Below, one piece after another: positions 1 through 64,000 of a DNA stretch of 64,000 nucleotides; position 1 is the first letter of the stretch, and each line of letters starts with the position of its first letter. Source of the stretch: an uncultured cyanobacterium (GTDB lineage Bacteria; Cyanobacteriota; Cyanobacteriia; CAKZMO01). The stretch covers positions 384,001-448,000 of the forward strand of contig CAVRCJ010000003.1 of the NCBI GenBank assembly GCA_963719515.1, in the 5' to 3' direction. The translations under genes and the position numbers were made by a program. The notes beneath the pieces were generated by a model. It was given only the letters and a program-made list of their open reading frames with translations, was not told where the DNA came from and did not search any database.

Positions 1-804
1 GTTCACAACAACAGCCTGCATTACGCCCCTCTAAAATTAGCCTTCTCCTTGCCCATTCCAATGGTAACGGTGCTGCACACCCCGCCATTTGGTAGCCTCA
101 TCGAAGGCTTTAAAGCGAGCGTTTCAGCCCTCAATCATCACGTCATTGCTATTTCAAGATCTGTTGCCCAATCTTGGCAGAGCGCCGTGCCCCAGCTAAA
201 GCCGCACCTGATTTACAACGGCGTAGATACCAATCATTGGCTACCGGCCAGCAAGCAGCAAAACTATGCGATTTGGTTTGGCCGCATCACGCCTGAGAAG
301 GGAACGCATTTGGCGATTCAGGCTGCAAAGCTAGCGGGCGTTCAGCTCAAGATTTGTGGGCCAATCCATAAGCCTGACTACTTTTTAAAAGAGGTCAAGC
401 CATTGCTCAGCAACCAGGCAGTCTACCTAGGAAATTTGAGCGCTGACGAACTCGCCAGCCAAGTCGCTCAGGCCAGCGCCTTTGTCTGCACGCCCTGCTG
501 GGATGAACCGTTTGGCTTAGTTGCCGCCGAAGCCCTGTCCAGCGGCACCCCCGTCGCCGGGTTTAACCGGGGTGCCCTGTCAGAAGTTGTGACCCCGGAA
601 ACGGGCGTTTTGGTGGCTGAAAACGCTGAGGCGCTGGCTTGGGCTATCAGACAAGCGCAGCAGCTCTCCCGAGAACGCTGTCGTCAACGCGCAATCGAAC
701 AGTTCTCAATAGCCACCATGGTTCAAAGCTACACCCGGCTCTATCAAACCCTAGTCAGCGATCGCCTCCAGCCTATACCTGCCGCGCTGCCCTTGGTGTC
801 ATGA
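1..804 (+). CDS. Glycosyltransferase family 4 (5'-truncated by window edge)
   Basis: Frame is open from base 1 (VHNNSLHYAP...). GT-B motifs FGRITPEKG and EPFGLVAAEALSSGTPV. Confidence 0.85.
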   Translation, partial: VHNNSLHYAPLKLAFSLPIPMVTVLHTPPFGSLIEGFKASVSALNHHVIAISRSVAQSWQSAVPQLKPHLIYNGVDTNHWLPASKQQNYAIWFGRITPEKGTHLAIQAAKLAGVQLKICGPIHKPDYFLKEVKPLLSNQAVYLGNLSADELASQVAQASAFVCTPCWDEPFGLVAAEALSSGTPVAGFNRGALSEVVTPETGVLVAENAEALAWAIRQAQQLSRERCRQRAIEQFSIATMVQSYTRLYQTLVSDRLQPIPAALPLVS

Positions 805-1859
805 CCAGTCATTCGATCCTTTACGTTGTCAACGCCGATGGGTCTGGGCATACCCGCCGCGCCGAAGCAATTTTGCAGCATCTCGACGTTCCGGTGGTAG
901 TGGCGTCAGAAAATCCGGGCCTGTTTAAGGGGCTCAGCCCCCATACGCTCGTTTGCCGCATTCCCCCGCTTCGGTTAGACGGCGATCGCCAGCTTGCTGA
1001 CGATGCCCTACATGTCCCCTACGGCAGCGATCGCGCCTACTTGGACCGGGTGCAGACTATGGTGGAGCTGTGCGATCGCCATCGCTGTTCCCTAGCGGTA
1101 ATTGATGTCTGTGCCGAAACCGCGATGCTGATGCGGCTGTGCGGCATCCCTTACCTCTACATGCGAATGAACGGTAGGCGCGACGATGCGGCCCATTTTC
1201 AAAGCTATCGCGCTGCAGCGGGATTAATCGCCAGCTACCCGCAGCCCTTTGAAGAAGATTGGGTACCCAGCTGGATGCGGGAAAAGACCTGCTACGTCGG
1301 CGGCATTTCAACTCAACCGCCACCGAAGTCACTAGCGCCGGTTTCCCAAACGCCCTACGTGCTGATCATGCGCGGTAAAGGCGTGAGCCAGCTGACACCG
1401 GCAGCGATCGCCTCAGCATCAGCGCTGGTGTCAGACTATCGATGGATTGGGATTGGCTTCGACCAAGCGCAGAGGGGAGACAACTTCGAAATCCTGCCCT
1501 ACGTCGCCGATTCTGAGCGCTATGTGCAGCAGGCCGCGATCGTGATTGCGAACACCGGCAACAACAGCGTTTTAGAGATTGGCCACGAGGCCAAACCGTT
1601 CATCACGGCTCCCGAATGGCGCTTTTTTGAAGAACAGACCACAAAGGCAGCTCAGCTAGCCAAGCATAATCTAGCCGTCGTTTTGACGGAATGGCCCCAA
1701 ACGGGGGAGGCTTGGCAGGCGGTGTTGACGCAGGCTAATCGTTTAGATAGCAACGCCTGGCCAAAGATATTGTCTACGGATGGCGCAGAGCGGGCGGCAA
1801 ACTACATCTCGGAGCAGTTTGCCCTAGTTTCACCGCGATCGGTGTCTTCAGCGGCTTGA
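801..1859 (+). CDS. Glycosyltransferase, GT28/MurG-like GT-B fold
   Basis: ATG at 801 overlaps the upstream stop (ATGA). N-terminal GSGHTRR motif; C-terminal NTGNNSVLE and FFEEQ. Confidence 0.7.
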   Translation: MTSHSILYVVNADGSGHTRRAEAILQHLDVPVVVASENPGLFKGLSPHTLVCRIPPLRLDGDRQLADDALHVPYGSDRAYLDRVQTMVELCDRHRCSLAVIDVCAETAMLMRLCGIPYLYMRMNGRRDDAAHFQSYRAAAGLIASYPQPFEEDWVPSWMREKTCYVGGISTQPPPKSLAPVSQTPYVLIMRGKGVSQLTPAAIASASALVSDYRWIGIGFDQAQRGDNFEILPYVADSERYVQQAAIVIANTGNNSVLEIGHEAKPFITAPEWRFFEEQTTKAAQLAKHNLAVVLTEWPQTGEAWQAVLTQANRLDSNAWPKILSTDGAERAANYISEQFALVSPRSVSSAA

Positions 1860-1920
1860 TGGTTTCAGCGTTGACGATGTAGGACTATGCGTTTTAAGTG
1901 GACAGGGCGGCGTCATGTCC

Positions 1921-2793
1921 CTACCGCACAGATTGACGGGCCGCCGCGATCGCCTCATCTGTAGGTTCTGCCACAACGCGAATGGTGGATGCGGTCTGGG
2001 ACCACTCGATATACCCGGCTTCGACAAACTGCTGCAGCCATTTTTCCATCGGCCACCACTGTCGCTTGCGATAGAAAACGGCGGCATTGCGCAGGACGTC
2101 GTGAAAATGCTGCAGCGGCGGCGCATATTGGTCGTGGTATTGGTGAAAGGCGGTTCCGCCCCCGAGCCAAGCCACGCGAACGCCTTTCTCCTGGGCTGAA
2201 AACGCAAAATCAGTGTCTTCTGCGCCGTAGCCCTGAAACCGCTCGTCGAAGCCGCCGATCTGCTCCCAAACCGATCGCCGTAGCCCAAAGTTGAGTGACC
2301 AAAACAGGTGATAGTCGCGGGTGGGCTGCAGGGTGCCCGCTTCAGGGTAGGTTCGGGCGGGATGGGGGCGACCCTGCCGCCTCAAGTCGGCGGCGTCCCA
2401 GCCGTCGGGTAGGGGCGCAGGCAGATAGTAAACGCCCCCCATCGCAATGGCGTTAGGAGCCGCTTCAAACGCAGGGTGGTAATCCGCCACGAGACGGGCC
2501 GCCGGAATGCAGTCGACATCTAAAAAAATGAGGCGATCGCCAGCGGCGGTTTGTGCGCCTTGATTGCGCGCCTGCGCTAAGGGCAGCTTCGTTGCTGAAG
2601 TGTGGACTTCGGTTGTGACATAGTGTCCTGTGAAAAAATCTGGGGGCGGCTGTGCCGTCTCGTTCATGTGAACGACTACGGTTTCAATGTCAAAGCCCTC
2701 CGGCGGCGGGCTCAGCCGCTGCACCCCCAGAAGGAGATGGCGCAAATGGCGCGTCCGATTTTTGATCAGCACAATAATAGAGATTTTTTCCAT
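1921..2793 (-). CDS. Glycosyltransferase family 2 with galactosyltransferase-like C-terminus
   Basis: Motifs ARNQGA, FLDVDCIP and GGFDERFQGYGAEDTD. Start placed at MEKISII because the longer ORF start lies inside a repeat element. Confidence 0.8.
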   Translation of the reverse strand: MEKISIIVLIKNRTRHLRHLLLGVQRLSPPPEGFDIETVVVHMNETAQPPPDFFTGHYVTTEVHTSATKLPLAQARNQGAQTAAGDRLIFLDVDCIPAARLVADYHPAFEAAPNAIAMGGVYYLPAPLPDGWDAADLRRQGRPHPARTYPEAGTLQPTRDYHLFWSLNFGLRRSVWEQIGGFDERFQGYGAEDTDFAFSAQEKGVRVAWLGGGTAFHQYHDQYAPPLQHFHDVLRNAAVFYRKRQWWPMEKWLQQFVEAGYIEWSQTASTIRVVAEPTDEAIAAARQSVR

Positions 2794-2807
2794 GTCCCTT
2801 GCCGAGC

Positions 2808-2913
2808 TATAGCGAATGTCCTGATGCATTAGGACATTTGCGCGCTCAGTTGCCGACACAATGTCAGGCGTTCAGCCGATTCTGGTGTCCTAAGCAACTG
2901 AACCAATGCAATA
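2808..2913. repeat. 106-bp MITE-like dispersed repeat, copy 1
   Basis: Aligns without gaps to 27456-27561 (11 mismatches by hand count). TAT...ATA ends and internal inverted TTAGGACA/TGTCCTAA. Confidence 0.8.
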
Positions 2914-3052
2914 AGTGCCGAGCTGCTATCGATGAACGGCGATCCTGAACACTGGCCCCCAAGCACTGGCCCTCTCTCCTACTTCGATGCCATTACAATA
3001 CTCCTCTATCCTTCCTCTGGATACCCTTTCGCCATACTGAGAATTGCTGGTC

Positions 3053-3780
3053 TCAAAACAGCCCTTGAGCGCGCCGAGACGGCTCTCGGTAGGTCAAGAG
3101 AGACACCGCAACGAATACAACGAACCCCAAAAGAGGACTCAAGAGCGTCGGCAAACCATCGAAATCGGAGCTGAATATATCGTTGGGAATGTAGAGCAGG
3201 GCGTTATTTAGGCCAAACGCCGTTGGCCTCATCACAAACAGAACTAGACGCGTGGCTGAGCCGACGAGCATACAGGCGATCGCCCCTGCCTGTGTTGCCT
3301 TTGGCCAAAATAGTCCTCCGGCCAAGGGGACTAGCAACCCGGCAAATCCTAAATGAACTTCTCAATCGCAGCAAGCTGCGGAGTATCACTTTGCTATGCC
3401 TCACACACTTCGTGGCTCGGCTTCGCTCAACAGCGCCCTATCGAGCGCTGTTCTCTAGACCGCAGCAAGCTGCGGGGTATGTGACCCAGAGAACTAGATC
3501 AAACGCCAGCAGCAGCAATAGCCCATTTTATTAAGAGGTTTGGCAAAGAAAAGCCCGGTCAACAGCAGGCAAAGCGCTAGGCCAAGGGGGAGAGAAGCCC
3601 CTGCCCAAAACCCAAACTCGGCCGCTAAGTCTGTGTTGCCAAAGGTGGCATTTGAATCTACGGACTGCGCCATGAGCGTCGTTGCCGCTAGCGGCAGTGC
3701 GAGTCGACGTCCTGCAACGAGATAGTTGACGCTACTCTCTTTAATTTTATCGGTTGCAAGCAAACCAACCCCGACATTAG
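3053..3780 (-). pseudogene. Sodium:solute symporter remnant (large internal deletion plus 142-bp insertion)
   Basis: N-terminal piece NYLVAGRRLALPL...DSNATFGNTDL...KMG jumps directly to the C-terminal piece LLLLAFDL|GFAGLLVPLAGGLFW, which is split by an insert at 3352-3493. Confidence 0.8.
3352..3493. mobile_element. 142-bp non-autonomous palindrome-bearing insertion (PATE-like)
   Basis: Flanked by CTA (3349-3351, 3494-3496). Removing it restores GAT CTA GGA TTT GCC. Carries two direct copies of the hairpin CGCAGCAAGCTGCGG(A/G)GTAT (3367-3386, 3461-3480). Confidence 0.65.
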
Positions 3781-4023
3781 CTGTTTCTGAAGCTGTAAAG
3801 TCTGTTTTTTGTAGTAAGAAAATGGTTTTAAATAAAGATACCTGTTCTCGACTACACCCTTCTAAATTCAAGCAGATTTTGCGGCCCACATCAAAATAGC
3901 AGGTGCTAGGTTTGCATGTCTACGATTAAAAATGGGTCAAGAAAAGAGTTTTGAAACTCTTTGTAACCACACCTATTGTATGAAGTTCTAAGGCTGTTTT
4001 AGCCGATCTCTCTGGTTACCGAG

Positions 4024-4311
4024 CTACGAGATGAATTCGAGCAGCAACACTGATGGCTCTTTCAAGTCTCGGTAGCTTTTTGCTTTAGCCTCAATCGCCT
4101 GCCGCTGCCCTATGGCCCGACCGCAGGGAAACCCATACTTCTTTTGCACTCGATCGCTCGCAATGCTTAAAGCCTCCCGCGATCGCTCGACAAAGTCTTC
4201 TAGGCCATAGGCTTCCCCCGCCGTTAGGTAGTCCTGCACCACCAAAGACGGCGAGTAGCACAGCTCTTGAGAGCCGTCGGGCCACTGAATCTTGAACTGA
4301 ATTTCAGGCAT
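4024..4311 (-). CDS. nitG: MSMEG_0570 family nitrogen-starvation protein (Nit1C)
   Basis: Family signature MPEIQFKIQWPDG...CYSPSLVV...YGFPC, plus cluster context. Confidence 0.9.
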   Translation of the reverse strand: MPEIQFKIQWPDGSQELCYSPSLVVQDYLTAGEAYGLEDFVERSREALSIASDRVQKKYGFPCGRAIGQRQAIEAKAKSYRDLKEPSVLLLEFIS

Positions 4312-4314
4312 AGG

Positions 4315-5457
4315 TCATCCCACGGTTGCAGTTACAGTAGAGCTAGCACAAAGCCGCTCGTATTCCCTCACGTGCTGGTGAGCGCAGCGCTCCCAGGTGT
4401 AGCGGTCCAAAATAGGTTGGCTTTGGCGCACCATCGCCGCCGCGATCGCGGGGTCAAGCGATCGCACCATCGCCGCCGCGATCGCCGCCGGGTCCAGCGG
4501 GTTGGCGAGGCAGGCTTGCTGGGGGGACAGAAACTCTGTGAAGGGCGGTTGGTCAGACGCCACAACGGGCAGCCCGGAGGCGATCGCCTCCAGCACGACC
4601 AATCCCCAGCCCTCTTTGAGGGAGGGAAACGCGAACGCATCGGCGCACCGATACAGGGCGGGCAGGCTTTCGCCCGGCACTACCCCCGGCAGCACGAGCG
4701 CCTCCCGCAAGTCTAGAGCCTCCGCAACGGCAAAAAACTCATCGCGGTAGGCCTGATAGTCAAACAGCGTAGCTCCGCCGACGATCATCAGCTGGGCCGT
4801 GGGGTGATGGCGATGCACCTGGGCAAAGGCCTGCAGCAGGCGAATAGAATTTTTGCGAGGCTCAATGCCGCCAACGGTGAGGAACACCGGGCCGCTCAGC
4901 CCATAGCGCGATCGCAGCTGCGCCTCCTCGCCGCTGATCTGCGGAGTAAATCGCTGCCGGTCCACGCCGTTGACCACTCGCCCCGCCTCAATGCCGTACT
5001 CGGCCTGCAGGGTCACTCGCCAGCGATCGCTCACCACTAAGCAGCGGTCTGGCCTGTAGATAGAGCGCTCTTGGCACTGCTGGAGATAAGGGCTTTCGAA
5101 GGCCTCGACGTGGTGGACAGTGCGCAGAATGGGGGAGACACCCGCCTGGGCTAGGGCGTTAGCGCCGATGCAGTCCTGGGCGTGGTAGAGGTCGTATTGG
5201 CCTGCGGTGGATTCTAGAGCGGCGACAAATTCCGCAATCCGCTGGCGAATTAGACCATCGATGTCGGCGGGGGCGGGCTGGGCAGGAATGAGCCGAACCC
5301 TGCAGGGGAGCGATCGCTCGAAGCTGGTGCCTTTGTCCAAGGCGTAGATGCAGACCTGGTGGCCAAGCTGGGTGAGGGCGGCGGCCAGCTCTAGGGTATG
5401 GACGACGCTGCCCCTAGGCTTAGTGGAGTAGGTGAGTAGGGCGATGCGGAAGGGCAT
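4315..5457 (-). CDS. MSMEG_0565 family glycosyltransferase (GT4)
   Basis: RIALLTYSTKPRGSVVHTLELA, GGIEPRKN and EGWGLVVLEA. Start at MPFRI (5457); alternative start at 5493. Confidence 0.9.
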   Translation of the reverse strand: MPFRIALLTYSTKPRGSVVHTLELAAALTQLGHQVCIYALDKGTSFERSLPCRVRLIPAQPAPADIDGLIRQRIAEFVAALESTAGQYDLYHAQDCIGANALAQAGVSPILRTVHHVEAFESPYLQQCQERSIYRPDRCLVVSDRWRVTLQAEYGIEAGRVVNGVDRQRFTPQISGEEAQLRSRYGLSGPVFLTVGGIEPRKNSIRLLQAFAQVHRHHPTAQLMIVGGATLFDYQAYRDEFFAVAEALDLREALVLPGVVPGESLPALYRCADAFAFPSLKEGWGLVVLEAIASGLPVVASDQPPFTEFLSPQQACLANPLDPAAIAAAMVRSLDPAIAAAMVRQSQPILDRYTWERCAHQHVREYERLCASSTVTATVG

Positions 5458-5473
5458 AGGGATATTTTTGGGA

Positions 5474-6460
5474 TTATTGAGCGCGATCGCCATCCGGGGC
5501 GAAAAATCCGGTTAGCGCCTGCTGCCGGAAGTTCCAAAACGGCCTCGACTCCTGGCCTAGGGTGAGAGTCAAAGCGCGATCGCCCGTCACCCGACCCACC
5601 ACGTCGCAGGTCAAATCTCTGGACCGAAAGAGGGCCTGCACTTGAGCCGCCCGCTCAGGTCGCACGCTGAGCAAAAAGCCATAGCTGGGAAAGCTCAGCA
5701 GCCACCGCGTCAGCGGCACTTCCCTAGGGCGAGGCACCGCGCCTAGGTCTAAGGTGGCCCCAGCGCCAGAGGTCTCCAGCAGCATGAGCAGCGTCCCCAC
5801 CAGTCCGCCCATGCTGATGTCTTTGCCTGCGTCGCACCAGCCGCGCTCCGCGAGGGCGGGCAGCAGGGCTAAGTTGGCTTGCAGTGTTGGCCCCTCCTTG
5901 TGGGTCGCTGCGTTCCAAAATGGGTAGCTAAGGTGGGGCTTCCCGTCTAAGTCTACGGCCATCAGCAGGACGTCGCCCGGCTGGGCGTTAAAGCTGGTGA
6001 TTAGGGATGTGGCCTGCCCCAGAATGGCTACGGCTAGGGCATCGTGAGGGCTGTGATGATTGGAATGTCCCCCCACGATGGGTACGCCAAAAGCGTGGGA
6101 GGCCGCCATCATCCCCTCCCAGAGCGGTGCGGCACCCTGGGCGTCTTGGCTCCACAGGGCATCCACCACCGCCAAAGGTCGGCCCCCCATGGCGTAGATA
6201 TCGCTGACGTTGACCATCACGGCGCACCAGCCCGCAAACCAGGGCTCGCTTTGGACAAGCTGCGGCCAGAGCCCCTCGGCGGCGAGCAGCAGGTAGCCAT
6301 TGCCTTGGGGAATCGCGGCGCAGTCGTCCCCCAGAGCGATGGGCGCTTGCGTCTGGGGATGGGGAACCCACTGCCCCAGCTGACGGGCCGCCACCTGAAT
6401 ATCCTGCTTGTGCTTAAGGCTGACGGCCTGCTGCAGCTCTGCGACAATCTGTGCCAGCAT
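5474..6460 (-). CDS. nitF: Sll0787 family AIR synthase/SelD-like protein
   Basis: PurM-like motifs GDDCAAI, VNVSDIYAMGG, VGGH and KDISMGG. Confidence 0.9.
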   Translation of the reverse strand: MLAQIVAELQQAVSLKHKQDIQVAARQLGQWVPHPQTQAPIALGDDCAAIPQGNGYLLLAAEGLWPQLVQSEPWFAGWCAVMVNVSDIYAMGGRPLAVVDALWSQDAQGAAPLWEGMMAASHAFGVPIVGGHSNHHSPHDALAVAILGQATSLITSFNAQPGDVLLMAVDLDGKPHLSYPFWNAATHKEGPTLQANLALLPALAERGWCDAGKDISMGGLVGTLLMLLETSGAGATLDLGAVPRPREVPLTRWLLSFPSYGFLLSVRPERAAQVQALFRSRDLTCDVVGRVTGDRALTLTLGQESRPFWNFRQQALTGFFAPDGDRAQ

Positions 6461-7002
6461 TACGAGGCCTGCCGGGCCCCACCGTCCGACGCAGCACCAT
6501 AGCCCGGCAGCTCAAACCGCGCCTCCCTACAGGGGGGGTAGGCCTCTAAATCCGCCTCCATTAGATGATGGGGACGGCCCTGAATCTCTAGCGTTTCCAG
6601 CGACTGCCAGTGCAGGCGGCGGAAAAAGCGCACGTTTTGCAGCTGCACGGTGGCCAAAAAGCGATCGCAGCCCCAGGCATTGGCGGTAGAAACGGCTTTG
6701 ACGATCAGGCCTTTGCCAATACGGCCCGCGCGCCGATAGTCCACATGCACCCCCAGCCGCCCGCCGTACCACTGACGCGGCTCGGTTTCGTAGATGCGCA
6801 CCACGCCGACGACGGTGGGCAGAGCCAGCAGGGGGGAGTCGGTCTGGAGCGCCACAATGGGGTAAGCCGTTGCGTCTGTCTCGTCCAGGTCGCTGCCCTC
6901 GAACAAATTCTGCTCGTGGCAAAAGATAGTCTCTCTCAGGGCGTAGTAGGCGCGAAGATTCCTGGGCGATCGCGCCAGCTCAAAGCGATAGCGGTGGGCC
7001 AT
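6460..7002 (-). CDS. nitE: MSMEG_0567/Sll0786 family GNAT N-acetyltransferase
   Basis: VVGVVRIY...WYGGRLGV...FLATVQLQNVRFFRRLHW, plus cluster context. Confidence 0.9.
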   Translation of the reverse strand: MAHRYRFELARSPRNLRAYYALRETIFCHEQNLFEGSDLDETDATAYPIVALQTDSPLLALPTVVGVVRIYETEPRQWYGGRLGVHVDYRRAGRIGKGLIVKAVSTANAWGCDRFLATVQLQNVRFFRRLHWQSLETLEIQGRPHHLMEADLEAYPPCREARFELPGYGAASDGGARQAS

Positions 7003-7029
7003 AGCGTTCTCCTTGATGGCTTGGATGTC

Positions 7030-8124
7030 CTACTCAAACAGGGAAAGCGCCGAGCAAGCCCCGCATTTGCCGCAGCCCGCCTTCATCTCAGCAGAAGACA
7101 TCCCGGCGCGGCGCAGCTTTTCCCCCACCGCCTGATACACCGTGGTCATAAAGGCCTGCGAGGGGGCCGGGTGGTGCTCTAGCGGCGTCCCCGTAATGGG
7201 GACAAACGGCACCACAAAGGGATAGACCCCCGCGTCAATTAGGCGATCGCAGGTGGATATTAGGGTCTCGGCGCTGTCCCCCAGCCCCGCCAGCAGGTAA
7301 GTGCTCACCTGCCCCCAGCCAAAGACCTTAACGGCGGCGGCAAAGGCCTCAAAATACCGCGAAACCGGGATCTCTGCCTTACCCGGCATGATTCTAGCCC
7401 GCACCGCTGGCTCCACGACCTCCAGGTGCATCCCCAAGCTATCGATGCCCGCCGCCTTCATGCGGTCAAACCAGACAAAGTCGTCTGGCGGTTCGCACTG
7501 GGCCTGGATCGGTAGGTTAACGCGGTCCTTGACCGCCTGCGCGCAGGCGGCGAGGTGGGCGGCCCCTCGGTCAGGGGTGCTGGGGGTTCCGGTGGTCATC
7601 ACCATGTGGCGCACCCCATCCAAGGCAACGGCGGCGGCGGCGACCTCAGCGAGCTGCTCGGGGTGCTTGCGGGCCACGGTGCGCCCGGCGGTGAGGGAGT
7701 TTTCAATGGCGCAAAACTGACAGGCGGTGTCGGGGTCGCGGTAGCGCATGCACATCTGCAGCACGGTGGTCGCCAGCACATCGCGGCTGTGGAGCAGGGC
7801 AATTTTTGAGTAGGGGGTGCCGTCGGTGGTGGTGAGGTCGTAGAACTTAGGGCGCGGCGGGAAGGCGATCGCCGCCTCTAAAGCTGCGTCGTCGTGCTGC
7901 AGCGCCATGCTTTGGTCGCGGGTCGTCTGGGCGGCCTGCACCTGGTAAGGCGACTGGCTCGCAGTCCCCGTATAGATGGGAACCATCACCGTCGTGCCGT
8001 CAATGGTGATGGCCTTATGGTCAGACGGCCCCGCCCCGCCCTTGCGGCCCTCAGCGCCAGCCGAGGCATCCGCTACCCGCAGCCCCTGGGACTGTAGGTC
8101 GGTGATCAATTGCTGCTTATTCAT
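7030..8124 (-). CDS. nitD: MSMEG_0568 family radical SAM protein
   Basis: GGAGPSDH, CMRY...CQFC variant cluster motif, C-terminal CGKCGACS. Confidence 0.93.
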   Translation of the reverse strand: MNKQQLITDLQSQGLRVADASAGAEGRKGGAGPSDHKAITIDGTTVMVPIYTGTASQSPYQVQAAQTTRDQSMALQHDDAALEAAIAFPPRPKFYDLTTTDGTPYSKIALLHSRDVLATTVLQMCMRYRDPDTACQFCAIENSLTAGRTVARKHPEQLAEVAAAAVALDGVRHMVMTTGTPSTPDRGAAHLAACAQAVKDRVNLPIQAQCEPPDDFVWFDRMKAAGIDSLGMHLEVVEPAVRARIMPGKAEIPVSRYFEAFAAAVKVFGWGQVSTYLLAGLGDSAETLISTCDRLIDAGVYPFVVPFVPITGTPLEHHPAPSQAFMTTVYQAVGEKLRRAGMSSAEMKAGCGKCGACSALSLFE

Positions 8125-8138
8125 AAAGGATGTTAAAT

Positions 8139-9227
8139 CTAGGGAGCTTGAGGCGATTCGGACGGCTTACGAGATTCATCACCCTGAGTTTGAAGATCTA
8201 AGTTTAGACCGCTGCGACGGCCTTTTGAGGTCGGACTTTGGGTCTCACTATTTACTGGCGGTGGCGAGGGAAATCCTGTAGACCTATCGCCTGCGTCGGC
8301 CTTCCTCGACAGGGGCCCCCAAGCGTCACCGTTGAGCTGCACCTTGAGTAAATCGGGGCGGGCGTAGTGGCCCACCGAGTCCATCATCCGCTTGCGCTTG
8401 ACGATCAAAGCAAAATCTAAATCGGCGATCGCCAGCCCTTCCCCTTCAAAAATTGGGTCGCACAGCGGCACCCCTTCTGGGCTGATGATGGCGGTATAGC
8501 ACCCGCCGCTCAGCACCTTCTGCAGCTTTTCGTCTGGGGTAATTTGCTGGCGCTGCCCGGGGGTCAGCCAGCCCGTGGCGTTGACCACGAAGCACCCCGA
8601 CTCTAGAGCGTGGTGGCGCATGGTCACCTCCATCTGGTCGGCAAAAATCTGGCCTACCATCGACCCCGGAAACTGGCCGCAGTGAATCTGCTCGTGCTGG
8701 GCCATCAGGGCGTAGCGCGCCAGGGGGTTGTAATGCTCCCAGCAGGCCAGCGCGCCCACGCGGCCCACGGCGGTTGGGGCCACCGCTAGCCCCGCCCCAT
8801 CGCCCTGACCCCACACCATCCGCTCGTGAAAGGTCGGCGTAATCTTGCGGCGCTTGAGCAGCAGCGCGCCGTCGGCGTCGAACAGCAGCTGAGTGTTGTA
8901 GAGCGAGCCTTCATCCCGCTCATTCACCCCCAGCACCACCACCATCTCGTAGGAGCGGGCGGCGCGGCTCACCGCGTCCACCACCGGCCCCGGCACGGTG
9001 ACCGCCTCTTCGTACAGCTGCATATGCGCTTTCCCCATGAGCACGGGGGGCTGCACGAACGAAAAGTAGGGGTAGTAGGGAATGATTGTCTCCGGAAAGA
9101 CAATCAGCTGCGCCCCCTCGCGGGCAGCCTGAGCGATCGCCTCTAGCACTTTTTCGGTGGTGCCAGCGCGGTCATACAGTACGGGGCTGATTTGGGCAGC
9201 GGCAGCGCGAATGGTGGGGTAAGGCAT
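8139..9227 (-). CDS. nitC: Nit6803-family nitrilase
   Basis: Catalytic E-K-C triad motifs VFPET, RRKITPT and [16 protein letters not shown]. Start at [12 protein letters not shown]. Confidence 0.95.
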
Positions 9228-9287
9228 GGGTGATGACGGGGTAGGGACACAGCACCGCCATGTCCACAACAGTGGGTAAAAGAAAGG

Positions 9288-9770
9288 CTACATTGTCCAG
9301 GTATCTAGAATAAACGCGCCTTCTTTGCGGTGCATGAGCACCAGATCTAGGACGTCTAGCGGATTGATGGGGCGGATGCCAGGCATCAAAGAGGGCTCAC
9401 CGTGGCCATAGAGCGCCTGCAGCGCAAACCGACAGGCGTAAACCTTGCCGCCTTCCTCCATGACCTTTTTGAGCTGATTGTTGATGGCTTGGTGTCCTGG
9501 AAACGCCTCATCCCCGATTTTTGGGAAACCCCGCTGGATGCCGAGGGTTACGCCAGGGCCATAGAGCAGCACCGAAGTCTCAAACCCTTTACGAATCAGC
9601 CGCGTGGCCTGCAGCAGGTTGACAAGTCCAATTGATCCTTCAAAGGCCACCGTGTGGAACGTCACCAGTGCTTTCTCGCCCGGGTCGGCCTGAACATCAG
9701 GAAAGACTTTCTCTTCATAATCGACAAAAAAGTCGCCAGCTTGGTGTGCTGGGGTAGTCACTTCAGGCAT
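9288..9770 (-). CDS. nitB: MSMEG_0572/Sll0783 family DsrE-like protein
   Basis: [13 protein letters not shown]...[11 protein letters not shown]...[12 protein letters not shown]...LDTWTM. Confidence 0.93.
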
Positions 9771-9864
9771 GGTAGATCCTCATAAGGTTGCAAGTTAGCG
9801 TTGAAAATTTGAGTATTGGGGTCAATCTAAAGATTGAAATTCAGCTGCAGAGCCGTTATGCAGC

Positions 9865-9906
9865 ACCTTAGAGGGGATAAAAGCGAGCTCCAGTATAAAC
9901 AGCTAC
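9865..9906 (-). promoter_or_regulatory. Canonical NtcA-activated promoter of the nitB operon
   Basis: Minus strand GTAGCTGTTTATAC (GTA-N8-TAC, 9906-9893), then 22 nt, then TAAGGT (TA-N3-T). Confidence 0.85.
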
Positions 9907-10017
9907 AAAATCAGCAGGTCTGTATCAAGCGACAGGCCATACTGAAGTTAGAGACGGATTTGATTTTCTCAACCTGATAGTTTTAATAGGTCAACAAACA
10001 GGTCAACGCCGCCCGGT

Positions 10018-11163
10018 TTAAATCCAGCCGTGAATCGCCGCTTCATAGACAGCCTGGTAGCGATTTTTGGCCTTGAGCTTAGTAATGCTGTTGTTGATGT
10101 GGAATTTGACCGTGCTTTGGCTGATGTGCAGCGTCTCAGCAATGTCGCGATCGCGGTGGCCCTGTCCCAGCAGCGATAGAATTTCTTGCTCACGGTCGGA
10201 AAGCAGCTGCAGGGGAGATAGGCTATCGGTTCCAGCATTTTCAGCGGCGGGCACAGACAAATTGACCTGAAGCAACGTGCCCTGGTGATCGGGCGTCAGC
10301 TTCAGCGTCCCCCTACAGCCCGTCACAAACTGCTGCATCGGACTCAGGCACCTCAGCACGGAGGTCAGGGAATTTCGACTCTCCCCAGTCGTAGCCACAA
10401 TGGCGTCAAGGGTCAGAGAATCCGACCCATAGATCAGCCGGCAGTAGTTGCACCGCACCTGGGTTAGCCGCTCTGCGACGCACAGCACAACGTAGGCGGC
10501 GGAGGGGTTAACGGGCCGCTCGGTGCCCATCAGCGTCAGCCGTACGGGCGTTAGCACCGTGGCGAGCCATTCAGAGAGCACCCAGTTTAAGCCCGAGACG
10601 GGCATGAGTGAGGTGGGCCTTTGGGACTGCATTGCGGCATCTAGCCCTACGGCTGTGGCCATGCAGAGCACCTGCAGCACTTCCAAAAACTCTGCCGCCA
10701 TGGCCTTATGGCTAAAGCTCACCAACACGCCAATCACCCGGTCTTGCGAAATCAGTGGATAGCCCGCAAACCCCTGCAGCTTGTTGGCGATCGCCCAGTC
10801 ACGGTCCTTTACCCACGACTCTTGGGTCAGCTGATTACTCAGAAACGGCACCCGGTTCTGGGCAATCTTGCCCACTTTGTAGGCTCCCATGGGCACGCGC
10901 TCAAAGTCCCCATCTAGTCGCGTATGCAGCCCAGAGGAGGCCACCAGCTTGAGGGAAGTGCGGTCGGGTTCAACAATCCACAGCCGCGCAAACGCGCAGT
11001 CAAACTGCTGCACCAGCGCCTCGGTAACGTGGTGGGCAATGGTATTGATGTCGAGGTTACCTGAAAATCCCTGTACAACCTGGTTCACCCGCTGGAGATC
11101 AAACAGCAGTCGAGTCGAATTCAACTCGGGGAGAGGCGTAGCGCTGGCTTCGATGGAATTCAT
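10018..11163 (-). CDS. GAF + LuxR-HTH transcriptional regulator (Sll0782-like) of the Nit1C cluster
   Basis: N-terminal GAF (FARLWIVE...GFAGYPL). C-terminal LSDREQEILSLLGQG...IAETLHISQSTVKFH. Start uncertain (11163 or 11289). Confidence 0.88.
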   Translation of the reverse strand: MNSIEASATPLPELNSTRLLFDLQRVNQVVQGFSGNLDINTIAHHVTEALVQQFDCAFARLWIVEPDRTSLKLVASSGLHTRLDGDFERVPMGAYKVGKIAQNRVPFLSNQLTQESWVKDRDWAIANKLQGFAGYPLISQDRVIGVLVSFSHKAMAAEFLEVLQVLCMATAVGLDAAMQSQRPTSLMPVSGLNWVLSEWLATVLTPVRLTLMGTERPVNPSAAYVVLCVAERLTQVRCNYCRLIYGSDSLTLDAIVATTGESRNSLTSVLRCLSPMQQFVTGCRGTLKLTPDHQGTLLQVNLSVPAAENAGTDSLSPLQLLSDREQEILSLLGQGHRDRDIAETLHISQSTVKFHINNSITKLKAKNRYQAVYEAAIHGWI

Positions 11164-11351
11164 AGGAGCCAAGAGGGATATCGTGGTACCAGTTGAACGG
11201 AAATAGCTAAATATCTCTGTATTATTGGGTACGATTGAGGCGGCTGCAACGAAATAACCTGCTTTTATTGGGAGGTCAGCGGCCTCCATGAGCGCCCAAT
11301 AGCCTGTACCAGGGCTGCTCCCCTAGTTATACTGCTAAATTCATAAGTTTT

Positions 11352-11393
11352 GTAGCTGAGACAACAAGATGTCTCAGTGGTAGCCTTTACGGT
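11352..11393 (+). promoter_or_regulatory. NtcA-type promoter of nitH
   Basis: GTAGCTGAGACAAC (GT-N10-AC, 11352-11365), then 22 nt, then TACGGT (11388-11393). Confidence 0.7.
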
Positions 11394-11429
11394 GCGGGTA
11401 TTGCTGCAGCAATCAACGAGCTATGTGAA

Positions 11430-12716
11430 ATGAGTAAACATTACCCTGTTGCTGTAATCGGAGGTGGACAAGCTGGCCTGTCGGTGAGCTACTGCCTCCA
11501 GAAGAGCGGCATCGACCATGTGATCTTTGAGACCCACAAAATCGCCCACTCGTGGCGCACAAAGCGGTGGGATACGTTTTGTCTGGTAACCCCCAACTGG
11601 CAATGTACGCTGCCGGGGTATAGCTATCGCGACTACTGCGGGGCCGAGCCCGATGGGTTTATGCGTCGGGACGACATTGTGGCCTACATCGAAAGCTACG
11701 CCCAGAGCTTTGACCCGCCGCTGCGGGAAGGGGTGACGGTGCAGCGCCTGCGGCAGGGCCGGGCCTTTGAGCTGACCACCTCCGCCGGGGATTTTACCGC
11801 TGACCAAGTCGTGGTGGCCACCGGCAGCTACCACCGTCCCCGCATTCCCGCCATGGCGGAGCGGCTGCCTAAAGACATCCTGCAGATGCATTCGTCGGAC
11901 TACCGCAACCCCAACCTGCCCGAGGGCGCAGTGCTCGTGGTGGGCAGCGGTCAGTCGGGCTGTCAAATTGCCGAAGACCTGCATTTGGCGGGCCGTAAGG
12001 TGCACCTATCCCTCGGCAGCGCCCCGCGATCGCCCCGCCGGTATCGCGGCAAAGACGTGGTGGACTGGCTTGACCAGATGGGCTACTATGACATGCCCAT
12101 CGACAAGCACCCTGAAAAGGAAAAGGTGCGCAGCAAGACGAACCACTACCTCACGGGCCGCGATGGCGGACATGAGATTGACCTGCGGCAGTTTGCCTTG
12201 GAGGGCATGCAGCTCTACGGCAGGCTGAAAGAGGTGGAGAGTGACGCGGGCGGGCAGCTGAGATTTCAGCCCAACCTAGAGGAGAATTTGGGCCAGGCAG
12301 ATGCCGTGGCCCAGAGCATCAAGCAGACCATCGACAAGTTTATTGATGCCCAGGGCATCAACGCCCCGGAGGAGCCCCCCTATAAGCCGGTATGGCACCC
12401 AGAGGTTGAGCCAGAAGCCCTAGACTACCGCGCCGCTAACATCACGTCGGTGATTTGGTGCATTGGCTACAGTATGGACTTCAGCTGGGTGGAGGTACCT
12501 GTATTTGACGGCAAGGGCTATCCGGGGCATCGGCGCGGCGTGAGCAACTGCCACGGGCTGTACTTTTTGGGGCTGCCGTGGCTTTACACCTGGGGTTCAG
12601 GTCGATTTTCAGGCGTTGCCCGAGACGCGCAGTATGTTGCAGATGCGATCGCGGCCCGCAAGGTTGGGGTGTCGCCGCTGCTGCAGATGGTCAATGATGC
12701 AGTGCTGGGGTCGTAG
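11430..12716 (+). CDS. nitH: MSMEG_0569 family flavin-dependent oxidoreductase
   Basis: FAD motif GGGQAG, RWDTFCLVTPNWQC, NADPH motif VGSGQSGCQIAEDL, WGSGRFSGV. Confidence 0.93.
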   Translation: MSKHYPVAVIGGGQAGLSVSYCLQKSGIDHVIFETHKIAHSWRTKRWDTFCLVTPNWQCTLPGYSYRDYCGAEPDGFMRRDDIVAYIESYAQSFDPPLREGVTVQRLRQGRAFELTTSAGDFTADQVVVATGSYHRPRIPAMAERLPKDILQMHSSDYRNPNLPEGAVLVVGSGQSGCQIAEDLHLAGRKVHLSLGSAPRSPRRYRGKDVVDWLDQMGYYDMPIDKHPEKEKVRSKTNHYLTGRDGGHEIDLRQFALEGMQLYGRLKEVESDAGGQLRFQPNLEENLGQADAVAQSIKQTIDKFIDAQGINAPEEPPYKPVWHPEVEPEALDYRAANITSVIWCIGYSMDFSWVEVPVFDGKGYPGHRRGVSNCHGLYFLGLPWLYTWGSGRFSGVARDAQYVADAIAARKVGVSPLLQMVNDAVLGS

Positions 12717-12755
12717 AGGACATGGCGGTGCCAGGTCCCTACCGCCCGACGGGGG

Positions 12756-14362
12756 CTACATCTCGTACTTATCAACCTGCGCCTTGAGATACTCCTCGGG
12801 CTCGCTGGGGTCAAATTCACCGAGCTTCAGACTCTTCCACCCGAGTTAGATCCTCGGGGAGGGTCGCCGCCTAGCTCCTCAGACAGCTCCCGCGCTAGGT
12901 CGGTCATGAAGATCTGCCGACCAATCTCGTCGTAGTTAGCCTTGTCTGTGGGCATGTAGTCCCACCGCACCAGCTGAGTCGAAATCCAGCTGGCGAAGCT
13001 TTTCCAGGGATAGGGGTCGAAGTTGATGCGGTCGGGCACCTCTAGAGAGTTACCTTGGCCATCTTCGAAGTTGCCGGTCATCACCGCTTCGAGCACTTCA
13101 ACCGGCTGATTGAGATATTCCCGGGGGGCGATCGCTGCGGCGATTTCTTTGCGGTTGGCGGGCTGGTTCGCGTAGTTTGCGCCGTCGATAATGGCCTTGT
13201 TGAGCGCCCGGAAGGTGTTGGGGTATTCGTCAATCCACTCTTGGGAGGCCACAAAGGCGCAGCAGGGGTGCCCCGGCCACAGGTCTTTGGTGAGCAGGTG
13301 GATGAAGCCGATATCGTCGAAGACGACCCGCTGGGTGAAGTTGTCCGGCAGGATGAAAGCGTCGATTTGCCCCGTGGACATTTTGGCGATCGCGTCGGGG
13401 GGCGGCAGGACAATCAGCTTAACGTCGTTGTCGGGGTCGACGCCGCCGGAGGCTAGATAGTAGCGCAGGAGTAAATTGTGGTTGGAGTAGTCGTAAGGGA
13501 TGCCGATGGTCATGCCCTTGAAGTCTTCTGGGCCGTTGACGTTGCCCAGGTGCTTGTTGGCCACGGCAATCCCCTGGCCGTTGTTGTTTTCAATGCTGGC
13601 CAGCTTCACCTGAAACGGCGTCGACCCCAGCCCCAAAGACATGGCGATGGGCATCGGAGCCAGCATGTGGTAGGCATCTAGCTCTCCGGCGATCGCTGCG
13701 TCCCGTACCACAGACCAGCTGGCGTACTTCATCAAAGACACGTTGAGCCCGTGCTTTTCGTAGAAGCCCAAGGGGTCAGACATGATGATGGGCGTGGCGC
13801 AGGTGATGGGCAAAAACGCCACCTTCAGGTCCGTCTTCTCAAGATCGCCTGGGGCGGACGGGGCCGCAGCCTCTTCCACTTCCGGCTGTCGGGCGCAGTT
13901 GGCCAGCGACACCAGCGCTGCCCCAATTACCGCATTTTGCAGAAACTTACGCCGCGTCACCTGGCTCATCCGCCGGGCGTCGCTGAAGAACTCCCCTGCT
14001 TTGGGGCCAAAGGCGGCGGCAAAGGCCTGGTCTAGGCCCCCCGCAAGCTGCATCAGATCCTGCACCAGGCGCTCCCGCTTTGGATTGCCCTGCGCGGCCA
14101 TCTGCACAAACAGCGCGGTGCGCAGCTCGGCCTGACTGATGGCATCGGCCACTTCCAATGCCTGGGGCTGATAGAGGCGCATTTTGATCAGATCATCGAC
14201 GAGATCCGCTGGCTCTTGCGGCATATCCGCCATGTATTTCCAGTGGTCGGCCGTGGTGTGGAAGCTGCCGCAGATGATGCAGCGAACCGCCACGGTCTCC
14301 GCCGTGCCTTGCTGGCAGGATAAGTTCTGCCATCTCTGGCTGGGAGCTGATGCAAAAACCAT
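12756..14362 (-). CDS. CmpA/NrtA/CynA-family ABC substrate-binding lipoprotein with long N-terminal extension (C-terminal frameshifts)
   Basis: FLPITCATP, LDAYHMLAPMP and WPGHPCC motifs; internal Tat lipoprotein signal TRRKFL...LANC. Two +1 indels near 12830-12860 hide a tail ...LKLGEFDPSEPEEYLKAQVDKYEM* that ends at 12756. Confidence 0.82.
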
Positions 14363-14377
14363 GATTATTCTCGTCTG

Positions 14378-15532
14378 CTAATGGAGTACCGTCAGGGCTG
14401 CGTCCTGCATGCTAAACAGCATCTTCTTGAGATGCTTGATGGCAGGGGTGACAATGGCCACAAAATACGCTTCTCTGAGCTTGCGCTCCGCCGCGCTACC
14501 CTTGACGTAGGCCCGCGCCCCGGCGTGGAGCATCGCCCCCTGAGCCGCCCGCAGCGACAGCTCCGCCGCCGCGATTCGGGCCTGGATAATTTCCCGCAGC
14601 AGCTGCGCATCGGCGGTGCCCTGGGCGTCGAGGTGGTCGGCAAGAGCGTAGGTGCGATCGCGGGCGATCGCCACGTCGGCTTCGATATTTTCTACCTGGT
14701 CATCAAGGAAGCAATTCACGTGCCCCAGCCGCTGATTAGAGCGCTTCATCAGCGTCACACAGCTCTCCGCTAGGCCTAGCCCCATGCCCACTTGAGTCAA
14801 GATGAAGCCGGGCCGAATGCGGGTGATGTAGTCTTCGCAAGGGGCCGCTAGAACCAGGGAGCTGGGGACAAACACCTCCCGAAAGACGCAGCTGTAGGTG
14901 CCGGTGCCCTCCAGGGCGATAAAGTGGGCGTTGCACCGCAGCGCCATACCCTCTAGGTCATCCGACACCATGGCCATCAGGTAGTCATCGCTGTCGGCGA
15001 TCTTGGCCACCACCCCAAAGCCGTGCCCCGGCCCCAGGTTAGATACCCAGGGCAGCATGCCGTTGAGCCGGTATCCCCCGTCAACCGGGATAGCCGTCAG
15101 GGCAATTTTCTCGATGTCGACAAAGTGCTTCATGGGGTTCGACAAGCCCGTGCCCGCAAGCTGTCGCCCTGTGGCAATGTCGGGCAGCAGCGTCGCCCGC
15201 AGCTCCTCGTTCTCGGTATTTTGTAGATACCAGGTGCAGGCCACCTGACACCAGGCCATAAACCCGGTGGACAGACACACCTTCGAAATTTCTTCAATGC
15301 TCTGGACGGCGGCCCTCAGGCCCAATCCGCTGCCCTGATACTCCGGACTGACCCCATGGGCAAAAGCGCCCGCCTCTCCCAGCTGATGCATAATTTGGGT
15401 TGGGTACTTACCGTCTAAGTCGATGGCCTGTACCTGCTGCGCTAGGGACTGCTCGGCGATGCTGCGCACGGCCTCGGCGGCAGTTTGAAGCGTCGGTGTA
15501 TTGGTTGATAAATCGGGTTGGAGTGTCTGCAT
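14378..15532 (-). CDS. Acyl-CoA dehydrogenase-family flavoprotein (possible flavin-dependent oxygenase)
   Basis: GTGLSNPMK, LNGMLPWVSNLG, GARAY and RKLREAYFVAIVTPAIKHL. Confidence 0.85.
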   Translation of the reverse strand: MQTLQPDLSTNTPTLQTAAEAVRSIAEQSLAQQVQAIDLDGKYPTQIMHQLGEAGAFAHGVSPEYQGSGLGLRAAVQSIEEISKVCLSTGFMAWCQVACTWYLQNTENEELRATLLPDIATGRQLAGTGLSNPMKHFVDIEKIALTAIPVDGGYRLNGMLPWVSNLGPGHGFGVVAKIADSDDYLMAMVSDDLEGMALRCNAHFIALEGTGTYSCVFREVFVPSSLVLAAPCEDYITRIRPGFILTQVGMGLGLAESCVTLMKRSNQRLGHVNCFLDDQVENIEADVAIARDRTYALADHLDAQGTADAQLLREIIQARIAAAELSLRAAQGAMLHAGARAYVKGSAAERKLREAYFVAIVTPAIKHLKKMLFSMQDAALTVLH

Positions 15533-15595
15533 CCTAAAGTTTGGTTTGAATTTTGCGAGGTGGGGCCAGCCGTAAGGCCATTGGGATAGTTCGAC

Positions 15596-16135
15596 TTAGG
15601 CCATTTCAACGCTGACCGGCATTGGATTCCGCAGCGTTGCGGACACGGGAGACCACTCGTTGGCGTGGGCTACCATTTCTGCTAGGGTCTCTTTGCTTGC
15701 GTCGCCGTCAATGTCCACTTTTACCCGCACGTCGGTAAAGCCAATTTGAGGGTTGTCCAGCTCTCCGGTGCCCCAGGTGCTGGTGATGTTGATATCCCCT
15801 TCTAAATAAATTTCTAGCTTAGTTAAGGCAATGCCCCGCGCCGCCGCGTTGGCCTGTAGCCCAACGGCGAGGCAGGAGCCAAACGCGCCCAGCACGATTT
15901 CTGAAGGGTTGGGTGCGGTGTTGTCTCCCAGCAGGACAGGGGGCTCGTCAATCACGAACGGCTCTAGGTCGCGGGCGTAGTTGAGGCTGCGGAACTTGCC
16001 TTCACAGACGGTCTTAACTTTGAGAGTTTTGTCGGCGGGGTTGGCCTTATTTTTAGCGCTCAGCTCCTCCAGTCCATCTTTGGGGATGGGGGTTAGGGGC
16101 ACTTTTACTGAGGTATCAACAGTAGTATTCGCCAT
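15596..16135 (-). CDS. OsmC family protein
   Basis: DEPPVLLGDNTAPNPSE...GSCL and WSPVSATLRNP. Only one Cys. Confidence 0.85.
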   Translation of the reverse strand: MANTTVDTSVKVPLTPIPKDGLEELSAKNKANPADKTLKVKTVCEGKFRSLNYARDLEPFVIDEPPVLLGDNTAPNPSEIVLGAFGSCLAVGLQANAAARGIALTKLEIYLEGDINITSTWGTGELDNPQIGFTDVRVKVDIDGDASKETLAEMVAHANEWSPVSATLRNPMPVSVEMA

Positions 16136-16138
16136 AGC

Positions 16139-16168
16139 TATATTAAATAGAACGTTCTATCTAATATA
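16139..16168. promoter_or_regulatory. 30-bp palindrome, probable TetR operator, abutting the osmC-like start
   Basis: TATATTAAATAGAACGTTCTATCTAATATA: perfect 14-bp core (16147-16160) and one mismatched pair overall. The adjacent gene is a TetR. Confidence 0.75.
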
Positions 16169-16192
16169 TAGCTAAAAGCTTTTTCGCAAGCT

Positions 16193-16206
16193 GTATCCGC
16201 TGTTAC
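16193..16206 (-). promoter_or_regulatory. NtcA box upstream of the OsmC-ACAD-binding-protein operon
   Basis: GTAACAGCGGATAC (perfect GTA-N8-TAC). A TATATT -10 candidate lies 24 nt downstream. Confidence 0.7.
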
Positions 16207-16251
16207 TGACTTTTCTCAGGCAGGCTGTGGGGTCTTTATCTGTGGGGTGCT

Positions 16252-16879
16252 CTAGGCGATCGCCGCAATCTTATTGTCCCGATCGCTGCTTGAGAAATCC
16301 TCTTGAAGCGCCTGAGCAATCAGGTGGCGACCCACATCAAAGCTGCGGCGCAGTCGGGCCGGATCTTGGTGCAGCTTCCCCATCAGCATCGCCCCCTCAA
16401 TGACGGTGATAATTTGCTCCGCTAGGGCGTCGGGGTCAACCCCTGCTTTAAGATGAGGTCGGCCCTGTCGCAGGAGCTGAGCCAGAGCCGCCTCCCACTC
16501 CTTAAAAATTCGCTGCAGGTGGTCTCGAAAGCTAGCGTCCTGCTCTACTAGGTCAACGATCAAGTTGCCCAGCAGACAGCCGCTGCAAAAAGGCTGCTGC
16601 TTTTCCTCCAGTCGATCGAGAATCCAAAAGAGCTGCTCAATGGGCGATCGCCCCAGGTCGGCGGCGGGCTGAAATACGCTGCTGGAGTTTTTCCCACTCC
16701 AGGTCAATCAGCGCGTGGCCGAGGGCTTGCTTGGATGCAAAGTAGTTGTAGAAGCTGCCTGAGGACGCCCCGCTGAGCTTAAACAGCTCACTCAAACTGG
16801 TGGCGACGAATCCTTTGCGGTGAACCGTATCAATGACGGATTCAAGAATGTCTTCGCGGGTGCGCTTCTGGTTTGCCAT
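16252..16879 (-). CDS. TetR/AcrR family regulator (single frameshift near 16670-16690)
   Basis: N-terminal HTH (KGFVATSLSEL...GSFYNYFASK) in one ORF. NemR/YxaF-like C-terminal domain (GCLLGNL) in an overlapping frame. Confidence 0.82.
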
Positions 16880-16981
16880 ATCAGCCCCTCATCAGGTATT
16901 CAGCCTAGCACTTTCATGGGTGGGGCCATTTGCGAAGCGGTCCACCCAAAGGCGGCCACCGCTCAAAGGACTTTGGTCACT

Positions 16982-17488
16982 CTACTGAGTCGCCGCTCGC
17001 GCCAGACCGTGCAGCGCCTGGCCAATCATCACGATGTTTTGCTCACAGCCCGCTAAGCTATGGCGCTCCATCAGGTAGCTGGGGTTGTTGTAGGCTAGCC
17101 AGGTCTGCCCGTCCTCGTCTTCCCAAACGAGCATTTTTTGAGGAAGATCGATGGCTACGGTACGGTTGCACTGCATCAGCGGGGTGCCGGCGTTGGGATT
17201 GCCGAAGATTAGCACTTGGGTGGGCGGCAGGTCTTTATCCACGGAGGCGGCATTTTCCGCATGGTCGATGCGGGCAAACAGGCTCAGCGGCCTTTCCTCT
17301 AACAGCGCCTCAATGCGATCGCCGGTTTCCGCCACGCTGAAGGCGCTGGGCATGTAGACCAATCCGGCCTTCTCCTCAGGGATATCTGCCGCGCTAGGAG
17401 AACTGGCCCAAACTGAGGATAGACCCACAAGGGCGATCGCCAGGGTGAGCAAAACTAGCTTTTTAAGGTGTTTCATAGAGTGCTTCAT
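16982..17488 (-). CDS. DUF302 domain secreted protein
   Basis: Signal peptide; FARIDHAENA, IFGNPNAGTPLMQ and IDLPQKMLVWED. Confidence 0.88.
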   Translation of the reverse strand: MKHSMKHLKKLVLLTLAIALVGLSSVWASSPSAADIPEEKAGLVYMPSAFSVAETGDRIEALLEERPLSLFARIDHAENAASVDKDLPPTQVLIFGNPNAGTPLMQCNRTVAIDLPQKMLVWEDEDGQTWLAYNNPSYLMERHSLAGCEQNIVMIGQALHGLARAATQ

Positions 17489-17562
17489 TGAATAGGGCTC
17501 TAATAGTGATACAGGTCTCATTATGTCTAGACCTGACGCCGTAAACAAATCCCACGCGCCCG

Positions 17563-18345
17563 CTACGGCACCAGCTGCCCCACCCCCGAGAGCTGATGAT
17601 TGGGCCGATAGGCGAAGCTCGGTAGGTCTTCGGCCTTTGTAACCCCGCTAAACACCAGCACCGTCTCAATCTCTGACTCAATCCCTGCAATGATGTCGGT
17701 ATCCATGCGATCGCCCACAATTGCCGTCTCTTCCCGCTGTGCCCCCAGCTTTTTGAGGGCGCTGCGCATCATCAGCGGGTTGGGCTTGCCTACGCAGTAG
17801 GCCTTCACCCCTGCGGTCAGCTCAATAGGGGCCAGCAGCGCCCCAGTGGCCGGAATAATTCCTTTTTCTGACGGCGCGGTCATGTCGGGATTAGTGCCAA
17901 TCAGCTTGGCCCCTTTCTGTACCAAAAAGCAGGCCTGCTCTAGCTTTTCATAGCTGTAGCTGCGGGTATCCCCCACCACAACGTAGTCTGGTGCGGTGTC
18001 GTTAATGGAGAAGCCCGCATCGTACAGGGCGTTAGTCAACCCTGGTTCCCCAATCACAAAGGCGCTGCCGTTGGGCTTTTGCTGGGCTAAGAAGGCGGCG
18101 GTGGCCAGGGCGCTGGTGTAAAAGTTCTCCGGTGAGACCTCAATGCCCAGGCGGCTGAGCTTTTCCTTCAGCTCGCGGGGCGATCGCTCGCTGCTGTTGG
18201 TGAGAAACAGAAATCGCTTCTCTTCGCGGTGTAGCCAATCTACGAACTCAGGTACGCCGGGCAGCAGGCGATTGCCGTGGTAGATGACGCCGTCCATGTC
18301 GCAGATGAAGGCCGTTTTGGCCTGGAGGGAAGTGAGATCGCTCAT
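17563..18345 (-). CDS. HAD-IIA family hydrolase (NagD-like)
   Basis: DMDGVIY, LTNSS, GKPN and VGDRMDTDI motifs. Confidence 0.92.
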   Translation of the reverse strand: MSDLTSLQAKTAFICDMDGVIYHGNRLLPGVPEFVDWLHREEKRFLFLTNSSERSPRELKEKLSRLGIEVSPENFYTSALATAAFLAQQKPNGSAFVIGEPGLTNALYDAGFSINDTAPDYVVVGDTRSYSYEKLEQACFLVQKGAKLIGTNPDMTAPSEKGIIPATGALLAPIELTAGVKAYCVGKPNPLMMRSALKKLGAQREETAIVGDRMDTDIIAGIESEIETVLVFSGVTKAEDLPSFAYRPNHQLSGVGQLVP

Positions 18346-18517
18346 TAGAATTTTGGTGAGGGCCGCGTCAGAACACCTCGCATCTTACCTCTCGTTTTAG
18401 TTTGGCGCTTCTGGGCGGCGGTTGACAAACTAGAGAGAAGTTATGTTCGCTGTACGCCTTTTTGGCAGGAATATGCTCAAAGGAGTTAACGGCTTTGGCT
18501 GGCGCTATTCACGGGCT

Positions 18518-19486
18518 TCATGACGACGCATCGCCCCACACCTGCTTCAACACTTTCTCTGGCGGGATGTCCGCCATGTTCTCTGTGTCAGACTTGATGC
18601 CGACGAACTTCTCCTCTTGGGGCAGCAGCAGCGCTGGGTCAGTGGGGCCAAACAGTGCCAGGGTATAGACTTTAAGGGCTACCGCTAGGTGCATAGGGGC
18701 GCTGTCGGTACAGATCATCAAGTTGGCTCCAGCAATCATGGCTGCCAGCTTACCAATATCGCTTGGCTGGGTGACCTTAATGTTGGCAGCGGACTTAAGC
18801 TGAGCTACAAACGCCTCATCTTCTGGCCCTTGCACCACAATAATGGGCAAATCGGGCTGGCGATTCTGGAAGTCCTGAACAATAGCGGCCCACGACTCTA
18901 CCGGGTAGAGCTTATCGATTCCCTTTTCCTGGGCCAGCTGACTAGAGCCCCCGTGGATGATTACGTAACCGCGATCGCCCACCTCAAGGCGAGCCTGCTC
19001 CCTGTCAGCCCAGTCGATGTCGCTCTTGGGCAGGTTGATGCTGGGCAAGGGACAAGGCGTCTGGATATCGAGCCCCTGAAGCAGGTCGTGATACATACAG
19101 GCAGCGTACTGCTCGGTTTTCAGAGGCACCGGGTTGGTGAGGAACCGGCTGCCAAAACTTGTGTCGTAGCCGATCCGAATTGGCGTTCCTGTCAGCCACA
19201 GCAGCAGGCCCACGCTCCAGCGACTCCCCAGAGAAAGGGCTACGTCGTAGTAGCTCTCGCGAATGACCCCTAGCAGGTTGGCCCAGTCAGCGGGGCTGTT
19301 GCGACTCTTGAAGTCGAATGGAATCACAGAATCGACGGACGGGCAGACGCGATAGGCTCCTTTGGCGCGCGGTTCAACGATGACGTCAATCTCCGCGCTG
19401 GGGTAGGTTTGCTTGAGGTCGCTCAGCGTTGGAAAAAAGAGAACTTGGTCGCCAATCCCACCAGGGACAAGAGCCAGTATGCGCAT
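18518..19486 (-). CDS. Glycosyltransferase family 9 (heptosyltransferase-like)
   Basis: GGIGDQVLF, DSAPMHLAVA and LFGPT. Confidence 0.9.
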   Translation of the reverse strand: MRILALVPGGIGDQVLFFPTLSDLKQTYPSAEIDVIVEPRAKGAYRVCPSVDSVIPFDFKSRNSPADWANLLGVIRESYYDVALSLGSRWSVGLLLWLTGTPIRIGYDTSFGSRFLTNPVPLKTEQYAACMYHDLLQGLDIQTPCPLPSINLPKSDIDWADREQARLEVGDRGYVIIHGGSSQLAQEKGIDKLYPVESWAAIVQDFQNRQPDLPIIVVQGPEDEAFVAQLKSAANIKVTQPSDIGKLAAMIAGANLMICTDSAPMHLAVALKVYTLALFGPTDPALLLPQEEKFVGIKSDTENMADIPPEKVLKQVWGDASS

Positions 19487-19659
19487 GGGTGTTCACCGGG
19501 AGAATCCGCTCTTCATTGTAGTTGAAGGGCTACGGAATCAAAAGAGCACCAAAGAGGAATCTGTAACAGGCAGGTCCAGATACCTCATTACAGGTTTGTC
19601 GACTAATCAAGGGTAGGATACTCACAGCTAAGGAAAAAGCCTTTCTTGAGAGTAAACCT

Positions 19660-20349
19660 GTGCATTTTCTAATTCCTGCCGCAGGCCGAGGTCGACGAAT
19701 GGGCAGCGATCGCAACAAGCTGCTGCTGACCCTGATGGCGCAGCCGGTCATTGCCTGGACGCTGCAGGCCGCAGATCGATGCCCCGACGTCAGCTGGATA
19801 GGAATCATTGGGCAACCTCACGACTGGCCGGATATCAAATCAATTTTGGAGGCGCTGCCCTTGAAGACCCCGGTGGAGCTGATTGACGGGGGGAAAACCC
19901 GTCAGGAGTCAGTGTTCAACGGTCTAGAAGCGCTGCCTGAGGGCGCAACCCACGTGCTGATTCACGATGGGGCCCGGTGCTTAGCGACCCCAGAGCTGTT
20001 TAGCCGCTGCGCCGAGGCGCTCCAAAGCTGCACGGGCCTCATTGCGGCAGTGCCGGTAAAAGATACGATTAAAGCTGTGGTCCCCAACACGCGACAGGTT
20101 GAAAGTACTCCGGAGCGGGCGCGCCTGTGGGCAGCTCAGACCCCTCAAGGCTTTGAGGTCGCGCAGCTGCGGCAGTGCCACCAGCAGGGGCGCGAGCTAG
20201 ACTGGGCGGTGACGGATGACGCGGCGCTGTTTGAGCGCTGTGGTCTACCGGTGCAGATCGTGGAGGGGGAGGAAACGAACCTGAAAATCACAACGCCCAT
20301 GGATCTGGCGATCGCCACGTTTATTTTGCAGAACCGGGATGAGATTTAG
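19660..20349 (+). CDS. ispD: 2-C-methyl-D-erythritol 4-phosphate cytidylyltransferase
   Basis: PAAGRGRRM, RQESVFNG, LIHDGARC, AQTPQGF, TDDA and NLKITTP. Confidence 0.96.
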   Translation: MHFLIPAAGRGRRMGSDRNKLLLTLMAQPVIAWTLQAADRCPDVSWIGIIGQPHDWPDIKSILEALPLKTPVELIDGGKTRQESVFNGLEALPEGATHVLIHDGARCLATPELFSRCAEALQSCTGLIAAVPVKDTIKAVVPNTRQVESTPERARLWAAQTPQGFEVAQLRQCHQQGRELDWAVTDDAALFERCGLPVQIVEGEETNLKITTPMDLAIATFILQNRDEI

Positions 20350-20363
20350 AGGATAGAGACGCG

Positions 20364-20732
20364 ATGCGGATGGCCTGCCGTTGGGAGACTTTTCGAGATT
20401 TGACCACCCCGCCGGGGGCGAGCGGCCGCTCGCTCTTGCGGGCAATTATCCTGTCGGCGGTTGTGGGTATGGGGTTGTTCGGTCCTGTGGCTAGGGCGAT
20501 CGCCCTGCCGCCCCCGGAAGACCTCCCGGAGGAGGTCGCCCGCACCGAGATTATCATTGAGGCGCGATCGCCCGTAGATGGGGAACCTCTAACGGCAGTA
20601 GAATACGTGGAGCTGCAGGCCGAGCTGGCCGAGCGGGAATACCCGGCAGAGGTCAGCTCCGAGCTGCAGCAGCTGATCTTTTTGCTGCGGGTGCGAAGAT
20701 TGATTCGTACCTTTACGCCCTTTTCGTTTTGA
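20364..20732 (+). CDS. Conserved cyanobacterial hypothetical exported protein
   Basis: Hydrophobic leader, then ALPPPEDLPEEV...ARSPVDGEPLTAVEY...LIFLLRVR. Start uncertain. Confidence 0.65.
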   Translation: MRMACRWETFRDLTTPPGASGRSLLRAIILSAVVGMGLFGPVARAIALPPPEDLPEEVARTEIIIEARSPVDGEPLTAVEYVELQAELAEREYPAEVSSELQQLIFLLRVRRLIRTFTPFSF

Positions 20733-20764
20733 GGGGCCAGCGAGCTCAGCAGGATCTAGCCAAT

Positions 20765-23311
20765 CTAAGACAATCCCCGCAGCAGCTGCCTAACCTTGTA
20801 GCCCTGCCGGGCGTCGAGGGTCTGTGGAAACTGCAGCTCGGCGATGGCCTGACCGGGGGCGAGGCTGGAGTCTTCAGCGGCTGACACAAGCTGGTTGAGT
20901 TGGGCCACCAGCCGAACCGCATCGGAGGGCTCGGGGGTGACCCCCATCAAAAGCCCCACTGCGGGCTTAGAAGCCTGTAGCGGCATCAGATCGGGGGTTT
21001 GGCCTAGGTCTACCATCAGTCGAACGCGACGCGAGTTCATCTCGACTCCCGTGGCAGGGTAAAACCGCCCATTCCAGTAGATTTGGGCGGGAGCCTGAAT
21101 CTGCCGGAAGATCGGCGTCCGCTTGGAGGGTGCTGGATCTTTAAAGGCTCGCACCAGGCTTGTCGCCATAAACCCAAGAGAGGAGAAGGGGCGATCGCTG
21201 ATGGCCCGCGTCTGGCTGTACCACTCCTCCACATCAGAATACAGGACAAGCACCAGTTGATCAGATTGCTCAGGCGATAGGCCCACAAAGTCAACGCTCA
21301 CCAAAACGCTATCGCCCGTCGGCTGCACCCGCAAAACTTCGGCGTCGAGCCGAACGCTAGCCCCAAAGTCTCCCCGGATCGTGAGCTCGACTAGATCAGG
21401 CAGGTTGGGCCAGCTCTCCAGCTGGATGCGCGCTCCGCTTTCGCTGATGTCAAGGGTGCGCCCCTCCAAGGGGTGCTCGGCGCTACAGACGGTGACCTGC
21501 AGCTGGCGCTGGAGACGGTGCGCCCGGCGCAGCTGTGGCTGCTCAAAGGCCACCAGCATGGCGGCTGACACCATCACTAGATTGAAGATGCACCAGAGGG
21601 CGTTGATAATCACGGCCTGCTGGGACTCAGGGCGGACAATCAGCCAGAAAGGAACGGCGAAGAGCGAGCACACTAACAGCCCCACGAGCACAACGGTGAC
21701 CCGCGAAGACTGAAGGTCAAAGGAGCGCTTAGTGACCGAAATGCCCTTAGCCGTGACGTTAAAGCTCCCTAAGCTGGGGTTGAGAAGCGCCATAAAGGTG
21801 ACAATTCCCGTGCGAAACGCCAGCGCATACTCAAAAATTTCATTCCAGAATGAGAATCGCACCCCCTTTTGGGCGATGTAGTTGGCGTTCATCGCCAAGA
21901 TGATGTGGGGCAAGGCATAGGCCAACGTTTCGACACCCAGACCCCGAATGGGATTGACGCCGCCCAGCAGATAGAGCACCGGGGCGATCGCATACATCAG
22001 GCGAGGAAAGCCGTAGAAAAAGTGGGAGGTCGATGACGTGTAGCACAGCCGCTGGGAGAGCGACAGCTTTCCGTTGAACAAAGGTTTTTCGAGCCGCAAA
22101 ATCTGCGCCATCCCCCTCGCCCAGCGGATTTGCTGGCCAACGTAGGCAGAAAAGGTGTCCGGGGCCAGCCCGGCCACCATGATCTTGTCGTAGTACACCG
22201 TCTCATAGCCCAGCTTATGCAGCCGTAGGGACGTGTGGCAGTCCTCCGTCACCGTCTCCACCGCAATTCCACCGACCTCCAGCAGGTGAGTTTTGCGAAT
22301 CACCGCCGCCGACCCGCAGAAAAAAGTGGCGTTCCAAAAGTCGTTCCCCTTTTGAACTAGTTTGTAAAACAGCTCATTGCCGACTGGAATCCGGCCCTGG
22401 GTGAGCAAGTTGCGCTCGAAGGGATCCGGGTTGTAGAACCAGTGGGGCGTTTGCACCAGGGAAACTTTAGGGTTATGAAAAAAGCCCACCGTGTGCTGCA
22501 GAATTTGCCGACTGGGGATGTGATCACAGTCAAGAATCAACACTAGCTCCCCGGGCGTGCGGGGCAGCGCGGTGTTGATGTTGCCCGCCTTGGCGTGGTC
22601 ATTGTTGGGCCGCGTCAGCATGGCGCACCCCAGCTGATCGCACATGTGCTGCAGCAGGCGGCGGCGCTCAAGATCTTTGCGCCCATCATCGAGCACAAAC
22701 ACCTGCCGCTTGTGGGTCGGGTAGTCCACCGCGAGGGCCGTGAGGGCCGTTTTGCGGACGATGTCGATGTCTTCGTTGTAGGTGGGAATGTAGATATCGA
22801 CGGAGGGCAGCTGCTGCTCGGAGGATTGGGCCAGCGACACGGGCTGGCGATCGCGCATGCGGATGGTTTGGAAGTAGGTGAGCAGCAGCGTCACGATGGC
22901 GTATAGCTCAGCGGCAAACAGCAGCAGCGTAAACAGACTGCTCACCCAAGTAGAAAAGTTGAGGGTGTAGCTGGCGCGGTAGAACAGATACCGCAAGGTG
23001 GTGATGATGCTCAGCCATACCAAAAACAGGTGGAGATATTCACCGGCCCGCCAGTTGGCTTGACGCTGCTCTAGGGTGACCAGTCCCCATCCGAGAGCCA
23101 CGAAGGTAACGGCCACGATGCCCTGCTGCCACACCTTAAGGGGCGTCACAATTAGGGGCACTGACACGAGCAGCGTCAGCAGGACGAGGACAATGAGTAA
23201 CCCTTGGGATCGGCTGGGCAGCAGCGTATCGAGCCAGTGGGGCAGGGAGGCTAGGGCGCGGGTAATCCACGACTGCCGAGAGTTGATAGGGGGTTGAGTT
23301 GAGGGTGTCAT
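20765..23311 (-). CDS. bcsA: Cellulose synthase-like catalytic subunit (GT2 + PilZ)
   Basis: DDG, HAKAGN, DCDH, QTPH, FFCGS, TED and QQIRW motifs. PilZ motifs RRAHR and DISESG. Confidence 0.92.
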   Translation of the reverse strand: MTPSTQPPINSRQSWITRALASLPHWLDTLLPSRSQGLLIVLVLLTLLVSVPLIVTPLKVWQQGIVAVTFVALGWGLVTLEQRQANWRAGEYLHLFLVWLSIITTLRYLFYRASYTLNFSTWVSSLFTLLLFAAELYAIVTLLLTYFQTIRMRDRQPVSLAQSSEQQLPSVDIYIPTYNEDIDIVRKTALTALAVDYPTHKRQVFVLDDGRKDLERRRLLQHMCDQLGCAMLTRPNNDHAKAGNINTALPRTPGELVLILDCDHIPSRQILQHTVGFFHNPKVSLVQTPHWFYNPDPFERNLLTQGRIPVGNELFYKLVQKGNDFWNATFFCGSAAVIRKTHLLEVGGIAVETVTEDCHTSLRLHKLGYETVYYDKIMVAGLAPDTFSAYVGQQIRWARGMAQILRLEKPLFNGKLSLSQRLCYTSSTSHFFYGFPRLMYAIAPVLYLLGGVNPIRGLGVETLAYALPHIILAMNANYIAQKGVRFSFWNEIFEYALAFRTGIVTFMALLNPSLGSFNVTAKGISVTKRSFDLQSSRVTVVLVGLLVCSLFAVPFWLIVRPESQQAVIINALWCIFNLVMVSAAMLVAFEQPQLRRAHRLQRQLQVTVCSAEHPLEGRTLDISESGARIQLESWPNLPDLVELTIRGDFGASVRLDAEVLRVQPTGDSVLVSVDFVGLSPEQSDQLVLVLYSDVEEWYSQTRAISDRPFSSLGFMATSLVRAFKDPAPSKRTPIFRQIQAPAQIYWNGRFYPATGVEMNSRRVRLMVDLGQTPDLMPLQASKPAVGLLMGVTPEPSDAVRLVAQLNQLVSAAEDSSLAPGQAIAELQFPQTLDARQGYKVRQLLRGLS

Positions 23312-25868
23312 CTGGCCTCCTGGGAGCGGCTAACGCGGTTCACGTAGAGTTGCGAAATTCCGTACAGCAGCAGCGCTAGCAAAATAATGCCGGTGGGAAT
23401 CAAAAACCAGTACTGCTGTAGGAAGAGCGTCGCCCCTCGCATCGAGCTGACGTCTCGGACCTGCTGGCGCGGACTTTGGTTGAGGGAGGTGAGCCGATAG
23501 GCTCCTGGATCGTAGGGTTGAGGCTCCTCCGCAGTCCGGTTCACCAAGACGGTGTCCCCCTGCAGCTGGAAGAACAGGCTGTCGAAGTTGAGGACATCCT
23601 GCAGCACTTCTAGCCCTGTCTCGGTTTCAGCCGTCAGAGCGATCGCCGTGTGGGTGTCGCCTTCCAGCGAGACGGCCTTGATAATACCGTCGTAGTTGGG
23701 CACGCTTTGAGTCTGGCTCTCTTTCCAGAACCGCGCCGCACCGCTGATGTCCAAACTGCCGTCCTGCAGCACCTTGGCCAAGGGGAAGCGATCGCGACGG
23801 CCAATGCCGACAATGTGGCGGTCACCAATCTCAGCCGAGGGTTGTCCGGTGGTCACGACGAGCTTGACGGCCTCGGCGCTGCTGATTTGCCCTAACCGCT
23901 TCGAGAGCGCCAGCAGCGTATTGAGTTCTGTCACCGTAGGCGCTTCTGGGAGCGCGATCGCCAGCTGCGAGAGGTCCTGCGGGGCGGCCAGCGGAAACCC
24001 TGCCGTCAGCAGTTTCAGGTCGGGCAGCTCGAAGACGGTGTCATGCTTGAGGTCGAAGGTGGTATCACCATGCAGCGTTCCCCACAGCTGACTGTCCGTT
24101 GGCGGTCCGCAGAGTTCTGAGTCTCTGGGGTCGAGGATGAAGTTGACGGTGAGCACCGAGTCAGGGCGAATGAGCGCCGGCGGCAGCTCGACGGTAAAGC
24201 GCTTGCGGCCCCCTTGCCAATCGTCTAGGCGACGAGAGCCTACGGAAACGTCGTTTAGCTTCACCTCGACCGCCGAAGTGCGCGGGTTGACCTGGCGGCT
24301 GTAGCTATAGTCCAGGGTTACGGTGCTGTCCCGCAAGTAAGCCTCCCCTGGCGGGGCCTTGAACGGAATTTGAATGGCGGGAGGCGTCGCCCCCTGCACC
24401 GTGACGTCCTGGAAAGCGTCGCCGCCCTCCATCGTCAGGTCCGCTAGCTGAAAGACTGAATTGCGGGGAAGATATCCCGGCCAGTCGCCCTGGGGGCTAG
24501 CGGCATCGGTCACGCTCGTCACCAGCAGCGTTTGCCCCGTCATCACCTGGCGATCGCCTGGCTGAGTCAACAGCTGCACTGCCTTGGCCACCCCTGCCGC
24601 GTTGTTTCCTGTGGCCACCAGCGCCGGAACTGCGCCATCTTTGACGGTGGTCAAAATCAACAGCCCTGCGTCAGCGGGCAGCGGCGTCTCGTCCTTGTCC
24701 AGAATCTGACCGTCTTTGACGGTAAACGGCAGCGACATTTCCGCCAGCAGCGGCTGATCTTTGGGAGTCCCGATAACGACAAGATGATCGCCCCAGTCTA
24801 AAGCGTCGATCTTATTGACGACCTGGGTAGTAAGGGGATGACGCTCGGCCATGCGGGAGGCTGCTACCTGAAAGCGGCTGACAGCGGTGGACCAATTGTC
24901 GGTGTAAGCTTTCGGCGTAAGATACGTAATGCTGTTGGGGTCGAGGCTGAGAGGATCGATAAAGGGATAGGGAAACTGGCTGAGATCGAGGGCGACAGGC
25001 TGCGACTTGAAGTCGAACAGCAGCTTGGAGTCTGGTAGGATCTCCGTCCAAAGGCCGGGATTAGCGGGGTTTGTGCAGGTCTCCGAGGTATGCTGAACCG
25101 CCACCAGCGACAGGCCGTTGCGCTCCTGAATTAGATTAGTCGGGATATCGAACACGGCCTCAGCAATTTGGCTGTCGGAGCGGTCTAGGGGAACGCTGCC
25201 CAGGCTGGTGTTGTTCACCCGCAGGGTCAGGTGAGAGCGCTCGCCCAGCAGACCAGGAGAATGCTGGTAGCGGACGACTGCCTTGGCCGACTGCAGATTC
25301 CAATGGCGGGGGCGGGTAAACCCCAAACGGGCTTCTGGGTAGACCCCCTGCAGCCGCAGTCGGTTACCGACCACGGGGCTGCGGCTAAACGCCATGACGT
25401 ATTGATACGTTTCGTCTGCCGCCTGGTCTGAGGTCTTTGCCTCGCCAGATTCACTGGGCGGCGACGGAGCGGGCGACGGGGTCGGTGCTGCGGGTGTTGC
25501 CGGTGCTGCAGGCGTTGCCGGTGCTGCGGACCGCGCTGCTGGCTGGGCCGGGGCGGACGGGCCGCTGGACGAGGGGCTGGCTTCGCCGCTGGGCGAGCTG
25601 GGGCCGAACGAGCGGGCGGGCGGGGCCGGTAAACGGGGCGCTGCCGGGGCGCTTCGGGCAGCGTGAACTGCTGAATAACCTGATTCTCTTGCTGCTCCAA
25701 AGAACTACTCTGGGCAACAGACGGCGTAGGCCACATCAGGCTGGCCGCTCCCAAAGCGAGACCGATGACTAAAAGAGGCCAGAATCGGCGGAGGGCCGTT
25801 GGGCGATTGGGAGAAGGGCTTATTAAAGCGCGGCGGCGCTTGGGCCGCTGAAAAAGAAAGGGAAACAT
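23308..25868 (-). CDS. bcsB: Cellulose synthase periplasmic subunit BcsB (frameshift near 25560)
   Basis: BcsB-type domains (HTSETC...LWTEI, DLSQFPYPF) with a C-terminal TM helix. The signal peptide and Pro/Ala linker are in ORF 25227-25943 and join the main frame if one C is added near 25560. Confidence 0.82.
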
Positions 25869-26013
25869 AGACACAGGGAGGTTAGACGACAGGTAATAGG
25901 CCGTGGTGTTGAGAGGTATTGAAGCTGCGAATTTTTTGAACACGGGCGCGATGATGTGCGGGAGGGCTGCGCAAGCAATGCCTGGAAAACAGATAGACCC
26001 TCATACAACCCAA

Positions 26014-27312
26014 CTACGATGGGGCAGGATCTTTTGGCAGCTGCCAATCCAGCGTCTTCAGCTCTGAGACAGGGTATAGGCCCAGCCAAATCAGATTCTG
26101 GGTGTAGTAGGATATCTCCGAGGCCCAGATGCCGCGACTGTAAATCGGCAGCAGCGCCTGATTGAGAATTTGCTCTGCTACCTCGGGAGAAATCTGCTGC
26201 AGAGCGGGGTAGAGCATCCCATACTGAGCGGGCGAGTCGTAATCCACCAGAGCGTCACCCTGAAGACCGATCTCTGCCGGAATTTGTCCCGTAGCCTGCC
26301 ACTGCTCCACTAGAGGCGGCAGCTGTTGCTCTAGATAAGCCGTCGCCCTGGGCTCTTGCGTCAGGGACGCATCGAGAGCCACGCGCCACCACACCCGGTA
26401 GGCGTCAAAGCCGTAGTGGCGGCTTAGCGCCGTGCTGGGGTCGACCGCGCTATAGCGGCCCGTATCGAGGTCTAAGGTGACCCAGTCGCTAGGGAGGCCC
26501 AGGGCCGACACTTCAGCAGACTGGGTCAAAATGTCGTAGCTGCTGTCCACTAGCGCCAGCCAGTCGTGGTCGGGGTCCACCTGAGCAAACAGCCGGAAGG
26601 CGTAGGGCGCGAGGTAGGAGGGGTTGAGATGCACCTGGTTGGGGGTGGGCTGGAAGGCCGCTTTGGGTCCGGGCAGAAAGTAGCGATCGCCGCCAAACCG
26701 CGCCCCTGCCGCTGGCTCAGAGGGCTGTCCGGCGTCAGCGGCGTAGTAATCGGGAACAGCGATGGTTGAGAGCGCCCACAGATCGGCCAGCTTGGCCCTC
26801 GCCAGCTCTAGATACTGAGGCTGGTTCCACCGCCGAGCCGCCAAAATCAGCGCGGTGACCGCGTCGAGGTCGGCGTCGCTGGCAAAGTTGGCGTCGAGAA
26901 TGCCCCACTGCTCGGCGTCATCTTTGCCCCACTGCCAGGCCCACAGCTGGTGAGAATTGCCCCCGCCCGAACGCACCCCCAGGTTGTTTTCAGACCAGGT
27001 GAGCACTACGGAAAAGGTCACCGGATCGTCGGCCATCACGGCCCGGAGCAGCGCGTAGGCCTGCCCCTCAGACACGGTGCGATCGCTGGCTTCCCGGTCA
27101 ATCACCCGCCCATCTGCCTGGATGAACCGCTGCTTGTAGACTTGCCAGCTTTCGTCTATCTGCTGCAGTCGCTTTGTGGTTGAGTCAGCCGCCGGGCCAC
27201 TTGGCGGAGGCGCTTCGGATACCGGCTCTGGAGGCTTGGTCGGCGCTGTGGGGCCGCTACAGCTCATGAGTGCTATGGCAAGTCCAGCGAGCAGGAGTCG
27301 ATCGATAGCCAT
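26014..27312 (-). CDS. bcsZ: Glycoside hydrolase family 8 endoglucanase, lipoprotein
   Basis: TVSEGQAYAL, NFASDAD, NPSY and FDAYRVWW; lipobox LMSC. Confidence 0.9.
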   Translation of the reverse strand: MAIDRLLLAGLAIALMSCSGPTAPTKPPEPVSEAPPPSGPAADSTTKRLQQIDESWQVYKQRFIQADGRVIDREASDRTVSEGQAYALLRAVMADDPVTFSVVLTWSENNLGVRSGGGNSHQLWAWQWGKDDAEQWGILDANFASDADLDAVTALILAARRWNQPQYLELARAKLADLWALSTIAVPDYYAADAGQPSEPAAGARFGGDRYFLPGPKAAFQPTPNQVHLNPSYLAPYAFRLFAQVDPDHDWLALVDSSYDILTQSAEVSALGLPSDWVTLDLDTGRYSAVDPSTALSRHYGFDAYRVWWRVALDASLTQEPRATAYLEQQLPPLVEQWQATGQIPAEIGLQGDALVDYDSPAQYGMLYPALQQISPEVAEQILNQALLPIYSRGIWASEISYYTQNLIWLGLYPVSELKTLDWQLPKDPAPS

Positions 27313-27376
27313 CTTGATCTCCTCAAAGAGGTGCAGTTACGGCGAAAAGCGGTCCGGGAGCTTATCCCGGTTCATT

Positions 27377-27425
27377 GCCCACTGAAGTAGGCTTCAATTT
27401 GACGGCCCGTCTGAAGTGCGGGCCG
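27377..27425. repeat. REP-like double-hairpin repeat
   Basis: GCCCACTGAAGTAGGC followed by CGGCCCG...CGGGCCG. A related copy lies at 62541-62588. Confidence 0.55.
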
Positions 27426-27455
27426 CACACCACCCATGAGTTACGGATGCGCTGA

Positions 27456-27561
27456 TATGGCAAAGGTCCTGATGCCTTAGAACATTTGCGCGTTCAGTTG
27501 CCGACACAACGTCAGGCTTTCAGCCGATTTTGCTGTCCTAAGCAGCTGAACCAATGCAATA
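27456..27561. repeat. 106-bp MITE-like dispersed repeat, copy 2
   Basis: About 90% identical to 2808-2913, in the same orientation. Confidence 0.8.
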
Positions 27562-27565
27562 GCGC

Positions 27566-29878
27566 TTAGAACCGCTCCCAAGGTGGCTCAATCCCGCGCT
27601 GCAGTAAGAAGCCCTCGCGAATACGCTGCATCTCAACGGCAACTTCGGGGTCGCTGATTCCCTTGGCGGCCTGCTCCGACTGCCAGTCTTCCAGCTGGCT
27701 CAGGGCCGCTAGTCGCCGACCCTGAGCTGCGCTCAACCCCGCGAGCGATCGCCGGGCGATGCCGTTTCCGGGGTCTAGCTCCAGCGCCTGGTTGTAGGCC
27801 CGCTGCGCGGCGTCATAGCGCTGACGCTCGAACTCGACGCCTCCTAGCGCCAGCAGCGCCCCCAAGTTGTCGGGATTGCGGTCAAGAATCGCGGCGTAGG
27901 CGTTGCTAGCATCGCTCAGATCTCCTAGATCTTGGGCAATTTGACCGCGAACAAAGTAGACGTTGAGGTCGTCTGGGTTCTCAGCAATCAGCTGATCCAC
28001 CATCGATCTGGCGGCATCAGGGTCGCGGCTCGCCACGAGCTGAATCTTGCGAATCTGTACGGGAATATTATCGGCATCGACCTGCAGCAGCTGCTCGTAG
28101 AGCGCTTCGCGAGCTGCGGACGCCGGCAGGACACCGGTCAAGCTATACAGCTCGGGCGGAGCTTCGGAGGCGCTGTGGCGGGAAAGCCACTGAGAGAGCA
28201 CGGCCTCAGCCTCAGCTTCGCTAATCCGGTCGGCCCCGTAGGCCAAGCTGGCGCGTCCCAGCTGCTTCGACTCATCCTGCGGGTTGAGGGCAACGATCTG
28301 GTCGTAGAGGGCGATCGCCTCATCGAACTGCCGCTGCTCCGTCCGCACGGTGGCCAGCCCCTGCAAGGCTCCGGTCATCACAGCTCGCTGCGGTCGCCGG
28401 GCAATAATGGTTTGATAGCCCTGGGCGCTGGCCTCTAGGTCCCCCTGCTGCCGGTCGATGTCGGCCAGCAGCAGCAGGTCCAAAGGTTCATCCTCGCTGC
28501 TGCGAGAATTGGCAAATACGGCCAGAGAGTCCCGAGCGGCGCGGTAGTCTCCCTGCTCCGCTAAGATTTGCGCGGCCCGGTAGTAGAGGAAAGGTTCGTC
28601 GACCTGCCGCGCCAGCTGCTGATAGACCGGCAGCAGCGCCGGGTCGGGGGAGGTGGTCTGCACCAAACTGCGGGCGATCGCCTGCTGCTCACTGCCTTGG
28701 GCGGTGGCAAGCAGCTGCAGAAGCTGAGCAGCCGCTGCCTCACCCGAAATCTGCTGGGTTTGCTGTGCTAGCAGCGTCTGCCGCGCCTGCAGCTCCAAGT
28801 CATCGGGATACTGCTGGCTCAGCTGCTGGTACACTCCTAACGCCACGGTCTGCTGCCCGGAGATACCGCTGAGGGCATCCGCGATTTCCCGCGCCCGGCC
28901 TGCGGTTAGGTTGGCGGGGTCGTTGAGGACGTCGCGGTAAAGGGTGGCGGCAGCCTGCTCATAGGTGGTATCGCCGCTATAGCGAGCGATGTCCATATAG
29001 GCGCGGGACAAAATTAAGCGCGTATCCCCTCGGCTTCTCAGGGGAGCCAGTATTGTCGTTGCTTCACTGAATTGTCCATTGGCGGCGTAGGCCGAGGCCA
29101 ACGCTCCCCGCAGCTGTAGCTGAGTGCTGACCTGCGCCGACTCAGCCCGCAGCGCCTGCTCTAGGCTTGCTACCGCCTGAGCGCTTTGGCCCGTTTCTCG
29201 CAGGGCCAGCCCGTAGGCGATCGCTTCACTGGCGCTGAGGGTCGCGCCGCTGGCTCGATAGCGCTCGAACAGGTCCACGCCAGCGCTGTGGTTGCCGCTG
29301 TAGGTGTAGGCTTGGGCCGCACCGATGAGGGCTTCTGGCGACGGACTCGTCTGCAGAACCTGGGAGTAGTCGGCGATCGCCGCGGCAAACTGACCTTGGT
29401 AGAGATAGAGCAGCGCTCGCTGCTGGCGGGCTTCGGTGCTATTGGCATCTAGCCGCAGGAGCTGGGTTAAGGCGTCAATGCCTTGAGTCTGCCACTCAGG
29501 CCGGTAGCCCCCCAAGATTCCCAGGGCGTAAAGCGCCAGCTGGTTGCTGCCGTCGAGGGCAACAGTGCGTTGATAAGCCTGGAAAGCTTCCGCATCTCGG
29601 CCCGCCCGCCGATAGGCGATTGCCAGCCCCAGCTGGGCATCCACCGACTGAGCATTGGCCCGCAGCGCCCGCTGAAAAATTTCGATGGCCCCATCAACCC
29701 AGCCTCGATTGAGGTAGGTGTAGCCTTGGGCGACCGAGGCAGAGGCCGACTGGGCGCTGACGCCTGCCTGCAGCGCCATGGGAATAATCACAAGTCCGTG
29801 GCTGAGCAAGCCAATGCTGAGCATTGTCCCCCAGAGGGACAATCGCCCTCGCTGTCTCACAGCTGCTGTCCGTTTCAT
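27566..29878 (-). CDS. Periplasmic tetratricopeptide-repeat protein (BcsC N-terminal/AlgK-like role)
   Basis: Signal peptide and many TPR-like helical repeats; co-oriented with bcsZ-B-A. Confidence 0.82.
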   Translation of the reverse strand: MKRTAAVRQRGRLSLWGTMLSIGLLSHGLVIIPMALQAGVSAQSASASVAQGYTYLNRGWVDGAIEIFQRALRANAQSVDAQLGLAIAYRRAGRDAEAFQAYQRTVALDGSNQLALYALGILGGYRPEWQTQGIDALTQLLRLDANSTEARQQRALLYLYQGQFAAAIADYSQVLQTSPSPEALIGAAQAYTYSGNHSAGVDLFERYRASGATLSASEAIAYGLALRETGQSAQAVASLEQALRAESAQVSTQLQLRGALASAYAANGQFSEATTILAPLRSRGDTRLILSRAYMDIARYSGDTTYEQAAATLYRDVLNDPANLTAGRAREIADALSGISGQQTVALGVYQQLSQQYPDDLELQARQTLLAQQTQQISGEAAAAQLLQLLATAQGSEQQAIARSLVQTTSPDPALLPVYQQLARQVDEPFLYYRAAQILAEQGDYRAARDSLAVFANSRSSEDEPLDLLLLADIDRQQGDLEASAQGYQTIIARRPQRAVMTGALQGLATVRTEQRQFDEAIALYDQIVALNPQDESKQLGRASLAYGADRISEAEAEAVLSQWLSRHSASEAPPELYSLTGVLPASAAREALYEQLLQVDADNIPVQIRKIQLVASRDPDAARSMVDQLIAENPDDLNVYFVRGQIAQDLGDLSDASNAYAAILDRNPDNLGALLALGGVEFERQRYDAAQRAYNQALELDPGNGIARRSLAGLSAAQGRRLAALSQLEDWQSEQAAKGISDPEVAVEMQRIREGFLLQRGIEPPWERF

Positions 29879-29982
29879 ATCGCGAATTACTGTAGGTGTA
29901 CTTGACGTTTCTGTGTCTTTGAATAGCGATGTCGATAAGGCTATATACCCAAGTGCCTGTGGCGCTCAGGGTAGGGACTTAT

Positions 29983-31989
29983 CTAGGGCAAAATGTCGAA
30001 GTCGCTTCTGATACGAAATCCTGCCACTGTCTCGCTGAAGTCATCTCGCTGCTGGAGGGTAAAACCCACGCGGAAGTTACGCCGAATCGGAAAATCGTAA
30101 AACAGCTCTAGGGCGTCGGCATTGTCGAGTTCCTCGCCGTCGCCACCCTGCAGGTTTTGACCATAGGCCAGTCCCAGGCGATCGCGGTCGGTAAACACGT
30201 CGAGGAAGTTGATGCCGCCGCTGACGGTATCGGCGTCGAAGTCGGCGTCTCGGTTGCTGTAGTGGCCGTAGCGGGCAAACAAACCCAAGTTAGCCTCAGG
30301 GATGAAGTATTCGGCGTTGAGGCCAAACGCCTCTTCGCGATCGCCCTCTTCAACCCCAAATCCACCGTTTCCCCGGTCGAGGCTGAAAATGTCGGCGGGA
30401 CCATCATCGGCCCCAGCATCCCGCCCGTTGACGTAGGTGCCCCGAATGATGGCGTTGCCCACCCGAACTCCTAGCTCAGCGGCTACCGCATCCAGCTCAA
30501 ACTCGCTGATGCTGCGGTCGGATGAAAATCCACTCACCGCCAGCCGGACGTCGTCAGTAGCGGCCCAGTTGGCAACAATTCCCTGTCGAGACCCGATGCC
30601 GCTGGTCGCCAGCGCTGGGTTGGTCTGGAAGATGGGGTTGAAGAAATGGGTGACCGCGTCTTTCGCAAAGCTGTTGCGATCGAAGTAGGAGGTGAGGTCA
30701 ATTTGCCCCAGGGTGAACCGCAGATTGGGAATGCTGGGCGGCGCTACGGTAACGTAAAGCTCGTTGATGTTGACGCCTTCTAGCTCAGAGTCAATGAAGG
30801 CATCCCCCTCTGTCAGGTCAAGAGAGCCCCCCACTAGCAGATAGGAGGTGATGGGATAGATGGCGGTGAGTCGGCCTCGGGCAGACAGGTCGTCATCCTG
30901 ATAGAGGAAGGCCGCCTGAAACTTAACGATTGGGTCCGTAAGCGCTCGGTTAGGATTGGCCAAGTCAGCCGATTGCACTGAGGCTGGGGTGGTCTCAAGA
31001 GCCTGAGCTACAGCGCTGGAGGACTGGGCGATCAAGGGCTGGGTCGGGGACTGGGCGAGAGGCTCAGCGACAGGCTGGGCAGCAGAGAGCTGGGCAGCAA
31101 GAGGCTCGACGGACCTAGCGGCAGGCGTCGCCGGCGGGGCGATCGCAACCTCGGTTGACGGCACCGTCTCAATAACTTCAATGCCTGCTAGCTCGGGCCG
31201 TCTCGGTGGGGTGGCCTGCAGATAGGTAAAGCTATCGGCAGCGTCAAAAGCGGGCAGCGGGGCCTGGGGCGCAGCGGCGATAGGACTCGAGTCCGGCTCC
31301 ACGGTCGGCGTGGGTTCCGCAATCGTGATCACCGGCATCAGCGGCGGCGTTGTGATGGCTTGATAGGTCGGCGTACGCAGGCTATCGTCGCCCTTGGCCT
31401 CCTCACCGCCAGTCACAACCGCGCCACCGACGGAACGGGGCAGGTCGAGACCGGCCGCCATCTGAGACGGGTACCCACTGCCCTGTACTGCCGCCGAGCG
31501 ACCGATAGGAGGGGTGAGCTGGGGCGCTGTGTGGAAGCTAATGGAAGGAGAGTGGAGCACAAATGGAGCCGCAGGATCGAAGGGCTGAGCCTCTAATTCT
31601 GGGGTAAAACTATGGTTCTCAGTGCCCAGCTCTTCTCCTCTAAGATAGGCCAAGCTCGGAACGAATTCAGCTGGGGGAAGAGCCAACGCGGCATGGGGGG
31701 CCATTGCGCCGAGGGCACCCCCAGACGCCTCCTCAATCGACGGGGAGACCAATTCAGCCGCCCTGTTAGAATCCGTGCCGGGAACATAGGCGCTAAAGGG
31801 GTCCGAAGCGGCCATCTCAGTCGGGAGGGTCGCCTCATCGAGCGCAGCCCCATCCTGACTGAGGTGATAGTCGCCATTGGGATGAACTGGGCCGGCCTGC
31901 GCGGGCTCCTGGGCTAAGGCAGTAAAAAGTCCTAATCCTATACAGGTTAGATAAGTGATTGAATCACTGGCGTTCGAGGGGCTAGACAT
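29983..31989 (-). CDS. Outer-membrane carbohydrate porin-like (OprB-like) protein with long low-complexity N-terminus
   Basis: Signal peptide and Pro/Ala-rich linker. Beta-strand-rich C-terminus with GQIDLTSYFDRNSFA, GLFARYG and LELFYDF. Confidence 0.7.
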   Translation of the reverse strand: MSSPSNASDSITYLTCIGLGLFTALAQEPAQAGPVHPNGDYHLSQDGAALDEATLPTEMAASDPFSAYVPGTDSNRAAELVSPSIEEASGGALGAMAPHAALALPPAEFVPSLAYLRGEELGTENHSFTPELEAQPFDPAAPFVLHSPSISFHTAPQLTPPIGRSAAVQGSGYPSQMAAGLDLPRSVGGAVVTGGEEAKGDDSLRTPTYQAITTPPLMPVITIAEPTPTVEPDSSPIAAAPQAPLPAFDAADSFTYLQATPPRRPELAGIEVIETVPSTEVAIAPPATPAARSVEPLAAQLSAAQPVAEPLAQSPTQPLIAQSSSAVAQALETTPASVQSADLANPNRALTDPIVKFQAAFLYQDDDLSARGRLTAIYPITSYLLVGGSLDLTEGDAFIDSELEGVNINELYVTVAPPSIPNLRFTLGQIDLTSYFDRNSFAKDAVTHFFNPIFQTNPALATSGIGSRQGIVANWAATDDVRLAVSGFSSDRSISEFELDAVAAELGVRVGNAIIRGTYVNGRDAGADDGPADIFSLDRGNGGFGVEEGDREEAFGLNAEYFIPEANLGLFARYGHYSNRDADFDADTVSGGINFLDVFTDRDRLGLAYGQNLQGGDGEELDNADALELFYDFPIRRNFRVGFTLQQRDDFSETVAGFRIRSDFDILP

Positions 31990-32404
31990 CAGGTTTACTT
32001 TCAGGCTAGGTATTCAGTTTCTAATAACGCTGGGAAAAGATCGCGTCCGCAAGATCAGCCGTGGTTCATCAAAACCTAATACGGATTTTTTCAAAATTCA
32101 CGATCCAAGATCCCAACGTCAAATTCGCGTTTCTTCCTATGTATTAGCGACCCGAACAGAGTGAAATAATGAGCCTCTCTATTTAAAATCTAGCGACCTG
32201 CACGAGCGTTAACGCCTTGAAAACTTCTCAGGAAATTCCTGATCAATTCTCAAGCGAGTGAGAATGTACTCATAACCCGGCGGCGCTAAAACTAGGCCCA
32301 CTGCGCCCGCTCTCAAAAAGCTTGTTCCCCCTCCGCAGCACAGCGATCGCAGCGGTCAATGGCACGGTGCCAAATAGCGAGAACCCGATAGACACCAGAA
32401 AGTA

Positions 32405-33151
32405 ATGAGTATAAAAAAACACATAAAACAGATGCTTTGCCGCCGCGTTTTCTACACTTCTATTTTGAGCCTTTTGACGCTAGGTTTGCTGATGGGCTGC
32501 TCTTCTAGCCCTATAAAGTCTTCTGCCAACGGTGTTACCCATTTAACTATTCGAAACATCGAGCCTTCAGGCCAAATGGGAAAATATCTGGTCTCCGGCG
32601 AGGCCGAATCTTTTAGCGGCGCGACCGTGACCGTCTCTGCTATTCGCCGCTTTACTCAAGACACCGCCAAAACTGCGCCAAGCTACGCCCTGCTCGACCG
32701 TCAGTTTACGTCGGTGTCTGACGGAGAGTGGCAGGCAGAGCTTCAGATTTGGCAAACCGAAGGGTTAGCTTCGCCGCAAGAGCTGTGGCAGATCGACCAG
32801 GCGACCCTCAATATGGCCCTCACGCCCACTCCAGAAGTCGAATTCGCCGCCACTTTAGATCCCATAGAAGCCCGTAAATGGCCCCAAGCGATCGCCCAAG
32901 CTGAGGCATCATCTGCTGCTAGCTATACGGTAGACGGAGACGTTTACCTAGCGGCACAGAGCACAATTGGAATTCCCGTTCCGGCTAGCTTGGCGAAAGA
33001 CGCGCTCAAAAGCGCAGCTATTGCCCGCCGGATCAGCGATCGCAAGGTCACGACCATTGATCCGGGCGTCAGCGCCGTCAGCGATAGCGAACAATCAGCT
33101 GCGGCGAACCGGACAACTCTGCCCATCAGCCCTAGGCAGTACTTACGATGA
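32405..33151 (+). CDS. Hypothetical lipoprotein
   Basis: Lipobox LLMGC; 248-aa ORF divergent from the bcs operon. Confidence 0.65.
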   Translation: MSIKKHIKQMLCRRVFYTSILSLLTLGLLMGCSSSPIKSSANGVTHLTIRNIEPSGQMGKYLVSGEAESFSGATVTVSAIRRFTQDTAKTAPSYALLDRQFTSVSDGEWQAELQIWQTEGLASPQELWQIDQATLNMALTPTPEVEFAATLDPIEARKWPQAIAQAEASSAASYTVDGDVYLAAQSTIGIPVPASLAKDALKSAAIARRISDRKVTTIDPGVSAVSDSEQSAAANRTTLPISPRQYLR

Positions 33152-33594
33152 GGAAGGCTGTCGGCCAAAGCCTCTGATTTTGTAGGCAACAGGACGCGCA
33201 GAGACTCTGTCGACCCAAGATATTGACAGCATCTGAGCCTTCATAGAGGCTACAAACGGTGCAACCACCCTGTAAAGCAAGGGTGAAGGTTGCCCCAAGA
33301 ATCACTAAGAATTGGCCTAAATCGCCGATAATTCACGTAGCGCAGCTGGGAACCTTAACCTCAGGGCTAGTACTCTCCAGCCAGATGATTAAAGTTAACC
33401 TTTAGCCTAACGACATATCAATAAATTACCAGCGGATGTTAAACCAAAATCACATTGGAAAGCGCCGCTGCCTTGCCTAGCTAGAATTTGCTTTTATGCT
33501 GCGGTAAGGGAAGAGTGTGGCGCGCTGCCACCGATTAAACTCGTCCTTTACGGGCTTAAAAATCGCTATATGTTTACGTCATAACTAGAGAACG

Positions 33595-34140
33595 ATGGAC
33601 GTTACGCCAACAGAGATTTCAGAGGTGCTTTTGATAGCGCCCAAGGTCTTCGGAGACGATCGCGGCTTCTTTTTTGAAAGCTACAACCAACAGGCCTTTG
33701 CGGATAAGGTCAGCGCTGAACACTCTTTTGTGCAGGACAATCACTCGCGGTCTGAAAAGAACGTCCTGCGAGGACTGCACTACCAAGTTGAGCAGGCTCA
33801 AGGCAAGCTCGTCCGTGCTGTGGTGGGATCGATCTTTGATGTAGCCGTTGACATCCGCAAAAGCTCGCCGACCTTCGGTCAGTGGGTGGGGCACATGTTG
33901 ACCGCTGAAAACAAGCATCAGCTGTGGGTTCCCTCAGGGTTTGCCCATGGTTTTTTGGTCGTCTCGGAGGTTGCTGAGGTGCTCTATAAGACAACCGACT
34001 TCTATGCCCCCCAGTACGAGCGCTCAATTCTCTGGAACGATCCAGACCTAGAAATCCGCTGGCCCACCTCGGAAGCCCCTATTTTATCGAAAAAGGATAT
34101 GGGCGGCCAACGACTCAAAGAGGCTGAGGTTTACCCATGA
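33595..34140 (+). CDS. rfbC: dTDP-4-dehydrorhamnose 3,5-epimerase
   Basis: FGDDRGFFFE, FVQDNHSRS, LRGLHYQ and GFAHGF. Confidence 0.96.
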   Translation: MDVTPTEISEVLLIAPKVFGDDRGFFFESYNQQAFADKVSAEHSFVQDNHSRSEKNVLRGLHYQVEQAQGKLVRAVVGSIFDVAVDIRKSSPTFGQWVGHMLTAENKHQLWVPSGFAHGFLVVSEVAEVLYKTTDFYAPQYERSILWNDPDLEIRWPTSEAPILSKKDMGGQRLKEAEVYP

Positions 34141-35021
34141 CCACCCTGTTGCTCATTGGGGCCAGCGGCCAGGTTGGCCAAGAACTAAAGCAGACGCTAA
34201 CGGGGGTGGGGGAGGTTGTTGCGGTTGGGCGGCAGGAGCTTGACCTCACCGATGTTGACAGTCTGCGCCACCGAATAGCGGCGGTCAAGCCCGACGTCCT
34301 CGTCAATGCGGCAGCCTATACGGCTGTCGATAAAGCCGAGTCAGATATCGAGCTGGCCAACGCCGTCAATGCGATCGCCCCCACGGTCATGGCGGAGGAG
34401 GTCCAACGCCTGGAGGGTATGCTGATCCATATCTCCACAGACTATGTGTTTAACGGCAAGAAAAGCTCCCCCTACTTAGAAGACGACCTGCCCCACCCTT
34501 TGGGCATTTACGGGAAGTCTAAACTACTGGGAGAAGACGGGGTTCGTCAATCTTGCGATAACCACATCATCCTGCGCACGGCGTGGGTATACGGAGCCAA
34601 AGGGAAGGGTAACTTCGTCAAAACGATGCTGAGGCTAGCCTCGGAGCGAGAGGAGCTGCGGGTGGTTTCAGACCAAATCGGCAGCCCCACCTGGGCGGGA
34701 GACATCGCGGCGGCGATCGCCCAGCTGATTTATCTAGAAGCCTCTGATAACCCTCCTGAATCTGGCACTTATCACTTCACCAACAGCGGCGTTGCGAGCT
34801 GGTACGACTTTGCCGTTGCTATTTTTGAGGAGGCGAAAACCTTGGGGGCATCGCTGCCCATCAAGCAAGTGATTCCTATTACTACAGCAGACTACCCAAC
34901 GCCAACAGAAAGGCCGGCCTATTCCGTCCTGTCGAGCCAAAAGGTCTCGCCCCTGATCGGCGTGCCGCCCCACTGGCGGCACAGTCTCCGGCAAATGCTC
35001 GTAGAACTATATACCTCATAA
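34137..35021 (+). CDS. rfbD: dTDP-4-dehydrorhamnose reductase
   Basis: GASGQVG, NAAAYTAVDKAE, STDYVF and YGKSK. Confidence 0.96.
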   Translation: MTTLLLIGASGQVGQELKQTLTGVGEVVAVGRQELDLTDVDSLRHRIAAVKPDVLVNAAAYTAVDKAESDIELANAVNAIAPTVMAEEVQRLEGMLIHISTDYVFNGKKSSPYLEDDLPHPLGIYGKSKLLGEDGVRQSCDNHIILRTAWVYGAKGKGNFVKTMLRLASEREELRVVSDQIGSPTWAGDIAAAIAQLIYLEASDNPPESGTYHFTNSGVASWYDFAVAIFEEAKTLGASLPIKQVIPITTADYPTPTERPAYSVLSSQKVSPLIGVPPHWRHSLRQMLVELYTS

Positions 35022-35039
35022 CTATCCTTAACGATCACT

Positions 35040-36113
35040 ATGAAAGCACTCATCCTCTCCGGCGGCAAAGGCACTCGACTGCGGCCCTTGACCTACACTG
35101 GCGCCAAGCAGCTGGTTCCTGTCGCCAACAAGCCTATCCTTTGGTATGGCATTGAATCTATTGTGGCGGCCGGCATCACCGACATCGGTATTGTTATCAG
35201 CCCTGAAACGGGAGAGGAAATTAAGGAAAAAACGGGGGATGGCGATCGCTTCGGAGCCAAAATTACCTACATTCTGCAGGACGAGCCCGCTGGCCTAGCT
35301 CACGCCGTCAAAATTTCTCGCTCGTTCTTGGGCGATGCGCCCTTCGTCATGTACCTGGGGGACAACCTAATTGAGGGCGGTCTGCACGACTTCTGCGCCA
35401 AGTTCAAAGAGCGCCAGCTTGATGCCCTAACCCTGCTGCGCCGCGTCCCTAACCCTACCGCATTTGGTGTGGCCGAAGTGGACGAGGAAGGCCGCATTCT
35501 CCGCCTGGTGGAAAAGCCCAAAGTTCCTCCCTCCGACCTGGCGCTAGTGGGGGTGTACCTGTTCTCCCCTGAAATCCACACCTCCATCAGTCAAATCCAG
35601 CCTTCGGCGCGGGGCGAACTAGAAATCACCGACGCCATCCAAAACCTCATCGAGCGTCAGCAGGCAGTGGAGGCGGTGGAGCTGCACGGCTGGTGGCTGG
35701 ACACCGGAAAGAAAGACGACCTGCTGGAGGCCAACCGCATTATTCTAGACACCTGCCTAGAAGCGGACAACCAGGGCCACGTCGATGAGGCTAGCCAGGT
35801 TATTGGCCGCGTCAAAATTGGCCAAAACTCCAAGCTCATCAACTGTACGGTGCGCGGTCCGGTGGTCATTGGCGAGAATTGCCACCTGGAAAATTGCTTC
35901 ATCGGCCCCTACAGCAGCATTGCAGACGAAAGCTGGCTGGTGGAGACAGACCTAGAGCACAGCGTCATTTTGCAGGGTGCCAAGGTGATTGGCATTCATC
36001 AGCGCATCGTGGATAGCCTGATTGGCCAGCGGGCCAGACTGACGGAAGCCCCGCAGCGGCCCCGCGCCCTGCGCTTTATGATTGGCGACGATTCTCAAGT
36101 TGAGCTGGTATAA
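35040..36113 (+). CDS. rfbA: Glucose-1-phosphate thymidylyltransferase (long form)
   Basis: [32 protein letters not shown] and WLDTG. Confidence 0.94.
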
Positions 36114-36121
36114 GGAGAATA

Positions 36122-37210
36122 ATGACACAGCAACCCAAGCGCACCCCCCGCCGCATCATCATCACAGGCGGTGCAGGCTTTATCGGCTCTAACTTCGTTC
36201 ACCACTGGTGCGAGCAGTACCCCGGCGATCGCGTCGTGGTGTTAGACGCCCTCACCTACGCCGGGAATCGCGCCAATCTGGCTGACCTAGAGGATAATCC
36301 TAACCTGCGCTTTGTCCAGGGCGACATCTGCGATCGCGCTCTTGTCGATACCCTACTGCAGGAGGAAAAAATCGACACCGTTGCCCATTTTGCCGCCGAG
36401 TCCCACGTCGACCGCTCTATTCTCGGTCCTGGCGCATTCGTGCAGACCAACGTCGTCGGGACCTTCACCCTGCTGGAAGCCTTCCGCCAATACTGGATGG
36501 GGCAGGGCAAGCCTCAGGACTACCGCTTCCTGCATGTCTCCACCGATGAGGTGTACGGTTCCCTCTCTCCCAGCGACCCCGCCTTCACGGAGACCACCCC
36601 CTACACACCGAACAGTCCCTACTCCGCCTCTAAGGCAGGCAGCGATCATCTGGTGCGGGCCTACTTCCACACCTACCAAATGCCCACCTTGATCACCAAC
36701 TGCTCCAACAACTACGGCCCCTACCACTACCCTGAGAAGCTGATTCCCTTGATGTGCATCAACATTCTCCTGGGTAAGTCCCTGCCGGTGTATGGCGACG
36801 GGCAGAACGTCCGGGACTGGCTCTACGTGGGTGACCACTGCAGCGCTTTAGATACGGTGATTCACAAGGGCGAGCCGGGCGAGACCTACAACGTCGGCGG
36901 CAATAACGAGGTCAAAAATCTCGACCTGGTGCATAAGCTCTGTCAAATCATGGACGAGCTGGCCCCTGACCTCCCGGTAAATCCGTCTCAAGATCTGATT
37001 ACCTTTGTCAAGGATCGCCCTGGCCACGATCGCCGCTACGCCATCGACGCGACGAAAATTAAAACTGAGCTGGGCTGGACGCCTCAGGAAACCGTAGACA
37101 ATGGCCTGCGCCGCACCGTTGAGTGGTACCTCAGCCATGAGAGCTGGTGGACACCTCTACTCTCTGACGAGTATCGGGCCTACTACGATAAGGTTTACGT
37201 CAGCGCTTAG
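36122..37210 (+). CDS. rfbB: dTDP-glucose 4,6-dehydratase
   Basis: [32 protein letters not shown] and DRPGHDRRY. Confidence 0.97.
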
Positions 37211-37380
37211 GTCGCACGGCGAAGAGCGATCGCCCCCACCGCAATTCTCAACGCCGCCCGCGATAATGCGCGGGCGGTAGCAGCGCTGCGACGCGACAAA
37301 AGCTCCGCCTTCGCGACGCGATCACCATAGGTGTACCCGATACTTTATACTCTTAATTCTTTACAGAGACGACTATAGCT

Positions 37381-38337
37381 ATGGCAACCTACGTTGTAAC
37401 GGGAGTAGCCGGTTTCATCGGCTCTCACTTGGCTCGTACGCTTTTAAAGAGGGGACAGACCGTAGTTGGCGTTGATCAGTTTAACGACTACTACGATCCT
37501 CAGCTAAAGCGTCAAAACGTCTCTGAATTGGAGCAAGCGGTAAACTTTAAACTGGTTGAGAGCGATATTCAGGCCCTCGACTGGGAAGCGCTATTGGCAG
37601 ATGTAGACGTGGTGTACCACCAGGCGGCCCAAGCGGGCGTGCGCTCAAGCTGGGGCGAAGGATTCCGCACCTACACCGAGCAAAACATCAACGCTACTCA
37701 AATTCTGCTGGAGGCAGCCAAAAGCGCTGACCTCCAGCGGTTCGTTTACGCCTCTTCGTCGTCTATCTACGGCAACGCCGCCACCCTGCCCACCCAAGAG
37801 ACCATCTGTCCTCAGCCCGTTTCCCCCTACGGCATCACCAAGCTCGCCGGGGAGCAGCTCTGCACGCTCTATCACCAGAGCTACCAGGTTCCCACCGTTT
37901 CTCTGCGCTACTTCACGGTCTACGGTCCCCGCCAGCGCCCCGACATGGCGTTCCACAAGTTTTTCAAAGCCGCCCTCACCGGTCAGCCCATCACCATCTA
38001 CGGTGACGGCCAACAGACGCGGGACTACACCTTCATCGAAGATGCGATCGCTGCTAACCTTACGGCCGCCGAAGCTCCTGATGCGGTTGGGGAAGTGTTT
38101 AACGTCGGCGGCGGCAGCCGGGTGGGGTTAATGGAGGTAATCGACACCATGGAGGCGGTAAGCGGTCTCTCTATCAAGCGAGAGCATATTGAGCAGGCTC
38201 GCGGCGATGCGCGGCATACCGCTGCAGATATTACCAAGGCCCAGAAGATTTTGGGCTATCAGCCCCAGGTGTCGCTGAGAGAAGGACTAGCGGCAGAGTG
38301 GCGGTGGATTCAAGTCCTCTACGGTTCGTCAGTTTAA
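37381..38337 (+). CDS. NAD-dependent sugar epimerase/dehydratase (UDP-glucuronate 4-epimerase-like)
   Basis: TGVAGFIGS, AAQAGVR, YGITK and YGPRQRPDMA. Confidence 0.9.
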   Translation: MATYVVTGVAGFIGSHLARTLLKRGQTVVGVDQFNDYYDPQLKRQNVSELEQAVNFKLVESDIQALDWEALLADVDVVYHQAAQAGVRSSWGEGFRTYTEQNINATQILLEAAKSADLQRFVYASSSSIYGNAATLPTQETICPQPVSPYGITKLAGEQLCTLYHQSYQVPTVSLRYFTVYGPRQRPDMAFHKFFKAALTGQPITIYGDGQQTRDYTFIEDAIAANLTAAEAPDAVGEVFNVGGGSRVGLMEVIDTMEAVSGLSIKREHIEQARGDARHTAADITKAQKILGYQPQVSLREGLAAEWRWIQVLYGSSV

Positions 38338-38438
38338 AAGAGGGCGGACAGTCTGCTAGAATTGCGGCTCGATAGAACTGTAGAGGAGCATTACAGGCAA
38401 CACTCCTTGCCAGAACTCTAAAGTTCAGGCCGTTGTGT

Positions 38439-39176
38439 CTACTGCGCAATGCCGAATCTAAACGCCGTGACCTTCTGCAGCTTGATATAGACCGTCAGCG
38501 CATACAGAAAAATAGTTACTCCAACTATTTCCAGCGACTCTTCTACGGTTGTTACCAATGAATAGAGAAGGTTTACCCGATCTGAAGCCTCCGCCAGCAC
38601 CTGAAAGCCAGAGCGGCTGTGGATGAGAGCGGCTACCATTTCAAAGCCTATCGCTCCTAATACAAAAAGGCCGCCTGACAGTATGAACAAATTTCTGACC
38701 TGCTTGGGCAACTGGAAGACGAATTTAGCGCAGATGATTGCAAGCAGGATGACAGCAGGAATCGCGACAATTACCCAGGTATAGTAGAAAAACCCTGATG
38801 TATTTACATAGGCTTGAGAAAGTTCGGCTATAGACTCCCGAAAGGTAGCTATCTCGTCGATGGAAATGTACAGAAACAACAGCGACAACCCGAACCAATA
38901 TCGGGAAAACTTTTCCTGATTGCTCTTTGCTCTCAACCCAATTAGAAAAAGAAGCAGCGAGCAAGCAAGGAGCTGAAAAGAGGAATACCACGTCGGCAGA
39001 CTTTCCTCCGCTCCAAGATTAAATCGCATTACCAAGAAACCTAAATTCTTGTCTATTAAATAGGTACAGAGGTTGCTCAGAAGACCTGCGATCGCAAGTC
39101 CAATATCAATTCCCAGCAAAAACGTAAGAAGTCGCCTGGGAGAGATATTTACAGTTTGCACAATCGAATTTTGCAT
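38439..39176 (-). CDS. Multi-pass membrane protein of unknown function
   Basis: About 7 hydrophobic segments, with E..LPTWYSS, SIDE and VEESLE motifs. AT-richer than its flanks. Confidence 0.75.
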   Translation of the reverse strand: MQNSIVQTVNISPRRLLTFLLGIDIGLAIAGLLSNLCTYLIDKNLGFLVMRFNLGAEESLPTWYSSFQLLACSLLLFLIGLRAKSNQEKFSRYWFGLSLLFLYISIDEIATFRESIAELSQAYVNTSGFFYYTWVIVAIPAVILLAIICAKFVFQLPKQVRNLFILSGGLFVLGAIGFEMVAALIHSRSGFQVLAEASDRVNLLYSLVTTVEESLEIVGVTIFLYALTVYIKLQKVTAFRFGIAQ

Positions 39177-39568
39177 GTCAGAAGAGAATCCTTGTCGTCA
39201 CTAGAGGGAGAACACCATTGAGAGCACGTCATCCCCAATCCTAAAGAGCGCCCTACGCCCCTAGCTCCTGGTCCTGAATTCTAGAAGCCAGAGGTCAAGC
39301 GCTGGGGTGGAGTTAAGAGGTAATGTATTTTCTTAACCTGTCCTTAATTTTATGATAACGATCTCTTTCCTTTTGGGCGGAGCTCTGGCTTGACGTCAAC
39401 CTCAAGCCAAGGTCAAGATTTGATTAACCCGTCCTAGAGGCAGGCTGTTTTTCGCTCAGGTCCTTTACAGGGGCGGGCGCTACCGCCGCCAGACCAAAAT
39501 TTACGCTACCGGTAGCGCAACCTCACTCAAGTTCCGCTAGAATTGGTCTACCGATAGAGGTTAGGCGT

Positions 39569-41662
39569 ATGGGGCAGGCGGCGTTACAGAACCAGGTGGC
39601 GACCAGAGCAAACCCGGCTAATGTGGGTACATGCTCAAAGGACCGTCAGCCGCCCCCCCCGGAGATGGTGATTCAGCTCCAGCTAGAGAGTCCGGCGGCG
39701 CTAGGACAGCGGGTGAAAGGCGCTCGCGAGACGGTGCCGTCCGTCGCGGCGGAGAGGCCCGCAACGTCTGCTTCAATCCCTTTGACCGCAATCGTCGACC
39801 AGGTCGTCACCTCAGCAGACCTAGATCGGCTTATTGCCCACCTGCAGCGCAGTCCGGCAGTAATTCAGGCCATCACCCAGCAGCTGTTTCAGCGTCTCGC
39901 CGAGGCCTACCGTGAGCAGGTGGCGATCGCCATCGCAGAGGCAGGGCTCGGCGCCGTTGACCTCGCCCAGCCCCACTTCCGCCTGCAGCCCGGCCAGCAG
40001 CTAGATATCGTTATCGACGACGACGTCCAGCGCTATCTCGTGCAGTCTTTACCTCCCTTCTTCGAGCATCCCCGATTTCGTCGCCCCTTTAGCCGCTTCA
40101 TCGGCACGCACCTAGTAACCTGGGCCATTGACGACCTAGGGCTTTCCCCCTTTGACGCAGGCGCGTCGTCTGCCGTCATCCAGGGCCACCTCCGCCAAAA
40201 TATCGATCGTCTCGCTGAAAAGATTGACCTACTGGGCAAGATCTACAGCCTCGACATCACCCAAATGATCGTCGACAGCCTAGATTTGCCTAACTGCTCG
40301 CCCGCCCACCTAGAGACCCTGATGGGGCTGCGATCGCGCCCCGAGATGACGGTGGACGACCTGCTGGAGATGCCCAGAATTGCCCCCATGCCCACTTCGA
40401 TTCCCATCGCCAGCAGCATTCGCGCCCAGCTGCGCCCCGACCTCTGGCAGCGGGACAGCGACCTAGCGGTATTTCAGTACCGCAGCAAGTCCAATCCCGC
40501 CAACACCATCGAGCATTACATCACCGATCCGGGCGACATCGCCCTGCTGCCCTGGGAGGCGGCGGAGCAAATCATCAACAAGTTTGGCTTCGACACCGTC
40601 AAGCTGCAGATGATTTTCGCCGCCCGCGCCATGGACCAAGACGAACCCTGGAACAGCACCTTTCGCCTGCGGGCCACCGACATCGTGCAGCTGTTGGGCT
40701 GGGACCGCAACCACAACACCAGCCTCCCTGAAAAGCGCAACACCATCGCCAGCGCCGCCCACGCCTTGTCCTGCCTGCTGGTGAAGTCGGTGTGGATCGA
40801 GGGGCGGGGCAAGCGCAAGGTGGACGCCAGCACCCCAGTGGGCCGCATGTGGGACGTGCTGGTGGACCCCCACGGGCAAATCGACTGGGTCACCGGTAAA
40901 ATTGAGCGGCCAGATGAGGTGTACATCACCGTCACGCCGGGACTATGGACAAAGCATTTTCTCAATCGAGCCGGCCAGAAGGCCAAAGCCGCCCTGCACC
41001 AGTTTGGCTATCTGGCCCGCGACATTCTGCAAATCGACCCCTACCACCACGAAATGGCGCTGCGGCTGGCCATTCAGCTGACCCTAGACGCGCGGGTGAG
41101 AGTCCATAACCAGCACCCTTACGAGTATCAGGTGCTGAACTTGCTCAAAGAGGTGATGCCCCCCGCCGAAATTAGCCGAGCGCTCGACGATAAATACAAG
41201 GCCCGCGACCTGAAGAACCGCTGGAACCGCGCCCTGACGCTGTTAGTCAGCTTGGGCTGGCAAATCGAGTATGATGCGCCCTCCTACCCTGAGTGGCTGC
41301 AGCCTAACAGCAAAGCCCCCCGCCCCACCGACTGGCGGCGCATCAAGATTATTGAGCGGCTGCTGCAGGCCCGTCTAGTCATCCGGCCTCCCCAGCCTAT
41401 TCCCCAGCTGCTAGCTCAAGTCAAATCACCCCAGCAGTTCAGCTCCAAAAAGCGATCGCGCCCGGCCCAGCCCGCACTACCGGCCCGAGAAATCACCGGG
41501 GATGAGGTGCGGGAAGGGCGTCAGGGCCGGGGCTGGAGCCGTAAGGAGCTAGGGGGCTTTTTGGGGGTGAGCGCTGACTATGTGGGCAAGCTGGAGCGGG
41601 GCGATCGCATTATTACGCCACCGCTGCAAAAGCGGCTGCAGAAGCTGCTCAGCCTACCCTAA
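39569..41662 (+). CDS. Large cyanobacterial protein with C-terminal XRE-type HTH
   Basis: 697-aa ORF ending in GDEVREGRQGRGWSRKELGGFLGVSADYVGKLERG (Cro/CI-type HTH). Confidence 0.8.
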   Translation: MGQAALQNQVATRANPANVGTCSKDRQPPPPEMVIQLQLESPAALGQRVKGARETVPSVAAERPATSASIPLTAIVDQVVTSADLDRLIAHLQRSPAVIQAITQQLFQRLAEAYREQVAIAIAEAGLGAVDLAQPHFRLQPGQQLDIVIDDDVQRYLVQSLPPFFEHPRFRRPFSRFIGTHLVTWAIDDLGLSPFDAGASSAVIQGHLRQNIDRLAEKIDLLGKIYSLDITQMIVDSLDLPNCSPAHLETLMGLRSRPEMTVDDLLEMPRIAPMPTSIPIASSIRAQLRPDLWQRDSDLAVFQYRSKSNPANTIEHYITDPGDIALLPWEAAEQIINKFGFDTVKLQMIFAARAMDQDEPWNSTFRLRATDIVQLLGWDRNHNTSLPEKRNTIASAAHALSCLLVKSVWIEGRGKRKVDASTPVGRMWDVLVDPHGQIDWVTGKIERPDEVYITVTPGLWTKHFLNRAGQKAKAALHQFGYLARDILQIDPYHHEMALRLAIQLTLDARVRVHNQHPYEYQVLNLLKEVMPPAEISRALDDKYKARDLKNRWNRALTLLVSLGWQIEYDAPSYPEWLQPNSKAPRPTDWRRIKIIERLLQARLVIRPPQPIPQLLAQVKSPQQFSSKKRSRPAQPALPAREITGDEVREGRQGRGWSRKELGGFLGVSADYVGKLERGDRIITPPLQKRLQKLLSLP

Positions 41663-41786
41663 AGGTTGACGCTAGGTTTACCCGCAGCGTGCTCGCCTTC
41701 ATCTTTTTGATGGGGACAAGAGTCAGGCCGCGTGAATAAAGCTGTAGTCCCCACAGCCTGACTCTCAGAGCAGCTTTTTCACGCCC

Positions 41787-43486
41787 ATGATTATCTACGG
41801 CACCCCGGACCGCGATCGCATCGTTGGCACCGCTTCAGCAGACGAACTCTACGGCATGGGGGGGGACGACGTTATCGAAGCTCTAGGTGGCGGCGACGTG
41901 GTCTACAGCGGCGAGGGCTCCGATAGCGCTAGCGGCGGCGACGGCGACGATACGATATTTGGCGAGGCCGGGGATGACGTATTAGACGGCGGTGCAGGCA
42001 ACGACAGCCTCCACGGCAGCGTCGGAGATGACCTGCTGCGCGGGGGCGCGGGGCAAGACCGCCTATTTGGTGAGGCGGGCCGCGATCGCCTTGAGGGCGG
42101 TGAGGGCAACGATGAGCTTTTGGGCGGTACGGAGGACGATACGCTGGCGGGCGACAGCGGCGACGACCAGCTGAACGGCGATGGCGGGGACGATACGCTG
42201 ACAGGAGACGACGGCAACGATGCGCTCAGCGGTGGTGAAGGGCAACGACGCACTGAGCGGCGGCGAGGGTGACGACGAGCTGCAGGGCGAGGCCGGCAGA
42301 CGACGCGCTCAGCGGCGACGGTGGGCGACGACCTGCTGTTTGGTGGCGAGGGCCACGACACTCTTCAAGGCGGAACCGGTAGCGATCGCCTATTCGGGGA
42401 GGCAGGTTTCTGATGTGCTGTCGGGGGGTGCTGGGGACGACCTAGCTCTACGGCGGCGACGGCGACGACCAGCTGCAGGGCGATGCTGGGAGCGATGTCC
42501 TATTTGCCGAAGGGGGCAACGACAGCCTAGCGGGCGGTGAGGACAATGATGCGCTCTACGGCGGCGAGGGCCGCGACAGGATAGCGGGGGACGGGGGCAG
42601 CGATCGCCTATTTGGGGAAGCCGGGGACGATGAGCTCGCAGGTGGTGCGGGCAGCGATGCTCTGTATGGCGGCGAAGGCAACGATGCCTTAGACGGCGGC
42701 AGCGGCGACGACACGCTGTATGGGGAGGCCGGGAACGATGAGCTCGCGGGTGGTGCGGGCAACGACGCCCTCTACGGCGGCACTGGATCAAACCGGCTCA
42801 GGGGTGGGGACGGCGACGATACCTACTGGGTAGGCTACGGGAATGACGTGATTTTGGAAGCGGCGGGCGAGGGGCGAGACGTGGTGATTAGCCCCACGAG
42901 CTGGCAGCTGGCTGAGCAGGTAGAGACCTTGGTTTTGACCACCGACCAAGCGGCTAACGGCGTTGGCAATGCCCTCAACAATGTGCTTGTCGGCGGCGAG
43001 GGCCGCAACGTGCTGCGCGGGAAAGCGGGCCGCGATCGCCTGGTGGGCAATGGGGGACGCGATACCCTGCACGGCGGTTCAGGACACGATCGCCTCGCTG
43101 GCGGGGCGGGCGCTGATACGTTGATTGGCGGTGGGGGGAGCGATCGCTTTTTGTTCAAGGGGGACGGGCCTTTTCGCCGTAAGGCTTTTGGCGTAGATCG
43201 AATTGAGGGGTTCTCTCGTCGCCAGGACCAGATCGTCTTGGACCGCGACGTCTTCACTGAGCTAGAGAGCCACCGCGGTCGTGGGTTTAGCGACGCCGCT
43301 GACTTTGCCATTGTGCGCGGCAGCCGAAATGCCGCTAGCAGCGACGCCGCCATTGTGTATGACGAGGGCAACGGCAACCTGTTCTATAACGCGAATGGCG
43401 CTAGGGCAGGGTTTGGCGGCGGGGGCCGCTTTGCCGCTGTGGCGGGGGCCCCTGCCGTGAGCGAGCAAAATTTTGTTGTTGGCTAG
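41787..43486 (+). CDS. RTX/hemolysin-type calcium-binding exoprotein (multiple indels at 42230-42800)
   Basis: GGxGxDxLx nonapeptides continue across shifting frames. C-terminal T1SS-type tail (IVYDEGNGNLFYNANG...FVVG). Confidence 0.8.
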
Positions 43487-43572
43487 GCAGCGAGCAGTAT
43501 GCAGAGCGCACTTCGCAGTAGAGAGAGCACCAGAAGAATCGCGCTTTCAGCCAGGGCTAAAGTCGTGAACAA

Positions 43573-43613
43573 CCTATAGCAAATGTCTCAAGCATTAAGA
43601 CATTTGCTATAGG
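43573..43613. repeat. Perfect 16-bp inverted repeat related to the left end of the 106-bp MITE
   Basis: CCTATAGCAAATGTCT-N9-AGACATTTGCTATAGG between convergent genes. Confidence 0.7.
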
Positions 43614-43660
43614 CCTTTAGAAGCAGATCTAAACTGCTGGCCAAGTCGAGGTTTCTCAAC

Positions 43661-43694
43661 AAGAAATGCCCGCAGGCCATATGCTGCGGGCATT
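43661..43694 (-). terminator. Probable intrinsic terminator of the DUF4394 gene
   Basis: 11-bp stem AATGCCCGCAG/CTGCGGGCATT followed by a short T-rich run on the minus strand. Confidence 0.55.
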
Positions 43695-43730
43695 GTAGGC
43701 TAACCCTGAATGCGTCAGAGACTAGGGCCG

Positions 43731-46700
43731 TTAAGCCGCAATGGTGTTGAAGTCCCCGGCGGTCAAACTCGTGTTGTTGATCACCACCGCCAGCGTCTCA
43801 TCACCAAAGACGATTTCAGTGTTGCGGCCGCTGACGTTGAGGCCAAGCTGAGCGAAGCTGATGTCTTCCAGCAGGAAGCGATCGTTGCCCTGAGCGTCAA
43901 AGCGGAAGACCGTATCGGTTCCATCGCCGGCCCTAAGCACAACACGGTCATTGTCAGCACCCGTGCGGATGATGTCATTAGCTACGCCGCCATCGAGGCG
44001 ATCGTTGCCCGCACCTGCCCGGAGCGTGTCGCGGCCCACGCCGCCAAACAGACGATCATTGCCCTGACCGCCAAGCAGCAGGTCGCTGCCCGCGCTGCCG
44101 CGTAGGACATCGTTCCCCTTACCCCCTCGAAGGATATCGTCGTTGGCGCCGCCGTTGAGGCGATCGTTTCCTTTGCCGCCAACTAGGATGTCGTCGCCCA
44201 GGTTGCCGCGCAGGACGTCACGGCCCCCGTTGCCGCGCAGATTATCGTTCCCATCGCGACCAATCACGCGATCGCTGCCGGCGAGCCCGCGCAGGACGTC
44301 ATCGCCGTCGCCACCGTTGAGGGTATCGTCACCGCGACCGCCAAAGATGCTGTCGTTGCCCCCTAGGCCGAAGATGACGTCGTCGCCGTTGTTGCCCCGC
44401 AGCGTATCGTCGCCCTCGGTGCCGAAGATGGTATCGTCGCCCAAAGTGCCCATCCCTGTACCAGCGACAGGGGCAGCCGTAGACGTCAGACCGATTACGT
44501 CTATTCCGTCAATGCCGCCAATCATGCCCAGGCTGTTTGCCACGCCCGTATCCAAGTTGATGGAATAGAGCGTCGAGTTCGATACGGCGAAACCCGTATT
44601 ATTCCCCTCTCCAGCAGTGACAATGTCAAAACCCCCCAGGTCATCAAAGTCGATGCCCAGGCCACCTACGGTGACGAGCGTACCGTCGTTGGGCGGGTTT
44701 TGCTCTAGCAGCACATCTAGCTCAGAGTCGATGTCATACAACTCCGTGGTGCTGGGGTTAGCGATCGCGTTGGTGTAGGCCGCTGCCGTAACGGTGGGGT
44801 CTGTGCCCTGGTTAGCGTCACCCGGCGCGAAAGCCAGGTCGCCATCGACGGTGACCTCGCCCGTATCGACGTTGATGCGGAAATCCTGGTCGTTCGCGCC
44901 CACCAACCGCAGTCGGTCTGCCACCGGGTTGAAGTCAAAGCCGGATACGGTGCCGCCGTTGAAGGGGGTATCCAGCGTGCTGATGAAGGTGGCCGCGCCG
45001 GTGGTAATGTCGATGGTGTAAACATCGTTAGTGGTGCTGATGCCGTAGACCAGTCCGTTAGACGGGCGGGTATCGATGCCAATCAGGGTACCGTTGACGC
45101 CGGTGACGGCGGTGGTCACCGAGCTGCCAACGCGGTTGGCGGCGAAGGTCACCAGCGTGTTGTTTTCCGCCAGCGCCGTGAACTGAGTGTTCAGGTTCAG
45201 CACGGGCGCATCCGGCAGGGCGGTAAACCCAGCTAGATTTGTGCTAGATCCATCGCCGATCTGACCTTGGGCAGTGGCGGCGCCGGTCTGCAGGTCAACC
45301 GAGTAAAGGGTGGAATTGGAGACCGCAAAAGCGGCGTTGTTCCCCTCCGCTGCGGTGACGATGTCAAAGCCGCTGAGGGTGTCAAAGTCTACGCCCAGGC
45401 TCCCTACCGTCAGCAGCGTTCCGTCGTTGGGAGGGCTTTGCAGCAGCAGCGTATCGAGATCTGAGTCGATGTCGTAGAGCTGAGTCGTGGTCGGGTCGGC
45501 GATCGCGTTGGTGTAAGCCGCCGCTGTAACCGTAGGATCGGTCCCTTGGTTGGCGTCGCCCGCAGCAAAGGCCAGGTCACCATCGACGGTCACCGCGCCG
45601 GTGTCCACATTGATGCGGAAGTCTTGGTCATTCGCACCTACCAGCCGCAGCCGGTCTGCTACCGGGTTAAAGTCAAAGCCGGAAGCGGTGTCACCCTGAA
45701 AAGGCTGGGACAGCGTGCTGATGAACGTCGCAACGCCGCTGGTGGGGTCAATGATATAAATGCTGCTGTTGGTGGTAATGCCGTACACCAGGCCGTTGGC
45801 AGGACGAACGTCAATCCCCAGCAAGTCTCCGTCTAAACCCGTTACCGATGTCGAGGTTACGTCGTCAGCGCTATCGCCATCGAATACCTGCAGCACGTTG
45901 TCATCGGTCAGCGCCACGAAGCGAGTTCCGGCTGCTGTGGGAGGAACCAAAGTGCCCACCGTAGAGGTCAGACCGAGGATATCTAGGCCGCCGGCTGACC
46001 CGATTGCGCCGATGCTGGTAGCGGCCCCAGTCTCAAGGTCAATCGAATACAGCGTTGAGTCGGAGACCGCAAAAGCCGTGTTGTTGCCTTCAGCCGCTGA
46101 CACAATATCGAAGCCGCCGACGGTGTCGAAGTCTATGCCCAAATCGCCGAGGGTGATCAGCGTCCCGTCGTTGGGTGGGTTCTGCAGCAGCAGCGCGTCG
46201 AGCTGAGCGTCGATATCGTAGAGCTGGGTGGTGGAAGGGTCGGCGATCGCGTTGGTATAAGCAGCTGCTGTGACGTTGGGGTCTGCGCCCTGGTTAGCGT
46301 CACCTAGGGCAAACGCTAAGTTGCCGTCGACAGTCACTTCTCCGGTGTCGACATTGATGCGGAAGTCCTGGTCATTCGCGCCCACGAGCCGCAGTCGGTC
46401 GGCCACAGGGTTGAAGTCGAAGCCAGAGATTGTGCCCCCCAAGAAAGGCTGGTCTAGGGTGCTGACAAAGGTGGCGGCCCCTGAAGTGGTGTCGATGGTG
46501 TAGAGGCTGTTTGCATCGGTGATGCCATAGACCAATCCGTTGGACGGACGGGTATCGATGCCCAGCAGAGTACCGTTGAGGCCAGTCACGGCGGTAACCG
46601 TCGCAGCCTCGGGGGTAATGGATGAGAAAGAAATCAGGGTATTATTGCTGGCCAGAGCGGTGAACTGAGCGCTGATTGGCGCATTTGCTGCTGCCTGAAT

Positions 46701-47414
46701 CGTACCAGCCGCAACGGGGGCCGTGATGCGAAAGGATTCGCCATTGCCTAGATCTACTCCCGGAGGTGCACTGCCCATGGCCGAAGCGTCAATCGCGTTT
46801 GAGATTTCGGTTGGAATCGTCAAGCCGTGAATGACAATTTCGCGGGCGTCTAGCGGCATCAGATTGTTAAACTGGCGCGCTTGGTCAGGGTCAGTGAGGT
46901 CGAAGGTGTAGGTGGTGTCGAGAACGAACTCAGTGCCAGAGGGAAACAGCTCGGCGGGATTGATCTCGCCAGCGGTCGCTAGATTGAGAAAATTAGCTAG
47001 GGGAGGCACCCCCTCAGGCGCTGCGGGGAGCTGCTCGGAGGTAAGATTGAGCACCACTGGGCCGTAGTTGGGACGACCTTCCAGGAAATTCACAAAGCCG
47101 TCGCCATCGACATCGCTGTCGGCGAGGGTCGGCAAAATTGAGTTGGCTGGAATCCCCCCGGTGCCGTCGAAGAAGGTGCCGTCGCCTTGGTTTAGGATTG
47201 GGCGGCTGGCGTTGCCTTCAAATTGACCGTGAATGTGGGCGACGTGGATGCCACCGATGCCGGTGAGATCTTCTAAACCACTGACATCAATCTGCACTCG
47301 AACCGTGCGTGTTGTTGCGGTAGGAGATTCTAGGGTCACGGTAGCTGCGCCTGAGGCGGCTGAGCCAAAGGGATCAGCGGCGTTGAGGACGCGAACGTCT
47401 GAGGTGAATTTCAT
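43731..47414 (-). CDS. Secreted protein: N-terminal His-motif (CHRD-like) domain, three DUF4394-like domains, RTX Ca-binding tail
   Basis: HVAHIHG motif. Three copies of GFDFNPVADRLRLVGANDQDFRINVDTG...QNPPNDGTL. C-terminal GGxGxD repeats. Confidence 0.85.
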   Translation of the reverse strand: MKFTSDVRVLNAADPFGSAASGAATVTLESPTATTRTVRVQIDVSGLEDLTGIGGIHVAHIHGQFEGNASRPILNQGDGTFFDGTGGIPANSILPTLADSDVDGDGFVNFLEGRPNYGPVVLNLTSEQLPAAPEGVPPLANFLNLATAGEINPAELFPSGTEFVLDTTYTFDLTDPDQARQFNNLMPLDAREIVIHGLTIPTEISNAIDASAMGSAPPGVDLGNGESFRITAPVAAGTIQAAANAPISAQFTALASNNTLISFSSITPEAATVTAVTGLNGTLLGIDTRPSNGLVYGITDANSLYTIDTTSGAATFVSTLDQPFLGGTISGFDFNPVADRLRLVGANDQDFRINVDTGEVTVDGNLAFALGDANQGADPNVTAAAYTNAIADPSTTQLYDIDAQLDALLLQNPPNDGTLITLGDLGIDFDTVGGFDIVSAAEGNNTAFAVSDSTLYSIDLETGAATSIGAIGSAGGLDILGLTSTVGTLVPPTAAGTRFVALTDDNVLQVFDGDSADDVTSTSVTGLDGDLLGIDVRPANGLVYGITTNSSIYIIDPTSGVATFISTLSQPFQGDTASGFDFNPVADRLRLVGANDQDFRINVDTGAVTVDGDLAFAAGDANQGTDPTVTAAAYTNAIADPTTTQLYDIDSDLDTLLLQSPPNDGTLLTVGSLGVDFDTLSGFDIVTAAEGNNAAFAVSNSTLYSVDLQTGAATAQGQIGDGSSTNLAGFTALPDAPVLNLNTQFTALAENNTLVTFAANRVGSSVTTAVTGVNGTLIGIDTRPSNGLVYGISTTNDVYTIDITTGAATFISTLDTPFNGGTVSGFDFNPVADRLRLVGANDQDFRINVDTGEVTVDGDLAFAPGDANQGTDPTVTAAAYTNAIANPSTTELYDIDSELDVLLEQNPPNDGTLVTVGGLGIDFDDLGGFDIVTAGEGNNTGFAVSNSTLYSINLDTGVANSLGMIGGIDGIDVIGLTSTAAPVAGTGMGTLGDDTIFGTEGDDTLRGNNGDDVIFGLGGNDSIFGGRGDDTLNGGDGDDVLRGLAGSDRVIGRDGNDNLRGNGGRDVLRGNLGDDILVGGKGNDRLNGGANDDILRGGKGNDVLRGSAGSDLLLGGQGNDRLFGGVGRDTLRAGAGNDRLDGGVANDIIRTGADNDRVVLRAGDGTDTVFRFDAQGNDRFLLEDISFAQLGLNVSGRNTEIVFGDETLAVVINNTSLTAGDFNTIAA

Positions 47415-47887
47415 GGTTTTGTATCATTGATGACAAGACTACACTTAGTACGAGGGCTGTCAGTACTTGGATCTATCCCTGAGGACATAGATTGAGGTCT
47501 GACCTGGGTGAGTTCACGATGTGCCAATTCTCTGTAACGTTGTCAGTACCAAGGCTTTCGCCTAAAAATATGCCTGAATGTATTGAGTTAATAAGTTTCA
47601 ATAAAGACGTTTCGACGCTGCTCTGTTTGGCCTGTCATCAGACCTTCATAGGCTCCAAAAAGCGGTGCGACCGATGGGAATTTGAAACAGCGGCGGTAGA
47701 TCCGCCGGCTAGGTGGGTTCCGGCCCAAAGCCCCGCTCTGAGTTCAGCAGCCCGCTGCGCTGAAGCCGGCGGAAATTAGACGACCAGATTGCTGTTGGCC
47801 CAGGTTGCGCTAGGTGGGGGAATTGACCCCTTGCTATCCGCAAGGCATTATTCCGTAATAGAGGAAAGCCTTTCACCTGCCGGAACC

Positions 47888-49780
47888 ATGACCACCCCCA
47901 TCGAAGCCGAGCTGCCCCGCGCTCTTGCCCAGGCTAGCCTCACTCCCCGAGGCCGCATTCACCCCAGCCCCGCCACTTGGCGCGACCAGGTGCTCTACTT
48001 CCTGCTGCCCGATCGCTTCAGCGACGGTAAAGAAGGCGATCGCACCCTCTACAGCCCGCAGGCCCAAAATTCAAAGTGTGATGCACCCGCTGACTGGGCC
48101 GCCTCAGGCAAGATCTTTCAGGGGGGCACCCTCAACGGTATCCGCAGCAAGCTCGACTACCTACAAACCCTGGGGGTGACGACCCTGTGGATTGGCCCAA
48201 TTTGGCGGCAGCGGCGCGACAGCCAGACGTCTTACCACGGCTACGGCATCCAAAACTTCTTAGATGTCGACCCCCGCTTTGGCACCCGGCAGGACCTGCG
48301 CGACCTGGTGGACGCCGCCCACGATCGCGGCATGTATGTGCTGCTGGATATTATCTATAACCACAGCGGCAACAACTTCTTTTACGAGCAGGGCGGTGAG
48401 CCCAAAGAGACGCTGGACTACCGCGCTGGGGAGCCCTACCCCGTCTACGGCTGGCGGTCTAAAACGGGGGAGCCACTGCCGTCTAAGCCCCAGGACATTG
48501 ACGATGGGGTCTGGCCGCGCGAGTTTCAAAATCTTGACTGGTACACCCGCGCCGGAAAAATCATTAACTGGGATGTGGAGGTTTGGGAAGACCCCATGCA
48601 CCCCAGCGTTGAGTTTCGTCGGGGTGACTTCTTTGAGCTTAAGGACATCGACCTGACGCAGGAAGACGCCCTCAACGCCCTGATTCAGGTCTATCAATAT
48701 TGGATTGCCCTCAGCGACTGCGACGGCTTTCGCATCGACACGGTGAAGCACCTGCCGTGGGAAGCCTCCCGCAACTTTTGCGGCGGCATCTCCGAGTTTG
48801 CGGAATCCATTGGCAAAGAGAACTTTTTGCTGCTGGGGGAGGTGACCGGCGGCGCGCAGATTGCCCGCAGCTATATCGAGATTTTTGGCCGCAACCTCGA
48901 CGCAGTGCTGGATATCGGTGAGCCGACGCTGCGGCTGGCTAACTTCGTTAAAGGCCAAATTCCGGCCAAGGAGTTCTTCGCGCAGTTTGGCGGCCACGAT
49001 GAGCTGGGCAACCACCGCCAGCTGGGGCGCTACCACGTCTCCATTCTTGATGACCACGATATGGTGGGGCGGCCCCGCAAGGCCCGCTTTGCCGCCGACA
49101 ACCCCATCGACACCCTCCCGCAGCAGGCCGCCCACGCCGTCGGCGTGATGCTGATGACGCTCGGCATTCCCTGCATTTACTACGGCACTGAGCAGGGGTT
49201 TGACGGTTCAGATCGCCTCAGCGTTCAGCAGGCGGCGGACGATGAATACTACGAAGACCGCTACGTGCGCGAGTCCATGTTTGGCGGCACCGCCTACGGC
49301 GATCGCGTCCCCTTTGGCGCGTTTCAAACCTCGGGCTACCATTTCTTCAACCCCAACCATCCCACCTACCGCCACATTGCGGCGCTCGCCCAAATCCGTA
49401 ACGCTGACGACGCGGTGGGGCTAGCCCTGCGGCGGGGGCGGCAATACCTGCGGACCATTCGCACCGATGCCGATGGGGCTTTCCGAGACTCTGAGGCGGG
49501 GGCGATCGCGGCCTGGTCTCGGCTGCTGTTTCGGCAGGAGGTGCTGGTGGTGTTTAATACCCACGCTACCGAAGCGCGGCAGGCGGATGTGATGGTGGAT
49601 TTCACGATGACGCCCCCCGGCTCTCGGTTAACCTATCGCTATCGCAGTGATGCGCTGGAGGCTGGTGCGCCGGGGCAGGCTAATGCGCAGCCCGATGGGG
49701 TGACGGTGCAAGAAGTAGACGGGACGGCGTTTGTGTCGGTGGCGCTGCCGGCGGCGGGGATGGCGATTTTGGCGTTGTGA
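47888..49780 (+). CDS. Alpha-amylase family (GH13) glycoside hydrolase
   Basis: YFLLPDRF, YHGYG, DIIYNH, DGFRIDTVKH, LLGEV, LDDHD and YYGTEQ. ATG at 47888 preferred. Confidence 0.92.
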   Translation: MTTPIEAELPRALAQASLTPRGRIHPSPATWRDQVLYFLLPDRFSDGKEGDRTLYSPQAQNSKCDAPADWAASGKIFQGGTLNGIRSKLDYLQTLGVTTLWIGPIWRQRRDSQTSYHGYGIQNFLDVDPRFGTRQDLRDLVDAAHDRGMYVLLDIIYNHSGNNFFYEQGGEPKETLDYRAGEPYPVYGWRSKTGEPLPSKPQDIDDGVWPREFQNLDWYTRAGKIINWDVEVWEDPMHPSVEFRRGDFFELKDIDLTQEDALNALIQVYQYWIALSDCDGFRIDTVKHLPWEASRNFCGGISEFAESIGKENFLLLGEVTGGAQIARSYIEIFGRNLDAVLDIGEPTLRLANFVKGQIPAKEFFAQFGGHDELGNHRQLGRYHVSILDDHDMVGRPRKARFAADNPIDTLPQQAAHAVGVMLMTLGIPCIYYGTEQGFDGSDRLSVQQAADDEYYEDRYVRESMFGGTAYGDRVPFGAFQTSGYHFFNPNHPTYRHIAALAQIRNADDAVGLALRRGRQYLRTIRTDADGAFRDSEAGAIAAWSRLLFRQEVLVVFNTHATEARQADVMVDFTMTPPGSRLTYRYRSDALEAGAPGQANAQPDGVTVQEVDGTAFVSVALPAAGMAILAL

Positions 49781-51013
49781 GGGGGGTAGCGGTGAGTCGG
49801 TCGGCCTAGAATGATTGAGAGGCTGTTTGAAAAGTAGCAGAAGCTCTACATTACCCCCTCTAACGCCCCCTTACCAAGCTATCCTTTAGGCAAAAGTCGC
49901 TCAAATGCTCTTTTGGTCTAGCCTCTGGAGGCGAGTTGTGCCCCTTCAAGCATACTATGCAGCTTGGTCAGCCCTCGCCAAAGGGTCTTCACCCCAGGGT
50001 GGCGATCGCCCCTGCGAGCCAAGAAACCACCTAGCCGAGCAATCCACACCAGTGCTTGCTTGAGGGTGGGCGGTTTCTTCGAGCGGCTCTTGGGAGAGAA
50101 CTTGCGCCGCAAAAGCCGCCACTCAGGTTTTTGCAAGACTATCTCGCATGAGTCATCTGGGGTGAGGCGAGCACGGTAGGTGAGCCACATCAGCCGCCAA
50201 GCGACAATCGAGTAGGTGGCGAGCGCCTTACGCAATCGAAAAGCGCTCTCAAGCTGTAGTTCTTCAATGCCGCAGCCACTTTTGAGGGTGAAGTGGAAGC
50301 GCTCAATCAGCCAGCGATAGCTGTACCATCTGACGCAGGTGAGCACCTGCTCAAACGAGGCGATGGCGAGCGTCGTCAGCAGCAACCAGCGGATAGGCTT
50401 ACCACCATCATCTGGCGACAGATGCTCGTCTACTAGAATGACGCCCAGCGTCACGGGTTCGAGGCCAGAGGATTTTGGGTGCTTGCTTGGCACCTCAAGG
50501 GTCACCTCCATTGCCCGCACCTGCAAGTGCGCCGTGCGGGCTTTGCGCTTCGGATTGCGATGCACCTGCAGAGTGAATTCTCCCAGCACAGCGGCTTGCT
50601 CGATGGTGGGTACCAGGTAACCTAAATCATGCTGCACCTTGCGGTTGTGCTCTGCTCGAATCAATAGCTCACTGCCCGCTGCGCGCGGCTGGGCAAACAG
50701 CTCGAAGATGTCCGCCTCCCTATCGCCCACATGCACCGTCTGCGCCACTCCAGCGAGTGCGGCTTCCGCGGCTTTGGCCCCTTTGAGCCATCGGTAGCTT
50801 TCCTTCTTCGCTATCGGCGTTTTGTGGCGGCTCTGCTTTTTCCCGCTACGCTTCTTTCGGCTCCAGCAGTACTGATGCAGCATCCTAGGGGCTCACCTTC
50901 GCCGCTCACAGCAAAGCAGTTGTGTACCTTTATCCCCAGATTCTCGCTCTGGTTGGTGAACCCTAACCCGGTTGTCTTCGGCCGCGTTGCGTAGCTTAAG
51001 TCCGCCGTGTCCT

Positions 51014-52433
51014 CAGCAATTCTCAGTTTGGCGAAAGGGTAGCGATGGTTGAGGGATTAGGAGTAGTGTGATGACATCGAGACGCAGCTGAGCGTGACGC
51101 TGATTGAAGCAACCAGGCAAATTTGACGCCATCGTAAGCTACTTCCGCCAAGTGCTGGCAACGCTACCGGACCAGCGCAGGGGGAGCAATAGTCGATATG
51201 GGATGGAAGATGCAGCGCTGAGCGCGTTCAGCGTGTTCTTCACTCAGACGCCATCGTTTCTAGCGTATCAGCGGGCAATGGAGGGGAACAAGGGCAGTAG
51301 TAATGCTCAAAGCCTGTTCGGGGTGCATCAGATACCGAGCGACAACCAGGTTCGCAGCTTGCTCGATGGGGTGAGTCCGAGCTGCCTTTTGGCGGTGTTT
51401 GAGCACATCATAGCGGTGCTAGAGGAGAGCGGGCATCTAGAGGGGATGCGCTCGGTGGGCGGGACGGTGCTGATAGCGCTAGACGGCACGGAGTATTTCA
51501 GCTCCAAGAAGATCCACTGCCCAGCATGCTCAACGCGAGCGCTCAAGAATGGGCAGACCCACTACTTCCACAGCGTAGTGACGCCAGTGGTAGTTTGCCC
51601 TGGGCGCAGCGAGGTGCTGCCGCTGATGCCAGAGTTTGTGGTGCCGCAGGATGGTCATGACAAGCAAGACTGCGAGAGTGCAGCAGCAAAGCGCTGGCTG
51701 CTGGGTCATGGCGCACGCTACAGCGCCTGGAATACAACGCTGCTGGGCGATGACCTCTATTGCCGCCAGCCCCTAGTCAAGCTACTGCAAGAGCAACAGT
51801 TCAACTTCATCTTCACCTGCCGCCCTGAGTCTCACACCACGCTCTACGAGCATCTAGAGGGTATCGAGATACCGACAGTCGTCACCCAGCGCTGGACCGG
51901 CAAGATGCAGGAGACTTACACCTACCGCTACCTCAATGGGGTGCCGCTGATTGACCACAAGGACGCCCTGAGCGTCAACTGGTGTGAGCTGACGGTGACT
52001 CGCCCTGACGGCCAGGTCCTCTACAAGAACGCTTTTGCCACCAATCACGCCATTACTGACGGCACCGTCGCTGAGCTAGTGCAGGCCGCTCGCTCCCGCT
52101 GGAAGATTGAGAACGAGAACAACAACACGCTCAAAACCAAGGGCTACAACCTAGAGCACAACTTCGGCCACGGCCAGCAGCATCTGGCCTCCTTCTTGTT
52201 GACCCTCAATGTCCTAGCGCTACTATTCCACACCCTGCTGGAGTTGCTCGATACTAAGTACAAGTTGCTCAGGACGCATCTAAGCGCCCGTAAGACCTTT
52301 TTTGATGACTTGCGGGCACTGACCCGCTACATGTATTTCGACAGTTGGGACCATCTACTCACCTTCATGCTCGACGGTCTAGAGCTAGAGATACCGCCCG
52401 ACACCAGCTGATTTCCTAAACTGAGAATTGCTG
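51014..52433 (+). mobile_element. ISNCY-type insertion sequence nested in the IS4 element
   Basis: Perfect 16-bp TIRs CAGCAATTCTCAGTTT. 9-bp target duplication CCGTGTCCT (51005-51013, 52434-52442). Confidence 0.92.
51104..52411 (+). CDS. DDE transposase (ISNCY-like), intact
   Basis: IALDGTEYFSS, LGDDLYC and RSRWKIENENNNTLK motifs. Confidence 0.9.
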   Translation: MKQPGKFDAIVSYFRQVLATLPDQRRGSNSRYGMEDAALSAFSVFFTQTPSFLAYQRAMEGNKGSSNAQSLFGVHQIPSDNQVRSLLDGVSPSCLLAVFEHIIAVLEESGHLEGMRSVGGTVLIALDGTEYFSSKKIHCPACSTRALKNGQTHYFHSVVTPVVVCPGRSEVLPLMPEFVVPQDGHDKQDCESAAAKRWLLGHGARYSAWNTTLLGDDLYCRQPLVKLLQEQQFNFIFTCRPESHTTLYEHLEGIEIPTVVTQRWTGKMQETYTYRYLNGVPLIDHKDALSVNWCELTVTRPDGQVLYKNAFATNHAITDGTVAELVQAARSRWKIENENNNTLKTKGYNLEHNFGHGQQHLASFLLTLNVLALLFHTLLELLDTKYKLLRTHLSARKTFFDDLRALTRYMYFDSWDHLLTFMLDGLELEIPPDTS

Positions 52434-52956
52434 CCGTGTCCTGTATCGCCAACACCGTTTGGCATTCTTGTGCCCGTTTTACTACCCCATCCCGATGACT
52501 TGATAGTATTGCCCGCGGCTTCACCTTCGTGTTTGACCAAAATCGATAGATGTTCTGCGCCTCGCTCGCTGTGCCGCTTGCCTCCGGTACAATTGCAGTC
52601 GGTTGCTCTGCTAGCGTCCTGAGCACTGCTTTGAGACGTTTGGCGTGGCGCAAGTCACCGAAGTGAGCGCAATTGATTTCTCAGCTAGCCCAATCTTGCA
52701 TCGTGCTGCTGTCCCTGCGATAGTGAGTATTATTAATTCTCTCGCAACAACCCCCTCTATCCCCCTCCCAGCAACACTCCTACACACTTCTGTGTAATGG
52801 ATAGCTTACCAAGGGGGAGAATTGCGGTTTTCCCCCCTTGGCTTTCGCGCAGCGCGTCCTACGGACGCAGGGGGACTAAGGGGAGTGAAGCCAGAGCGTA
52901 AGGCTTTACTCAACATTTCTCAAGCGCCCCCTGAAAGCAAATAGGCCAATGTAGCG

Positions 52957-53577
52957 ATGGTTCTTCTCAATGACTGGTCCAATCGATTGTCGCTGGACGA
53001 CCCGGAAGAGCGGCGCGTTTTGAGTCTGGTCTCTTGGTCACAGTACGAGACGCTGCTTGCTGACCTGGGAGACGCCTCTTCCTACCGGGTGTCTTTTTTA
53101 GATGGCGTGTTGGAAATTTTGGCTCCCAGTCGAAAACACGAGAGCGACAAAACTCGAATTGGAGCGCTTCTAGAACTCTATTTTCTCGAAACCGACACCG
53201 AGTACTTTCCCATGGGGTCAACGACCCTAAGGCAGCCAGAGAAAGCTGGTGGGGAGCCCGATGAGAGCTACTGCATCGGCAGCGATAAGGCTGTCCCGGA
53301 TTTGGCGATTGAAGTGGTTGTGACCAGCGGCAGCATTGACCGGCTAGCGCTCTATCGCCGCTTGGGGGTGCAGGAAGTGTGGATTTGGCAAGGCAGCCTG
53401 TCGATCTACTATCTCCGCGAGGCTAACCCCAGTCAATTTGCGGAGACGGCGGGGTATGAACCGATTGTTCGAAGCGAGCTGCTTCCGAGTTTGGATATCG
53501 ATTTGCTGACGCGCTGTCTGCAGATTTCTAGTCCCCTGATGGCGGTGAAAGCGTTTCGGCAAGGGATGTTGAGCTGA
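52957..53577 (+). CDS. Uma2 (DUF820) family endonuclease-fold protein
   Basis: EPDESYCIG, PDLAIEVVVTS and YRRLGVQEVWIW. Confidence 0.92.
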   Translation: MVLLNDWSNRLSLDDPEERRVLSLVSWSQYETLLADLGDASSYRVSFLDGVLEILAPSRKHESDKTRIGALLELYFLETDTEYFPMGSTTLRQPEKAGGEPDESYCIGSDKAVPDLAIEVVVTSGSIDRLALYRRLGVQEVWIWQGSLSIYYLREANPSQFAETAGYEPIVRSELLPSLDIDLLTRCLQISSPLMAVKAFRQGMLS

Positions 53578-53595
53578 GCGGCGATCGCGGGAGAA

Positions 53596-54243
53596 CTAAA
53601 GAACTGTGCGTCTTATTACCGAAGATCTACCGTCAGCATGAGGAGCGACAGGCTCTCCTGTTGCTGCTGGGCTAAGGGGCCGGATCTTGGATAAGAGTTC
53701 CAACACGCTCTCTACACCGACTTCGCAATCGCACCCCGTTGACACCTGCAGCAGTTGGTCAGAACCGGGAACTTTGCCTAGGAAAACAGCACCCCATCCA
53801 TCCGGGTATGCCGCAACGTAGCCATCTAGGCCGTTCTGCTGATAAACCATCATGTCAGCGCTGGAACTATTTCCCGCAATTTCAGATATTTGCGCCCTAA
53901 GGCTCATAGAGGACGCTGGGGCAACTTGTTGAATCTCCTCAAAGTAATACCCATGGTAGGCTACTCCTCCACTAGCAAGACATTGAAACCACCGATATAC
54001 GTTGGGAGGCATCACCTGAACAGAACCGTCCTCAAACTTCATAGTTCGATAATTTTCTGGAATGGTGACTGAAATGCCAAATTCAGGTATTTCAGCAACG
54101 CGTGTTGTGTTGGCGGGATCTTCTGAGCCTTCAGAAATGTCACAGATCCGTTCCGACTGTGCCTGCACAGGGATAGGAGCTAGAGTACTGGTGAGAAGAA
54201 CGGCAACTGTCCAGGAGGCAAGCGACTGGAATTTGGTAGTCAT
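53596..54243 (-). CDS. Hypothetical secreted protein
   Basis: Signal peptide ending VQA-Q; four Cys. Start at MTTKFQ assumed. Confidence 0.65.
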   Translation of the reverse strand: MTTKFQSLASWTVAVLLTSTLAPIPVQAQSERICDISEGSEDPANTTRVAEIPEFGISVTIPENYRTMKFEDGSVQVMPPNVYRWFQCLASGGVAYHGYYFEEIQQVAPASSMSLRAQISEIAGNSSSADMMVYQQNGLDGYVAAYPDGWGAVFLGKVPGSDQLLQVSTGCDCEVGVESVLELLSKIRPLSPAATGEPVAPHADGRSSVIRRTVL

Positions 54244-54346
54244 AGCTTTTTTTGATGATGCTTGATCGTGTGAGGCTAGCTCGGCTTGGTTTTTGACTAT
54301 GAGCTTGAGCATGGCGGGGGTGTCCGAGCATGCTCATCTTCGTTGA

Positions 54347-55765
54347 TCAGGCGGATTCCTGCAGTCTTCGCCGGATGCGATTGTGCTCTTCTATGCCTTC
54401 ATAAGCGAACCGGTTGTAGCGATTGCGCTGGATGAGGGCTTGAAGGTAGTTCAAGCGTGTCTCAGGTGCAGGATGGGTTGAGAGATATTCTGGTGGCCCT
54501 CCAGAGGATTGCTCGTTGAGGGTGACGAAGAAGCCGTGGAGCCCATCGGCTGCATATCCATAACCTGCTAGGGCGCGGGTGGCCAAAATATCGCACTGAC
54601 GCTCTTGGTTGCGGTTGAAGTTCAGCGTCATCAAGTTTGTGAGTCTGGTGAGAGAGGTAACTTCGCCGATGGTGGCGAGTAGGTTGCTCCGAGCCATTTT
54701 TTGGTAGCCGTGGGATAGTACTGCGTGAGCAACTTCGTGTCCCATAAGTCCTGCTAGCTCGGCCTCAGAGTTGGCTGCTAAGATAGCACCCGTATTGACG
54801 AACACTTTGCCGCCTGGAAGCGCAAATGCATTCAGCGTGGGGTCTTGGAGGACGTAAAACTCATATTCAAAGTCGTTTCGACCCATGAGGTCGGCCATGT
54901 CGTGACCGATGCGGCTGACATAGTCTACGATTACGGGGTCTTCGAGGAGGATCCGTTCTTCAATTTCGGTAGCAGCTAGCCGTGAACCCGTACTTGACTC
55001 ACCGGAAGTCAGCATTCTAATGAGAGGAACGGTCTCTAAGGTGTTGGAAACGACGTCGCCATCACCTAGTAGGATTCGCCCAAGAATACCTAAACCGCCA
55101 CTAATACCCATTTGGCGGCGGGTTTTCTTCCGAAAGCTTTTAAATTCGTCTTCTGCAATTTCCTCAAAGTCTTCGGTTTCTGGGTGCTCTGGGTTGACGA
55201 TGGTGAAGAGACGAGCGGCGATGGAGGCTTCTAAGGCTTTGTCTTCGTTTTGCAGAGCAGTTACCCGCGCTCTGGCAATATCGGCATTGTTTGGGAATAG
55301 CGTTGCGGCTCGCTCTAGGATGTCTAAAATTTCGTCGTCGCGCTCGTAGTCTTCTAGCGCCTGGGCCATCATGGGGTAGGCAGGGGTGAATTCTGGATAG
55401 TCTTGGAGCAGAAGCTCAAGAGGGACGAAGAGCTTGCTTTCGAGACCTTCTTCATAGCCTGCTTGGGCCTCTGCCCAGAGGGTCTGTCCGCCGGGGGGGA
55501 GTTGAGCCGCGTCGGTGATGGGTTCGGGGAAGAAGGTGGCTAGGTCTTGGTCTTCGGGGACGGATTTGCACTGTCGGTATAGTTCTTCGGCGGCAGTGCG
55601 ATCGTCTTCTAGGTAAAGTTGATCGGCTTGAGCGATAGTCGTGGTGCAGGAATTTGATGAATGTTGAGCGACAGCTCTTCTGGTTAGCAAAAGCTGGCCT
55701 GATAGAGTGACAGCTATCAGAACTGATATACAGGAAAGAGGAATAAATCTTTTATAGAGTTTCAT
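54347..55765 (-). CDS. M48 family metallopeptidase with TPR-like N-terminus
   Basis: NAFALPGG, HEVAH zinc motif, QERQCD and LSTHP; signal peptide. Confidence 0.92.
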   Translation of the reverse strand: MKLYKRFIPLSCISVLIAVTLSGQLLLTRRAVAQHSSNSCTTTIAQADQLYLEDDRTAAEELYRQCKSVPEDQDLATFFPEPITDAAQLPPGGQTLWAEAQAGYEEGLESKLFVPLELLLQDYPEFTPAYPMMAQALEDYERDDEILDILERAATLFPNNADIARARVTALQNEDKALEASIAARLFTIVNPEHPETEDFEEIAEDEFKSFRKKTRRQMGISGGLGILGRILLGDGDVVSNTLETVPLIRMLTSGESSTGSRLAATEIEERILLEDPVIVDYVSRIGHDMADLMGRNDFEYEFYVLQDPTLNAFALPGGKVFVNTGAILAANSEAELAGLMGHEVAHAVLSHGYQKMARSNLLATIGEVTSLTRLTNLMTLNFNRNQERQCDILATRALAGYGYAADGLHGFFVTLNEQSSGGPPEYLSTHPAPETRLNYLQALIQRNRYNRFAYEGIEEHNRIRRRLQESA

Positions 55766-57468
55766 TTTTTCGATGAATGTTTTGGCATGGACTGGACAAC
55801 CCGATCACTAAAAAATATGCACAAATTGAATTCATGTGCGGGAAATTTTTCTCAACTCTCACTAATCTATTGCCTTAGCTACATCTTCGGATATCTTCCC
55901 TCGGCTGGTCAGATCTTTAACTACGTCATCTAATATATTCTCTCTTAACTCTTCCGCTCTGAAAGGAATTCCTCCGGTTAACCAGTTATCAGAAGAGCCC
56001 CACCTGAGAGAAAGAGAGAGAGGAAGATCTTTCAGACCTGGTACTAGAACCGCTTCTAAAAGCTGAGAATGTTCGCTTCTGAGCTGTCTAATTGCGAGAT
56101 TAAGTTCTTGTATAAGTTCGTTTTCACTGAGGCAACGATTATCAATAATCGGTAAAATCATTTGTTCAATCCCTTGCTTGAAGGCTGGTTTTAGATGTCG
56201 ATTGACGTGATGCTCTCCCGATCTTGCAAAGCCGCAGTCGTATGCACGTTGACTATTATTGTAGGGATCGATTACGATAGCCCCTCCTGTTTGACTAGTT
56301 ATATCTAGAAGCTCAGATTCGGAAGCATTGCAGAACCTGGCAAAAGCAAATCCCAATTGGGAGTCAAAAAATGAATCAATGAATGAGTTAAATCTTAATT
56401 CAACGGGAGGAGGGGCATTCCAAAAAGAGGGGTTTGATGCTATATCCTTAGCTGCTATTAAAAGCGTGTTTCGCGTAAAATCACCAGCCCATCTTCCATT
56501 TTCCGCTCTATTTTGATATGAACCATCTGCAAGATTCCACATTTGTTGTGCAAACGCAGATGCTGCTGAATTTCTTAAATTGGCATTTTTATAATTGCTC
56601 AATACGTCGAGTATATAACTCCAGTCCGTTTGATTTTCATCGCCATTATTTTGCTCTTCATTTGAGGCTACCTCAGTACCACAAGAACAAGAGATTTCGT
56701 ACCACCACTCAGTACTTTCATCCGGATTACCAATGACCCTAATCCCAACATAGCCCTGTGTTACATCCGAAAGTGCAAAGGAATGAGTTCCTGAACCACC
56801 GGTTGGTCCAAAAGCATCTTCAATTTCGCCGTTATACGAAATTTCAAGTCGATCAGGAACCTCAAAAAACTCATACTTCAAAGTAAAATCACCCGTTGAA
56901 CCAGACGGTACCCGAAACAAGTCAGTAATAATTTGGTTCCCGCTGATCCCCTCTGCCCGTGTATCTCGTCTGAAACCGCATTGCACAGGTTCTTTGCAAG
57001 TAACCTTTTGTAGAGCAACACTGCTAGAAGTTGCTTCCTTAAGCGTATGTGCAAGAGCTGCAGATGCCTCGCGAACTAACGTCATGGCTAGAGCATCTTG
57101 CCAAGAAATATCAGGCGAATACCGAGGATCGATCGATTTTGACCATGCTTCTACTTCAGTCGCTTCTCGAACAATTTCTCTTGCCGTATTACCTTCACAA
57201 CCAGAATTGGCCTGAGCAATCAATTCTTCAGCCTTCTGCTGGCTTTTGCGAGCCAGCATCGCATCATCAACTCTACTGCTTTGGTTTTTGGTAATTGTCG
57301 CTGCTGTTCCACCATCAGGATGTTTGATGACAACCTGAGATTCTGAAAATTCAGCTTTAGTTCCATCTACCAAGCTAATTTCTGAAAGTACATTGCCATT
57401 AAAATCTGCCTTGAAGCTTTGCAGCCTCCGCTGCACTTCAGCTGGAGTAGTTTGAGCACCAACTGTAC

Positions 57469-59017
57469 CTATTCAGGTGCAGGGATTGACAAAGGGAGAC
57501 GTTGCGGTAGCGTTAGTTGATGAGCCCACCACCTGCCTCGGATATTCCAGACCTCAGCGAATTAGAGCAAGCACCGCGCTCTGTGCTGGTAGGGATTATC
57601 GTGCGGCAGCAAGAGCTGATAGAGCAGCTAGCTCGAGAGGTAGAGCGGCTCAAAGGAATCATTGATAGCGATAGCCAGAGTTCGTCGAAACCGCCGTCAA
57701 GCGACTTGGTGCGACGCAGTGAGAAACCAAAGCCAGCAGAAGAGGGGAAAGAGGATTTGCCCAAAGCCGGCAAGCGGAAAGCAGGGGGACAGCCAGGGCA
57801 CCAGGGGAAAACACGCAAGGGATTTGGACGAGTAGATCGATACGAGGTGGTGCATCTAGAGCATTGCCCGAGATGCGGAAGTGGACATATCGAAAGCGTG
57901 GGACAAAGCTATCGGTGCTACCAGGTGGCGCAGCTGGTGGCCAAGCCGATAGAAGTGGTGGAATACCAGCAGTGGCGGGGATATTGCGGGGGATGTGGTA
58001 GCCATGTCGCTGCGCCCTTACCCGAGGATGTGGTGGCAGGAGAGGATTTGGGCGTGAGCTTGCAGGCGATGCTGGTGTGGCTGAGTCACTATGGCCACTT
58101 ATCCTACGGCAAGCAGCAGGAATGGCTCAAAGAGCTAGGTGATATCGAGGTAGGTGTGGGGACGCTTGTGGCAACGACGCGGCGGGCTAGCCAAGCAGTA
58201 GCGGCAGCGGTGGATGACTTGCAAGCTTGGGCAAAGCAGCAACCACAGCTGCATGTGGATGAAACAGCTTGGCTGGTGAAGGGGGTCAAAGAGTGGTTAT
58301 GGACCATCAGCGGTGAAGGATTTGCGCTCCTCCATGCCGGGGATACCCGCTCGCGCAGTGAGCTGGAGATGCTGCTGGGAAAGAGCTTTGCAGGGGTGCT
58401 CATCTCCGATGACTACAGCGTATACAACGGCTACCCGGTAGCCGCTCAGCAGAAGTGCCTAGCGCACCTATTGCGGCACTTCAAGCAAGTAGCTAAGCTA
58501 AAGCCCCCGCACCAGAAGGCATTGGCCGAAGCATTCATTGCCTTGATAAAAGAGGCCTTTGACCGCCATCGCCACTACCGCCTCGCAGGCGACAGGGCAT
58601 CCTATAACCTATGGGCTGAGCAATTCAAAGTTACATTAGCCGAGGCAATAGCCGAGTGGAAGCCCAAAGCGGGCCATGCGGCTGGGCTTCTGCTCACCTC
58701 ATTGGTGAGCAAGGCGCACCAGTGGTGGTACTTCCTAGACCACCCTCAGGTGCCGCCAGACAACAATTGTGCTGAGCGCTCGCTGCGGCTCGGAGTGACC
58801 AAACGCAAGGTGTCAGGCGGCTCTCGCTCGATGTCAGGCTTTGAGCACACCGCACGACTATTATCGGTGATTCAGACCTGTCGGGCTCAGGGACGCTCTG
58901 CCATAGCCTTCGTCGGGCAGGCATTGGCCAAAGCGGCAGGAGCCATCGACTTGGAGGTGTCACTCATCCCTCTCCAGCATCTACAGCCCTGTGCCGTCAA
59001 CCTCTAGACCTGAATAC
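57469..59017 (+). mobile_element. IS66-family (single-ORF, ISBst12-like) element
   Basis: Imperfect 22-bp TIRs (C/G)TATTCAGGT..AG.G.TTGAC; flanking GTAC(C) duplication. Confidence 0.88.
57517..59007 (+). CDS. IS66 family transposase
   Basis: SSKPPSSD, GGQPGHQG, CPRC zinc ribbon, HVDET, QKCLAHLLR and DNNCAERSLR. Confidence 0.93.
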   Translation: MMSPPPASDIPDLSELEQAPRSVLVGIIVRQQELIEQLAREVERLKGIIDSDSQSSSKPPSSDLVRRSEKPKPAEEGKEDLPKAGKRKAGGQPGHQGKTRKGFGRVDRYEVVHLEHCPRCGSGHIESVGQSYRCYQVAQLVAKPIEVVEYQQWRGYCGGCGSHVAAPLPEDVVAGEDLGVSLQAMLVWLSHYGHLSYGKQQEWLKELGDIEVGVGTLVATTRRASQAVAAAVDDLQAWAKQQPQLHVDETAWLVKGVKEWLWTISGEGFALLHAGDTRSRSELEMLLGKSFAGVLISDDYSVYNGYPVAAQQKCLAHLLRHFKQVAKLKPPHQKALAEAFIALIKEAFDRHRHYRLAGDRASYNLWAEQFKVTLAEAIAEWKPKAGHAAGLLLTSLVSKAHQWWYFLDHPQVPPDNNCAERSLRLGVTKRKVSGGSRSMSGFEHTARLLSVIQTCRAQGRSAIAFVGQALAKAAGAIDLEVSLIPLQHLQPCAVNL

Positions 59018-59542
59018 GTACCACCAACTTCCTCAACTAACCGCTCCGCGTTGTTCACGGGTACATTGGTCAACTCTAATTCATATAGCTGGAATTCTTC
59101 TCCAGGAAGGTTAATCCAGAAACGCTGTGTTGTATCCGTTGAAGGAGATGTCACTACAATTTCATTGCGTCCTGAATCATAGGGCGTTTGTAGAGAAACC
59201 TCAAAGTCATCTGCAAGATAGTTTGGTAATTCCGCTGACGGTGGTCTAACAATTGGTGGTACTGCAATATGTTCGGCGTCAGTTGGTACAACCTCCGCAG
59301 ACTCAAGTCTTAGTCTCGAAGTCTTAGCACTAGCTGCATCGCTTCCCGAGAGGCTAAAGCAAATTGACGAATTGCCAAGCAGAAGTCCGCATAGGAGTAA
59401 CGCTAATCCCCTTTTAAGGAACGAACTCCATAATACTAAGACAAGCGTTAATAATGTCAGCAATATAAAGCGTAGCCGCAGCATAGTACCTATATACCTA
59501 AAAAGTTATTTCTCTTAAAATTCTTGGTGCGAACTTATACAA

Positions 59543-60439
59543 CTATCTGCAGCTCGTTGGAGGAGAATATGATCCTACGTTGTAGCGATAGAAGCTACTT
59601 AAATCGAGAGACGCTCTATTGAAAATAATATAGTCGCCATCAATAGAAGGCTCTCCCACATTGAGATAACCTTCCGTATCGAAAACAGTTACGCCCTCTA
59701 CTAAATCAAGCGTTGGGTTCTCAACACCATATGGCAGATCAATCACTCGCCCATTGACTGTATTACGATCAAGAGACCCAGTCAGACAGGTTCCATATTC
59801 ACCAAAAGTACCAGTATCCCAAAAGTTTCCAACGACCTGATTGCCGGCCTTATTGAAGAGATAGCACCAGATTGAATTCCGAGTCAGATATTCTTCACTG
59901 ACTACGCTCGAAGGCGGTTGGCGATCGCAATACCGATAATTACCGTCCGGTAGCGCTGCAATAGTCCCCTCAGCAGAACTAGACGAGCTAGCACTCGGCG
60001 GCGCGGTCTCAGATGTAGCTGTAGTCGCTGAATCTAGTGACGTGATCGTCAGTAGGTAATCTCCGCGTCCCTCACTACTGTAAGAATTGGCGATCGCTCG
60101 ATAGGTCCCATCTTCAGGCAGAGCCAAAGATAGTTCAGCGTTCGTATTGCTACCATCCACATCATCGCTCTGAGCAATTGAATCGCCGTCAGGGCCAAGC
60201 AAGATTAGATACGCATCAAACTGAGAGCTTTGTAGACGGATTGTCACTTGCTGCCCCACTTGACCCTGAAACGAATACGCGTCGTACAAGCTACCGCCAG
60301 AGTCTATGACCGAATCGCCAGGGCTGAGCGCCCCTCGCTGCTCAAGAACGGTATTAGCAGCGGCATTTCCCTGCCAAACCGCTAGCGTGGCTGACATCAC
60401 GGCTCCAAGCCATAGCAAATTCAGTGTGTTTGTTTTCAC
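59543..60439 (-). CDS. Secreted protein with pre-peptidase C-terminal (PPC) domain
   Basis: YDAYSFQGQVGQQVTIRLQSSQFDAYLILLGPDG...DD...LPEDGTYRAIANSY. GTG start preceded by a GGGAG RBS. Confidence 0.82.
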   Translation of the reverse strand: MKTNTLNLLWLGAVMSATLAVWQGNAAANTVLEQRGALSPGDSVIDSGGSLYDAYSFQGQVGQQVTIRLQSSQFDAYLILLGPDGDSIAQSDDVDGSNTNAELSLALPEDGTYRAIANSYSSEGRGDYLLTITSLDSATTATSETAPPSASSSSSAEGTIAALPDGNYRYCDRQPPSSVVSEEYLTRNSIWCYLFNKAGNQVVGNFWDTGTFGEYGTCLTGSLDRNTVNGRVIDLPYGVENPTLDLVEGVTVFDTEGYLNVGEPSIDGDYIIFNRASLDLSSFYRYNVGSYSPPTSCR

Positions 60440-60764
60440 ATCTAACTCCCTTCGGTAGGGCAATCACCAGCTGAGCAAATCGAAATCACTTTTCTGCAAC
60501 CCGGCATCATTATGATAGAAAGATGCCAAAGAGTACAGCGAAACAAGTATCCTTCTATACGGTTCAATGAAAATTTTCTTTTCTAAAGACAAAGATTTGT
60601 AAATCTCTGCTTTTGACCGTAGGCATAGGCTAGAACGCCACTGACAAGGGTTAGACGATTTTGCCTGTGCCATGCTTTCCACTGTTGATAGTGTAAAATG
60701 CGACCGCTGTTCTCTGTAAACAGCCATATCCACAGTTTCTACAACCACCGAGTTGCCAACATGA

Positions 60765-60998
60765 AACAGAGCGGCCTGTAGCGAGGGTAAAGTAGTCTTC
60801 TCAGGGGATGGAACCTATGCCCCTTTTCGCTATGAGTCGGGTGAATTTTATTACGTGGGCTCCCCTGATGGCAGTATGTTTACTGTAGAGAATGGGATCA
60901 TTCTAATTGAAGACTTTCGAGGCGGACTTACCTTATTCGAAATTACATCTGCTTCGCCAGATCAGTTCAACTTTGTTAGAGAAAATCTAGGGCAATGA
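60765..60998 (+). pseudogene. Start-less gene fragment (C-terminal remnant)
   Basis: 77-codon open frame NRAACSEGKVVFSGDG...FVRENLGQ* with protein-like composition and a stop immediately upstream. Confidence 0.4.
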
Positions 60999-61185
60999 AA
61001 TGTTATGGTCAATTGCTCTACATAGGAGAGGTCTAAACGTCGGCAAGTCCAACAGCTTCAAATCTATCCGTCTCCCCGCCCGCTTCGCGATTGGCGTAGA
61101 AGACGAAGCACCACAACCCCAAGAATGCAAACCTAAACAGTAAGGCAAACATCCATGGACGCCGTTGAATTAACTTGACAAAGAA

Positions 61186-61497
61186 ATGCTAAAAGTAGCC
61201 CTCGACCATCTGAAACAATATCTTAAAGACGAATACAGCGATCGCCTCAATCGAGTTATTTTATTCGGCTCTCACGCTAGGCAAGAGGCTACAGCTGACT
61301 CTGATATCGACATTCTAATTGTTCTAAATGATCCAGTCGATGCTAGCGTGGAAATCCGCCGCACAAGCCAATTTATCGGTCAGCTTTGTTTAGATCACGA
61401 CCTATTAATTTCTCGACTCTTCCTACCCAAATCTCGCTACGAAACAGAAAACTCTCCTCTTCTACGAAACATTCGCAATGAAGGAGTTCTGCTGTGA
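61186..61497 (+). CDS. Minimal nucleotidyltransferase (MNT) antitoxin
   Basis: LFGSHARQEATADSDIDIL (GS-x10-DxD). Confidence 0.9.
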   Translation: MLKVALDHLKQYLKDEYSDRLNRVILFGSHARQEATADSDIDILIVLNDPVDASVEIRRTSQFIGQLCLDHDLLISRLFLPKSRYETENSPLLRNIRNEGVLL

Positions 61498-61865
61498 CCC
61501 CAGAACAGCAATTTCTCATGCAGAAGGCACAACGCAGCCTAGACGCAGCAACGCAGCTCCTACAACAAGAGTTCTACGACTTCGCCGTCTCTCGCGCCTA
61601 CTACGCAATGTTTTACGTGGCTGAAGCCTTGCTAGATAAAGAGGGGCTGTCTTTCTCCAGTCATGCTGCCGTAATCAGCGCTTTCGGCAGGTGTCTCGCT
61701 AAACCTGGCAAAGTTCCTACAGAATTTCATCGGCAGCTCATAGATGCGCAAGCTCAACGCACTCGCGCTGACTACGACCTTCAACCTGACTTATCACAAC
61801 AAGACGCGACGAGCCTAATCAACCAAGCTCAGCAGCTCATAGACTTCGGTTATCGAGAACTTTGA
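61494..61865 (+). CDS. HEPN domain protein (MNT-HEPN pair)
   Basis: SRAYYAMFY, SHAAVISAFG and RTRADY; GTGA overlap with the MNT stop. Confidence 0.9.
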   Translation: MTPEQQFLMQKAQRSLDAATQLLQQEFYDFAVSRAYYAMFYVAEALLDKEGLSFSSHAAVISAFGRCLAKPGKVPTEFHRQLIDAQAQRTRADYDLQPDLSQQDATSLINQAQQLIDFGYREL

Positions 61866-62053
61866 GAATCAGTATCAATCTGTGCCCTCATGCTTTTGGG
61901 CATCTAGAAACTGACGCAGCTCCGCGATCGCCGTCGAAGATGTGGGACCACAGCCCCAAGAGTGCAAAGCCAGCTAGCTCGGAGCGATAAGTGCTATACC
62001 CTCGCTAGCGCGATCGCCCCCTCCAATCCGTGAGTAAGCATCGTACCCTGGGC

Positions 62054-62075
62054 AGTATGTACAGGTGTGCATACT
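62054..62075. promoter_or_regulatory. Palindromic operator upstream of brnTA
   Basis: AGTATGTACA-GG-TGTGCATACT (one mismatch), 10 nt before the brnT start. Confidence 0.6.
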
Positions 62076-62084
62076 ATGCTTAAG

Positions 62085-62170
62085 ATGGCCTACCAATAGA
62101 ATCTAGACAGGGCAGCCAGCAATCTCCGCAAGCGCGGCATCGATTTTGCCGACAGTACGAAGAGGAATAA
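62085..62170 (+). pseudogene. brnT: BrnT toxin remnant
   Basis: MAYQ*NLDRAASNLRKRGIDFAD followed directly by YEEE*: nonsense codon at the usual Trp plus an internal deletion. Confidence 0.75.
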
Positions 62171-62172
62171 CC

Positions 62173-62418
62173 ATGGAAGCCGAATACGACTTTAGCCAAG
62201 GCAAACGCGGGGCAATTGATCCAACCCCAACCGGCAAAACTCGCATCACCATTCGTCTCGATGAAGATATCCTGGCCTGGTTTCGTGAACAGGTCCATCG
62301 AGCGGGCGGCGGAAACTATCAAACCCTAATCAACGACGCTCTGCGCCAGCACATTCAACAGAGCCGCGAACCGCTAGAAGCTACCCTACGCCGCGTCATT
62401 CGAGAGGAGCTGAAGTAA
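62173..62418 (+). CDS. brnA: BrnA-family antitoxin
   Basis: MEAEYDFSQGKRG...RITIRLDEDILAWFR...GGNYQTLINDALR. Confidence 0.88.
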   Translation: MEAEYDFSQGKRGAIDPTPTGKTRITIRLDEDILAWFREQVHRAGGGNYQTLINDALRQHIQQSREPLEATLRRVIREELK

Positions 62419-62540
62419 GCTCTGCGATCGCACTTTCAGCTCTTATTTTGGCAAACTAACCCTCTGGCTACGCTTCTAGCTCATCCGTAGCTCAAGCGTG
62501 GGACAACGACAGCAAACTCGCTAGCAAAGCCTCGTCCGCA

Positions 62541-62588
62541 GCCCACTTTAGTAGGCTTTCTCCGGTAGCCCGCCGTTTACGCGCGGGC
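62541..62588. repeat. REP-like double-hairpin repeat
   Basis: GCCCACTTTAGTAGGC followed by GCCCGC...GCGGGC; related to 27377-27425. Confidence 0.55.
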
Positions 62589-62932
62589 GTCGACAAGCCA
62601 CACTGAGAATTCCTAAGGCGATCGCGCCTTCCAAACCCGCAACTGCTTCATCCAAATCAACAACCCCTCAAACGAAACCAGCAAACACTTACTGGCAAAG
62701 CGCGATCGCCTCAGGCAAACGCGCTACCGCTCAAGCAAATCCCCTTACCACCTACGGGTATCAAGCAAACCTTCAAAGGGAACCTACCGTCGCTCAAGCG
62801 AAACCCCTCAACGCTGAAGCGCCAGCAAAAAACGCTTGCTAAACGGGATCATGGCACAGGCGGCCCAATGAGCAGCAAAAAAAGTTTGTACTACTCTTGC
62901 AGCACAGCCCCCAATGCGATAGAGTCACTTCT

Positions 62933-63145
62933 TGAGAGCTGGATCCCACAGCTCATTGCTCCCAAGTACTTTGGTCAGCGGGGGCGATCGCCATCGACAG
63001 TGACGATCGCTCCCTAACCCCCTCGACAGACAATCCCTGTCTCGGCGGCTACGGGCATTATCCCGTGCCATCCCGAAACACATCACGTCTAGGGATGGCC
63101 AAATCTTGGGTTTCTTACCCAATTCACAAAAAAGGAACCCCAAGA
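62933..63145 (+). ncRNA. Candidate structured leader/ncRNA upstream of a small ORF
   Basis: Seven consecutive hairpins, plus an alternative stem that pairs with the RBS. Confidence 0.5.
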
Positions 63146-63477
63146 TGACAACTCAAAACCGCCCGTTGTCCCTTCTCTCCGAGGGGGCGGCACAGGCCCA
63201 AATGCCCGAAAATCAAGGGCCCAAGCGACCCGCCCCCGAGAGTATACTCAGGCTCACCCGCCCTGACCCCGAAACCGACGACGAATATCTGCACCACATC
63301 ATCATCGGCTCCCCCAAAGCCGTCGAAGACACCATCAAGCTGCTGCACGTGCTGCAGTACGTCGAAAACCGGCGATGGACGCCGCTCATCCCCATTCGGG
63401 AACAGGGGCTGAGGATTACCCCCAATGAAGGGCAGGTGCTGAGCTATTTGGTGCGGCAGCAGCCGAAGCGCTCCTAG
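63145..63477 (+). CDS. Small cyanobacterial protein of unknown function (110 aa)
   Basis: AAGGA RBS. Motif LHHIIIGSPKAVEDTIKLLHVLQY...WTPLIP...GQVLSYL resembles a family I recall from filamentous cyanobacteria. Confidence 0.75.
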   Translation: MTTQNRPLSLLSEGAAQAQMPENQGPKRPAPESILRLTRPDPETDDEYLHHIIIGSPKAVEDTIKLLHVLQYVENRRWTPLIPIREQGLRITPNEGQVLSYLVRQQPKRS

Positions 63478-63488
63478 CTCACCGCAAC

Positions 63489-63515
63489 GGTCAGGTGGGT
63501 ATTACTCACCTGACC
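63489..63515. repeat. REP-like/terminator-like hairpin
   Basis: GGTCAGGTGGGT-ATT-ACTCACCTGACC, 12 nt after the small ORF stop. Confidence 0.55.
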
Positions 63516-63579
63516 CTGCGTCAAAAACATCACCCTACCCATAGGTTTTAATGGTGGTGTTGATGTGGGTTTTTACCTC

Positions 63580-64000
63580 GTGCCTCCTAAATCCTTTCCC
63601 CCCAAAGCAGCTCAGCAGCCCACCCCAACTCGGCTCATTCAGCAGTGGGTCAATCGGGTTGTGAGCGCCGGGGCGATCGCTGTATTGTCGGCGGGCTCGG
63701 GGTATGCTGATGCCGCGATCGCCAACCCAAGCGCCACTGACGCAGGGCAGCCCAGCGAGAGAACCACCCTTGCCCAAGCGCAGCCAGAACTACAGCAGCT
63801 GACGGCATTGCTCGATGCTGTTTTAGAGGCTGCCGCCACCATCGACGCGCCCCAGCCCAGCGCCGAGGCGCTGAGCGACATTGCCGGTGCATACGTGGCG
63901 CTGGGAGATGCGCAGCAAGCCGCGACGGTGATTGAATCAGCCCGACGAGCCGCTTTTAGCATCGACGAGCCCAGCGAAAAATCTTCTGCGCTGACCGCCG
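63580..64000 (+). CDS. Secreted TPR-like repeat protein (3'-truncated by window edge)
   Basis: Frame is open to the window end. Signal-like segment, then ALSDIAGAYVALGDAQQAATVIESARRAAFSIDEPSEKSSALTA helical repeats. Start uncertain. Confidence 0.65.
   Translation, partial: MPPKSFPPKAAQQPTPTRLIQQWVNRVVSAGAIAVLSAGSGYADAAIANPSATDAGQPSERTTLAQAQPELQQLTALLDAVLEAAATIDAPQPSAEALSDIAGAYVALGDAQQAATVIESARRAAFSIDEPSEKSSALTA

Follow-up and report, generated by a model that had tools for sequence, protein, structure and literature searches.

A predicted SymR-like antisense RNA in the leader of a dispersed cyanobacterial gene family

A cassette that is uncatalogued, highly amplified and real was found in a 64,000-nt stretch of DNA from an uncultured cyanobacterium (hereafter the window; contig CAVRCJ010000003.1, positions 384,001 to 448,000). 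The unit consists of a promoter, a leader of ~213 nt and an ORF of 110 aa, and new in this analysis is a predicted antisense gene hidden in the 5' half of the leader. Judging from sequence, the opposite strand of each copy is likely to be transcribed into an RNA of 77 bases that is particular to that copy and resembles SymR of E. coli in shape. We consider it highly probable that such an RNA is made, and probable that it represses the ORF. On balance we lean toward a cassette akin to a type I toxin-antitoxin (TA) module, the leader of which would encode a SymR-like 77-nt antisense RNA that blocks translation of a possibly toxic protein. This reading is supported by about 66 dispersed copies, covarying stems, a conserved antisense -10 box and the SymR-like fold and geometry.

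Organization of the query locus

The initial annotation had described seven consecutive stems ahead of a 110-aa ORF, and all seven are present (Table 1), that at 62962-62974 being weak. The segment 62925-63160 has a minimum free energy (MFE) of -89.6 kcal/mol compared with -59.5 +/- 4.9 for 200 dinucleotide shuffles, none of which was as good (z -6.17). The ORF is likewise present, as is the strong 3' hairpin that had been reported behind it, although this hairpin has no U-tract; the downstream sequence, including the hairpin, is not common to the paralogs. In the MFE structure the segment 63104-63116 pairs with 63133-63145 and buries AGGA together with the A of ATG, as had been proposed, and this helix excludes the hairpin at 63106-63122 from the full transcript. 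That hairpin is seen only when the transcript ends before the Shine-Dalgarno (SD) sequence. Three elements had been missed, namely the sense promoter (62897-62925), a long-range helix, P1, between 62961-62975 and 63096-63110, and the antisense gene.

The sense promoter of the query is also apparent in the alignments of the copies. Of 62 copies tested, 60 show a TTG-N-TAnnnT pattern there, with three of the 60 misplaced by the pattern, and the query promoter is absent from the output of a strict consensus promoter scan. The GTACTA sequence upstream of the -35 box resembles what we take to be the LexA motif, of which the sense promoter has the half-site only and not the full box; GTACT or AGTAC is found in 18 of 62 promoter windows against a background of 6%.

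Table 1. Predicted features of the query cassette (coordinates of the window)
Feature	Position	Strand	Remarks
GTACTA, possible regulator half-site	62888..62893	+	upstream of -35
Predicted sense promoter	62897..62925	+	-35 TTGCAG, spacer 17 nt, -10 TAGAGT; start near 62932
P0, mRNA 5' hairpin	62936..62954	+	fold and alignments
P1 5' arm, long-range helix	62961..62975	+	anti-anti-SD; partner 63096-63110
Predicted ~77-nt cis-antisense RNA, SymR-like, two stems	62974..63050	-	5' end AGCC at 63050; 3' end (62974) estimated by analogy
P2 (62980-63014) and P3 (63025-63041) with conserved CTAACCCC-type linker	62980..63041	+	antisense target, candidate ribosome standby region
P4 sense stem	63051-63066	+	
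Antisense -10 box GATAAT	63057..63062	-	6 nt before predicted start, in loop of sense stem P4
P5 stem	63067..63099	+	
Anti-SD (63104-63116) paired to SD/start codon (63133-63147)	63104..63147	+	
ORF, 110 aa	63145..63477	+	
3' hairpin without U-tract	63489..63515	+	locus-specific; z -6.41

Copies in the source genome and beyond

An iterated HMM search of the source genome (5.28 Mb) gave 80 matches at 78 loci, which agrees with the initial annotation in that the protein family is multi-copy in cyanobacteria, and the RNA module is carried by about 66 of these 78 paralog loci. The 65 copies with a recognisable full leader, which were used for the analysis, form three sequence groups, A, B and C, of 25, 19 and 21 members. 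Their common order is a sigma-70-type promoter, an optional 5' hairpin, the 5' arm, P2, a linker, P3, P4, P5, the anti-SD, the SD and the start codon, and the linker between P2 and P3 takes the form CT(A/G)(A/G)CCC. Similarity among copies is bounded by the -35 box and the stop codon. With a median dS of ~0.7 the copies are old, and purifying selection acts on them, the median dN/dS values for the core being 0.48, 0.22 and 0.64 in the three groups; the ORF is broken in 7 of the 65.

The protein family was found in 16 of 31 relatives and in 24 of 201 genomes of the phylum when up to 29 candidates were scored per genome, and five fully searched genomes held 49, 60, 18, 30 and 6 copies. A total of 913 database proteins match the family. 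Among the 120 matches listed there is no Pfam domain, and those that are named are hypothetical cyanobacterial proteins. Members occur on cyanobacterial plasmids (12 and 10 records), phage records gave no match, and viral contigs gave a single marginal match of 21 residues. No description of the family was found in the open literature or in what was available of the supplements of PMC2864571, and closed tables of cyanobacterial dRNA-seq could list these RNAs. A look-up of sequencing runs listed no RNA data set containing the family, which weighs neither for nor against the antisense RNA.

Some loci depart from the common layout. Two copies on one contig (L062 and L063, G000:C11) have an extra ~115 nt with more hairpins between the anti-SD region and the start codon, and an orphan leader and antisense module with a promoter but no family ORF behind it lies at G000:C11:319400-319800. 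At G000:C1:181000-182330 the leader of one copy is split right after P3 by an insertion of ~830 nt, one end of which resembles what we take to be the reverse complement of domain V of a group II intron. Two further copies (G000:C16:44005 and C8:42031) adjoin genes that, going by their translation, are presumably psbA-like.

A predicted antisense gene in the 5' half of the leader

On the sense strand the apparent loop of P4 has the sequence ATT(G/T/A)TA, which corresponds to TA(C/A/T)AAT on the antisense strand. A rule for this box (an anchor tetramer and a spacer of 6 or 7, the three copies without the anchor being counted as misses) was fixed on the source genome before it was applied to held-out copies. 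TAnnnT was found in 43 of 65 copies in the source genome and nAnnnT in 56 of 65, compared with 1.2-2.0% and 5.8-6.3% in random and shifted controls. The corresponding figures for held-out copies were 38 and 47 of 51 (controls 1.0% and 5.2%), many of these 51 matches coming from a few related assemblies. As the copies are related, these and other copy counts are not independent. Positions 2 and 6 of the antisense box are constant while the middle is variable, as is usual for a promoter. The box of the query, GATAAT, is without the first T, and no conserved -35 was found for the antisense promoter in either the source genome or the held-out copies.

The upstream stems of the leader fit the opposite strand better than the strand of the mRNA. 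In the antisense two-stem alignment, 94.1% of 1005 cells are paired and 17 of 19 pairs have changed on both sides, against 34-54% pairing in slid controls, and the upstream regions of homologues thus covary. Read as antisense RNA these stems contain 87 G.U cells, and read as mRNA they contain 17; the 87 become A.C mismatches in the sense reading. The antisense fold is the more stable in 49 of 53 copies, with a mean z of -4.4 compared with -2.8 for the sense fold. This strand argument rests on the family, since the two strands of the query are equal against shuffles (z -3.44 and -3.52). The loops are the most variable part of the structure, all 53 P2 loops being distinct and P3 having 47 distinct loops. 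A conserved antisense -10, asymmetric G.U pairing, hypervariable loops and a SymR-like fold together lend support to the antisense-controlled, type I TA-like unit that was one of the options raised in the initial annotation.

A covariance model built from 53 antisense segments identified 68 sites in the source genome at E<0.001, of which 53 match by construction; 66 of the 68 are antisense to, and upstream of, a family ORF. In other genomes the model had matches at 8 of 20 cyanobacterial loci. From a further set of 80 retrieved loci, 72 were submitted to it and 43 matched. It also matched 10 of 141 genomes of the phylum, and five whole genomes had 41, 36, 14, 29 and 4 sites.

Relation of the predicted antisense RNA to SymR

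The predicted antisense RNA of the query folds into the two stems of SymR, and the family combines a two-stem fold of ~77 nt with a -10 box that lies 6-7 nt upstream. In E. coli the start of SymR is opposite ATGACT and a TAGAAT box is found 7 nt away, which is the same offset as in the family, and mutation of the TAGAAT box is described in the available text of Kawano 2007 (PMC1891008) as having abolished SymR. The Rfam symR model (RF01809, gathering cut-off 61 bits) matched the antisense strand over model positions 1-77 at 3 of 20 and 5 of 14 loci, three loci being common to both sets. The matches always lay over P2-linker-P3 and always in group C, the best reaching 38.9 bits (E 1.9e-4), and all symR scores at leaders were below the cut-off. 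There was no symR match to the query in the Rfam scan, nor to 14 further loci at E<=2. Genome-wide at E<=5, the top 3 of 4 matches were family leaders (150 of 550 candidates scored), while matches at the same threshold were obtained in 9 of 14 control genomes. The reciprocal match of the antisense model to E. coli symR was weak (12.5 bits, E 0.45). We read the link to SymR as distant homology or close convergence, not as membership.

No Rfam family reaches its cut-off at the leaders, and a scan of window positions 60000-64000 gave chance matches only. Other candidates were tried and rejected: sRNA-Xcc1 has no match in the genome, the single match of PtaRNA1 (E 1.6) is not at a cassette, and C4 RNA has no match in the loci scanned. 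As regards the suggested analogy with phage C4 RNA, neither C4 nor c4-a1b1 was listed among the Rfam matches in those loci. A conserved leader peptide of the mok type was also rejected, as a start codon occurs at the symE-like position in 9 of 62 copies.

The sense strand and access to the ribosome-binding site

The anti-SD:SD helix is conserved with compensatory change (column 240/263 has 15 U-A and 9 C-G pairs). The SD is thus sequestered by an anti-SD of the same mRNA, a feature that the available text of PMC8594479 gives as general for the mRNAs of type I toxins. P1, between the 5' arm and the anti-SD, is present in nearly every copy and in one register. In the 25 group A leaders 93.5% of 322 cells of P1 are paired, with 3 of 13 pairs changed on both sides, and its duplex energy is group-specific (cognate -20.9, -27.4 and -17.9, other-group -18.1, -16.7 and -13.5). 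P1 belongs to the RBS-open state of 45 of 60 copies. The query is not among these. Its P1 duplex is no better than random (-14.9 vs -15.6 +/- 5.3), and its P1 state is 8 kcal less stable than the closed one. P1 does form in a transcript ending at 63112.

The switch proposed in the initial annotation stands as far as the helix that buries the RBS is concerned, but a simple two-state switch is unsupported because the RBS is shut at equilibrium with or without the antisense RNA. Equilibrium accessibility of the RBS in groups A, B and C is 0.32, 0.34 and 0.45 without the antisense RNA and 0.32, 0.32 and 0.40 with it. With the antisense RNA present, opening costs more than 1 kcal extra in just 21 of 60 copies, while in 4 it becomes easier, and deletion of the antisense-covered region changes little. 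A model in which 5' truncation or antisense binding alters RBS access at equilibrium was therefore dropped as unsupported by folding. A kinetic window or ribosome standby, by analogy with tisB/IstR-1 as described in the available text of PMC4147584, may operate in its place.

In the mechanism we propose, the finished mRNA would fold with its RBS buried and would therefore be off. For translation to occur, either P1 would have to hold the anti-SD away in a transient fold during transcription, or ribosomes would have to load at P2-linker-P3. Recognition of the cognate mRNA by the antisense RNA would run through the loops, which are specific to each copy, and the RNA would cover the P2-linker-P3 region up to the 3' part of the 5' arm of P1, as IstR-1 does on tisB.

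The 110-aa protein

The protein has a variable, Pro-rich N-terminus and a basic ~65-aa beta-alpha-beta core (pI ~10) with an invariant G and an invariant W, the core being predicted as strand-helix-loop-strand in an AlphaFold model (pLDDT 85). The query protein is of a soluble type, with a GRAVY of -0.71, a maximum 19-residue hydropathy of 0.95 and no hydrophobic helix, and in this it is unlike the short hydrophobic transmembrane peptides that are typical type I toxins. Pfam and NCBIfam gave no match for the query protein; for the family, PADLOC and the PDB sequences gave none, PHROGs gave one weak match among 43 members, and the ESM Atlas returned only unnamed cyanobacterial clusters. The core resembles half a ferredoxin-like fold (best Z 4.2, VIA). 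As this is a common arrangement, and Foldseek gave no match to the PDB or to viral structures at E<=0.001, the fold is left unassigned and no claim of a new fold is made. Identity with SymE was rejected (hhalign 0.14%; no PF08845 match in the genome; a beta-alpha-beta model). Tight silencing, solitary dispersed copies, some of them decayed, and the parallel with SymE suggest that the protein could be toxic or addictive, which we regard as an even question.

Spread, variant forms and neighbourhood

The initial annotation had also suggested a mobile cassette, and this was borne out in part: insertion sites are lineage-specific and differ among relatives, but no transposase, terminal repeats or target duplication was found. 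The copy beside purU is absent in 5 of 5 relatives, 1 of 4 relatives has that beside aroC (one showing just 78 nt), and no clean empty-site junction is seen because the neighbouring genes differ at these sites. The downstream flank of the query had no DNA match in 5 relatives. Flank sharing was not above chance, whether direct (7.85 nt for cognate vs 7.59 nt for non-cognate flanks) or inverted (7.32 vs 7.38 nt), and the unit holds no recombinase, reverse transcriptase (RT) or other mobility enzyme. HIP1 lies within 100 nt upstream of 32 of 62 copies, compared with 13% in a rough control.

None of 5 plasmid copies carries the RNA module. Two of the 5 face an HTH or ParG gene, and one plasmid homolog lies upstream of a replication gene. 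Several members (L157-L159, L165, L167 and L081) have a minimal leader made up of one hairpin, a CTAACCC-type linker, the RBS and ATG, and some of these face a small ORF or an HTH/RHH gene; such members are likely the ancestral form. At two loci in another genome (L186 and L191, G059:C2) the same RNA module stands directly before an unrelated small ORF, with GAGG and then ATG right after P3 in a symE-like manner, and this arrangement suggests that the module is portable. A symE-type minimal leader (hairpin, CTAACCC linker, RBS, ATG) may have gained the P4-P5-anti-SD module, which would have moved the ORF about 95 nt away, and divergence of the loops would have allowed numerous copies to persist side by side, each under the control of its own RNA. 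A bolder proposition, and one that we consider doubtful, is a new class of type I TA module: an unrelated soluble toxin would have acquired a portable antisense cassette of the SymR type, and the combination would have spread, possibly by a HIP1-linked route, to 15-70 copies per cyanobacterial genome, each with its own loop code, as a large set of mutually orthogonal switches.

Just upstream of the cassette are an MNT-HEPN pair (window 61186-61865) and a BrnA antitoxin without an intact BrnT (62161-62418), and the neighbourhood is TA-rich. Between these and the cassette promoter is a low-complexity, C/A-rich intergenic stretch (62460-62880) with HIP1 at 62618 and 62702. Farther upstream, a 496-aa ORF (57517-59007) is presumably an IS66-type transposase.

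Alternative explanations

Antisense control could be real and yet serve a protein without toxicity, either a regulator or a factor that binds nucleic acid, derived from a plasmid or an island, with the RNA setting its level or timing as countertranscripts do, possibly via termination or mRNA decay. All of the antisense evidence applies equally to this explanation, which would also account for plasmid homologs beside HTH/ParG genes or upstream of a replication gene and for a basic core with half a ferredoxin-like fold and no hydrophobic helix. We consider it rather unlikely nevertheless, because the copies, which number in the dozens and are solitary, divergent, tightly silenced and often pseudogenes, better fit selfish addiction modules as these are portrayed in the available text of PMC1891008, and because the sense strand of the leader has no U-tract terminator.

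A cis-acting riboswitch or protein-responsive leader, in which no antisense RNA takes part and a ligand decides between P1 and the anti-SD:SD helix, would explain why two mutually exclusive helices are conserved, why P1 is so common in RBS-open states and why the linker and a GGTC are conserved. It is an improbable explanation in view of the hypervariable loops (conserved sense-strand loop or junction nucleotides would be expected, and 53 copies have 53 different P2 loops), the A.C mismatches on the sense strand, a conserved P4 'loop' that varies like a -10 box of the opposite strand, and a downstream gene that is always the same orphan and points to no pathway; the riboswitch option of the initial annotation is thus disfavoured. 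Even less probable is a selfish dispersed repeat, MITE-like or RNA-mediated, with hairpins that serve mobility and an ORF that is a passenger or mobility helper. High and patchy copy numbers (6-60), sites that differ among relatives, a unit spanning promoter to stop codon and the excess of upstream HIP1 are what such an element would produce, but terminal repeats or target duplications beyond chance and a recombinase or RT are lacking, and the copies are old, under purifying selection and have kept two promoters.

If the type I TA-like reading is correct, cyanobacteria would have a SymR-related system whose protein family is new and whose copy number far exceeds the symE counts given for Erwinia and Serratia, and SymR might belong to a portable antisense module that unrelated genes have put to use. 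The copies would provide some 60 naturally occurring antisense pairs told apart by their loop codes, of use for testing specificity rules and cyanobacterial synthetic biology, and a testable function would be available for at least 913 'hypothetical' proteins.

Comparison with known systems

Small structured RNAs tied to small mobile genes are also exemplified by sRNA-Xcc1 (RF02221), PtaRNA1 (RF01811) and phage C4 RNA (RF01695). The first of these is located upstream of symE in Xanthomonas integron cassettes, according to the available text of 10.1101/2025.06.18.660453. Reports of type I TA systems had been limited to Proteobacteria, Firmicutes and Tenericutes until the 2025 candidate from Microcystis, as far as the available text of PMC12390103 goes, and that screen deliberately omitted cytosolic symE-like systems. 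Like the cassette, msoT1/msoA1 of Microcystis (PMC12390103) and Ncl1450/Ncr1470 of Synechocystis (10.64898/2025.12.20.695498) are cyanobacterial candidates for type I TA, but as described in the available texts their proteins are short and transmembrane, and MsoA1 overlaps the 3' end of its gene. With tisB/IstR-1 and zor/Orz, as these appear in the accessible part of PMC4147584, the cassette shares a long 5' UTR and an RBS buried by default, and like their antitoxins its predicted RNA would pair well upstream of the RBS, at a standby region that is a candidate here. The antitoxins of those systems are divergently encoded and only partially complementary and their toxins are short membrane peptides, whereas the predicted RNA of the cassette is fully cis-encoded and its protein soluble.

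The closest likeness is with symE/SymR (RF01809; available text of PMC1891008). Both have a 77-nt two-stem cis-antisense RNA of the same fold (predicted in the cassette) with a 5' end of AG(U/C)C 6-7 nt past a -10 box, a leader of the form hairpin-CTAA(T/C)C(A/C)C, in which the P2-P3 linker of the query corresponds to CTAATCAC in the E. coli symE leader, and a soluble product of ~110 aa. SymE-family genes are described in the accessible portions of PMC1891008 and PMC7725324 as either adjacent to an HTH/RHH gene or solitary with an sRNA, and as multiplying within genomes, and the cassette family shows the same split into HTH/RHH-linked and sRNA-linked loci and the same expansion within genomes. 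The available counts for symE are at least 14 copies in Erwinia and 7 in Serratia, compared with about 66 copies of the cassette here. Unlike SymR, the antisense RNA of the cassette would end about 95 nt upstream without overlapping the RBS or AUG, its start being 95 nt upstream of the ATG in the query and 90-133 nt in all but two of 62 copies. The cassette further differs from symE/SymR in having the extra P4-P5-anti-SD module, in lacking a full LexA box and in encoding a protein unrelated to SymE/AbrB.
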